Source of the DNA: a virus
Taxonomy: Duplodnaviria > Caudoviricetes
Length of the DNA stretch: 42,064 nt
IMG/VR virus record: IMGVR_UViG_3300020045_013890
Location: 1 to 42,064 of that record
Reading direction: 5' to 3' (one strand)
This document shows, in pieces, positions 1 to 42,064 of this stretch; position 1 is the first letter of the stretch, and every line of letters starts with the position of its first letter. A program made the translations under genes and the position numbers. The notes under the pieces are model-generated. The model was given only the letters and a program-made list of their open reading frames with translations, ran no database searches and was not told the origin of the DNA.

Positions 1-121
1 CCCCCGCAAATAATCTTATCACGCACGCCCCGGTGGTGCTAATCACCAGGTAATCTGGTGTGAAAAGTTCATAGTGATAAGTACTAGTATAAGGCCCAGC
101 GCCATCTGTATCAAGGATGGC
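1..121. repeat. Terminal direct repeat, copy 1 (121 bp); probably assembly circularisation overlap
   Basis: Identical to 41944-42064 (CCCCCGCAAATAATC...CAAGGATGGC); lies inside a gene that reads through the junction. Confidence 0.95.
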
Positions 122-337
122 AGTTTGTATGATGTCCTTAGGAACGAAGCCCATGCGGTGGTAGATCCGTTGCTCTGAGACAGGGCCATCATATGTCACA
201 GAAAAGAACTGGAAGTTAGACCTCAGAAACGGCGCCGCTAAGCTTGCCTCATACAAATACTGCAGCGCTTCACGAGTAATGGGGTCTTCGATTCCCTCAA
301 AGTTAGGACGACGAAGGGCTAGATTGATTTGTGCCAT
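1..337 (-). CDS. Junction-spanning 117-aa virion/tail-associated protein (337->1, continuing 41943->41927); absent from the ORF track
   Basis: ATG at 337 abuts the TAG of the nozzle gene. Open frame MAQINLALRRPNFEGIEDPITREALQYLYE...LFAGAYQDV with TAA at 41929-41927, overlapping the start of the adaptor gene. Confidence 0.85.
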   Translation of the reverse strand, partial: MAQINLALRRPNFEGIEDPITREALQYLYEASLAAPFLRSNFQFFSVTYDGPVSEQRIYHRMGFVPKDIIQTAILDTDGAGPYTSTYHYELFTPDYLVISTTGACVIRLFAG

Positions 338-3001
338 CTATGTCCCCACGTCGCCACGGTACGGCTCTTGAGATGGGCCGATAGTCTCAAAGAAAACACC
401 ATACTCTACAAGGTAAAAGAATTGGTTGTATGGAAAGCCCTGTAGTCTAAATGGTAATTCTGATCCAGCGGTAACCACGCCCTCGCCATCAAGTATGGTA
501 ATAACTGTGTCACTTACCCGTTCAATGATGGGAAAATTCTGAACGTAATCATCATCGGCAAATGTTATGAAGTTATTTTCAATGTCGGTGTTCCATGAGT
601 TATTTGTATCATCTAGCGTTAAGGTGCGCCTGCCGTCTGCGCCGACTGCCCCGAGTGTTACAGTTCCAAGACCGTCAGAATTAAAGCGTATGATCGATGC
701 ATTCGTGAAATGAAACTGCTTGTACTCACACCTGAGACTTGCCTTAGGGCATCTACGCTTCACGTCAAAAATCTGCTGCCTACGACGCCAAAGACGGGGG
801 TCACCATAACTAACAAGTGGCGTGCCCCAAGGATACATGTCGTAATTCACCATCTGCTTCATCTCTTGCAAATAGTTATTTTCGTCGTTCTCGCTGTATG
901 GAGTAACGGCAAAAACGCTCGCTTCAGTAGTTCTAGCTCTGGACTTTAAAACAAATCCATGAACCCATTTTCTATAAGAAGTGCTACCAAGGCTAGAAAC
1001 AACGCCTGAAAAGTAATGGTTAATCGCTAGTTGCTTTCTAACAATAGGGTCAGTGCTAGCGTTGTCCTGAGGTTCCACAATGACGTCACTGACGACAGAC
1101 TCATCAAAGGTAAGCAGGGTACCAGTGTAATTCCAGAAGACCACAGTTTTTTCACCAGAAATAGCCGCAGCATTGATAAAGAAGTTCTTATAGTATCTGG
1201 CATCCGGCACGTTGGTGAGTAGCTCATAACTGCCTACCACCGGAACAAAATCTAGTGTTATTTGTGTGCCAGAATCAACCGACACCACCCGGCCTTGGTA
1301 ATAATTTGTAAATGGTGTAGCTGCATTGTTACCGTAAACTAAATCACTAGCTTCAATACCAACTGTTGATCCGAGTGTCTGAACCTTGGTGGTGGTGGTA
1401 GTGCTGATAGTAATAGCAGGCCCTGGACCATAGTACCCAGAGCTCCACGTAGTGAACTTTCTGGTATCTTTTTCCATGCAGTAAACTTGGTTGTTCTCAT
1501 ACCCTAGAACCGTTGAAACAAAGTCAACAAAAGCCATCTGGCCAGGGGCGCTAGAATCCCGAACGAACCATAGAACCCTGTTTCGAGTAACGTCATGAAC
1601 TCCGCTTAGGTTTTCTTTGTCGTACTGGGTCGTGATTAGCTCTCTATAGGATTCTTCAAAATCCATATTTGATAAGGGGTATACCTTATAACCATCTGTG
1701 AAATAAAAGCCATCGTTACCAGCAAAGTACAGCCCATTCTCGGTTTGGGTTATCGACGCATTGCCAACAGCTCCCACGCCGTCAGAGATCTTGCGTCTAA
1801 CCATTCCACCACGACCAAAGTCGTCAAACGTGCCATCAAGCCGGTATACAGAGTTAGCACCAAAAACAATTGGGATGGAGTTAACCGATGATAGCCCTGT
1901 GATGTCTTCATCAATATCAACAAAAAAAGATCCAGGGACCGAATCACCATCGCCACCCTTTGACTGCCAAACACGGTTAGTTTTTAACTCACCATCTTCA
2001 CCAGTCAGGGGTGATACCTCATAGCCATTAGCCCAGAAAACAAAGTTATCTGTACCATGGACATATCTTGTTTTGGGTGCACGATCATTAGCCAGTACAC
2101 CACCATCAGTATACAGAACAGCGTTGTTGTCCAAGGCCTCATCTGAAACAGTGTCAGCAAATGAGGTGGTGCCAGTGGTTACTTCACCAACATAATATAG
2201 GGTGGTGCCAGCATTCCGCGTGCGATAGATCTCTACCTTGAGCTCCCCCGCCGGATATTTGTATTGTTTGAACTCATTGTATGTGCCGGTGAGGGATAAC
2301 AGATCTGGTATGGAACCAACGGTTATTCCGGGGCTTGCTCCTGGTGTTGCTGTTCCGATACCTGGGAATTCTACAAAAGTAGGCCGCGATCTGTCGATGT
2401 ATTCAACGCCGTTAACAGAATAAGTGTATTTATTAACAAGGGCGTAAATGTAATCTGCGCCAGCTCCACCAGTGGCGGTAAAGGTATTGGCGGTTGGTAT
2501 TAGTCCTGCCACACGCATTTGCACATCACCTGATGCGTCGTTAAAAAGCTTCATTGGGAGCGACCTGCACTGTGCAAGGCGATTATGAGTAAAGAATGTG
2601 TGGTTGTTCCATTTGGCAAAAGATATCTTTGCATCTCTTGCCAAGGCGTCAACCGGAAGGCAGTCAAATGGATCTACGTTATATTGGTTTGAAACAAGGT
2701 TCGCCCATGCTGTGCCATTAAAGTATTCAGTGGTCGATGCTGATGCAACAAATTCAACCAAGTCTCGATCTACGCCACTCTCAATGTATGTCATGCCGTT
2801 TTGCCTTGGAGAGTTACTAGCAACCCTGGGCTGACTTAACTTTTGTGAGTCAGGGTAGCGATAGTTAACACCGGGACGTGATTCAAGCTTGAGGTACTGA
2901 TTGGCAATAAAGTTATCCGCAGTTTCAAATTGGTTGTCTGCAGCATCTATGGGGTAATCTGTTTTACCGCCCGTGAAGTCGGCGTAGGTTTTTACTGGCA
3001 T
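338..3001 (-). CDS. Tail nozzle / tail tubular protein B-like (P22 gp10 / T7 gp12-type)
   Basis: 887 aa. N-terminal DFTGG...ADNF...LESRPG pattern and beta-propeller-like repeats (ITGLSS, FGANSVYRL, GLYFAGNDGFY); lies between fibre and adaptor genes. Confidence 0.7.
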   Translation of the reverse strand: MPVKTYADFTGGKTDYPIDAADNQFETADNFIANQYLKLESRPGVNYRYPDSQKLSQPRVASNSPRQNGMTYIESGVDRDLVEFVASASTTEYFNGTAWANLVSNQYNVDPFDCLPVDALARDAKISFAKWNNHTFFTHNRLAQCRSLPMKLFNDASGDVQMRVAGLIPTANTFTATGGAGADYIYALVNKYTYSVNGVEYIDRSRPTFVEFPGIGTATPGASPGITVGSIPDLLSLTGTYNEFKQYKYPAGELKVEIYRTRNAGTTLYYVGEVTTGTTSFADTVSDEALDNNAVLYTDGGVLANDRAPKTRYVHGTDNFVFWANGYEVSPLTGEDGELKTNRVWQSKGGDGDSVPGSFFVDIDEDITGLSSVNSIPIVFGANSVYRLDGTFDDFGRGGMVRRKISDGVGAVGNASITQTENGLYFAGNDGFYFTDGYKVYPLSNMDFEESYRELITTQYDKENLSGVHDVTRNRVLWFVRDSSAPGQMAFVDFVSTVLGYENNQVYCMEKDTRKFTTWSSGYYGPGPAITISTTTTTKVQTLGSTVGIEASDLVYGNNAATPFTNYYQGRVVSVDSGTQITLDFVPVVGSYELLTNVPDARYYKNFFINAAAISGEKTVVFWNYTGTLLTFDESVVSDVIVEPQDNASTDPIVRKQLAINHYFSGVVSSLGSTSYRKWVHGFVLKSRARTTEASVFAVTPYSENDENNYLQEMKQMVNYDMYPWGTPLVSYGDPRLWRRRQQIFDVKRRCPKASLRCEYKQFHFTNASIIRFNSDGLGTVTLGAVGADGRRTLTLDDTNNSWNTDIENNFITFADDDYVQNFPIIERVSDTVITILDGEGVVTAGSELPFRLQGFPYNQFFYLVEYGVFFETIGPSQEPYRGDVGT

Positions 3002-3259
3002 TTAGTCCCTCACTCTTAATTCTATGAGTCTAAGCCGTTCATTGATTTTATCAAGCTTGTCGTCAATTCTGGCCATTGTGTCATTGTTTATGAGAAGCAT
3101 CCTATCAGCCACCTCATCCGCAAGATGAGACCGGACGTCTAACAGTTCATCTCTGTTAGTAAGGCTAAGGGCTTTTGCTTCATGCGCTGTCTCGTGAGTG
3201 AATCGGATGAATACAGCCGCAGATATTACGGCACCTATAATCACATGCGCAACTCTCAT
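3002..3259 (-). CDS. Small membrane protein (N-terminal TM plus coiled coil), holin-like candidate
   Basis: Hydrophobic VIIGAVISAAVFI followed by an IDDKLDKINERL coil; AGGGGTG RBS. Confidence 0.5.
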   Translation of the reverse strand: MRVAHVIIGAVISAAVFIRFTHETAHEAKALSLTNRDELLDVRSHLADEVADRMLLINNDTMARIDDKLDKINERLRLIELRVRD

Positions 3260-3271
3260 AAATCACCCCTT

Positions 3272-4525
3272 TTAATTTTCTTTGATGATCGTAAAAAAGT
3301 TTTCTGTTGATTGTGCCGACAAGGCAATTGTTGTGGATGAAAACGCTTTAATTGTAAGAACGTTCCCTGCGGTAAAGTTAGCTGTTACGGCACCATGGGT
3401 AGTGTACGAAGTAGTATTACCATTTCCATTAGTCCTGTACCCCTGAGTATGTGCAGCTCCACCTACCTCAAGACGACTCACAACGCGCTCACTTGTTGTC
3501 AGGGTTCCAGCTGCAGTTTGAAGACCCCAGCATACAGTGTAATATCCCGTTTGAGGAATGGTATAAGCTGACACAGACCAGCCGCTATTGGTATCATTGA
3601 TTGCTGTAAATGGAATCGTAGTGCCGCCAGCGATCACACTTGTGGCTGCAGAGTTAGTGCCTCGAAACGCAATCACAGTTCCCACGGCAAGCGTTGTCCA
3701 TGCGCCACCAACATAAACCTCAAATGCCGTAAGGTCTGAGTTGCCCCTGATCATCCCGTTGGCTGGAGATCCATGTCTTTGTGCGGTCGTACCGTATGGA
3801 ACCTGTATGGCACCAGTGCCAGAAATAATTGGATCAGACGGTATAGAGATTGTGGGGTTGCCAGCAACGCCACTGCCATTTGATACAGTGATTTGGTTCG
3901 CGGTGCCAGTTATGGTTCGCTCAGCAACAGTGCCAGCGGCAGTGTGCGCAATGAGTCCAGTGCCGCTTAAGGCAGCGATGGCGGTTAACTCAGCATCAAG
4001 AGGCTGAGTGTTTGTAAATTGAGTTTGAATAGCAGACGTAACGCCTGACACATACCCAAGCTCTATTGAGGTAACAGTAGAAGGTTCAATTTCACCGCTC
4101 ACAGAAGACTGCAGTGCCTTAGAGGCCGTAAGGGCAGCAAGTTTAGATACGGCAATAGCAGCAGACGGATTTACATCCGCATTCACAACGCCGCCTGTAA
4201 GGTTAAGTTTGGAGTAAACAATTGCAGCAGCCGCATCAATCTTAGCGTTCGCAATGGCGCCATTGAGTATAGCGTCAGCCCCAACTGCGCCACTGGCAAG
4301 CTTTGCGGCGGTGACGGCAGCACCCTGGATTTTGTTTGTAGATACCGAGTTGTCCGCTAGCTTTGCTGCAGTAACAGAGTCATCAGCCAGTGCGGTGGTG
4401 CCAATGGCGACACCTTTCCCTGACGTATGGTCATGGTCATCAATAGCGTTAAAAGAATTTGTAATCTTATCTACATAATCAACATCGTTGATTGCTGGTG
4501 GATTGATCCCGTTAATGTTTGCCAT
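3272..4525 (-). CDS. Tail fibre with C-terminal C1q-like domain
   Basis: Start moved to MANING (4525) after a GAGGAG RBS. DDHDH motif, VTAAKLA repeats, C-terminal AFR...IPF...YTIPQTGYY C1q-like signature. Confidence 0.75.
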   Translation of the reverse strand: MANINGINPPAINDVDYVDKITNSFNAIDDHDHTSGKGVAIGTTALADDSVTAAKLADNSVSTNKIQGAAVTAAKLASGAVGADAILNGAIANAKIDAAAAIVYSKLNLTGGVVNADVNPSAAIAVSKLAALTASKALQSSVSGEIEPSTVTSIELGYVSGVTSAIQTQFTNTQPLDAELTAIAALSGTGLIAHTAAGTVAERTITGTANQITVSNGSGVAGNPTISIPSDPIISGTGAIQVPYGTTAQRHGSPANGMIRGNSDLTAFEVYVGGAWTTLAVGTVIAFRGTNSAATSVIAGGTTIPFTAINDTNSGWSVSAYTIPQTGYYTVCWGLQTAAGTLTTSERVVSRLEVGGAAHTQGYRTNGNGNTTSYTTHGAVTANFTAGNVLTIKAFSSTTIALSAQSTENFFTIIKEN

Positions 4526-4817
4526 TTTTTTGACTCTCCTCGTAAGCCTTACGAAGCTCACGTATCCATTTTTTAACTTCCGCCCAATCAGCGTTGGACA
4601 TCCATACGCCCTTGTTTAGATCGCCGGTTGTTTCAATTCTAATGAATTTGGCCTTTGCGGAAGCCTTGACGTTGCCATCGTCCGTATAGTCGGTCGATAG
4701 GTTATAACATTTTAAATGCCTGCCGGGAGCGTTAACAACGCATAGATTTGCGTTCGGCTTGGCGATAGTGGCGCAAGCGCCTAAGAGCAAAACACTAAAC
4801 GCCAGATAACGTGTCAT
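4512..4817 (-). CDS. Lipoprotein, possible outer-membrane spanin (Rz1-like)
   Basis: MTRYLAFSVLLLGAC lipobox; overlaps the upstream small membrane gene. Confidence 0.55.
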   Translation of the reverse strand: MTRYLAFSVLLLGACATIAKPNANLCVVNAPGRHLKCYNLSTDYTDDGNVKASAKAKFIRIETTGDLNKGVWMSNADWAEVKKWIRELRKAYEESQKNGKH

Positions 4818-4998
4818 CTGCAGCCTCATCTATTTCTTCAGACGTTTGAGCTTCGCCCATTTTCTGAGCAGCTTCATCGGCAGTCTTATCTGATTTTTTT
4901 TTATCTTCTTTTTTCGCCCAATACTTAGAACCCCAAGCTATGAGCTTACCAAAGAGCGAGAATATAATACTTTGAGCTAATGAAACTAAAAATCCCAT
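4795..4998 (-). CDS. Small membrane-anchored protein, possible inner-membrane spanin or holin
   Basis: N-terminal hydrophobic helix, then a charged helical tail; directly upstream of the lipoprotein. Confidence 0.45.
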   Translation of the reverse strand: MGFLVSLAQSIIFSLFGKLIAWGSKYWAKKEDKKKSDKTADEAAQKMGEAQTSEEIDEAADDTLSGV

Positions 4999-5015
4999 AC
5001 CCCCGCCCCTTCTTC

Positions 5016-5201
5016 TTAGAGTTCTTTGATTTCTTTAACAATGAAGTCAACTGCTGCGTCGCCGATATCAGGCAATGCTGCTTTTAATTTCTCTGCAATT
5101 GGCTCAAGTACTTGCAAAAGCAACTCTTTAACTGGAGTCTCTACAACAAGTTTGCCATCAACAATCTTCACGTCTACATATTTAGTATCTACTAATTCCA
5201 T
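5016..5201 (-). CDS. Hypothetical protein
   Basis: 61-aa ORF in the operon, GGGGA RBS. Confidence 0.65.
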   Translation of the reverse strand: MELVDTKYVDVKIVDGKLVVETPVKELLLQVLEPIAEKLKAALPDIGDAAVDFIVKEIKEL

Positions 5202-5210
5202 ATAAATCCC

Positions 5211-5693
5211 CTATCCCTCTATAGTTTTCTTCAGTGCCTCAATTTTTGATTCAAGCGCTGCTTGGTCTTCTTTAAGTGCTGCCTTTAATTCTGCACAATC
5301 TTTTAACGATTTTTCAAGTTCCGCTGTTTTCAGTGCAACATGCTTTTCAAAAGCAGCCACCTTCTCCTCAAGGGCTTTCTCAGCCTGAAGAACAAGGTGG
5401 CTTTGTTTTTTAATGGCAGCAGATTCAGCTGCACTAACAACTGCCGCAGCCTCAAGGGCTACCTCGTCTACCTGCAGCGCTTCTTCGCGAACAACGAGGG
5501 CTGCCTTTAATGCGTCGCACTCTTTAATCTTGACTTCTGCAGCTGCTTTGGCCTCTTCAGCCTCACCAGCTCTTGCAAAAGATGATTCCTTTTCTTCAAT
5601 AAGTTTATCAAAGAATTTCGCCTTTTCTTCAGCGTTCTGGACCAACTTTAAAAGCTCGTTCATCTGCCTTAGTGTATTAATATTTAGATCCAT
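5211..5693 (-). CDS. Coiled-coil hypothetical protein
   Basis: A/E/K-rich heptads; tightly packed in the operon. Confidence 0.7.
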   Translation of the reverse strand: MDLNINTLRQMNELLKLVQNAEEKAKFFDKLIEEKESSFARAGEAEEAKAAAEVKIKECDALKAALVVREEALQVDEVALEAAAVVSAAESAAIKKQSHLVLQAEKALEEKVAAFEKHVALKTAELEKSLKDCAELKAALKEDQAALESKIEALKKTIEG

Positions 5694-5694
5694 A

Positions 5695-5847
5695 TTATTC
5701 GGATTCCTTTTCTTCTTTAACTAACTTTTTAATAATATCAGATAAACGCTGATAAGCTTCTTTCCACTTGTCATGTGCAACATTGGGAAGCGGTGCCTGC
5801 GCAGCGCATTGAGCTAAAATGTTTAAATCTTGTTCTATTTTATTCAT
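5695..5847 (-). CDS. Hypothetical protein (50 aa), possible fibre chaperone
   Basis: Start moved to MNKIEQ (5847), overlapping the stop of the upstream gene. Confidence 0.6.
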   Translation of the reverse strand: MNKIEQDLNILAQCAAQAPLPNVAHDKWKEAYQRLSDIIKKLVKEEKESE

Positions 5848-6136
5848 TTTTATTATCCTGTTGCGCATTAAACTCATCGTCAATAGCAGCGAGCAAAAAG
5901 TACATCGCCTTTGCCATGTTTGAAGACGCATCCTGAGCCTTGGTCATAATGCCCTCAATGTTTAGGGTCTGAATGTCAGCCTCAGAAACCTCACCAAAAT
6001 CATTATATGGTAGAAGCAAAACACATGCACTAGCCTCCTCACCAGGACGGGGGGCTGTTATCTGGATGCTACATGACCACAGCTTATCAAAGGACTTAGC
6101 GGTTATTTCAATAGTGCTCTTTGGTTTGATCGGCAT
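5840..6136 (-). CDS. Hypothetical protein, possible fibre assembly chaperone
   Basis: AAGGA RBS; immediately downstream of the fibre gene. Confidence 0.6.
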   Translation of the reverse strand: MPIKPKSTIEITAKSFDKLWSCSIQITAPRPGEEASACVLLLPYNDFGEVSEADIQTLNIEGIMTKAQDASSNMAKAMYFLLAAIDDEFNAQQDNKNE

Positions 6137-6145
6137 ATGATTCCT

Positions 6146-7924
6146 TTACGCTGGTTCAAATATGGTCCAGGCAACTGTTGATGTATCAGCTACGTTGCCA
6201 GATAAAATGGTAAATGATGTTCCGGCAGTTCTTGCACTAACCGCATAACCCACGGGAACGGTGATAGTGCCAAGGGCCTGCGCAGTTAACTGGATTCGCG
6301 AACTAGCTGTCACCTTAGTCGTAGACACTACTGCTGTACCTGCCACTAAAGTTGTAACACCCATGGTGGCATTAGAACCCTCTTTAATATAAAGCCCCTT
6401 GCCAACAACATTGGCCTTGATATCAGTATCAAAAAGCGCCACTCCGCCAGAGTTTCTTAAGCCCACGTTCGCCAACACGGTGTCTATTGCTACTGTATTG
6501 GCAGGTTGAACGATTGGTGTAACGTTCCAGAAGCCCAGCTTCTGGTTAGTGGCAGTTGCTATGTTAGAGCCAGATGAAGTGCCGAAAACGATATGCTGGC
6601 TACCGCCGTCGCCTAAGATAAAGTTACCGACCGTTGTAGTCTGACCAAGGTATAGCGGCGTTAAAGTACCTGACGCTGAGTTGAACTGTAAGTTAGTTGA
6701 GTCCGAGAGGCGACCATTGGTAGTGGTAAAAGGAACGCGGCCACTAGTGAGGGCGATATCATTTAAGGTAAACTCTTTTCGCGCAGTGCCAGTGGTAATA
6801 GTAGTATAAAATTTGTCAGTTAAGAATTCTTGCGCGCCAGCCTCTGGCGTCGTCATTAAAGATCCAGAAACCATCTTTAGAGGAGCGCTTGCAGCAGTGG
6901 TGGTGCCTGCGCCAAGCATGAGCTTAGCCGTCGGAGCTGAGGCGGTACCGATTGAAAACTTACCCGCGCTATTCACTAAAGATAGGGTCGTGTTAGATGA
7001 GTTTATCCAGCGAGCTAAGTCGCCAGACTGTGATGTCGCGCCAACAAAACGTGAAACCACGTTGGCAGCGCTAGTAGATACGGCATTAAGATGAGCAACG
7101 TTGTTGCCACCTTGAGCAGATCCGACTGTTAATCGCGTATTGTTAAAGTCATAGTTAAAATTGGTATTAGACCCAAAGGCTGTCGCCGCAGTACCGAATG
7201 GAATGAGGTATTGGCTAAGGCCCGTTATTCGTGACATGGAATAATAATTGGCGCCGCCAGTTACAAATAACCCTAAAGCCTCAAGGCCGGTTAACGCATC
7301 ACTTGCCGTCCTTTGGGTAACAGTTCCAGTGTTGAAGAATGATAGCTCACTACCGCTCTGATTCCAGCTGAAAACAGGTACGTTAGAATCACCTAAGAGT
7401 TGCGACGTAGAAAGGCCTATCGAAACCCGCGTCTCATTGTTAATGGCTGACCACGTTCCATTTCCCCAGTCTATGGCAGGGATATAGCTCCCCCCTGGGT
7501 AGATCAGAACAGCAGTCCCGAAATCAATAATCTGCTCACCGCTGTTGTTGGCCAAATAACGACCACTCTCCCCCCATGAGATGGAAAGTAGACCACTGGC
7601 ATCAAACATCTTTCGAGCCGACGATGTACCATTTGTGAAGTTAATCGCAACGACATCATTTTGGTCTCGTAATTCACGAGTACCTGAATCCAGGAAAAGC
7701 CACGGGACATCATCATGAAGACCTGTGATTGTGACTCCACTGCTTATTGCGTCTGTATTACCAAAATATAGATTGAGGGCGGCACCTATGAGGTTGCCGT
7801 TTAAATCCCACTTGTCGTCTAATGCAGCCTGAAGATCTGTTTGATCGGATAAGGTACCTGTGATCGAGCCCCAGGTACCTCCCCCACCTCCAGGTGTTGT
7901 GCCTCCAAGTACAAAAAGAGACAT
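6146..7924 (-). CDS. Tail fibre / spike protein
   Basis: 592 aa, G/S/T/N-rich beta composition; WGSITGTLSDQTDLQAALD fibre motif after a poly-G linker. Confidence 0.75.
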   Translation of the reverse strand: MSLFVLGGTTPGGGGGTWGSITGTLSDQTDLQAALDDKWDLNGNLIGAALNLYFGNTDAISSGVTITGLHDDVPWLFLDSGTRELRDQNDVVAINFTNGTSSARKMFDASGLLSISWGESGRYLANNSGEQIIDFGTAVLIYPGGSYIPAIDWGNGTWSAINNETRVSIGLSTSQLLGDSNVPVFSWNQSGSELSFFNTGTVTQRTASDALTGLEALGLFVTGGANYYSMSRITGLSQYLIPFGTAATAFGSNTNFNYDFNNTRLTVGSAQGGNNVAHLNAVSTSAANVVSRFVGATSQSGDLARWINSSNTTLSLVNSAGKFSIGTASAPTAKLMLGAGTTTAASAPLKMVSGSLMTTPEAGAQEFLTDKFYTTITTGTARKEFTLNDIALTSGRVPFTTTNGRLSDSTNLQFNSASGTLTPLYLGQTTTVGNFILGDGGSQHIVFGTSSGSNIATATNQKLGFWNVTPIVQPANTVAIDTVLANVGLRNSGGVALFDTDIKANVVGKGLYIKEGSNATMGVTTLVAGTAVVSTTKVTASSRIQLTAQALGTITVPVGYAVSARTAGTSFTILSGNVADTSTVAWTIFEPA

Positions 7925-8245
7925 TTAAACTCCTGTTGGTTCTGCGTAAGACACACGGGCCTTTTGCGCTGCAGCTCCAGAAACAATGTAAATGTTGGTC
8001 AAATCCCATTCATGTATGAGGCCGGGCGTACCAAAGTCGTTAAGCGAAATTGATTGCCCAGCCGCAAGTGAAATACCGTTTGCAGTCGTTACACTAGAAT
8101 CACCAACATATAGGACGTTAGTATTTGTAGTGTCAGCTTGGATGATAACACCAAGTTTTAGCGACCCAGCCACAGTGGACTGAATCTGAACTGGCGACGT
8201 CCCAACTGTTACCGCAATGCTTTTAGGCTTATATGCTGTTGGCAT
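7925..8245 (-). CDS. Small beta-rich virion protein
   Basis: NTNVLYVGDSSVTTANGISLAAGQSISL pattern typical of small phage structural beta-sandwich proteins; downstream of the capsid gene. Confidence 0.6.
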   Translation of the reverse strand: MPTAYKPKSIAVTVGTSPVQIQSTVAGSLKLGVIIQADTTNTNVLYVGDSSVTTANGISLAAGQSISLNDFGTPGLIHEWDLTNIYIVSGAAAQKARVSYAEPTGV

Positions 8246-8247
8246 GA

Positions 8248-8574
8248 TTAGTTACCTGGTACTTTCAAAACCTGAACGATAATTACAGCGCCAGCTCCTG
8301 GATCAGCAGACCAAACGCCTGTAAGCGCGTTCGCGGCCTGAGTGCTAAAACCAAGTAGTGGCAAGTTGTTTGCGCCCTTAGTTTTTTGAGAAACTGAAAG
8401 GATCACGTCGGTTGCCGCAAGGCCCGTAAGAACCATAGCTTCTGTCGCTGCTCCGCCAGCTCCAGCAGAGCTAGTGTAGACTTGAATATTTAAAGCATCG
8501 CCAAGGCCATGCTTTTGTGCCCATCCAGCTACGCGGTTTAGCGCGTACCGTTGTGCTTCTGTAAGTAATGCCAT
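8248..8574 (-). CDS. Capsid decoration / cement-like protein
   Basis: First gene after the MCP; A/G-rich; AGGAG RBS. Confidence 0.55.
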   Translation of the reverse strand: MALLTEAQRYALNRVAGWAQKHGLGDALNIQVYTSSAGAGGAATEAMVLTGLAATDVILSVSQKTKGANNLPLLGFSTQAANALTGVWSADPGAGAVIIVQVLKVPGN

Positions 8575-8588
8575 TTTTATAATCTCCT

Positions 8589-8620
8589 AAAAAGATAGCG
8601 GGAGCCCGTAGGCCCCCGCT
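8589..8620 (-). terminator. Intrinsic terminator/attenuator after the MCP
   Basis: Minus strand AGCGGGGGCC-TACG-GGCTCCCGCT (10-bp stem, C(UACG)G tetraloop) followed by ATCTTTTT. Confidence 0.75.
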
Positions 8621-8627
8621 GTTAAAA

Positions 8628-9872
8628 CTAGTAGCTGATCGAGTAGATAACACCGTTGCCAGAAGGCTTGGTGACTTCAAGTTCGCCGAACAAAAGAACG
8701 TCTACAAGGTAAACGTAGCCAGTGGTCGCACGTGATTCGAAGTAAACTTTTCCATCTGGTGCCTGACGCTTACGGAAAAACCCTTTAGAGCGGAAGGTCA
8801 TTGACTTCGGATCGATGAAGAAAATGATATCATCCGGCATCTCTTGAGTCGCCACGAAAGTCAGCATTCCTTTGGTAGGAGTACCGATCATAGTTTCCAT
8901 GTACGCGTACTCAGAAGCTACGGGAGTCTTACCAGGAACAACGTTGAACGCGCCCTTTTGAACTTCGATTTGCTTCATTACAGAACCCCAGTGCTTGAAG
9001 CTCATGAGAACTGTGCGCGAACCTTGGCCTCGAGCTTTGGCTTGTACAGCAACGAATGCATCAAAAATCTTATCAAGGATGTTTGTTGCAGTGATGGTCG
9101 AACCATCAACGTTGATAGCTTGGAGGTACGGGTACAAGAGTTTCGACACGCCGTGAAGGGTCGCGTCACCACCGTTTGCAGCAGAAAGGAGCGCGCCGCG
9201 AAGTGAAGTGAACGAACCAGCAATGGCACCTGGCTGCGAAAGGTACGCAGATTGAGCAACAGTGTAAGCACTGATGTCAGCAGCAGCGCCGCCGCGAGTT
9301 GCAGACAAAGTGAGAGCTGAAGTGTTGAGGTTGATAGCGATAACGTAGTAGTTAGCTGCTGCAGTGTTGCCGTCAATCAGAACAACTTTTTGGCCAAGCT
9401 CGAAACGGTCAACCTTATCAACAACAAGTACGCCGCCCGCAGTACCATCAACGGTAGCGATAGCAAGCTTAGTGCCGGTAAGTAAGTTGATCGAAGTGTG
9501 CATGTCCATAAGGTCCATGAAATCTGGGAGCTCTTCTTCGATAACTTTGAGGAAAGTGTTCTCTGGAACTTTACCTTCTTGGTCGATTAAGTCGCGTTGG
9601 TTGAATTTAAGAGTGCCCCAAAGCTCTTTGTAGTCTGAGATAGTGCCGCGGACAAAATCCGCTTCAGCTACGTCAGATGAATCAGTAAGTGATCCAAAAG
9701 ACAAAGAAGACGCACGAGCTCCTTTGAAAGGGACAATTACTTGGCCACCTTTCCAGCTGTCGTCGCGGTCGATGTTTTTGAGGAGCCAGTTACGTTTAAC
9801 AAGCTCTTCTTTTAAAAGTTTATTTGGTAGGTACTCGTTCAACATGTCGTTGAATGATCTAGTAGTTGCCAT
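8628..9872 (-). CDS. Major capsid protein (HK97 fold inferred) with an inserted beta domain
   Basis: 414 aa, after portal and scaffold and followed by a terminator; strongly biased codons; C-terminal FGELEVTKPSGNGVI pattern typical of MCPs. Confidence 0.85.
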   Translation of the reverse strand: MATTRSFNDMLNEYLPNKLLKEELVKRNWLLKNIDRDDSWKGGQVIVPFKGARASSLSFGSLTDSSDVAEADFVRGTISDYKELWGTLKFNQRDLIDQEGKVPENTFLKVIEEELPDFMDLMDMHTSINLLTGTKLAIATVDGTAGGVLVVDKVDRFELGQKVVLIDGNTAAANYYVIAINLNTSALTLSATRGGAAADISAYTVAQSAYLSQPGAIAGSFTSLRGALLSAANGGDATLHGVSKLLYPYLQAINVDGSTITATNILDKIFDAFVAVQAKARGQGSRTVLMSFKHWGSVMKQIEVQKGAFNVVPGKTPVASEYAYMETMIGTPTKGMLTFVATQEMPDDIIFFIDPKSMTFRSKGFFRKRQAPDGKVYFESRATTGYVYLVDVLLFGELEVTKPSGNGVIYSISY

Positions 9873-9901
9873 TCTGTAGAATCTCCGATGTGGTTAAATT
9901 G

Positions 9902-10903
9902 TTAATCAGCGTTCATTTGTGCCCGGATTCGCTTAATGTCAGCCATAGAGCTGATACCTTGCTTAGCCGGACTTCCACTGGTGGAACTCACCGACGGAAT
10001 GGACGCTTTCTTGGTTATAATGTTTTGTTGTGATTGTGGTGCTACGCTTCCAACGCTTGCACTCGCGACAGGTGTTACAAACGCGCCAAATGTCCTTATG
10101 ACGTGCGAAACAACCTCTGATGGAGTCAAATACCGCCCTTGCTCATTAACCAGGGTTTCGCCCTGTTTACGCACAAACTCGGCAAATGCGCCCTCACCAT
10201 TTTGGGCATCAAACTTATCTGAAAGAGACTTTACCTCAGGGCGGGCTAGCTCTTGTGTCATCTGACTTTTAGTCATTTCAACAAGCTGCGTAAACACCTG
10301 ACTGTAGCCAGCTTCACGCTGCTGCAGTTCCGTTTGGTAACGTCTGTCTTTCTCTACGCTTTCGGCATAGATTTTCTTCTTCTCATGATACACCTGTTTT
10401 TGCTCTTCAGGCAAATTCTTGAACTGAAGTCTTCGGCGTGCTTCATTATACACCGCTTGATCATCCATCGACTCAAGGACGCGCTCTGGCGTAAACCCAA
10501 GGGCGTTGAGCGCCTCTTGATCCCTGCCCTCAGCATACATAGTTTTAATCTCTTCAAGCTTTTCAATCACGGGCGAATACTGCTGCTCCAAAGCCTTGAA
10601 ATGCTGAACTTCTTGCGTAACTTCAGCCATCCTTGATTTATAACTCTCCACGGCATCAGCACGCTGCAGAGTCTCGTGGATCTTCTTTTCAGACTCAGGA
10701 TCTTTAATAAAACCCTTCCAAAAATCATCTACCTCACGCTTTTCATCTTTAAATTTGTAGCTAAAATTCGGCACGTACTCTTTGGGAGCATCCGCAAGGA
10801 CGGCATCAGCTGGCGCCCCATCTGCCGTAGGTGGCGCAGTATCCACCACATGCTCGGCCTGTACTTCTGGTTCTTGTTGCGTGTCTTGTTGTATTTCGTC
10901 CAT
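9902..10903 (-). CDS. Capsid scaffolding protein
   Basis: Acidic flexible N-terminus, helical core, S/P-rich linker and basic C-terminal helix; between portal and MCP. Confidence 0.75.
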   Translation of the reverse strand: MDEIQQDTQQEPEVQAEHVVDTAPPTADGAPADAVLADAPKEYVPNFSYKFKDEKREVDDFWKGFIKDPESEKKIHETLQRADAVESYKSRMAEVTQEVQHFKALEQQYSPVIEKLEEIKTMYAEGRDQEALNALGFTPERVLESMDDQAVYNEARRRLQFKNLPEEQKQVYHEKKKIYAESVEKDRRYQTELQQREAGYSQVFTQLVEMTKSQMTQELARPEVKSLSDKFDAQNGEGAFAEFVRKQGETLVNEQGRYLTPSEVVSHVIRTFGAFVTPVASASVGSVAPQSQQNIITKKASIPSVSSTSGSPAKQGISSMADIKRIRAQMNAD

Positions 10904-10966
10904 AGAACTCCTAATGGGTGCGACAAATCCCTTTGTTCACACCATGATAAAGCGATTACGGCAGGA

Positions 10967-13165
10967 CTATCCCTGCGGCATCCCCTGGGGGCCAATTCCT
11001 TCAAGCATCATCGCAAGCTCATCATCACTACTAATAGGTAGCTCAGATCCCTGCGCTGGAGCACTAGGCAAGTCCCCTTGCCCAGTGCCAAACATTTCAA
11101 TCATATCTTTTTCAGCGATGGTATCACTCATCCGGCCCTTAAACGCGCCTTGATCAAGTAGCTTCTGGTGTAGCCATTCAAGGCTAGCTGCCGGGAACTC
11201 CGCGCGTGTAGTCTTAGCCTGACCCTCAGCCCCAGTGGTGGAGATGTAATAATCTGCCCGTACCATTGCACCGCCATCTGGAATGAATCCACTAGTTGCC
11301 CGCACCTCAGCCTCTTTGGCCTCATTCATAAGACCTAAAAGCTGGTCTTTGTAACCCACAAAAAGCTCCTGAATCTGAGGCTCTAAGAACCTAAAATCCG
11401 GCTGCTTCATACGAGAATTCACCTTTTTGATGTAATACTCGTAATTATCAATCGGCATCTGCGCCATCTCGCCGCGCTGAAGCATCAAGAGATCATTGGT
11501 GGCTGACTCATAATCAAGTGTGAAATCCGAGAACGACTCATCAAGGTTTGCATACGGCATATTCTTAATAAGCTTACCAATGGACTCCTCATTCATCTGA
11601 GGCCCCACATACTGAAGCACGTGGTTGATTGAAATCTGGCGGCCAAGCTTAGTCTCAATATCATCTGCCTGCGGCTCAATCTTAATATCCACCAGCATCG
11701 AATCATCGTTCTTAAACTCTTCGATGTTAATGCGCTCATTCTGGCCAATGGCCATAATCACGCTGTTATCATCAAGGTAGAACTTGGCCATCTTGAGGTA
11801 CGTCTGGCACTGACGCTTTAAAAACCCTTCAAAGCGCTTGATATATCGCTTGAACTTCTTCTTCTGCGAAGCAGCACGATATAACAATGTCGTAGGATCA
11901 AGCTGCGCCGTAGACGTATCATCTTCGTCAATCTCCGACACACGGTACATCTCTTCAGTTTGGGATATCATATATTCCATGTACTGAGATCCGCTGCGCC
12001 CTGGTAAAATAGTAGGCGCAGAACCAGTGACATGCACAGCACGAATCCCTGGGACCTTAGCCCCAGCGCTCATCTTCGCACCGTTTTGAAGGATCAGCTT
12101 ATCCGCACCAAGAGTGACCTGGTGCTCTGCCATGGCAGAAGCCGTTCTGTTAATCTCAATCTGATAAGGCCTTAGGCGCTCAGTGATTGAAAAACCACGA
12201 CACCGGGTCTGCAGCGAATCAAACCGCTCACAGTTAATTGGAAAAATACCACCAGGCAGTGCGCCGCTATCAAGTACGTGACCTGAGGCTTGAATAAAAA
12301 ACTGCCCCTCAGGGTACTCAAGGCATGGCTTAAAGTACCATTCCTTAAGCATCGTCTCACCAGATTCAGATCCGCGATATCCACCAGCAGCGTCAAACAC
12401 CACCGTCGTGTCATCCTGCGAGTCCGCAATCTTATCCGCGAACTTCGGGAACTGAGCCTGCAAAGTCTTAGTTTTCACCATCTTCTCAATGCAGTACCAA
12501 GGGCTCTTCTTTAGATCCTTTACCGCTGCATCGCGGATCACGTTAAAGCCATAAAGACTTTCGATCTTAACAACGCCCTCACGCACGGGCTTTGACTCAT
12601 CTGGCAGCGGCTGCCCCGTCATCATGTCAACCACAGGCTGACCCATCTCATCTAATTGCGGCTCATACCCCACAACCTTGCCCATCGAGTCATCATACCA
12701 AGTCTTGGTCCAAACCTCGCCAATGCCAGTAAAGTCGTCCGCAAGCTCACCAATCAGCTCTTCAAATTCATTCTTATACTTGCCATCTTGCCACACCGCT
12801 TCGTGTAGCTCTGCAGATTTTCTAGAGCGAATATCACGCTCGTGCTTTGGCGCAATCGAAACGCCCGGAGCCGCAGACACAACGTGATTGGAATATATAT
12901 TAACAATCCGGCCAATATGGTTTTTAGTTAAACGAAGGCGCGTTTCTTGCGAGAACTGCTGGGTGGTGCGAATGCGATCCCAAAGCCTTGAGGCTCCAGA
13001 TTTATTATAATGCTCTCCACCAATCAGCAGGAGTGAGCTTCGCATAAGCGAGAACTCACGCTTATCCGCGTCCTTACCCTTACGGTAAAGATCCTCTAAC
13101 TTCTTAATCTGCTCCTGGCTGGTTACTTCGCTCTTGTCGTCCGCGTACATCATAGTTGTCATCAC
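10967..13165 (-). CDS. Portal protein (P22-like)
   Basis: 732 aa, downstream of TerL; mostly helical; LTKNHI, GIGEVW and LRPYQIEINRTAS segments; Q/P/M-rich tail. Confidence 0.85.
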   Translation of the reverse strand: MMTTMMYADDKSEVTSQEQIKKLEDLYRKGKDADKREFSLMRSSLLLIGGEHYNKSGASRLWDRIRTTQQFSQETRLRLTKNHIGRIVNIYSNHVVSAAPGVSIAPKHERDIRSRKSAELHEAVWQDGKYKNEFEELIGELADDFTGIGEVWTKTWYDDSMGKVVGYEPQLDEMGQPVVDMMTGQPLPDESKPVREGVVKIESLYGFNVIRDAAVKDLKKSPWYCIEKMVKTKTLQAQFPKFADKIADSQDDTTVVFDAAGGYRGSESGETMLKEWYFKPCLEYPEGQFFIQASGHVLDSGALPGGIFPINCERFDSLQTRCRGFSITERLRPYQIEINRTASAMAEHQVTLGADKLILQNGAKMSAGAKVPGIRAVHVTGSAPTILPGRSGSQYMEYMISQTEEMYRVSEIDEDDTSTAQLDPTTLLYRAASQKKKFKRYIKRFEGFLKRQCQTYLKMAKFYLDDNSVIMAIGQNERINIEEFKNDDSMLVDIKIEPQADDIETKLGRQISINHVLQYVGPQMNEESIGKLIKNMPYANLDESFSDFTLDYESATNDLLMLQRGEMAQMPIDNYEYYIKKVNSRMKQPDFRFLEPQIQELFVGYKDQLLGLMNEAKEAEVRATSGFIPDGGAMVRADYYISTTGAEGQAKTTRAEFPAASLEWLHQKLLDQGAFKGRMSDTIAEKDMIEMFGTGQGDLPSAPAQGSELPISSDDELAMMLEGIGPQGMPQG

Positions 13166-13454
13166 CTAGTAGTTGCTGCTCATATAACTCCGGGTCAGAG
13201 ATAAGGAGCTCATCTAATGTTTGTTGCTTAACGTCGGCTTCATCATCGGCGCTTACTTCCCCATTCGGCGCACTAAAGCCTGGAGAATTCATATTATCAT
13301 AAGATCCGCTAGATTTAAGCTCATACCCCAAAACTGTCCCGTGATCGGCAAACAGTATCTCCATATCACCAAGTTTAAAACGCACGACCTTAGCCTTAGC
13401 GAGCGCTGCCACAAGGGCAGGCAAATCCTTTAGGGTTCCATTAATTGATTCCAT
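13104..13454 (-). CDS. Hypothetical protein between TerL and portal
   Basis: 116 aa, overlapping both neighbours; GAGGAG upstream. Confidence 0.65.
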   Translation of the reverse strand: MESINGTLKDLPALVAALAKAKVVRFKLGDMEILFADHGTVLGYELKSSGSYDNMNSPGFSAPNGEVSADDEADVKQQTLDELLISDPELYEQQLLGDDNYDVRGRQERSNQPGAD

Positions 13455-16072
13455 TCATCAAGCTCCTCTTCTAATGACTGCTCTTCACTATCCTTACCAT
13501 CACCCAAAATATACTGACGACGCTGCTCAATTTCAGAGTACATCCTCTCCGCTGGCTTTTTGCGCCTTGCGGCAAGTGAATCGTTCATCATCTCCCAGTT
13601 CCAACCGATCTTCGCGATCGCGTACCGACAAGAATCAATGCTGTCATCCTTGGCTTTGGTCTTGTTAGTCTCAACGGCCAGCGACTCAAACTCGTCTGCC
13701 ATTTTATAACATTCAAGGTATTCGCCACTTGGAACTTCCTTTTCATAATCCTCATTTGGCATCATGAGCACAAATGAGCCAGACTTAAACAGCGTATTAA
13801 GAGCACCTTCGCCAATCGCATGGCTCTTCTCTGCGGTTTCAAACGGAAGTCCCGCGTTCTGCGCATACGTTGCAAGATCCTTGGCTGAATAGTCATAGTA
13901 CCAAGTGCGAACCTCTAGGCCACGGCTCATCTCAACGCATTTAAGTACTACGTCCTCGCTGGTGGTGATCAGATTATCCCCGCGCCAGTGGCGCACTACA
14001 CAGCCCTTTGTGAAGTCTGGGCTCACCGCCACTATCGTCACAGCAGATGGATGGTTCTTACCGCCTGAGCCGTAATCTGCGCCGCCAATATAGATCCAAT
14101 CTGCCGGGGGTTTTACGTATGGAACAAAGTGCCGCTCTCTATCGAATGTCTGGTATTTAAGACCTTCATCTTTTACGAATTTGCCAAAGATGCGGCGCTG
14201 TACTTCTGCAGGTGATACGCAGGCATCAATCGCTCTTTGGATCTTTTCTTTAGTCCACCTTGTGGGGGTGCCATCTTCAAACTTCATACAGTCATATAGA
14301 CTTATCTGCCAAACCTTGGCGTGCTTCCACTGTGTGCGGCGTTCTACTACGTCACGCCAGAATGTTTGACCTAGCGTTGCTGTGAAGACGAAGTGGATGT
14401 ATCCATCTGTTGCTGATACGCGTGTTTGTAATTCTGGTAGAAGGTCGATCCCCACCTCTTCGTCGTTAAACATGGCCCATACGGTCGATCCTTGGAGGGC
14501 CTCATTATTTTGTGCGTATGCTTTGAAGTGCAGTGAAATTCCAGACTTCCAGTCTATTCGCTCAATCTGCCGATTGCGATAATAAACTCGATAACCAAAT
14601 TCAGGGTGATCTTTATCCCCCGGTAAAAGCGGTACCCATTTATCCTCAAACTCTGCCGTCGCCAAAACCCTATCAGGATACAGGTACCAAAACAGTGAAG
14701 GCACAGCGCCCTCTGCCATCTGTACCGGCCAGAGTTTTGGCCATAATTCTTTATTCACGCACCACTCAATGCACTTCTTTATATTCACCGTGGAGTTATG
14801 GGTTACAACATAATTTAGGCCAGCTACAAAACACTGGTTCGGTGAATCAACACTGATACAGCGCCCATCCTTTGGGCCAATGGGTTCTATGTTACGAATC
14901 ACGCGCACGTGCTTGTAGCGAATGTCGCCTTCAGACTTCATCCACTGATCAACTTTGTTTTGTGCGAGTGAAAACGGATTCATTCCAGGCGGAAGTTTAA
15001 TGCGAAGCCTATGCGAGTCTTTGCCCTGCTTACGCTCGCCTTTGTGCGTGTAGAACGCTGTGCGCACTGAATGTTTAACGGTGCCGCCAAGGGAGAACAC
15101 CAATTGATCGACGCCATCCGCCAGTTCTTTACTTGCAGTGCTGTATTCGACGTTCGTTCTTGATGTCGTGCCATCTGTATCTAGTAAGGATCGAAGCAGT
15201 GCAAGGCGCTGCTCTACTGAACCAAGTAAATATTCTTTCGGAATAAATTTTGTATGGGAATAGGTTCCTAAAAGTCCCAGCGCCCTTAATTGTGGGTACA
15301 AGAGCGTGCCACGTATATTTACAGTGTAACATTTTTTACCACTGCGCCCCCACGCTGACTTTGCGCCATAATTTTGCACAAATCTTTCGCTGATTTTATC
15401 ATCTGGAGTGCATAGGCTAATGGAATTTGTGACACCAGTTATACAACCATCGCCAAGCAAGACGCCAAGGTCGTATGGATCTATCGGCAGTTCTTTTTCT
15501 AAAAACTCAATTGGGGCAACATAAGGAACAATATAACGATGAATCGGTCTGTGGGATGCGTCACCGTACTTGCCACTTTTAAACATTGATGCGGTGGTTT
15601 GAAGAATCCAATCCTTAGGGCCAGACCGAAAGCGCTGATGCTCACCCTTACATCGCCACAAGTGGCTCTGCCCTGCTTCTATGGTGGTGCCGTCATCAAA
15701 CGTGATGCGATAAAACTCATCCACACCTTCAAACGGTATACCCGTTACGTTGCACGGCTTACCGTCGTCGCCGATGACTTGATCGCCCACCACTAAATCG
15801 CCTATTGCCTTCGGCCCATTTGGTGTTATGATAAGTTCGCTGCGGCGCAGCATTTTGCCTATCTGGTTTGCCGCAGTAAGGCATTGAACTTTATCAGTAA
15901 TATTATCAAAATACTCCCTACTCCAAGGGTAATGCTTCTGCGCATACCGGTGCGGCAGAGCAACCTTCAGCCGCTCTTGATTCTCAAGCTGTTCAAGCTT
16001 TTGCAGCTTCAAGGCATAAAGCTCGCGCTCTACCTCATTCAAATTCGCTGGTATCTGTTTTAACTTGCTCAA
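13430..16072 (-). CDS. terL: Terminase large subunit, interrupted by an intein
   Basis: Walker A AANQIGK|S split by the intein; Walker B AMFNDEE; motif III FTAT; RNase H-like GADYG...DDSIDSCRY. Confidence 0.95.
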   Translation of the reverse strand: MSKLKQIPANLNEVERELYALKLQKLEQLENQERLKVALPHRYAQKHYPWSREYFDNITDKVQCLTAANQIGKMLRRSELIITPNGPKAIGDLVVGDQVIGDDGKPCNVTGIPFEGVDEFYRITFDDGTTIEAGQSHLWRCKGEHQRFRSGPKDWILQTTASMFKSGKYGDASHRPIHRYIVPYVAPIEFLEKELPIDPYDLGVLLGDGCITGVTNSISLCTPDDKISERFVQNYGAKSAWGRSGKKCYTVNIRGTLLYPQLRALGLLGTYSHTKFIPKEYLLGSVEQRLALLRSLLDTDGTTSRTNVEYSTASKELADGVDQLVFSLGGTVKHSVRTAFYTHKGERKQGKDSHRLRIKLPPGMNPFSLAQNKVDQWMKSEGDIRYKHVRVIRNIEPIGPKDGRCISVDSPNQCFVAGLNYVVTHNSTVNIKKCIEWCVNKELWPKLWPVQMAEGAVPSLFWYLYPDRVLATAEFEDKWVPLLPGDKDHPEFGYRVYYRNRQIERIDWKSGISLHFKAYAQNNEALQGSTVWAMFNDEEVGIDLLPELQTRVSATDGYIHFVFTATLGQTFWRDVVERRTQWKHAKVWQISLYDCMKFEDGTPTRWTKEKIQRAIDACVSPAEVQRRIFGKFVKDEGLKYQTFDRERHFVPYVKPPADWIYIGGADYGSGGKNHPSAVTIVAVSPDFTKGCVVRHWRGDNLITTSEDVVLKCVEMSRGLEVRTWYYDYSAKDLATYAQNAGLPFETAEKSHAIGEGALNTLFKSGSFVLMMPNEDYEKEVPSGEYLECYKMADEFESLAVETNKTKAKDDSIDSCRYAIAKIGWNWEMMNDSLAARRKKPAERMYSEIEQRRQYILGDGKDSEEQSLEEELDEWNQLMEP
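14795..15853 (-). mobile_element. Class-3 intein (353 aa) with LAGLIDADG homing endonuclease
   Basis: Starts MLRRSELIITPNG...; block B AGQSHLW; LAGLIDADG motifs LGVLLGDG and LRSLLDTDG; block F GRCISVD; ends VVTHN|S. Confidence 0.92.
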
Positions 16073-16682
16073 TGCGCTTACCCTCTAGCTGTTTAATTTT
16101 CGCATCTAAATCATCCAAAGGATTCGCGCTTAGCACCTGCCCCTCAATCTCTTTAATCGTGCGACTCTCCGCTGGCGCGCTAATCTCCTTATTAACCGTG
16201 CGCTGCACGGCCTTGCCGTGCACCCTATCATCTAGCATCTTGGCGATCTCAATCACCCTATCCACCTGCTCAACATCCATCGTGCCATCAGGCAGCGTAA
16301 GCTTAGATGAGACAACCCCTCGGAGCTTAATCATCGACACTTCGAGTGCCTCTGATACGCGAAGGTTATATTCCAAGGGGGGGATCATCAAAAACGCAAT
16401 GCACTCAGGCTTAGAGGTAATAAATGGATAGAAATACTCAAATCCAATGCCAAGCTTTCTGAGTACTTTTATAAAACTAAACGCGCGGCCCTCTTCTGAG
16501 GCCTCTTTGGCCTCAGCCCAGAACTCGGTGCGGATCACCGTTAAATGCGGCGGGATATCGTAGTCACTGAGGAGCTTTGACTCGGAGAGTGCCAAATAGC
16601 CGACTCTTTTGGCGTGCAAGTACGCATCCCTCAGATCCTCTGGTAAAAATGGCAATAAAGCTGATACTGAATTCGCACTCAT
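16035..16682 (-). CDS. Probable terminase small subunit
   Basis: Directly upstream of and overlapping TerL; helical, with LDDRVHGKAVQR motif. Start moved to the ATG at 16682 (ATGA overlap). Confidence 0.6.
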   Translation of the reverse strand: MSANSVSALLPFLPEDLRDAYLHAKRVGYLALSESKLLSDYDIPPHLTVIRTEFWAEAKEASEEGRAFSFIKVLRKLGIGFEYFYPFITSKPECIAFLMIPPLEYNLRVSEALEVSMIKLRGVVSSKLTLPDGTMDVEQVDRVIEIAKMLDDRVHGKAVQRTVNKEISAPAESRTIKEIEGQVLSANPLDDLDAKIKQLEGKRIEQVKTDTSEFE

Positions 16683-17215
16683 AACCCACACACCTTTAGT
16701 ACTTGATCCACATACTCATCTAAACACATACTATTTGTATCAATCACCAAATCCCAATCCTTATAATCATCTAAATCCACTTCGCTCTGATGGGTGGTGT
16801 CAGTCCGCCATTTCTGCGCGCGAAGCCTTCGAATCCCCTCATCAGCATTAAGTCGTATCTTGTAAACACTAGCACCGCTTGGAAGGTAGAGCTTTAAATG
16901 CTCCGCTTCAGATCTAAACCTTAGATCATCCACCACACAAACGGGACTCCAATCAGACTTCAGGCGCACGGCTAGGGACTTAACCCAAACATCAACGCCA
17001 AACCTCTTACGGCCCCATTCGGTGCCAAGGTATTGCAAAAGGGTGCCATCGATGACGGTGATAGGCTGGCCCGCTATCCTATGGATCTCATCGTGCATCT
17101 CATACAGGGGGGCGGCGAACTTATGCACGCCAGTTAGGTGGTGGCGCTTGGCGATAGCCTTGGCAAGCGTGGACTTACCACTACCCTGTCGCCCGGATAT
17201 CAATATAACCTTCAT
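16679..17215 (-). CDS. Deoxynucleoside monophosphate kinase
   Basis: ISGRQGSGKST P-loop, LLQYLGTEWGR, VVDDLRF..E and HQSE motifs of phage dNMP kinases. Confidence 0.88.
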   Translation of the reverse strand: MKVILISGRQGSGKSTLAKAIAKRHHLTGVHKFAAPLYEMHDEIHRIAGQPITVIDGTLLQYLGTEWGRKRFGVDVWVKSLAVRLKSDWSPVCVVDDLRFRSEAEHLKLYLPSGASVYKIRLNADEGIRRLRAQKWRTDTTHQSEVDLDDYKDWDLVIDTNSMCLDEYVDQVLKVCGL

Positions 17216-17359
17216 ACCACCTCAAAAGACACATGGGGCAGCGATGCCCATACGGATGAAAACTGGTTGATGGTGCTTAACTGACGAACAACCCACCCCA
17301 TGCAAATAAAAATCTACCAAGCCTTTTATTGTTCTGAAAGGGCTCGTAAACTTTAATTA

Positions 17360-17551
17360 ATGACAAAGCCACTTCGCAGGTTCTACGAATTTAAGATAAC
17401 CGTACTAGACGTAGTGGATTGCTCGGACGAATGCCTACTAGAAGAAGTAGCAGGACTAATGGAGCAGATCTTCGAAGCCGAAGAAATCACCATCGAGCTT
17501 GTTGACGCTAGTGATTATCTTGAACAAAAGCCTGAGATGGCTAAGGCTTAG
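17360..17551 (+). CDS. Small acidic hypothetical protein, opposite orientation
   Basis: 63-aa ORF filling a gap; TAAACT 7 nt before the ATG (possibly leaderless). Confidence 0.55.
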   Translation: MTKPLRRFYEFKITVLDVVDCSDECLLEEVAGLMEQIFEAEEITIELVDASDYLEQKPEMAKA

Positions 17552-17563
17552 TGTCAACCATCG

Positions 17564-18709
17564 TTAAAACCCCACATTATTCACCTGAATCGTACCCGAT
17601 CCTGAGTTGGAATATCCCGCAATGGTGCTATTGATCGCTATGTTGCCGGTGAAGATACAACTATCGGCGCCAGTCTGGGCTTTGAATCCCGTTGCGCACC
17701 CAACCGCTGCATTCGCGCTAAACATCACATAGTCGCAATAAGATCTGTAGCCAATGGCGGTTGCGCTTCTCACCGAGTTACCCACGCAAGAACACCTGTT
17801 GGCATCCGTCGGAAGTGACGATGGCGTGCCTAGTTGAAACACAATTCCAACAACCGCTGATTGAATATTGTTATGACTTATCTGACACTCTTGTTGATAG
17901 ACCTGAATGCCTATGTTCACATTTTTAATATTATTGCTAATGACCTGCACTCTATACGCAACGACGTTAATGCCGGTGCATGTGGACTGCGATCCGCCGA
18001 TGACGTGATTAAACGCAATAAAGGAGTCTTGACCGCCTATGCCGGTGATATCGGATGCCTCGCCATTGCGGGCACGTATGCCGTCGGTGGATGCAACGTC
18101 TCCAAACGAATCGCACCAGTTGCCGATGATTCTGCATGGGCCGCGCACATCGATACACGTCTGCCCGCTAAGTGTGATATTTCGACCGGGCCTGCGAATG
18201 GTGTTTCCGGATATCTCAATATCGCGGTTCTGATCATCCAGATTTTTGATGTCGATGCCATCCGAGCCGGTGTCCTCTATGAGGCATGAGGTGACTTTGA
18301 TTTGTCTAAGCGTACCCGCCTGCATCCCGATGCCGTACCCGCCGCTGTCGTGGATATATAAGTCCTCAATGGTAACGTTCGTTGCCTCGGATACGCGTAC
18401 ACCGTGTCCGGCGGAGTTTGCTGCCCTATTGCCATTGATCGAGAAGCTCTTTAGCGTAACGCTATCCGCACTATCGATCCATAGGCAGTGACTGTTGGTG
18501 GAATCCGCTACGATGAATCCGCATGATGTCCTTCCACGTCCGATCATTGTTAGACCACCGGGTAGCATGAGGGTTGATGATATGAGGTAGAACCCTTCCA
18601 GATAAACAGAGCTGTCCCCTGCATTCTCAAATAGCTCCACCAAGGCCGCCGTATCATCAGTTACGCCATCCCCAATGGCTCCATATGTTTCGGGGGTTAG
18701 ATGGGTCAT
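17564..18709 (-). CDS. Right-handed beta-helix protein (pectate lyase 3-like polysaccharide depolymerase)
   Basis: YGAIGDGVTDDTAAL N-terminal motif and many parallel beta-helix repeats (DGIDI, ISGNTI, IIGNWC). Confidence 0.85.
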   Translation of the reverse strand: MTHLTPETYGAIGDGVTDDTAALVELFENAGDSSVYLEGFYLISSTLMLPGGLTMIGRGRTSCGFIVADSTNSHCLWIDSADSVTLKSFSINGNRAANSAGHGVRVSEATNVTIEDLYIHDSGGYGIGMQAGTLRQIKVTSCLIEDTGSDGIDIKNLDDQNRDIEISGNTIRRPGRNITLSGQTCIDVRGPCRIIGNWCDSFGDVASTDGIRARNGEASDITGIGGQDSFIAFNHVIGGSQSTCTGINVVAYRVQVISNNIKNVNIGIQVYQQECQISHNNIQSAVVGIVFQLGTPSSLPTDANRCSCVGNSVRSATAIGYRSYCDYVMFSANAAVGCATGFKAQTGADSCIFTGNIAINSTIAGYSNSGSGTIQVNNVGF

Positions 18710-18757
18710 TTATTTTCCTTCCATGCTTTAAGGTCTGCGCGGGCTTCTTTCGCATTG

Positions 18758-18979
18758 TTATTCCTTCTCGCCGCATTCGGCGGTTAGCTTGGCCAGTAAG
18801 ATGTCGGCGCGATCGCCAAAGTCGTCGAGAATATCAGCCATGTCGTATCCCAAATACAGGCTAAAATCTGCGTAGAATTTCAACGTGTCCACCACTTCCG
18901 CGATAGCCTCTTTCCGCCCGGCTTCAAACCCAGCCTTGTATAAATCAAAGGTTTCCTTGATTGAAAAATTCTCAGTCAT
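18758..18979 (-). CDS. Hypothetical protein
   Basis: 73 aa; ATGA overlap with HNH-AP2; similar to the C-terminus of HNH-AP2. Confidence 0.65.
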   Translation of the reverse strand: MTENFSIKETFDLYKAGFEAGRKEAIAEVVDTLKFYADFSLYLGYDMADILDDFGDRADILLAKLTAECGEKE

Positions 18980-19659
18980 TTAATCTTCTCCAGTAGGGCT
19001 CTTGCGCGTGGAAGCGTGTCTTCTGGTGGACTTGCACCATACGGCCCCTCGAAAAACCACGTGGCAGTCTGCATTAAATCCTCCAACACCGGCACCACTT
19101 CCGCAATGGCTTTCTTGTAGCCAGCCTCGAATGCCTTAGACTCAATGTCGTTCATCACTTCTAGAATTCCGGTTTTATGTATGCTTTCTCCGTAAAGAAC
19201 CTTGCAAGCAATTATGTAGGCGAACGCCGCATGAACCTCGTTTTTGTAAACGCCTAGCCCGATTGTTTTGTGCTCTTGTCGTATTTTGGTTTGGTATTTG
19301 TCTCCGCTGGGCACCAGCCAAACGCCTTTGTATTTTGAACTACACCCTAAAAACTTGCCCCTAAAAACATTATGGGCTTGTTCCGTTTTTGTAGCCCACC
19401 TGCAATTCGATGGCTCATAATTACCAAGTGGGTTTATACGATCAAGCGTCAAGCCCTTTGGACACTCTCCCATGTCCCCTAAAAAGTTTGCAAACTTATG
19501 CCATCTTTCACAAACACTAATTCCACGCGCTCCGTAAAGTTTATATGAACGAGCGTTAGGGTTCAGGCATCTGTACTTCATTGCGCTCCAAATTTTGTAT
19601 GTAGCAGTTCGCCAGCCGTCACTCCGTTTCTCATGCTCCGCGCCTTTGTCGTTAGTCAT
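18976..19659 (-). CDS. HNH homing endonuclease with AP2 DNA-binding domain and an extra C-terminal tail
   Basis: WSAMKYRC...YGARGISVCERW...F..FLGDMG...TLDRINPLGNYEPSNCRWAT; AP2 SSKYKGV...LGVYKNEVHAAFAY. Confidence 0.88.
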   Translation of the reverse strand: MTNDKGAEHEKRSDGWRTATYKIWSAMKYRCLNPNARSYKLYGARGISVCERWHKFANFLGDMGECPKGLTLDRINPLGNYEPSNCRWATKTEQAHNVFRGKFLGCSSKYKGVWLVPSGDKYQTKIRQEHKTIGLGVYKNEVHAAFAYIIACKVLYGESIHKTGILEVMNDIESKAFEAGYKKAIAEVVPVLEDLMQTATWFFEGPYGASPPEDTLPRARALLEKIK

Positions 19660-19730
19660 TTTACCGACTCCATGAAATCGTCACTAGTAGGCTTTTTTGT
19701 TTTTACGGGCAAATTCTTTTCCCAGCTCAT
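19656..19730 (-). CDS. 24-aa micro-ORF MSWEKNLPVKTKKPTSDDFMESVK
   Basis: GAGGTG RBS; ATGA overlaps at both ends. Confidence 0.45.
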   Translation of the reverse strand: MSWEKNLPVKTKKPTSDDFMESVK

Positions 19731-19755
19731 TCTTTCACCTCGGCTGTTAGCTTTT

Positions 19756-19890
19756 TCATAGAGGCCCCATATATTTTAAGCCGCTACCCTCAAGCATTCG
19801 CACCCAATCAAACCTATTAAACCAATGTGCGTGTGCTTCCTTTAAAACAACAAGTTCGCCGGATGCGGTGACAAAAACAAAATTACCCAT
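19756..19890 (-). CDS. 44-aa ORF MGNFVFVTASGELVVLKEAHAHWFNRFDWVRMLEGSGLKYMGPL
   Basis: GGGGAG RBS; ends in an ATGA overlap. Confidence 0.55.
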   Translation of the reverse strand: MGNFVFVTASGELVVLKEAHAHWFNRFDWVRMLEGSGLKYMGPL

Positions 19891-19922
19891 CTACTTCTCC
19901 CCCTCTCCACCGAGTAGCGCCC

Positions 19923-20447
19923 TCACTTTGTATACTCCAACTTAAAGAACGCCTTCGGGCCAATCCTCGGCATCTCCATGGAATACATCCCATTTGCATA
20001 GCTAAACGGTATCTCCATTGGTATCCAGCAAATAAGATTTGTCGTCAGTAAAAGCTTTACCCCATTAGCCTCAAATAAATTCGGCGGGCCAGAAAACGAC
20101 ACACCAAACGTCGTCGGCTTTGACGTGTTCATCGTAAGCGTGAAATCATAGTTCGAAGTAACATACGGCAAAATAAACTTAACATCATCGGACTTGGAAC
20201 TCTCTCCAACATCGTTATACGCCGATACCGCAGCGTTATAATGAACACCGGGAAGCAGGCTCGTGACCTCAACCGTATTCGTCGTGGATGTTCCAACCAT
20301 GTCTGCATCCGTATACACACCGGGCGTTTGACTAATATACATGCGATACCCCGTCGGCACAGCCGTGCCCACCTTGTGCATATCCCATTTAAACTTTACG
20401 TTGGCAGCGTTTGCCGAAAGCGATAATAATAACAATAAGTATTTCAT
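19923..20447 (-). CDS. Secreted fibronectin type III domain protein
   Basis: Start moved to MKYLLLLLSLSANA (signal peptide, ATGA overlap); FN3 W...GY..Y...L.PG..Y...VSAYN..GES. Confidence 0.8.
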   Translation of the reverse strand: MKYLLLLLSLSANAANVKFKWDMHKVGTAVPTGYRMYISQTPGVYTDADMVGTSTTNTVEVTSLLPGVHYNAAVSAYNDVGESSKSDDVKFILPYVTSNYDFTLTMNTSKPTTFGVSFSGPPNLFEANGVKLLLTTNLICWIPMEIPFSYANGMYSMEMPRIGPKAFFKLEYTK

Positions 20448-20968
20448 TTGATCCACACAGCACGATACCATCTCGATCCACCCGACTCCCACTCCGCATC
20501 CATCACCTGGCGAGAGCCATAGTACGGATTATAAGTAAGCACATACTGCTTACCCTCAACCTCATACGCCCAATACGCCACCACCGAATGACCCGACTGA
20601 TTCCAATAGTGATAAATAGCAACCGGCTTACCGCTTTTCACAAGTGCGTACACCTCATTAAACGTAGGTGTGCTATCAACAACCGACGTATATCCAAACG
20701 CAGGAAGCACCTTCTCAACCGCCACTTCCTTTTGACAAGCACCGCTACCAGTCCACGAACAACAATCGGACCCGTGATACTTACCCGCGATCTCGCATTG
20801 TCTAGGGAGCTTTCCCTTTTGGCTAAGGAGCATTCTCGCCGAAGCCGCTCCACACCACAGCGATGTTTCTTGCTTTTGCTCGGTTAACCCGCGTATCGCT
20901 CCATCATGGGATGTTGGCAGTGGCCCGCTTGCGCAGGCTACGAAAAACAACAAGATTAAATTCTTCAC
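20444..20968 (-). CDS. Papain-like (C39-like) cysteine peptidase lipoprotein
   Basis: Lipobox FFVAC; Q-x4-W-C (QETSLWCGAAS), GHSVV catalytic His, YNP. Confidence 0.78.
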   Translation of the reverse strand: MKNLILLFFVACASGPLPTSHDGAIRGLTEQKQETSLWCGAASARMLLSQKGKLPRQCEIAGKYHGSDCCSWTGSGACQKEVAVEKVLPAFGYTSVVDSTPTFNEVYALVKSGKPVAIYHYWNQSGHSVVAYWAYEVEGKQYVLTYNPYYGSRQVMDAEWESGGSRWYRAVWIK

Positions 20969-21048
20969 CTCTCACCCGCCCCATGAAAAAACATCACCGC
21001 TACTATAGCCATCCCTACCCACAGAAAAGACCCCCATACCCAAATCAC
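20965..21048 (-). CDS. 27-aa single-TM peptide MIWVWGSFLWVGMAIVAVMFFHGAGER
   Basis: GGAGG RBS, GTG start, GTGA overlap with the peptidase start. Confidence 0.5.
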   Translation of the reverse strand: MIWVWGSFLWVGMAIVAVMFFHGAGER

Positions 21049-21177
21049 AAGAACCTCCGCTCCACCAAGAAATAAAGCACAACACTCATTGCCGTTATAT
21101 AACCCAATAAAAACTCACCCAATGTAACCATATAACCCGTTGACAAACCACATGTGTAAAATTAAATCAACAAACAA

Positions 21178-21378
21178 ATGATCACCATTACACAGCTCAC
21201 CAAGTGGCTAACCACCAATCGCTATAAACACTACCACTTAGCCCAAACACTACGCATCACCCCTGCCGCTATTTCACAGTGGAAGGTACGCGGATCAATA
21301 CCTGAGAAGTATGAAAATAAACTACGGACTATAATCAAAGGTGAAAAAAAGTTGACAGTACGGGCGCTGAAACGCTAG
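21178..21378 (+). CDS. Cro/YdaS-like HTH regulator
   Basis: LAQTLRITPAAISQWKVRGSIP helix-turn-helix. Confidence 0.8.
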   Translation: MITITQLTKWLTTNRYKHYHLAQTLRITPAAISQWKVRGSIPEKYENKLRTIIKGEKKLTVRALKR

Positions 21379-21387
21379 GCCGCCAAT

Positions 21388-22194
21388 ATGGCATCAAGGT
21401 TTAGTGAATTCATCTTTCCAAAGATGTGTAATTACGTATTACGCGACTTCGCAAATGGAGATGAAGAAATATCAGAGCACATCGCCGAGGGTCTCTCAGG
21501 AAGCAAAATCATATCAGGCGCACACGTATTCTACATAGACATCTGTGGCCAAAGTGCAGAAGACGACTACGCCCATATGGTCAAATCTAAAAAAACTCCT
21601 GAAGAACTCTTAGCAGAACTCTCCCTACCATTCCCCATCTGTTACATAGAACAACCAGGCGACAGAGTAATGGTGCTACCGTATCACAACTCGGAAGTCA
21701 GAATATGCGCCGCCTTTTTTATAGAAATAGGGCCATCCAAAATCGCCGTCTCGCTTCTGGCAAGTGTTGCTGGCAAAACACAAATGCTATGGGCCACTGT
21801 GAACCAAGAAAAACCATTGTGGCACGAGCAATTGTGGACAATCGCTACCGCTTACCTACGAGCCTTCTGCAACACACTCAAAAACAGCACCCAGATAGGG
21901 TATGAAACAGTGCACAGGCAAATAAACGCAAAGATTGGGACTCACCACTTTTCACGCAATATCGGAAAAGTAATTCGAATAAAAAACACCCCCAAAGAAC
22001 ACGTCACTCCAATACTAACACGATCAATCACATGGGAGTCATCTTGGTTTGTACGGGGACACTGGCGAAGAAAACAGGGGGGACTGGGGAAAGATAGATC
22101 CGGCGAGTACTCAATACCCAACTTCACGTGGGTCAAACACCACGTCAAAGGCAACAAAGACTCCGAGCCAGAAAAGAAGATCTATATCGCCTAA
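21388..22194 (+). CDS. Conserved phage hypothetical protein with VRGHWR motif
   Basis: C-terminal WFVRGHWRR...WVKHHVKG motif, recurrent in phage proteins of unknown function. Confidence 0.65.
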   Translation: MASRFSEFIFPKMCNYVLRDFANGDEEISEHIAEGLSGSKIISGAHVFYIDICGQSAEDDYAHMVKSKKTPEELLAELSLPFPICYIEQPGDRVMVLPYHNSEVRICAAFFIEIGPSKIAVSLLASVAGKTQMLWATVNQEKPLWHEQLWTIATAYLRAFCNTLKNSTQIGYETVHRQINAKIGTHHFSRNIGKVIRIKNTPKEHVTPILTRSITWESSWFVRGHWRRKQGGLGKDRSGEYSIPNFTWVKHHVKGNKDSEPEKKIYIA

Positions 22195-22863
22195 CTACAA
22201 CCTAGCCTCAATCGCCGCCACACAAGCACGCCGTAGATACGGATTAATCTCCCCACGCAGCACTGGCCCATGGTGATCTGTGCGATATCTCAACAAACGA
22301 GAAGTAAACTCCAAGGCAAATGTGTGGTTCGTCTTAGTATCAGCAATAAACTGACCACAGGTGGTGATTCCATGAGCCGCCATAATAGCCTTTAGACTAT
22401 CCGATACAGGCTTAAGGTTACGCGCATTACAGCTAGTCTGAAAGATCCCACTCTCCATCGTCTCAGCTGACGTGTTCGATGCACTCATATCACGCCCCTC
22501 ATTCCAATCCCATGAACTCTCACGGGCTGCTAGGATAATAAGCGATTCTGCCATCACCGCGCGTCTGTGCTTGATAGACATATATGGTCCAAGCTGGGGC
22601 AGCACGCTGTTATAGATATCCATCTTGGAATCATTTTGCTCAAAGTATTCTGGGGATGCTGAATGCACCCACTTAACAATATCCTCAACCACATCGGCCT
22701 TCGGATATCCCCTCTGCGGTACGTACTTAAGGCACGCACTCATATCACCTTGCTTTAATACAGGTGGTGATATCGACGCACAACTCTGAAGCCCCAACAA
22801 CAAGAACGTCACCACCACCAATAGTATCAATAACAACCAGTCCCGTACTTCTACATTCTTCAT
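22195..22863 (-). CDS. Lipoprotein/membrane-anchored lysozyme-fold muralytic enzyme
   Basis: Hydrophobic N-terminus with LQSC lipobox; helix-ending RESSW (catalytic Glu) and GIFQ motifs. Confidence 0.65.
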   Translation of the reverse strand: MKNVEVRDWLLLILLVVVTFLLLGLQSCASISPPVLKQGDMSACLKYVPQRGYPKADVVEDIVKWVHSASPEYFEQNDSKMDIYNSVLPQLGPYMSIKHRRAVMAESLIILAARESSWDWNEGRDMSASNTSAETMESGIFQTSCNARNLKPVSDSLKAIMAAHGITTCGQFIADTKTNHTFALEFTSRLLRYRTDHHGPVLRGEINPYLRRACVAAIEARL

Positions 22864-22882
22864 CTCTAGCCCCCATCATCCC

Positions 22883-23509
22883 CTACGTACTCTTCAATGC
22901 AATATACTCAATCGCAGCCTCTACAAGACACCGCGCATACTCCGCTCGCTTATCCTTCAAGAGAGTGACGTCAGTCACGTTATCTCCAAACAGAGGCTCC
23001 ACAAGGCAGCTTGTCACCTTCACACTCGACAAATTCTCACCACCACGACCAACCGTGCGATCCTTTAAACCACGATCAGGGCGCTTGAACAGCGCCACCA
23101 TCCTGCGCTGGCATATACCGGCAAAGAGCTTATTATCCGCTTCACGTGTGTCATAGAGAGTCTCTGTGCCAGAGACTGATCCATTGTACGAGTTAAAGTG
23201 CAGCTCTATCACACAGCCCTTATTGCCATATTCAGCCACAATCGTATTCGCCGTTGTTCCAATGGCAGCTGTACTCGATCCATGTTTATTTAATATCGTG
23301 CAATTCAGGCCACGCGTCTTTGCGTACGCCGCCATATCGTGCGCCACCAGCGTGTTGTATGGATATTCGTACATAGATAGCGGAGCTGTGCCATATGCGC
23401 CTTTATCCGTTCCAACACCGTGGCCAATAATCACCACCAGCACACCACTTGGGGCCTTGGGTTTTCCAAGGGATGCTAGGAATTTATCAATCGCCGGGCA
23501 AAATGACAT
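22883..23509 (-). CDS. N-acetylmuramoyl-L-alanine amidase (Amidase_3) endolysin
   Basis: IIGHG, E, IELHFNS, SGTE and LVEPLF zinc-amidase motifs. Confidence 0.9.
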   Translation of the reverse strand: MSFCPAIDKFLASLGKPKAPSGVLVVIIGHGVGTDKGAYGTAPLSMYEYPYNTLVAHDMAAYAKTRGLNCTILNKHGSSTAAIGTTANTIVAEYGNKGCVIELHFNSYNGSVSGTETLYDTREADNKLFAGICQRRMVALFKRPDRGLKDRTVGRGGENLSSVKVTSCLVEPLFGDNVTDVTLLKDKRAEYARCLVEAAIEYIALKST

Positions 23510-23781
23510 TAGTGGCTCTCCTCTACGGGTGTTCCAATAGGGGGGCAGGCATCGGAGGCGGCAACTGCCGCTTCATCCATATCAAGCATGTCGCCTATCA
23601 TCGCGAGGATTAGCGCGTGTGGCTCCTGTCGTTCGCAGGCGGCGATCGTCTGGCGGAGGGTGTGCACGAGGATCACCTGCTTTTTGATCAGCTGGGTGGT
23701 CTCGGTTTTGAGGGCGGTGTCGTCATCGGAGGTTATGTGGAGTTTTTGGGATTTGGTGGATAGGCGGTTTTTGTAGGTCAT
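23509..23781 (-). CDS. Hypothetical protein
   Basis: 90 aa; TAATG overlap with the amidase; first gene of the leftward arm. Confidence 0.55.
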   Translation of the reverse strand: MTYKNRLSTKSQKLHITSDDDTALKTETTQLIKKQVILVHTLRQTIAACERQEPHALILAMIGDMLDMDEAAVAASDACPPIGTPVEESH

Positions 23782-24198
23782 ATGGGGTTTAATTTAGGTG
23801 GTGAAATTTTTTTTTGATAGGGGAATATACTAATATTTTTTTTGTAAGGACCCCACCCCCCCCATCAACATGAATTGTTACGGCTTGGTTGAGCTCATGT
23901 GTATTCAATAGGTTAAGGATAGCTATAGTCATGTCGGTCGAAGTCTACTTACACCTCGACTGTGTATGTTGTTGATATCATTATGCTTTATGGATTGGGC
24001 AATTGGCTTGGGCTTTTTAGCTTTTCCGGTTTTGGTTTTTTCTTTTTAGCTTTTTGACCCAAAATATTTTCGCGGCGAAATACTCCCGCGTCGAACTTTT
24101 AGACATGTGTATATGTTTTTACTGAATCAAATCAACAGTGCGCCCATAAGTTCGACAGTCCTTGTCGAAGTATCATGATGATTTCACGACAATCTAAG

Positions 24199-24215
24199 TT
24201 GGCATAACGATTGCA
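24199..24215 (+). promoter_or_regulatory. Sigma54 (RpoN) -24/-12 promoter
   Basis: TTGGCATAACGATTGCA: GG at 24201-2, GC at 24213-4, exact 10-nt spacing; heads the rightward early gene cluster. Confidence 0.7.
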
Positions 24216-24226
24216 ACGTAATCAGT

Positions 24227-24397
24227 ATGAACAACCCAAACGAACTTAAAGTAGACTTCGCTAAACTGATCTTAACAATCGCTGCAACGCAGCCCAAAGA
24301 AGCTCTCATCATGATCAACGATCTCATCAAAGAGAACAAAGAGTTAAAACAAAAACTACAAGATCTTCATGAAACATTAATCCGCCGAGAAGGCTAA
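24227..24397 (+). CDS. 56-aa coiled-coil early protein (absent from the ORF track)
   Basis: MNNPNELKVDFAKLILTIAATQPKEALIMINDLIKENKELKQKLQDLHETLIRREG; ATG at the predicted +1 of the sigma54 promoter. Confidence 0.7.
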   Translation: MNNPNELKVDFAKLILTIAATQPKEALIMINDLIKENKELKQKLQDLHETLIRREG

Positions 24398-24415
24398 GAA
24401 AGGTACAATTTAAGT

Positions 24416-24964
24416 ATGAAAACAATCATCATAAGCCTAATAAGCTTAAGCCTTGTATCAGCCTGTGAAGTGAATGTGGACAACTCAACAACCAAAGAAG
24501 TAGAGCCCGTGCCATTCGCCCGTGTGATTGAACCCGAGGTATTACCCACTTCTGATCCACTTGAGGCGTTTCTAATGCCTTCTTCATTCAATCCCACAAT
24601 CAACGCAGCATCGGTAGAACGCAGCGCGATTGATGATCTATCACTCATTAAGCTGTACATCCGTGAAGGTGGGACTGTATCACCATACTCGAATCACGAT
24701 TGGACGATATACAATGCGTTTATCGAATCGGCTGATGGTAGCCAGATTGAACGAGCTAACGTAATGGTAGGCGTTGGTAATGGCTGGAGTACCACACTTG
24801 TTTGCACTAACTACCAATCAAACGACATCTCAGAGCCATGCTCAATGCTTATAAGAAATATGAAATGGATCAACTCTAATACCGCAAGCTACGAGCTATG
24901 CCACACCGATGGCCGTGGGTATGTTGCTGAAGAGACTTGCGTAGCTAAATACTCAAACGAATAA
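24416..24964 (+). CDS. Early lipoprotein (superinfection-exclusion candidate)
   Basis: MKTIIISLISLSLVSAC lipobox; four further Cys. Confidence 0.7.
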   Translation: MKTIIISLISLSLVSACEVNVDNSTTKEVEPVPFARVIEPEVLPTSDPLEAFLMPSSFNPTINAASVERSAIDDLSLIKLYIREGGTVSPYSNHDWTIYNAFIESADGSQIERANVMVGVGNGWSTTLVCTNYQSNDISEPCSMLIRNMKWINSNTASYELCHTDGRGYVAEETCVAKYSNE

Positions 24965-24977
24965 GGAATGTGCGAAC

Positions 24978-25307
24978 ATGCGAACATCAAAACACACACC
25001 TGGCCCATGGGCATACACACTGCAAAAGCGAAATGAATGGGACTTGAGCTCATTAGCAAGCTTCACTTGTGGGTGGGTGCAAAGCAGCACCGATGAAGAA
25101 GTCAGAGCCAATGCCGCCTTGATATCAGCCGCACCAGATATGCTTGAAGCACTTGAATTGATAGCTAAACACTTTCAACACCCAGAGCTTCGCAAGGTGA
25201 CTGGCCAAAATCGAGATGGCACACCGTCGAGTGTCTCCATTGAAATGATAATGAGTACTGTTGAGAAAATAGCTAATGCAATCCGAAAAGCAAAGGGTGA
25301 TTTATGA
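24978..25307 (+). CDS. Conserved phage early hypothetical protein
   Basis: HTPGPW...ANAALISAAPDMLEALE motif pair, common in phage accessory genes. Confidence 0.75.
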   Translation: MRTSKHTPGPWAYTLQKRNEWDLSSLASFTCGWVQSSTDEEVRANAALISAAPDMLEALELIAKHFQHPELRKVTGQNRDGTPSSVSIEMIMSTVEKIANAIRKAKGDL

Positions 25308-25519
25308 TTAAGAACTTACATGGCAAGAAAATCACACCCAAACAGTGGGCAGTTCAAATGATCATCTACGACCTTGAGACGATAACTGCATACTATGAAG
25401 AGCGATGGCCTTTAGAGATGGACGCCATGACTGAGAAAGAACAGAAAGAAGTGGCTAAACAAATTGATAAACTCCATACCAGGATCATTCGAATGGCCTT
25501 AAAGGCTGGTGGTCGCTAA
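25304..25519 (+). CDS. Hypothetical protein
   Basis: 71 aa; ATGA and TAATG coupling with neighbours. Confidence 0.7.
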   Translation: MIKNLHGKKITPKQWAVQMIIYDLETITAYYEERWPLEMDAMTEKEQKEVAKQIDKLHTRIIRMALKAGGR

Positions 25520-26091
25520 TGCGAACATCAAACTACGGCGACAAGTCGGATCTTAAGAAACTAAAGGCAGCGCTCTCGAAAGAGCGTAATCCAATGAACC
25601 TGATCCTTGAGCTCATCATCAGGACAGGCTGCCGCCAGATTGAGGCGGTGAACCTGCCAGTGGATGCGATTAACCCCACAAAGGGCGCGGTGCTTATCTT
25701 GGCTGCAAAGGGGTCAGCAGACCGCATAGGCTTTGTGAACAAGGCATTTGCAAGGGATCTTAAAGATACGTTTGGCAATGTTGCCAATGTTTATGAGTTC
25801 TTTGGTATCCGCAAATACCAGCCAGACTTCGAGAGGCGTCGCATGAGCCTACTAAGAGCCCTAGCAAGACAGTGGGAGATGGTAAGGCTTCATGTGCTTG
25901 GATATGAAGTGAAACTCACCTTACACGGCTTAAGAGCAACTGTAGGCATCGTGGCGTACGAGGAACTGGATAATGACATCCTGGCCACGCAAGAGATCCT
26001 AGGGCACAAGTCGCTTGAATCCACACATAGGTACGTGGCCATTGCCAGGACATCCAAACTGTCGGGCAGGATTAGGGACCGTATTGGCTAG
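25519..26091 (+). CDS. Tyrosine recombinase, catalytic domain only
   Basis: TGCR..E, KG, HGLR, LGH and Y (THRY) catalytic residues in 190 aa. Confidence 0.9.
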   Translation: MRTSNYGDKSDLKKLKAALSKERNPMNLILELIIRTGCRQIEAVNLPVDAINPTKGAVLILAAKGSADRIGFVNKAFARDLKDTFGNVANVYEFFGIRKYQPDFERRRMSLLRALARQWEMVRLHVLGYEVKLTLHGLRATVGIVAYEELDNDILATQEILGHKSLESTHRYVAIARTSKLSGRIRDRIG

Positions 26092-26093
26092 GT

Positions 26094-26110
26094 GGTGCCG
26101 TAACGGCACC
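26094..26110 (+). terminator. Perfect hairpin immediately after the recombinase stop
   Basis: GGTGCCG-TAA-CGGCACC; no U-tract. Confidence 0.4.
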
Positions 26111-26173
26111 TGAACCGTATCTTCATCAAACATTGTTTAGACGGGCCATTGGCTGCCTGGGTATTCTAAGAGC

Positions 26174-26467
26174 ATGAATAATCAAACAGGTTCCAAGCTA
26201 GGTATCATCAAATGGGTAGGTGTGTTCCTTGTGCTCCACATCCTCGCGACAGGCTGTGCATCCACAGTACGCGATCCTTTCGCTAAGGAGTGGGTCGCAC
26301 CAAAGGTCTACAAAGATCGCCTAGAGAACAAGTATCGTCCTTGGTATGCAGCACTCACTGAGGAACAACGCCTTATGTGGCAAGCCCAATGGACTAGGGA
26401 AGCTGAGCTTGGCCTGAAGCAGATGAAGCTTGGGGCTCAGATGATGCAAGGTGGGCCTATTTACTAG
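26174..26467 (+). CDS. Lipoprotein of unknown function
   Basis: Hydrophobic stretch ending LATGC; TATTCT 6 nt before the ATG. Confidence 0.65.
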   Translation: MNNQTGSKLGIIKWVGVFLVLHILATGCASTVRDPFAKEWVAPKVYKDRLENKYRPWYAALTEEQRLMWQAQWTREAELGLKQMKLGAQMMQGGPIY

Positions 26468-26913
26468 GCACCACCAACGTAGTGATAGTACTCAGTTGGA
26501 ACACCGTCGACATCCCGAACCTCTATCAGCTCATCATCCAAGGCGCGGGCCGTAACAACATGAACAACAGCTGCCTCCATGCAGTCTCTATTCATCGGAA
26601 TGGTACCAGAACCCTGCTGTACTGGGAACGCCGATAACTTTACCTCAACTGGGACTCCCTTTTGCCTAAGGTAAAAAAGACGTGTTTTGATCGTATCGGT
26701 CACCTGAAGATAGCTGGCGTAGTCTATTGTTGCGCCCAAACTGTCTGCAATATTTTTAAACTGTAGAAACTCAATAGCCTTACAAGCGCCAAGGGACGCG
26801 TAATGTAAGTGCTCTTTTACAGCATGATCAAAAGCCACATCATCATGCATATCAAAATTACAGTTCTTCAAAAAAAGTAAAAACAGATCTTCATAAGTGA
26901 TTTTCGTGCTCAT
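26464..26913 (-). CDS. Hypothetical protein
   Basis: 149-aa ORF, AGGA RBS. Confidence 0.65.
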   Translation of the reverse strand: MSTKITYEDLFLLFLKNCNFDMHDDVAFDHAVKEHLHYASLGACKAIEFLQFKNIADSLGATIDYASYLQVTDTIKTRLFYLRQKGVPVEVKLSAFPVQQGSGTIPMNRDCMEAAVVHVVTARALDDELIEVRDVDGVPTEYYHYVGGA

Positions 26914-26991
26914 AATTCCTAACGCACTAAATCATTACACCGAACTGCGTCAAGGGGTAATTTGCAGCACCAACTTCCGAGCAATTGAGTG

Positions 26992-27269
26992 AATACTCAT
27001 TAAATGAATACTCATTATTACTCATTATTTCGGATAAATGAGTATTCGTTAAAACTGACCAAAAAACACCCAAAACCCTACTTAACCTCATGAATTAACT
27101 AATAAATACTTATATATATGGAAAATATTTTTATATAAATTCAAGTACTTACACGTGACTCACTGTGACTATCTATCCACAGGTTATCCTCATTTTAACC
27201 CCACTTATCCACAGATAAACTCATGCCCCAAATAATGAGTATTCCAAATAATGAGTATTAATGAGTATT
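26992..27269. other. Putative replication origin: inverted iterons, AT-rich core, DnaA boxes
   Basis: AATACTCATT at 26992, 27007 and 27017 (1 mismatch); its complement AATGAGTATT at 27037, 27234, 27250 and 27260; TTATCCACA at 27205; abuts the primase-helicase stop. Confidence 0.8.
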
Positions 27270-29802
27270 AGTCAGTGCTCATCTCCAATATAAGACCCTT
27301 TGGCGGATTTCCTCGTTTTCCGGTAACAAGCTTGCCAAAGGTCCAGCCTTCTTGAAACTCGCCATTTTCCACCATTTCCATGATCATTTCTTCAAACTTT
27401 TTTGATGATCCGAAAACTGGAAATAGGTTTTTCTTTGTATAAATTTCTCCAGTGTTGACAAACCTGTCGCCTTTTTGTATTGCGCGCTCATACGCCCTTA
27501 GTACATCATTTTTCGCATCAACAATCTTACTAATCTCAACTTCACGCTGGCTCTTCGGACCACTAATGGATGACCCGTGAACCTTGTAACAATCCTCATA
27601 AAGCGTCAGGTAGCAGCTCATATGGACCTTATAGACTTCAATGGCCCAGAGCATTGTAGATACGTCGATTGTCTCAGTGTTTTGAGAAACACAGTAGATC
27701 ATACAGAGCTTTAAGATCATCTCGTCCGTCCGGTTGACCATGGCGTCCATAATGGCCCTTCGGTCCTCCTCCACCATTGAAACATCACTGTCCCTATCCT
27801 CGATGTATACAAACTCTTCTAGGGCCTCCCTGAAGGTTGCCCACAGCACGATGGCTTCCATGTTTGGTATGATCTCGTCTAATTCGTATCGCTGAGTCCC
27901 TTGGTCGATCTCAGGAGCTGGATTTAGGATAAACCTAGCCGCACTGGCCTCAGTGATCTTGGAGTAATCGGGGCGTTTGAATGTGAAAACTTTGGTCGGT
28001 GCTCCGTCATCAAACTCGGACTTGAAGGCCTCCGGTATTTGCATTTTGGGCTGCGGCACCACCTGCTGCGCATCTATAAAAGATTTTGAACTGAACCTAG
28101 GACGTTCCACTGGATCAATGAACACAATAAAACGCGAGAGGCACCCACTTGTAAAAAGATGGGTCTGCAGGCGTCGCTTGATCATAGATGGGGTGGTGAA
28201 CCCACAAATGTTGAGACCTGGGTTTACTATGGCTTCTACAGTTAGGTTGTCGTTCTTTGCAATCTCGGTACCGTAAGTGCTGGTGCTTGATGAGTAGAGC
28301 TCATTCATCACAGAATCAAAGCCCGCCGTGGCAGAACTAGGCTTTACCACATTGGACCAGAAGCTATCCATCTCATCATAAGAATCAAGTCTACGGCGCA
28401 TAAAACGCTTACCTAGATTTGTCGGTAGGGCGTTTGTTGAAAGCACCTTTCCAGCGCCTTTGAGGGCGATACCGTTTGGGCCGTTATCCATAAGAAACTT
28501 TTCAACAAGATGTTTTGAATGCGTCTTACCTTTACCGGAACCAGCGATAGTCATCAGGTAACAGTTAGGTGCAAGGAGAGACCCCCTGTTGCGAGTTACA
28601 ATGCGGTTTGTGCCCATTGCACCACATAATGAAAGAGCCGCAGAGAACGGCAGTATAGCCGACTGATTCATCTCGTTTCGAAACTCATTACAGATGTGCT
28701 CAATCACACCACCAGGCGGAATAAGGCGCTCAAGGATCTCGGTGGCCTCAGGGTGCTTCCATATGTTTACAAGTTTAATAGTTGAGACCATGCGCTGATC
28801 ATCAGTCTTTGCTGTTCGCAGGGCCGTTCGCTCGTAGTAGATCCCATCGTTTCTAGCGGGCTTTGCTGGCTCTGGTATCTCGATGTTGAGCTTAATGATC
28901 TTCGTGCGGTCAAGCCTTGTGCCCTTCTCGGTGGCGGCTTTAATGGCTTTATTGGCCATAGCTTTTGCTGCAGCTTCGGGCTTGCGGCCTTTAAGCTGTT
29001 CATCGTTTTGGAAATAATCACCTTTAATGCGCGAGATTTCGCCAGCCGATGTGAGAAGCAGTTCGCTTGCAATGTGGTCGGTGTCGTATCCATTGCAGGC
29101 TAGCGCATAGGCCATATCTCTTAAGTAAACGTGCCGAAAGTATGCTCCGTCGTGAGATGATATTTGCGCATTTGCATATTGAAGCGAGTTGATGCCAGAA
29201 TGCTTCTTGTCAGAGGACTTCCCAGTCTCTTGTTCCCACCATTTGTTACAAAGGTTTTTGATCGCAATCCATTCTCCAAGGCTCAGGATTGGAAGTTCAC
29301 TGGCATCACAAAACCCATTGATCCAAAAGTATTCTTTATTGGTGTCAGGATGCACTGATGGCGGAATAACTATTTGAGTGCCGAATGCTTTCATTTCACC
29401 CCAAGAACGGTTCTCAGATTTATAATCACATGGATCAATCTCTGGATCAGGGCGATATAAGTAGCATGCACCCTTTTCACCAACTCTTGCTGCAGGTGTG
29501 GGCCTAAGGAGTTTTAATAGTTTTTGGGCAAGTGGCTCATCGCCCTTGCAGTCAATATCTACGGCAATCACCGATGACCCCATTGCGATACCGACATTGG
29601 CGCAATCAAAATATTCAAGCCATTCATTTAATTGTTCGGGCGTTGGCGCGGTGAGTCCATATTTTGGCCATCCGACGCTGATAAGCCCTGCAGGGTATTT
29701 TTGAGCGTACTCAAGCGGTATCGGATGATACCCTTTAGCAAGCATCTCCTCTGCAACTAGGTGAAATGGCGATACAAGTTGTGATGGCGTTCTTTCTGAC
29801 AT
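27268..29802 (-). CDS. Bifunctional primase-polymerase (Prim-Pol) fused to a DUF3987-like helicase
   Basis: ANVGIAMG..VIAVDID, VIPPSVHP...Y.W; C-terminal AGSGKGKT and YDE. Start moved to the ATG at 29802 after GGGGAG. Confidence 0.88.
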   Translation of the reverse strand: MSERTPSQLVSPFHLVAEEMLAKGYHPIPLEYAQKYPAGLISVGWPKYGLTAPTPEQLNEWLEYFDCANVGIAMGSSVIAVDIDCKGDEPLAQKLLKLLRPTPAARVGEKGACYLYRPDPEIDPCDYKSENRSWGEMKAFGTQIVIPPSVHPDTNKEYFWINGFCDASELPILSLGEWIAIKNLCNKWWEQETGKSSDKKHSGINSLQYANAQISSHDGAYFRHVYLRDMAYALACNGYDTDHIASELLLTSAGEISRIKGDYFQNDEQLKGRKPEAAAKAMANKAIKAATEKGTRLDRTKIIKLNIEIPEPAKPARNDGIYYERTALRTAKTDDQRMVSTIKLVNIWKHPEATEILERLIPPGGVIEHICNEFRNEMNQSAILPFSAALSLCGAMGTNRIVTRNRGSLLAPNCYLMTIAGSGKGKTHSKHLVEKFLMDNGPNGIALKGAGKVLSTNALPTNLGKRFMRRRLDSYDEMDSFWSNVVKPSSATAGFDSVMNELYSSSTSTYGTEIAKNDNLTVEAIVNPGLNICGFTTPSMIKRRLQTHLFTSGCLSRFIVFIDPVERPRFSSKSFIDAQQVVPQPKMQIPEAFKSEFDDGAPTKVFTFKRPDYSKITEASAARFILNPAPEIDQGTQRYELDEIIPNMEAIVLWATFREALEEFVYIEDRDSDVSMVEEDRRAIMDAMVNRTDEMILKLCMIYCVSQNTETIDVSTMLWAIEVYKVHMSCYLTLYEDCYKVHGSSISGPKSQREVEISKIVDAKNDVLRAYERAIQKGDRFVNTGEIYTKKNLFPVFGSSKKFEEMIMEMVENGEFQEGWTFGKLVTGKRGNPPKGLILEMSTD

Positions 29803-29969
29803 TAGGCTCCCCAAAAGATGATGCGTGGTTTGAATTGGTCAGCGTACACTAATCTCTCACTACCCTGTCAATCAGCGTGCGGCGTGTCAGTTAAAAATAA
29901 ATGACATGGTATTAATTTATTCTTGATGAGTGTAGTTTTGAAACATCAAAGGGGATCTTAAATCACGAC

Positions 29970-30725
29970 ATGAAAATCACGACAGTAAACAATGCACACC
30001 AACAACCTTATTTTATTTTCATCTATGGAGCGAGTGGTGCGGGTAAGACATCACTCTTAAAAACATTACCAGTTGGTAAAACTCTGATGCTCGATGCAGA
30101 GCAGGGCACGAAGAGTATTGGTAGTTTCAAGTTTGATCTGGTTGAGCTTTGCCGCAACGACGACGGCTCTCTTGCAGAAGAAAAAGATAGGTTCACTAAT
30201 TTTGATGAGTTTTGTCATCATCTTAAAAGTCCAGAACTGAAGGCTAAATATGACTACATCTTCATAGATTCGTTCACAGAGATATCTCAAAACCTGATGA
30301 CAACTTTGGAAAATTTGGAAGGTGAAGATTCTGTCATTGGCCTACAAATGTGGGGAAGGTACACAAAAGAATTAAAGAGAGTATTAAAGTTCTTCAGAGA
30401 CATAGGCCACTACACCATAATCATGACAGCACTCGAGGATCGCATCGACGAAAAAGATGGTACATCATTTTACGCTCCGCTTTTACAGGGAAACAAAGCA
30501 AGGCTTTCTATTGAGCCAGCAGTCGATGAGTTATTGCGCTTGGTGATCGTTGACGATGCCCAGACTCGTAAGCTGATCTGCCAGCCTACGACTAAAACTA
30601 AGGCTAAGGATAGGTCAGGGAACCTTGATGCGGTTGAAGATCCGCATTTGATGAATTTGATAACTAAAATGTACGGTAAGAAAGATGTTGCGGCAGGTGC
30701 CGCACTTAAAAAAGGAGATAACTAA
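29970..30725 (+). CDS. AAA_24 / Sak4-like recombination ATPase
   Basis: IYGASGAGKTS, LDAEQG, IFIDSFTEI, AKDRSG. Confidence 0.85.
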   Translation: MKITTVNNAHQQPYFIFIYGASGAGKTSLLKTLPVGKTLMLDAEQGTKSIGSFKFDLVELCRNDDGSLAEEKDRFTNFDEFCHHLKSPELKAKYDYIFIDSFTEISQNLMTTLENLEGEDSVIGLQMWGRYTKELKRVLKFFRDIGHYTIIMTALEDRIDEKDGTSFYAPLLQGNKARLSIEPAVDELLRLVIVDDAQTRKLICQPTTKTKAKDRSGNLDAVEDPHLMNLITKMYGKKDVAAGAALKKGDN

Positions 30726-31198
30726 TGGGAGTATTTAATTTAAAAGCAGCAAAGGCATCCGCAGGATCTAAGGGATCGGCATTTGAATTCGCTAACGGTA
30801 AGTATGACGGCGAGATCAGTGATGTGGAGCTGAAGAAAACACAAGCGGGCCACAACATGCTGGTGCTTTGGCTAGAGCTCGTGCTACCGCGTTTAACGGT
30901 TGATAGTGGCGGTGAGGTTAAAAAGCTTCGCCACTCGATTCTGCTTGATCACCCTAAGACTGCAGAGAGCGCGGCGGATGCGGTCTCATCAATCGTGCTT
31001 GGAGCTGTGAAGAATCCGCCTGATGAGATTGCAACTGCAGAGAGTTTGGCTGCATACCTTAAGGGCCTTCCGGTGTCTGTGAGTGTTAAGCAGCGTGGTC
31101 TTAATGATGCGGGCTACATGCAGTACAACGTGTTCTTTAATGACTGTAAGAACAAGGTTGAAGTGGCCAAGGCCGTTCAGCAGACTGTTGTTTATTAA
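30725..31198 (+). CDS. DUF669-like single-stranded DNA-binding protein
   Basis: GKYDGEISDVELKKTQAGHNML.L pattern; follows the Sak4-like gene. Confidence 0.7.
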   Translation: MGVFNLKAAKASAGSKGSAFEFANGKYDGEISDVELKKTQAGHNMLVLWLELVLPRLTVDSGGEVKKLRHSILLDHPKTAESAADAVSSIVLGAVKNPPDEIATAESLAAYLKGLPVSVSVKQRGLNDAGYMQYNVFFNDCKNKVEVAKAVQQTVVY

Positions 31199-31205
31199 TT
31201 AGTTT

Positions 31206-31398
31206 GTATCACCTGCCGGGTAGGTTTGGTTTCTACTTGGTGGGTGATGCTCTTTGGAATGGGCTTAATGGAGTCGTCAAAGGTAGTTAAGACTTGGTTT
31301 TAAACAATTTAAAAAAAGGTCTCCCCCTTTGTGATTTGTCTAATCGTCGTTACAGACGCCAAGGTTTAACTAGAGTCTATTGAGCCCATCCTTAAGAG
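31206..31398 (+). ncRNA. Candidate structured RNA / cis-regulatory leader of the helicase gene
   Basis: 18-bp stem 31206-23/31233-50; nested stems 31259-72/31376-89 and 31284-97/31359-72; many G-U pairs. Confidence 0.6.
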
Positions 31399-31408
31399 AT
31401 ATACATCA

Positions 31409-33226
31409 ATGAGTAGCTTACGAGATTATCAAAGACGTGCGGTGGATGTGCTGCGCGAGAAGCTTAAGAAGGGCCATGAGCGGCTCTTGCTTGTGGCATC
31501 TACTGGCAGCGGCAAGACTCGTATATTCACCACCCTCATAGCTGAGATACTATCCACGACCTCCCCACATATGCGAGTCTTGCTTGTGGTGACTAAAGAA
31601 GCTTTGGTGCCACAGATTGAACGCGAACTAAAAGCGCGAGGCATCAGTAGTGTTGGCGTGTACTGCGCTACACATAAAAGGTACGAGATCGAGCGCCAGA
31701 TTGTCGTGGGGACTCTCCAAAGTCTTGCACGCACCGCTGTTGGTAAGTTTGATCTTGTGATTTTTGATGAAGCGCACAGGCTGAATGACAAAGAAGATGG
31801 GCAGTTCATGCCCATGTGGAACAAGATTAAAGAAGCGTCCCCTACGTGTAGGATCATAGGAGCCACCGCCACGCCGTTCATGGGCGGTAGGTATATATAT
31901 AATCGTCGTGGTGATACAGGGCGGTTCTTTCCAGAGGTGACGTTCTCCATTGGTATCAAAGAGCTCACTCGTGATGGATACCTAGTACCAGCTCATCTTG
32001 CAAGTGGGGCAAAGAGCGAGGTGTTTAGCATCGAGAAGCTCCGCTATGAGCCAGGCCGTGGTGACTACTCTGAGGGTACGCTTAACGCCATGGTGTCTGT
32101 ATATTGGGATAAGATATTATCTCAGGTTAAGGATGCTCTTCTTAGACTTGATGGCCGCAAGAAAGTGGCGTGGGCTTGTATCAACATAACTCATGCAGAG
32201 CGTGTGCGTGATGTACTACTTGGAATGAAAGAGATCGCAACGTGTGTGCATTCCAAGATGGTACGCCGTGATGAGGTGGCAGCGCTTGAGGCATTCACTA
32301 AGGGTGATGCTAGGCACATGGTGTTTGTTACGAAGCTTAGTGAAGGATTTGACTTCGCTCCAACAGATGCAGTGGTCTTGATGCGCCCTATGCGATCGCC
32401 AACACTTATGATCCAGACCATTGGTCGTGGCCTTCGTACATATCCAGGGAAGGCATCAGCGCTTGTTCTTGACTACGGTCAAACCATCAGACACTGCGGA
32501 TCACTGGATCGCCCCGTCGTGCAAGAGGATCTCTTGCAGATGGTTGACGGTAAGCTCAAGCGCCAGGACGTTGAAGATGCGGTGAACTACCGCGTGGTGA
32601 CATGCGATGCTTGCGGGCTGTTTAACTTTCTGTATGAGGGTGACAAGCTGCTATGCAAGAACTGCAATGCCGCAATTGAGCTTGGATTCTCATCAGTCTT
32701 GAGTCTTGCCACCACCTCATTTACTGGCGAATCGCTATACTCATCTGAAGAGTGCGCCATTGATAGCCACTGGATAGATAGTCACTGGGTGCCTGTTGAG
32801 AACTTTAAGCTAGAAGTGCGCATACCGCATATCAAAGTCGTGTTTGATACACATGATCCACTACTTGGAACAGTGGTGACAGTTGCAAGCAGCATATGGC
32901 TGCCAAGCACTAAGGCCAAGTGGGCGATGCGAAATGCCATGCAGGCTAGGATTCGCAGATTATTTCAGCCGCTCATCTTTGCAGCTCACCACCACTGTAC
33001 GTTTCAAATGGTCAGGGATGTGCTGGATGCTGCTGGCAAGGGGATATCAATTATTAAAAGCCCAAGCTGGGCTTACGTTTATAAGAACGCAGATCGACGG
33101 TTTATCATTCGGGCGTTCTCGTTTGAGAAGCCAGAAAACAGTACGGAGATCGACGATATTAGTGTCGGGGTTAAACAGGAGGAGTTATTCAGTGGAGTCA
33201 TCAATAAGAAAAAGATTAAGGCGTGA
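31409..33226 (+). CDS. SF2 DEAH helicase (RadD/YejH-like) with Zn ribbon
   Basis: LRDYQ, STGSGKT, FDEAH, GATATP, LSEGFD, QTIGRGLR, CDAC...CKNC. Confidence 0.92.
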   Translation: MSSLRDYQRRAVDVLREKLKKGHERLLLVASTGSGKTRIFTTLIAEILSTTSPHMRVLLVVTKEALVPQIERELKARGISSVGVYCATHKRYEIERQIVVGTLQSLARTAVGKFDLVIFDEAHRLNDKEDGQFMPMWNKIKEASPTCRIIGATATPFMGGRYIYNRRGDTGRFFPEVTFSIGIKELTRDGYLVPAHLASGAKSEVFSIEKLRYEPGRGDYSEGTLNAMVSVYWDKILSQVKDALLRLDGRKKVAWACINITHAERVRDVLLGMKEIATCVHSKMVRRDEVAALEAFTKGDARHMVFVTKLSEGFDFAPTDAVVLMRPMRSPTLMIQTIGRGLRTYPGKASALVLDYGQTIRHCGSLDRPVVQEDLLQMVDGKLKRQDVEDAVNYRVVTCDACGLFNFLYEGDKLLCKNCNAAIELGFSSVLSLATTSFTGESLYSSEECAIDSHWIDSHWVPVENFKLEVRIPHIKVVFDTHDPLLGTVVTVASSIWLPSTKAKWAMRNAMQARIRRLFQPLIFAAHHHCTFQMVRDVLDAAGKGISIIKSPSWAYVYKNADRRFIIRAFSFEKPENSTEIDDISVGVKQEELFSGVINKKKIKA

Positions 33227-33242
33227 TGGGGTCGTTCCGATC

Positions 33243-33614
33243 GTGGAATACAAGGAGATCAAGACTGACCACCGCAAGGAATCGGCCATCGAAAGGGATA
33301 TACTTAGATATTTAAACGATGGGGGTCGTTGTTATGCCTGGAAGGTACATAGCGTTGGGGTGTTTGATAGCGGCTCTGGTTCTTATCGTAAGAGCAGTCC
33401 ATTTGCTGTTAATGGGATTTCAGATGTGATCGCAATCCGTGATGGGCAGGTTCTGTTTCTTGAAATCAAAACTCCTCACGGCAAACAATCTCAGGACCAA
33501 ATCAAATTCCAAAAAGCCATTCGTTCTAAGGGTGGTGTTTACGAAATTCTGACTTCTGTGGATGATGCTGAAGAATTAATTGAAAAATTATTTACTGTAG
33601 AGGGCAGCAAATGA
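33243..33614 (+). CDS. VRR-NUC nuclease (Holliday junction resolvase-like)
   Basis: ESAIE..I, GISDV, FLEIKTPHGKQSQDQ; probable GTG start at 33243 rather than 32883. Confidence 0.88.
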   Translation: MEYKEIKTDHRKESAIERDILRYLNDGGRCYAWKVHSVGVFDSGSGSYRKSSPFAVNGISDVIAIRDGQVLFLEIKTPHGKQSQDQIKFQKAIRSKGGVYEILTSVDDAEELIEKLFTVEGSK

Positions 33615-34219
33615 TTGTAGCACTCTACGTTTTAACTGGTGGGCCATATTTTAATTTAGAGGGATTGGACCCTTGGGATGCACCTCGTGATGCGCGACTT
33701 TACAAAGGGCCACACAAAGTGATCGCTCACCCACCATGCGAGAGGTGGGGTAGATACTGGGGCGGAGGACCAATGCTGGCGGGTACTAAGAAACAAAAAC
33801 TACTAGGCGATGATGCCGGATGTTTTGCTCACGCACTGTGGTCAGTCCGCACCTTTGGCGGCCTACTTGAACATCCAGAAGCCTCACATGCTTTTGCTTA
33901 TTATGGTTTACCTAGGCCACCGCAAAAAGGTGGCTGGACTGATGCCGACAAGTATGGCGGTAGAAGTTGCTGCCTGGCTCAAGGCGCTTATGGACATCGG
34001 GCGCAAAAGCTAACATGGTTGTACGCTAAACTAGATAACTATCCCGAGCTTAAATGGGGGCTAACCCCTGATATGGTACGTCTAGATGTTGGCTACCACT
34101 CGAAAGAAGAAAGAGCCAGATTTATCAAGACTGGCATTTGTCAGCGATTATCTAAACGCCAGCGCTCAGAAACACCCATCGAGTTTCGAGACCTACTTAT
34201 AGAAATGGTGACAAGATGA
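33611..34219 (+). CDS. Divergent C5-cytosine methyltransferase-like protein
   Basis: IAHPPC (motif IV-like), LLEHP, YGH...K.TWLY; no clear FxGxG motif I. Confidence 0.55.
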   Translation: MIVALYVLTGGPYFNLEGLDPWDAPRDARLYKGPHKVIAHPPCERWGRYWGGGPMLAGTKKQKLLGDDAGCFAHALWSVRTFGGLLEHPEASHAFAYYGLPRPPQKGGWTDADKYGGRSCCLAQGAYGHRAQKLTWLYAKLDNYPELKWGLTPDMVRLDVGYHSKEERARFIKTGICQRLSKRQRSETPIEFRDLLIEMVTR

Positions 34220-34665
34220 AAATACTTGATCTATCCGCTGGCAACAGGGCTATATGGTTTAATAAGAACCATCCACTGGCAACGTACCTTGATAAGCGTG
34301 AAAGCGTTAAGCCGGATATTGTGTGTGACACTAAAGCAATCCCCGAAGCTGCCGGATCCGGTTTCGACCTGGTAGTATTTGATCCACCTCATATGAACTG
34401 CGGCCCTAATTCTAACATGAGTAAAGTGTACGGCTATCACACCACCGCTGAGATACTAGATACGATTAAGGGTACCGGATCCGAAGCGCATCGAGTGACC
34501 AATGCTAATGCCTTGATGGCGCTAAAGTGGAATGATCATGACATCAGGCTTCAAAGAGTTCTTGATTTACTCCCGCAGTGGGAACCGTTGTTTGGACATC
34601 TCACCAAAGACGGCCCCGGATCCAAGACTTATTGGGTGATGCTTAGGAGGCTCTCCGATGTTTAA
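34216..34665 (+). CDS. Small SAM-dependent (amino-type) DNA methyltransferase
   Basis: ILDLSAG motif I and FDLVVFDPPH motif IV; LKW. Confidence 0.75.
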   Translation: MKILDLSAGNRAIWFNKNHPLATYLDKRESVKPDIVCDTKAIPEAAGSGFDLVVFDPPHMNCGPNSNMSKVYGYHTTAEILDTIKGTGSEAHRVTNANALMALKWNDHDIRLQRVLDLLPQWEPLFGHLTKDGPGSKTYWVMLRRLSDV

Positions 34666-35452
34666 AATAAAAGACAAGCAAAAGCTTCAGGCCGAATGGC
34701 ATGAAAAGCGCAGTAAAGGAATAGGCGGCAGCGACGTGGCTCCTATGCTTGGCATGTCGCCGTATAAAACTGCGTATGCGCTTTGGCTTGAGAAAACAAA
34801 GAGGGTTGTGCCGGTAGATATATCAAACCTGCCGCACGTACAAAGGGGGATTATTTATGAGCCTGTGGCAAGGAAGCTATTCGAAGAACAAACTGGCAGA
34901 AGTTACAAACCTAAATATTGGGAGCATGAGGGTACCCCTTTCAGGTGTACAGATGACGGTTTCAGTCTTGACCATTCGTCCATATGTGAATTTAAAGTTC
35001 AAGGTCGAGCAAAACATGATGAGACAAAAGAAGGTAAAGTCCCTGAGCACTATGTTCTACAGTGCCACTACAATCTGGCCGTTTCTGGAACTAAGCTCTG
35101 TTATTTCATTAGCTTTTGGCCGGAGACGGAAGAGCTGGCCGTCGTTGAGATCAGACTAGAGCAAGAGCGCAGAGAGAAACTACTAGCGTTGGTCCTGGAT
35201 TGGTGGACTGAGCATATCACGAAAGACATCCCACCACCATTAACACCAAAGGATCGCATTCACTTGGTTGATGAATATGCAATGGCGCTATGCCGTGAAT
35301 ACAAAAGAGTAAAGGCACTGGATGATGTAGATGAGAGCCTACGCCTAAGATTGCACGAGCTCACAAGCATCGCGCGTCCCAGCATTGTATGCGAGGGCGT
35401 GACGATTACGATGAGTTTTGATGGGCATTATCGTATAACGATAAAGGATTAG
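34658..35452 (+). CDS. YqaJ / lambda-exonuclease family nuclease
   Basis: EWHEKRSKGIGGSD, RG..YEP.AR, DG, EFK, Y..Q. Confidence 0.92.
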   Translation: MFKIKDKQKLQAEWHEKRSKGIGGSDVAPMLGMSPYKTAYALWLEKTKRVVPVDISNLPHVQRGIIYEPVARKLFEEQTGRSYKPKYWEHEGTPFRCTDDGFSLDHSSICEFKVQGRAKHDETKEGKVPEHYVLQCHYNLAVSGTKLCYFISFWPETEELAVVEIRLEQERREKLLALVLDWWTEHITKDIPPPLTPKDRIHLVDEYAMALCREYKRVKALDDVDESLRLRLHELTSIARPSIVCEGVTITMSFDGHYRITIKD

Positions 35453-35646
35453 AACGTGGATTCGCGATCTTCTTCTGGTTTTTTCATGTCGTTGGCTTTT
35501 TTCTCTTCGGCAGACGCTTGGCTGCCAAGAGCGCCCTTCATTGCTTGCCAGATTTTAGTGGCGTACTCTGGGGCTTTAGTTGCACCGCGTGCGGCAGCTT
35601 CGGCTGCTTTTTGATCGACACCAGAACCATTTTTCCAACCGCTCAT
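35449..35646 (-). CDS. Small hypothetical protein, opposite orientation, probably leaderless
   Basis: 65-aa ORF filling a gap, with its own promoter-like sequence. Confidence 0.6.
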   Translation of the reverse strand: MSGWKNGSGVDQKAAEAAARGATKAPEYATKIWQAMKGALGSQASAEEKKANDMKKPEEDRESTF

Positions 35647-35653
35647 AAAGGAG

Positions 35654-35683
35654 ATTATAAACTATGAAGACCAAGATTGTAAA
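35654..35683 (-). promoter_or_regulatory. Sigma70-type promoter for 35646-35449
   Basis: Minus strand TTTACA-N18-TATAAT-N7-ATG. Confidence 0.55.
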
Positions 35684-35876
35684 GAAGCCCATTGAAGCAT
35701 CTAAACCTACAGAGGTGGTGAGTGATTACTTTGTACCGCCAGGCTACAGTAGTCATGTCACGGCTCACCGCCGAATGGACTATATAAAATTCTCAGACCA
35801 CAGTTATACAAAATCCAGTGAGATCAAGGCGCTTATTAAGTGGCTTGAGGCTCAGATACCAAGCCTTGCTGAGTAG
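35664..35876 (+). CDS. Hypothetical protein
   Basis: 70 aa, AAGGAG RBS. Confidence 0.55.
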   Translation: MKTKIVKKPIEASKPTEVVSDYFVPPGYSSHVTAHRRMDYIKFSDHSYTKSSEIKALIKWLEAQIPSLAE

Positions 35877-35942
35877 TGCGTCAATACAGCGTCCCCTCAC
35901 CCTGATATATTTGTATATGGGGCATGAGGGGGTGAGCGGGGA

Positions 35943-36335
35943 TTGGGCGTTCCAAAGGCTGTTTATAACTCACTTATATCAAAGATGAAGCATAGCGCCC
36001 GTAGGCGTAACAAAGAATGGCAGCTCACAAGAGATGATGTCATTGACCTGATGAAAATGGACTGCCTGTTTTGCGGCAAGCCCCCTTCGAATAAATATAC
36101 TTATGAAGACAGTTACGTGTTGGTTTACTCAGGCATAGACCGTGTGGACAGCGGAGCTGGATATACGTTTGAAAATACTGTGCCGTGCTGCAAAGTTTGC
36201 AACATGGTTAAGGGCGAGATGGGGATTGAGGTGTTATGGCTGCATTTATTGAAGATGGTGATAACAATGAGCGAGTTATTTATGAGCTCGCAGACAAAAA
36301 AACTCGTTCGTCTTTTCAAAAAGCATTTGGATTAA
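35943..36335 (+). CDS. HNH-type endonuclease (Zn-binding)
   Basis: CLFCG...GIDRVDSGAGYTFENTVPCCKVCNMVK. Confidence 0.85.
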   Translation: MGVPKAVYNSLISKMKHSARRRNKEWQLTRDDVIDLMKMDCLFCGKPPSNKYTYEDSYVLVYSGIDRVDSGAGYTFENTVPCCKVCNMVKGEMGIEVLWLHLLKMVITMSELFMSSQTKKLVRLFKKHLD

Positions 36336-36628
36336 AGATTCGGATCTCTCGGTACGACTATAAGATCATCTATTGCAAGCGCCTGGTGGAAGGGGGTGAG
36401 CATTGTAGTGGCCTTGCGGATATGCGCGAGAAGAAGATCTATCTCTTGGTGGGGCATGGCGATGAGCTAATCACGTTCCTACACGAGATTGCCCATGCGG
36501 AGCTATGTGAGTCCGCCCTGACCGCTCGCCCTAGTTGGTGCCAGGAGCTAGAAGAGCAGCTCGTGGAACTTTGGGGCAGATCTATGACTTCTTTTTTGGA
36601 GCACCTGTCGGCTTTGGGGCGGAAGTGA
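36236..36628 (+). CDS. HExxH zinc metallopeptidase-like protein
   Basis: CSGLAD....IYL, FLHEIAHA, downstream EEQLVE. Confidence 0.7.
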   Translation: MAAFIEDGDNNERVIYELADKKTRSSFQKAFGLKIRISRYDYKIIYCKRLVEGGEHCSGLADMREKKIYLLVGHGDELITFLHEIAHAELCESALTARPSWCQELEEQLVELWGRSMTSFLEHLSALGRK

Positions 36629-36669
36629 CACGCGGCTTTTTGATGGCCGCGTACACGTTAAGCATTTGG

Positions 36670-36891
36670 TTATGCGTCCTTGTTGTCAAGGTCTTGTCTT
36701 TTCTTTTTGATGTCGGCAATTGAGCTGATCACTTGTGCTTTGCCCTTAAGTTCAGCAAGTGCTTTAGAATACATCTCAGGTTTTTTAGACTTTGCGTATT
36801 CGACTTCTTCGATTTTGCGCGCAAGGCACTCGATCTCGTACTTGTCTTCTTCTTTAGAGTCTTCTTTTTCAACTTCGATTTCAATGGCCAT
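36670..36891 (-). CDS. 73-aa protein ending in a scaffold-like C-terminal motif
   Basis: AAGGAG RBS; last gene of the ejection operon; ISSIADIKKKR tail. Confidence 0.75.
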   Translation of the reverse strand: MAIEIEVEKEDSKEEDKYEIECLARKIEEVEYAKSKKPEMYSKALAELKGKAQVISSIADIKKKRQDLDNKDA

Positions 36892-36892
36892 A

Positions 36893-38149
36893 TTATTCTC
36901 CTTGGTTAGTTAGTTGTTTTAGTAGTCCGTATGCGCCAGCCCCGGCGGCTGCACCTGCAGGCTTGGCGAGCTTTGGTATTAAGTTAGCGGCCTTACTCAG
37001 TAGGTATGGATTGGTTGCGGCTTTCTTAAGCGCGAGTGCTCCAAGCCATTCTGGGTTGTCGGTAATGCCAGCACCCAAAGCTCCGCCACCACCCAGTATA
37101 TAATCAATTTGAGATATGGATGGCGCATTAGCCATATCACCAAGTAGTGGTGTGGCTTTGATGTTGCTGCGCAGGAGTGGCCCCTGTGCAGCATATTTAG
37201 CGGCATCATCTACTGACCCTTGTGAGAGGCGTCCGATGATTTCGTCATCAATATCTTTAACGGATGCTTTCCAAAATTGGTCTTGAATAGATGTAGTTTT
37301 TGCGGGATCGCGGGCAGCGTCTGATATCTTTCTGTTGAGCCCGCGTTTTACTTGTTCGAGTTCTTTGAGACTTCTGGGAGTTGTCGATGTTTTAGCAAGG
37401 TCTTTTTCCATGCGGCCAATGACACGTGCATCAGCACCATCAATTGCCTCACCTGTAGCTTTAGTTACAAGGTCTGTGGCGCGAGGCATGGCTCTTGGTG
37501 CAAGCGCCCCTTGTGATGCTGCAGCAGAGATAGCTTCACGCTCCAAGAGTCCTTTGGCAGTTTGGTTTTCAACAAACTCTTTAGCGGCTTTTGATGTCCC
37601 GCCCTTGAACCCTTGAGAGAGAAGACTCTCGCCAAGATTGATGCCTTTTTTAAATAGCTTTTGAGCTGCAGGTTTATATGCGGCATTCATGAGGTTTGAT
37701 GCAAGTTTAGGTGCCGCCTTTGCTGCAGCGGTTGCCCCCTTGGCAGCAGAGAAAATCACACCAGGATCAACCAGTGTCTCCGCTAGAAAACCTTGCACAG
37801 GCGTTGGGTTTTCAGCGCCAAACTGAGTCAGAAACTGTTGACCACTAATGGGATTTGCTTGAATGGCTTTAAGAAGCTGTCCTTCTTCGCCGCCCTCACC
37901 AAACGCAGAGGCAAGGCCGGTGCGAGTGACGCCGCCTGTGTAGTCAAGAACCTTACCAGCGCCCTCAAGGGCAAGCTGGCCTAGGCCCTTATCTTGGCTG
38001 CCAGCATATATCATGGCCTCTTGTTCGGCGGTGTATTGAGGCTTTGGTGCAAAGTCCATAGGAGCTGGTGCTGCCACAGATTCTTCTGCGACAGTATCCC
38101 GCCACGACTTAGCCGCAGGCGTTTCTTTAATGGAGTCTTTCCATCCCAT
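36893..38149 (-). CDS. Probable ejection / internal virion protein
   Basis: 418 aa, A/G/K-rich and helical; podovirus synteny after the tail genes. Confidence 0.65.
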   Translation of the reverse strand: MGWKDSIKETPAAKSWRDTVAEESVAAPAPMDFAPKPQYTAEQEAMIYAGSQDKGLGQLALEGAGKVLDYTGGVTRTGLASAFGEGGEEGQLLKAIQANPISGQQFLTQFGAENPTPVQGFLAETLVDPGVIFSAAKGATAAAKAAPKLASNLMNAAYKPAAQKLFKKGINLGESLLSQGFKGGTSKAAKEFVENQTAKGLLEREAISAAASQGALAPRAMPRATDLVTKATGEAIDGADARVIGRMEKDLAKTSTTPRSLKELEQVKRGLNRKISDAARDPAKTTSIQDQFWKASVKDIDDEIIGRLSQGSVDDAAKYAAQGPLLRSNIKATPLLGDMANAPSISQIDYILGGGGALGAGITDNPEWLGALALKKAATNPYLLSKAANLIPKLAKPAGAAAGAGAYGLLKQLTNQGE

Positions 38150-39090
38150 TAGTTAAATCCTTCAGCCGCAGCTTCCGACGCCTCTGCAGCGCTTGACACA
38201 GTTGCAGTTTGATTACCCTTGCGAACGGTCTTGGGATAACCACTGTCACCCGCTGGCTCTGCTGGTGCAGCAGCTCGACCATAGGCCTTGTCAATAACAC
38301 CTTGGTTTGCGCCCATGCTATCTCGAATAGCTTTAGATGTGATGAGTGCATCTTGCTTAAAGCCTTCAATATCGCGCCCGACCTGACCGGGGTTTCCAGT
38401 GGTGAATCCACCAAAGGCCACCTCAAGTTTACCAGCAAGGCGACGGGCCTCTTCGGCACCAACGGCGTCTTTTCCTTGAGTAGAGTTAAGGACCTTGATG
38501 AGCTGCCGCCCTTGTTGGAGCTTCTGAGGCTCAGTTAATGTGTCCCAGCTTGCAAACACAGAATCAATTGAGTTGGCAATAGACTCTTTAGCGGCGTTGT
38601 CTTTTGAGAGCGCCGTGATTGTTTGTTTTCTATCCTCTGGAAGGTTATCGAACATGCGCTGGGGCGCCATGGCTGCACGCATCTCATCGGCACGCGCTTG
38701 ACTTGCTTTATAAGATGCGATTTTGCCAAGCGCCGAATCACTACCACCACCTTTAGCAAGAGCTAGCTCTAAATCTGAAACGTCATTTTGACGTGCAAGT
38801 TGTGCTTTTTGATCTGCAGCAAAAGCAGGCGAAATATTTGTACCAAAGGAGCTATCAATGAGCTGCGCCATTGGGGATAGGTCAATACCAGATTGAATAT
38901 CCGCCTTACGTTTGACAAGCTGCTCTTCAAGCGCGGCTTGCTGTGCGGCTTTTGCCTCATCCTCTTGCTGCAAGAGTTGTGCGAAAATAGCATCAGGTGA
39001 TTGAGTAAGAAGCGCGCCGTAGTCTTTTTGCAAAGGGATGGATTGTTCCATCGGAGCTTGCTTTGGTTTATTGCCTAGTAGTCCTGCCAT
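38149..39090 (-). CDS. Probable ejection / internal virion protein
   Basis: 313 aa, A/Q-rich helical; MAGLLG start; GGAG RBS. Confidence 0.65.
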   Translation of the reverse strand: MAGLLGNKPKQAPMEQSIPLQKDYGALLTQSPDAIFAQLLQQEDEAKAAQQAALEEQLVKRKADIQSGIDLSPMAQLIDSSFGTNISPAFAADQKAQLARQNDVSDLELALAKGGGSDSALGKIASYKASQARADEMRAAMAPQRMFDNLPEDRKQTITALSKDNAAKESIANSIDSVFASWDTLTEPQKLQQGRQLIKVLNSTQGKDAVGAEEARRLAGKLEVAFGGFTTGNPGQVGRDIEGFKQDALITSKAIRDSMGANQGVIDKAYGRAAAPAEPAGDSGYPKTVRKGNQTATVSSAAEASEAAAEGFN

Positions 39091-39100
39091 GATGATCTCC

Positions 39101-39535
39101 TTAGCGGCTAGCGTACAGTGACTGCGATGCGTATGGGTTAAAGGACTGCATAGGAGCTACTGCATATTTATTCGCATCAAACAGCGTAGGTGCATTACCA
39201 GTGTTGAGGCCACCGATATCAGTTTTGATTTTGAGGGCATCACTGACATCTTGATTGCCTTGACTAAATAAGTTCGCACCCTTTAGTTTTTGCCCCTGTT
39301 GAAAACCAGAGACCGCGCCAGAGAGGGCGCCGCCAAGTAGGCCTGGGCCAGCATCCATCTCAGCAAGCTTCTTAGACTGACCTTGAACAAATGGAGAGAA
39401 CCGCGTGTCTTGTGCGCCTAACAGCGAATTGATCTTCTCACGGCGTGCAGCTTCTTTAGCCTTACCTGCAGCGCCAATACCACCAATGAGCGATCCAACG
39501 CCAGATGACAAAAGGCCGATTGTAATAGGGTCCAT
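39101..39535 (-). CDS. Small ejection protein (P22 gp7 / T7 gp14-like)
   Basis: MDPITIGLLSSGVGSLIGGIGAAG glycine-zipper N-terminus. Confidence 0.7.
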   Translation of the reverse strand: MDPITIGLLSSGVGSLIGGIGAAGKAKEAARREKINSLLGAQDTRFSPFVQGQSKKLAEMDAGPGLLGGALSGAVSGFQQGQKLKGANLFSQGNQDVSDALKIKTDIGGLNTGNAPTLFDANKYAVAPMQSFNPYASQSLYASR

Positions 39536-39538
39536 AGT

Positions 39539-39877
39539 CTAGTTCCTCTCCAATTTATAATAACAGACAATAAAGCGGTTATCTTTGATCTCATGGATCT
39601 TGCAGCCGTACTTTAATAGAGCCGCAAGGCTCGTATCTGGTGCCTTGTCTTTGGTGTCAACTTCGCAAAAAAGCCATTCAACGCCATTAGGTAGTTTTCT
39701 TACAAGGTCATCGGTCCATGCCTTTAATAGGCCATTGCCTCGGTGGGATTTTCCCACAAAGACCTCATGGATAAATACAGCAATATCATTAATCTGTGAC
39801 CAAACATAAAAGCCCTCAGGCATAACCTCAAGGGCTTGTCCCTTCTTCTCAGAGAGGTAATCAAGATACGCTTGCAT
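39539..39877 (-). CDS. GNAT-fold acetyltransferase-like protein
   Basis: FIHEVFVGKSHRGNG acetyl-CoA motif A; SLAALLKYG. Confidence 0.7.
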   Translation of the reverse strand: MQAYLDYLSEKKGQALEVMPEGFYVWSQINDIAVFIHEVFVGKSHRGNGLLKAWTDDLVRKLPNGVEWLFCEVDTKDKAPDTSLAALLKYGCKIHEIKDNRFIVCYYKLERN

Positions 39878-40994
39878 ATCTGATCTCGGTTTGGTTTTTT
39901 AATTTAAGTGAGTCTTCATCACTAAGTGATGCCCCCTCATTGGTTTCATGCATATCAGAGACCATGACCTTGTTTAGACCACACTCAATACAGTGACTTG
40001 AAGTAGCGATGCTGTAGGTGAAGCGAGAGACCGAATCTGCCTTAGTGGCGCAGACAGTATCCTTAGCCCGCTTCCACTCGCCGTCCTCTAGCACTGCATG
40101 GTTTGCGGTAAGAAGAATGTTTTTAAATTTCATCCACTGCGAGAGCGCAGCAATAGCTTGAGTTTTTGCATACACAACACCGCAGCTAGTCTCATCACCA
40201 ACTTCAATGAGCTTGATTGGCTTAAAGCAGCCGTTGGCCATGGCCACAAGGGTATTGGGGTGAAAACACGATGGTTTGTTTTGGGCGGCAACCTGACGCT
40301 CTTGCTCAGATTTGAGCTGAGACATGCGGAACTGGTTGTTCTGATTATACACATCAGTGTTGTAGACGTTCTGTGAGCCAGTCTCTTTCATGAGAGCATC
40401 AGTCACACCAGTTTGCTGCTGGGCACGAGTGCCCTCTTCTGCAATGCCAATATCAGCAAGGTTCTTCATGCCTTGAGCACGTAGGCCCTGACGGCCCTTC
40501 ATTGCAGCGCCAATACCGTCTGCAGCAATACGCTCACGAGATCCACTAGACAGACCACCCGATTGCGCAAGCTGCGAGTAGGCGTTCTGCTGAGCACCAA
40601 GCGATGATGCCGATAGATCGTCAATGGCAAAGCCTTGATCAATCCCTGCTTTTGTGCGCTGAGCTGCGTAGTAAGGGTTCTCACCACCACCAAAGGCCAT
40701 CTCACGCATCTTCTGAAACTCATCTGATGCTGTGGTGGAAATGCGATCTGGGCGCTCGGCAATGGTGGCTTCGATCAAGGCCCGTTCTTTATTAAGCCCA
40801 GATTCTTTTGATATCTTTTTATTAAGAGATGCGATTTGAGCTGCGTATGGATTCTGTTGAACCGCATTACCAATTCCACCAATGTTCATACCATCACCAG
40901 CTACCGCTTGAGGCTTAAACCCCTTGGACTTTTTTTGAAGGTCCTTAAGTTGCTTCTGGTAGGCATTAATATCTGTTGATTCTAATTTTGGCAT
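39861..40994 (-). CDS. Probable ejection protein with C-terminal Hint domain
   Basis: Q/A/G-rich N-terminal 242 aa (LAQSGGLSSG), then CFHPNTLVAMANG..KPI..IEVGD...LTANH Hint motifs. Confidence 0.8.
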   Translation of the reverse strand: MPKLESTDINAYQKQLKDLQKKSKGFKPQAVAGDGMNIGGIGNAVQQNPYAAQIASLNKKISKESGLNKERALIEATIAERPDRISTTASDEFQKMREMAFGGGENPYYAAQRTKAGIDQGFAIDDLSASSLGAQQNAYSQLAQSGGLSSGSRERIAADGIGAAMKGRQGLRAQGMKNLADIGIAEEGTRAQQQTGVTDALMKETGSQNVYNTDVYNQNNQFRMSQLKSEQERQVAAQNKPSCFHPNTLVAMANGCFKPIKLIEVGDETSCGVVYAKTQAIAALSQWMKFKNILLTANHAVLEDGEWKRAKDTVCATKADSVSRFTYSIATSSHCIECGLNKVMVSDMHETNEGASLSDEDSLKLKNQTEIRYASVS

Positions 40995-40995
40995 C

Positions 40996-41934
40996 TTAGT
41001 AAGCTCCTGCTCCTGAGTAGAAGTTGTCCATATCGTCGTATGCGGTTATGTCTTTTTCAATTTCGTCTTCTTGATCCGGCACCTTGTCGGTGAGCGTTTC
41101 AATCATTTGCTTTCTGAGCTCATCAAGCTTGATTTTTTCATCAGCAATACGTGGGTTGCCAAGCTCTTTCTTCAAACACTCCACGATTACATGTTGCGTG
41201 ATAAAGTTCCAAAACTCAGGATAATCGATGTAATCAGTTAACGCAGACGGCACAAAAGCTCTCCTTATATAATAACAAAGCATGCGCGGCTCCGTTGCTG
41301 TAATGGCAATAGCAGTACCTGTAGCAGTAGCCGCTTGGCTCATGCGAAGGGTACTTGCACCAGTATCAACCGACTCAATCCACGTGCCATCTGGTATTCC
41401 AGTTCCAGTTATAAAGTAGCGGGCCGCAAGGCCAGTGGTGGAGCTAAGTACTGTGAGTGTTTTAGAATCAAGAGTGGTGGTTGCGGTAATGCCTGACACT
41501 ACCGCCGTTACGTCTTGTGACGCGGGCGACATCTCGATAGTGGGGCCTACAAGCACTGAGTTATTAAAAAGCTGGTATGAATAGTACGAACCAGTTGAGT
41601 ACTGCTGCACGAGCTTTTGCTCAGCATAACGATTCTTGCGTGTATTGCGACGCACGTCGTAAAACTTCGTATTGTCATTAAATACAAGACGAAGGATTTT
41701 TTGAGCATAAATATTTTCAGGCAGGGGATACGTCGAAACACCAGCCTCAAGAGCTATGGGCGCCACTGTCTCGAAATACATGTCCTCAATATCGAGCTTA
41801 TGTATCTCAGCCTCACAGTATTTAATCGCTTCTTCAAAGTACTGGGTGAGCTCTTCATTGTTGATGAAAATCTCATCCTGCAGATCAAGCTTGTTTTCAA
41901 CAAAGCTTAGTGCATCGCCATAGGTCTTAAACAT
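40996..41934 (-). CDS. Head-tail adaptor / tail tubular protein A-like
   Basis: Helical N- and C-termini (EELTQYFEEAI; YPEFWNFITQHVI) around a beta core with YPLP..I...LRL. Start moved to MFKTY (41934). Confidence 0.7.
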   Translation of the reverse strand: MFKTYGDALSFVENKLDLQDEIFINNEELTQYFEEAIKYCEAEIHKLDIEDMYFETVAPIALEAGVSTYPLPENIYAQKILRLVFNDNTKFYDVRRNTRKNRYAEQKLVQQYSTGSYYSYQLFNNSVLVGPTIEMSPASQDVTAVVSGITATTTLDSKTLTVLSSTTGLAARYFITGTGIPDGTWIESVDTGASTLRMSQAATATGTAIAITATEPRMLCYYIRRAFVPSALTDYIDYPEFWNFITQHVIVECLKKELGNPRIADEKIKLDELRKQMIETLTDKVPDQEDEIEKDITAYDDMDNFYSGAGAY

Positions 41935-41943
41935 CTTGATATG

Positions 41944-42064
41944 CCCCCGCAAATAATCTTATCACGCACGCCCCGGTGGTGCTAATCACCAGGTAATCTG
42001 GTGTGAAAAGTTCATAGTGATAAGTACTAGTATAAGGCCCAGCGCCATCTGTATCAAGGATGGC
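41944..42064. repeat. Terminal direct repeat, copy 2
   Basis: Identical to 1-121. Confidence 0.95.

What the first reader, a model, noticed from the sequence alone, without database searches (positions are those of the whole stretch)
39861..40994. Ejection-type virion protein ending in a non-splicing, Hedgehog-like Hint domain
Seen: after a 242-aa Q/A/G-rich region the protein switches at NKPS|C243 (codon 40268-40266) to CFHPNTLVAMANGCFKPIKLIEVGD...LLTANHAV...TYSIATSSH...VMVSD. It keeps Cys1 and the block-B TxxH, has no endonuclease and lacks the terminal His-Asn, ending in VSD plus a ~27-aa tail. Established: Hint domains with Cys1 and TxxH but no terminal Asn (Hedgehog, some bacterial intein-like domains) perform the N-S acyl shift and N-terminal cleavage without splicing, and the thioester can be captured by an outside nucleophile. 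Inference: this phage matures an internal virion protein by autoprocessing and may ligate its new C-terminus to a lipid, small molecule or another protein. The overlapping downstream GNAT gene might belong to the same maturation module.
Basis: partly seen in the sequence, partly recalled or inferred. Interest (0 to 1): 0.85.

Follow-up and report, generated by a model that had tools for sequence, protein, structure and literature searches.

The report
Swappable self-cutting cap on phage protein
A predicted DNA-injection protein of an uncultured phage ends in an intein-like (Hint) domain that likely cuts itself off, and relatives carry this cap, a different cysteine-led cap or no cap at the same spot, with a small acetyltransferase-fold gene present among the closest relatives only when the Hint cap is, which points to an untested way of finishing phage particle proteins.

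Summary
Observation confirmed. Residues 243-347 fold as a Hint domain (pLDDT 91; Z 12.7-14.7 to intein, BIL, Hedgehog and Vint structures) with Cys243 and Thr296-x-x-His299. Asp347 sits where inteins have the terminal Asn and is invariant in 127 of 127 aligned relatives; no +1 nucleophile follows, so canonical splicing is excluded. A conserved acidic extension (Glu350...Asn367) follows; it is hydrophilic, unlike Hedgehog's sterol-binding region. Homologues of the N-terminal part carry, at the same junction, this Hint, a Cys-led CFI-box-like cap, or nothing; capless close relatives end 6-19 residues after a shared Lys, where cleavage would leave 14. Best reading: a removable, self-cleaving maturation cap (inferred, untested). 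Capture of an amine is the main rival; a lipid is unlikely. The overlapping GNAT tracks the Hint within the close clade (4 of 4 versus 0 of 11 clusters), but its homologues also occur without any Hint (13 of 13 loci from a GNAT-first scan), so it is a gp13-like gene coupled only in some lineages. 'Ejection protein' rests on gene order. No paper found; this scan noted the same Hint-GNAT cassette and cap swapping on other genomes.

The parts
39861..40994 (-). 377-aa gene: predicted internal virion (ejection-type) protein with C-terminal Hint cap
   Evidence: synteny
40269..40994 (-). N-terminal part, residues 1-242 (26.0 kDa), Q/A/G-rich, with the conserved GGLSSGxRER motif; the predicted mature product
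39954..40268 (-). Hint core, Cys243-Asp347 (105 aa), no endonuclease
40266..40268 (-). Cys243, block A nucleophile (125 of 127; one row has Met, one a gap)
40098..40109 (-). Block B Thr296-x-x-His299 (His 127 of 127; Thr 106, Ser 10)
39993..39995 (-). His334 (122 of 127), likely the block F His by sequence register
   Evidence: register inferred
39954..39956 (-). Asp347, invariant (127 of 127), at the intein terminal-Asn / Hedgehog C143 position
39864..39953 (-). Conserved acidic extension: Glu350, Ser362-Leu363, Asn367, predicted helix 359-368
39539..39877 (-). 112-aa GNAT-fold gene (type GNAT1), overlapping the Hint gene by 17 nt
40996..41952 (-). Head-tail adaptor (Pfam SU10_adaptor, 29.6 bits, cut-off 27), directly upstream
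39101..39535 (-). 144-aa Gly/Ala-rich protein, presumed second ejection protein; same slot in all relatives
   Evidence: function inferred
36893..39090 (-). 313-aa and 418-aa proteins, presumed further ejection proteins
   Evidence: function inferred
338..3001 (-). 887-aa virion structural protein (nozzle-like by size and place); precedes the adaptor across the circular junction
   Evidence: phrog_3287, E 3.8e-6

Best explanation
The protein is a predicted internal virion (ejection-type) protein carrying a mobile, Asp-terminated Hint domain that likely acts as a removable maturation cap, cutting itself off at Ser242-Cys243. Shown: the Hint fold prediction, Cys243, Thr296/His299, invariant Asp347 in place of the terminal Asn, no +1 nucleophile, and relatives with another cap or none at this junction. 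Inferred: Cys243 forms a thioester by N-S acyl shift; His334, Asp347 and Glu350 activate water to resolve it; the 26-kDa N-part, equal in length to capless relatives, is packaged, and the 14.8-kDa cap is discarded. Before cleavage the cap would mask or chaperone the C-terminus during assembly. The overlapping GNAT is a gp13-like morphogenesis gene that in this clade is kept only with the Hint, and likely acts on the precursor or the freshly cut product.
For: Fold and register. Residue conservation in 127 sequences, all six key residues in 113. No HN[CST] in 127 of 127; +1 is C/S/T in 1 of 127. Cys243 lies 15 residues after Lys228, so cleavage leaves 14; ten capless clade-A relatives end 6-19 residues after the same Lys. 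Among 107 distinct junctions: 63 Hint, 29 capless, 15 other Cys-led caps. The nearest non-Hint relative, P0014 (64% identity), nests inside the window's subclade (support 0.977) with a CFI-box-like cap. The Hint sits on unrelated carriers too (66 of 127; at least 15 carrier changes on the tree). Residue -1 is S/A/G in 54 of 63. Hint domains without a +1 nucleophile mainly give cleaved products (PMC7664689, passages).
Against: No biochemical or proteomic data. The position matching the intein F4 Asp by sequence register is Ser/Asn here (Asp in 11 of 127), so the thioester step may be slow or need a trigger. Invariant Asp347, Glu350 and Asn367 and the tight GNAT coupling in clade A are more than plain hydrolysis seems to need. 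Capless relatives end in basic or hydrophobic residues that the cleaved product would lack. The virion role is inferred from synteny only.
Confidence: 0.5

Rival explanations
1. Amine ligation: the Cys243 thioester is captured by a cationic amine (a polyamine, or a Lys side chain of another virion protein) held by the acidic extension and activated by His334/Asp347/Glu350. The GNAT would supply, acylate or cap that amine.
For: Extension D347-N367 has mean net charge -5.9. Clade-A capless ends carry 2.0 K/R in the last six residues (n=10), against 0.36 before the Hint (n=14; p 7e-5) and 0.85 in 211 neighbouring ORF ends. GNAT1 beside 5 of 6 Hint clusters against 1 of 30 others (Fisher p 9e-5, not corrected for kinship). 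Best Foldseek match is Tetrahymena BIL2, reported to form isopeptide bonds to Lys (PMC8616854, passages).
Against: Small residues before Cys may only reflect a Hint's linker needs. GNAT1 homologues occur without Hint in 13 of 13 loci. Of 22 Hint-first loci, 7 have no GNAT beside them, and complete record G025 has none in 40 of 42.4 kb. The two genes overlap, so they may simply travel together. No conserved Lys follows the Hint.
Confidence: 0.25
2. Non-cleaving or rarely cleaving domain: the Hint stays attached as a folding, sorting or docking module, or is a domesticated relic.
For: No activity shown; F4-position Asp missing; capless relatives show the cap is dispensable in other lineages.
Against: Cys, His, His, Asp, Glu and Asn are all kept in 113 of 127 sequences at about 30% identity; the alternative caps also start with Cys at the same junction.
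Confidence: 0.12
3. Asp347 takes the terminal Asn's role: cyclisation or anhydride formation cuts after Asp347 or relays the acyl group, giving two-ended cleavage or an atypical splice with the 30-residue tail.
For: Asp347 aligns with the terminal Asn of several inteins; His334 is conserved; Asp is a known C-terminal residue of class 1 inteins (PMC7664689, passage).
Against: No +1 nucleophile; penultimate residue is Ala/Ser/Gly, not His; the tail is modelled as a packed helix at pLDDT about 90.
Confidence: 0.07
4. Hedgehog-like lipidation: a sterol-like or other lipid alcohol is esterified to Ser242, giving the ejection protein a membrane anchor.
For: Same fold and first-step residues as Hedgehog (Z 13.2); several capless relatives end in hydrophobic tails such as ...FLGIF.
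Against: No conserved Asp/Glu between D267 and E303; the extension is 30 aa, acidic and hydrophilic (GRAVY -1.0), unlike a sterol-recognition region (PMC8529194, passages).
Confidence: 0.06

Closest known systems
Vint domain (Pfam PF14623; PDB 8R2C; Burglin 2008, PMC2362128)
   Same: Best Pfam match (E 9e-5); C-terminal Hint with motifs A and B and without His-Asn; the structural alignment reaches furthest into the C-terminal extension (model 8-133, Z 12.7).
   Different: 22.7 bits against a cut-off of 27; no VWA or Vwaint domain; phage virion context; invariant D-x-x-E...S-L-x-x-L-N tail.
Hedgehog/Hog autoprocessing domain (PF01079; PDB 1AT0)
   Same: Hint fold, Cys1, TxxH, C-terminal position with an extension after the core, no splicing.
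   Different: No D46-like acid; Asp instead of the downstream Cys143; extension short, acidic and hydrophilic.
Bacterial intein-like domains: A-type (PDB 2LWY), B-type (PF13403) and Tetrahymena BIL2 (6Y75/6TMM)
   Same: Endonuclease-free Hint on variable, non-housekeeping proteins; top structural matches; BIL2 shows that Lys isopeptide formation by a Hint is possible.
   Different: No His-Asn (not A-type); no PF13403 hit for the window protein; Asp-terminated core with a conserved helix; nearest look-alike clusters are mostly viral.
Class 1 mini-inteins
   Same: Fold, Cys1, block B; Asp can be a terminal residue in some.
   Different: No Cys/Ser/Thr at +1; sits at the protein's end, not inside a conserved host protein. 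The same genome has a true LAGLIDADG intein in its terminase for contrast.
Peptidase S74 intramolecular chaperone (PF13884) and CFI-box-CTERM (NCBIfam NF041770)
   Same: C-terminal caps on virion proteins. S74 caps sit on the gene after GNAT1 in L129 and L132; a CFI-box cap above the cut-off (P0040) occupies the same junction as the Hint.
   Different: Unrelated sequence families. S74 self-cleavage is recalled knowledge; no paper on the CFI-box was found.
T7 gp13-like GNAT next to internal virion proteins (cobaviruses, PMC6775973)
   Same: Small GNAT between tail or adaptor genes and ejection genes.
   Different: No Hint mentioned in the passages seen; in this clade the gene comes and goes with the Hint cap.

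Membership tests
HINT superfamily | Hint fold | tested here: met
   pLDDT 91.4; Z 12-14.7, rmsd 1.7-2.8 over 99-117 residues
HINT superfamily | Block A Cys/Ser and block B TxxH | tested here: met
   C243, T296, H299
HINT superfamily | N-S acyl shift activity | not testable with these tools
   needs hydroxylamine/thiol cleavage assay
Class 1 intein | Terminal Asn/Gln/Asp | tested here: met
   D347 at the terminal position
Class 1 intein | Cys/Ser/Thr at +1 and a C-extein | tested here: not met
   M348; C/S/T in 1 of 127
A-type BIL | C-terminal His-Asn | tested here: not met
   Ser346-Asp347; HN[CST] in 0 of 127
B-type BIL | Match to Hint_2 (PF13403) | tested here: not met
   no hit at E 0.1 for the protein or the domain; 1 of 16 Hint-bearing relatives scanned hit weakly
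Hedgehog Hog domain | Conserved Asp (D46) activating the sterol | tested here: not met
   no conserved D/E column between 267 and 303; exact 3D equivalence not checked
Hedgehog Hog domain | Downstream Cys (C143) | tested here: not met
   model 11-116 aligns to 1at0 258-401, putting D347 at C400
Hedgehog Hog domain | Sterol-recognition region | tested here: not met
   30-aa extension, GRAVY -1.0, net charge -5.9 in the family
Vint | Pfam PF14623 above cut-off | tested here: inconclusive
   22.7 of 27 bits for the window; P0015 reaches 27.9
Vint | VWA + Vwaint domains upstream | tested here: not met
   no VWA hit; architecture from PMC2362128 passages
GNAT (112-aa gene) | GNAT profile and motif A R-G-x-G | tested here: met
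   orthologues L027, L028, L030 pass PF00583; H-R-G-N-G in the window; profile hits GNAT structures at E 2e-6
GNAT (112-aa gene) | Acyl-CoA-dependent transfer and its substrate | not testable with these tools
   PDB matches cover the generic motif A only
Podovirus ejection / internal virion protein | Place after nozzle and adaptor, Q/A/G-rich | tested here: met
Podovirus ejection / internal virion protein | Homology to a named ejection protein (T7 gp14, P22 gp7) | tested here: inconclusive
   no PHROG or PDB hit; Atlas lists P22_gp7 only at 0.81, lead level
Podovirus ejection / internal virion protein | Presence in virions | not testable with these tools
   uncultured phage

The most novel reading that the evidence does not exclude
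A virus-specific, Asp-terminated Hint class works as an ATP-free C-terminal ligase. It swaps itself for an amine (polyamine or partner Lys) on an ejection protein, and the overlapping GNAT acylates that amine, building by chemistry the basic or hydrophobic tip that capless relatives encode directly. The CFI-box-like Cys-led caps at the same junction would be a second, unrelated self-processing fold.
Probability: 0.2. Interest if true: 0.85.

Novelty: new variant of a known kind. Interest (0 to 1): 0.6.

Why it matters
Hint chemistry is known from inteins, Hedgehog and BIL domains, but I found no paper on its use to mature phage ejection proteins. The family is large (989 representatives at E 0.001 with the whole-protein profile) and has its own second-step residues (His, terminal Asp, Glu). 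One gene slot holds a Hint cap, a CFI-box-like cap or no cap in close relatives, which gives a natural comparison for what both caps do, including the uncharacterised CFI-box domain. If an adduct is formed, it would be a new protein modification of virions and a compact 135-residue ligation tool.

Tried and rejected
Hint-GNAT complex prediction (residues 237-370 with the 112-aa gene): score 0.00, 'no answer'; not used as evidence. Single-sequence fold of the GNAT gave pLDDT 56.8 and no Foldseek match at E 0.001, uninformative. GenBank phages: no match for the protein, so no cultured relative was found. PHROGs, NCBIfam and PDB sequence searches do not name the N-part. A locus scan with the 127-row Hint alignment could not run; a DNA pattern was used instead. 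The IQ-TREE run timed out; FastTree was used, with weak deep nodes. The contig of P0014 was not found, so its GNAT status is unknown. 'GNAT is a dedicated Hint partner everywhere': rejected. 'Hint was inherited once in clade A and only lost': not supported, since clade-A Hints are not monophyletic. 'Replacement by S74 on this protein': not seen among 107 junctions as read (Pfam scan of 14 non-Hint relatives). Hint hits in the Bdellovibrionales bin are ordinary His-Asn domains outside the prophage locus. A look-up meant for the Vint structure paper, by a recalled DOI, found nothing, so I saw only the PDB title.

Full report
Setting. The window is a complete circular phage record (121-bp end overlap; direct terminal repeats, 100% complete). 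On the minus strand it has terminase (with a LAGLIDADG intein), portal, major capsid, an 887-aa structural protein, then across the junction a 117-aa ORF, an SU10-type adaptor, the 377-aa protein of the finding, a 112-aa gene and proteins of 144, 313 and 418 aa. This is the place of the internal virion (ejection) genes in podoviruses (established knowledge; cobavirus order in PMC6775973, passages). No search named the N-terminal part, so 'ejection protein' is an inference from order and composition. More distant homologues lie in Bdellovibrionales and Bacteriovoracaceae bins (2 of 3 loci; the third was a spurious match), which hints at a Bdellovibrionota host for the group. The host of this phage is not established.

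Cys243 (40268-40266), Thr296-x-x-His299 and Val-Ser-Asp347 are as described; the tail is 30 residues. Pfam gives Vint at E 9e-5, below cut-off. A model built on 127 sequences has pLDDT 91.4, is all-beta, and has one helix at 359-368. It matches BIL2, Vint, intein and Hedgehog structures and many viral Hint proteins. In the structural alignments model residue 115 (Asp347) ends on the last residue of several inteins (1am2 198, 2imz 440, 6riz 125), and model 116 ends on 1at0 residue 401. So Asp347 takes the place of the terminal Asn and of Hedgehog's downstream Cys.

The family. One exhaustive search with the 7-sequence alignment found 989 representatives at E 0.001 and listed 150. I aligned the window's domain with 126 Hint-bearing proteins, leaving out 15 (13 flagged with two matched stretches, a fragment and a truncated one). 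His299 and Asp347 are invariant; Cys243 is in 125; His334, Glu350 and Asn367 are each in 122; all six occur together in 113. None has His-Asn-Cys/Ser/Thr, and the +1 residue is a nucleophile in 1 of 127. The position matching intein F4 by register is Ser or Asn (Asp in 11), and no acid is conserved between Asp267 and Glu303, so neither the intein F4 Asp nor Hedgehog's D46 (PMC7765530 and PMC8529194, passages) is evident. The extension from Asp347 to Asn367 has mean net charge -5.9 and GRAVY -1.0. It is a conserved but hydrophilic analogue of Hedgehog's adduct region. The domain is mobile: 66 of 127 sit on other carriers, with at least 15 carrier changes on the tree (shuffled mean 42.6).

The cap is swappable. 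Homologues of residues 1-242 carry, at the same junction, a Hint (63 distinct junctions), another Cys-led domain (15) or nothing (29). One Cys-led cap passes the CFI-box-CTERM cut-off (P0040, 46.9 of 40 bits), three score below it and three have no hit, so these may be more than one family. P0014, 64% identical to the window protein, groups inside the window's subclade (0.977) yet has the Cys-led cap, which indicates a recent swap. Cleavage before Cys243 would leave 14 residues after Lys228; ten capless members of the well-supported close clade (clade A, support 1.0) end 6-19 residues after that Lys. This is the strongest argument that the N-part is the functional unit and the cap is removed. 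Capless ends are basic or hydrophobic, while the residues before the Hint are small and neutral (clade A K/R in the last six: 2.0, n=10, against 0.36, n=14; background 0.85 from 211 ORF ends). That fits post-translational addition of an amine, but equally a Hint's need for a small linker, and the sequences are not independent.

The GNAT. The 112-aa gene is GNAT-fold by its orthologues and profile. Loci came (20; 39; 3), plus the window and L080. I dropped four open-ended ORFs, one spurious match and one duplicate, clustered at 75% into 37 groups, and dropped L029, whose contig ends 62 nt after the gene. GNAT1 lies beside 5 of 6 Hint groups and 1 of 30 others (Fisher p 9e-5, uncorrected for kinship). 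In clade A it is 4 of 4 against 0 of 11, in otherwise identical gene order, and six Hint-less genomes have no GNAT-like hit in the 40 kb scanned of 40.9-44.9 kb. Against a dedicated role: a GNAT-first pattern scan gave 14 matches, 13 of them GNAT1 homologues (E 3e-20 to 1e-10 with the clade-A profile). None has this Hint in the fetched DNA, nor in 12 whole records, of which 3 are at least 90% complete. That pattern favoured one sub-branch. A Hint-first scan gave 22 loci: 10 with GNAT1, 1 with a second GNAT type, 2 with a third small GNAT-like gene (fold not confirmed), 2 cut off, and 7 with none; complete record G025 has none in 40 of 42.4 kb. The whole-record tally of GNAT1 in 11 of 21 Hint-positive and 0 of 14 Hint-negative virus records is partly circular, because those 11 genes or their close orthologues built the profile. 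Reading: a general gp13-like morphogenesis GNAT that is tied to the Hint in some lineages, either functionally or because the overlapping genes travel together.

Mechanism. Most likely (0.5): N-S acyl shift at Ser242-Cys243, helped by Thr296/His299, then hydrolysis directed by His334/Asp347/Glu350, releasing the 26-kDa protein. Every chemical step is inferred from homology (Hedgehog and BIL chemistry as summarised in PMC7664689, PMC7765530 and PMC8529194). Rivals: amine capture (0.25; BIL2 precedent in PMC8616854, passages), no cleavage (0.12), Asp-based C-terminal chemistry (0.07), lipid ester (0.06). Self-cleavage of some kind thus stands near 0.85.

Novelty. The domain fails the defining tests for class 1 inteins, A-type BIL, Hog and VWA-Vint proteins, but works like them in its predicted first step: a new variant of a known kind. 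Searches found no paper on such caps in phage virion proteins or on the CFI-box; subscription papers are mostly outside the library. I saw passages only of PMC2362128, PMC6775973, PMC8529194, PMC8616854, PMC7664689 and PMC7765530 (plus part 1 of its section 5), and passages that did not bear on the question in PMC5259590, PMC3765740, PMC8790156 and bioRxiv 10.64898/2026.07.21.739742. No supplements were read; those of PMC2362128 list bacterial Hint-like proteins that could overlap this family. Earlier notes of this scan report the same Hint-GNAT cassette and cap swapping on other genomes; they are leads, not support, and my counts weaken their 'dedicated partner' wording. Interest 0.6.

Noticed in passing
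L020, L021, L022, L041, L044, L046, L059/L065, L063, L064, L066 (gene after the homologue): A second, about 140-aa GNAT-like family follows capless homologues that end in Gly-Lys-Lys: 8 of 8 capless clusters with it end in GKK, 0 of 13 without it do. It may acylate the terminal lysines; mostly related lineages, so not independent.
   Followed up: partly
L013, L017, L024, L034, L048, L056, L057, L061; P0022: Capless homologues without a GNAT often end in a hydrophobic or amphipathic tail such as ...FLGIF or ...IFSGIF.
   Followed up: partly
L069, L071, L072, L075, L079, L081, L083, L088 and P0059-P0161: On other carriers the residue before the Hint Cys is often Phe (34 of 77), closing a Lys-rich amphipathic stretch such as ...KKAF or ...KKIF.
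   Followed up: no
L116-L121: The CCFIFMEA-type cap also ends unrelated Ser/Gly/Gln-rich phage proteins, with a 116-164-aa gene just upstream (GNAT-like by eye, not confirmed).
   Followed up: partly
L129:4321-5259, L132:2832-3647: Peptidase S74 caps on the gene right after a GNAT1 homologue, in Hint-less loci.
   Followed up: partly
window 13430-16072 (-): Terminase large subunit with a canonical-looking intein (LAGLIDADG, ends His-Asn then Ser).
   Followed up: no
window 1-337 and 41930-41943 (-): A 117-aa ORF between the 887-aa protein and the adaptor crosses the circular junction and is missed in a linear reading; conserved in relatives.
   Followed up: yes
window 25519-26091 (+): 190-aa tyrosine-recombinase-family gene (PF00589); homologous virion genes occur in Bdellovibrionota bins, so the group may be temperate.
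   Followed up: no
L020:5954-6430, L025:6265-6771: An unnamed 159-169-aa gene follows the second GNAT type in some loci; no Pfam hit.
   Followed up: partly
L163:3165-4295, L164:2784-3563: Two proteins with signal-peptide-like starts and ordinary His-Asn Hint domains in a Bdellovibrionales bin, outside the prophage locus.
   Followed up: no
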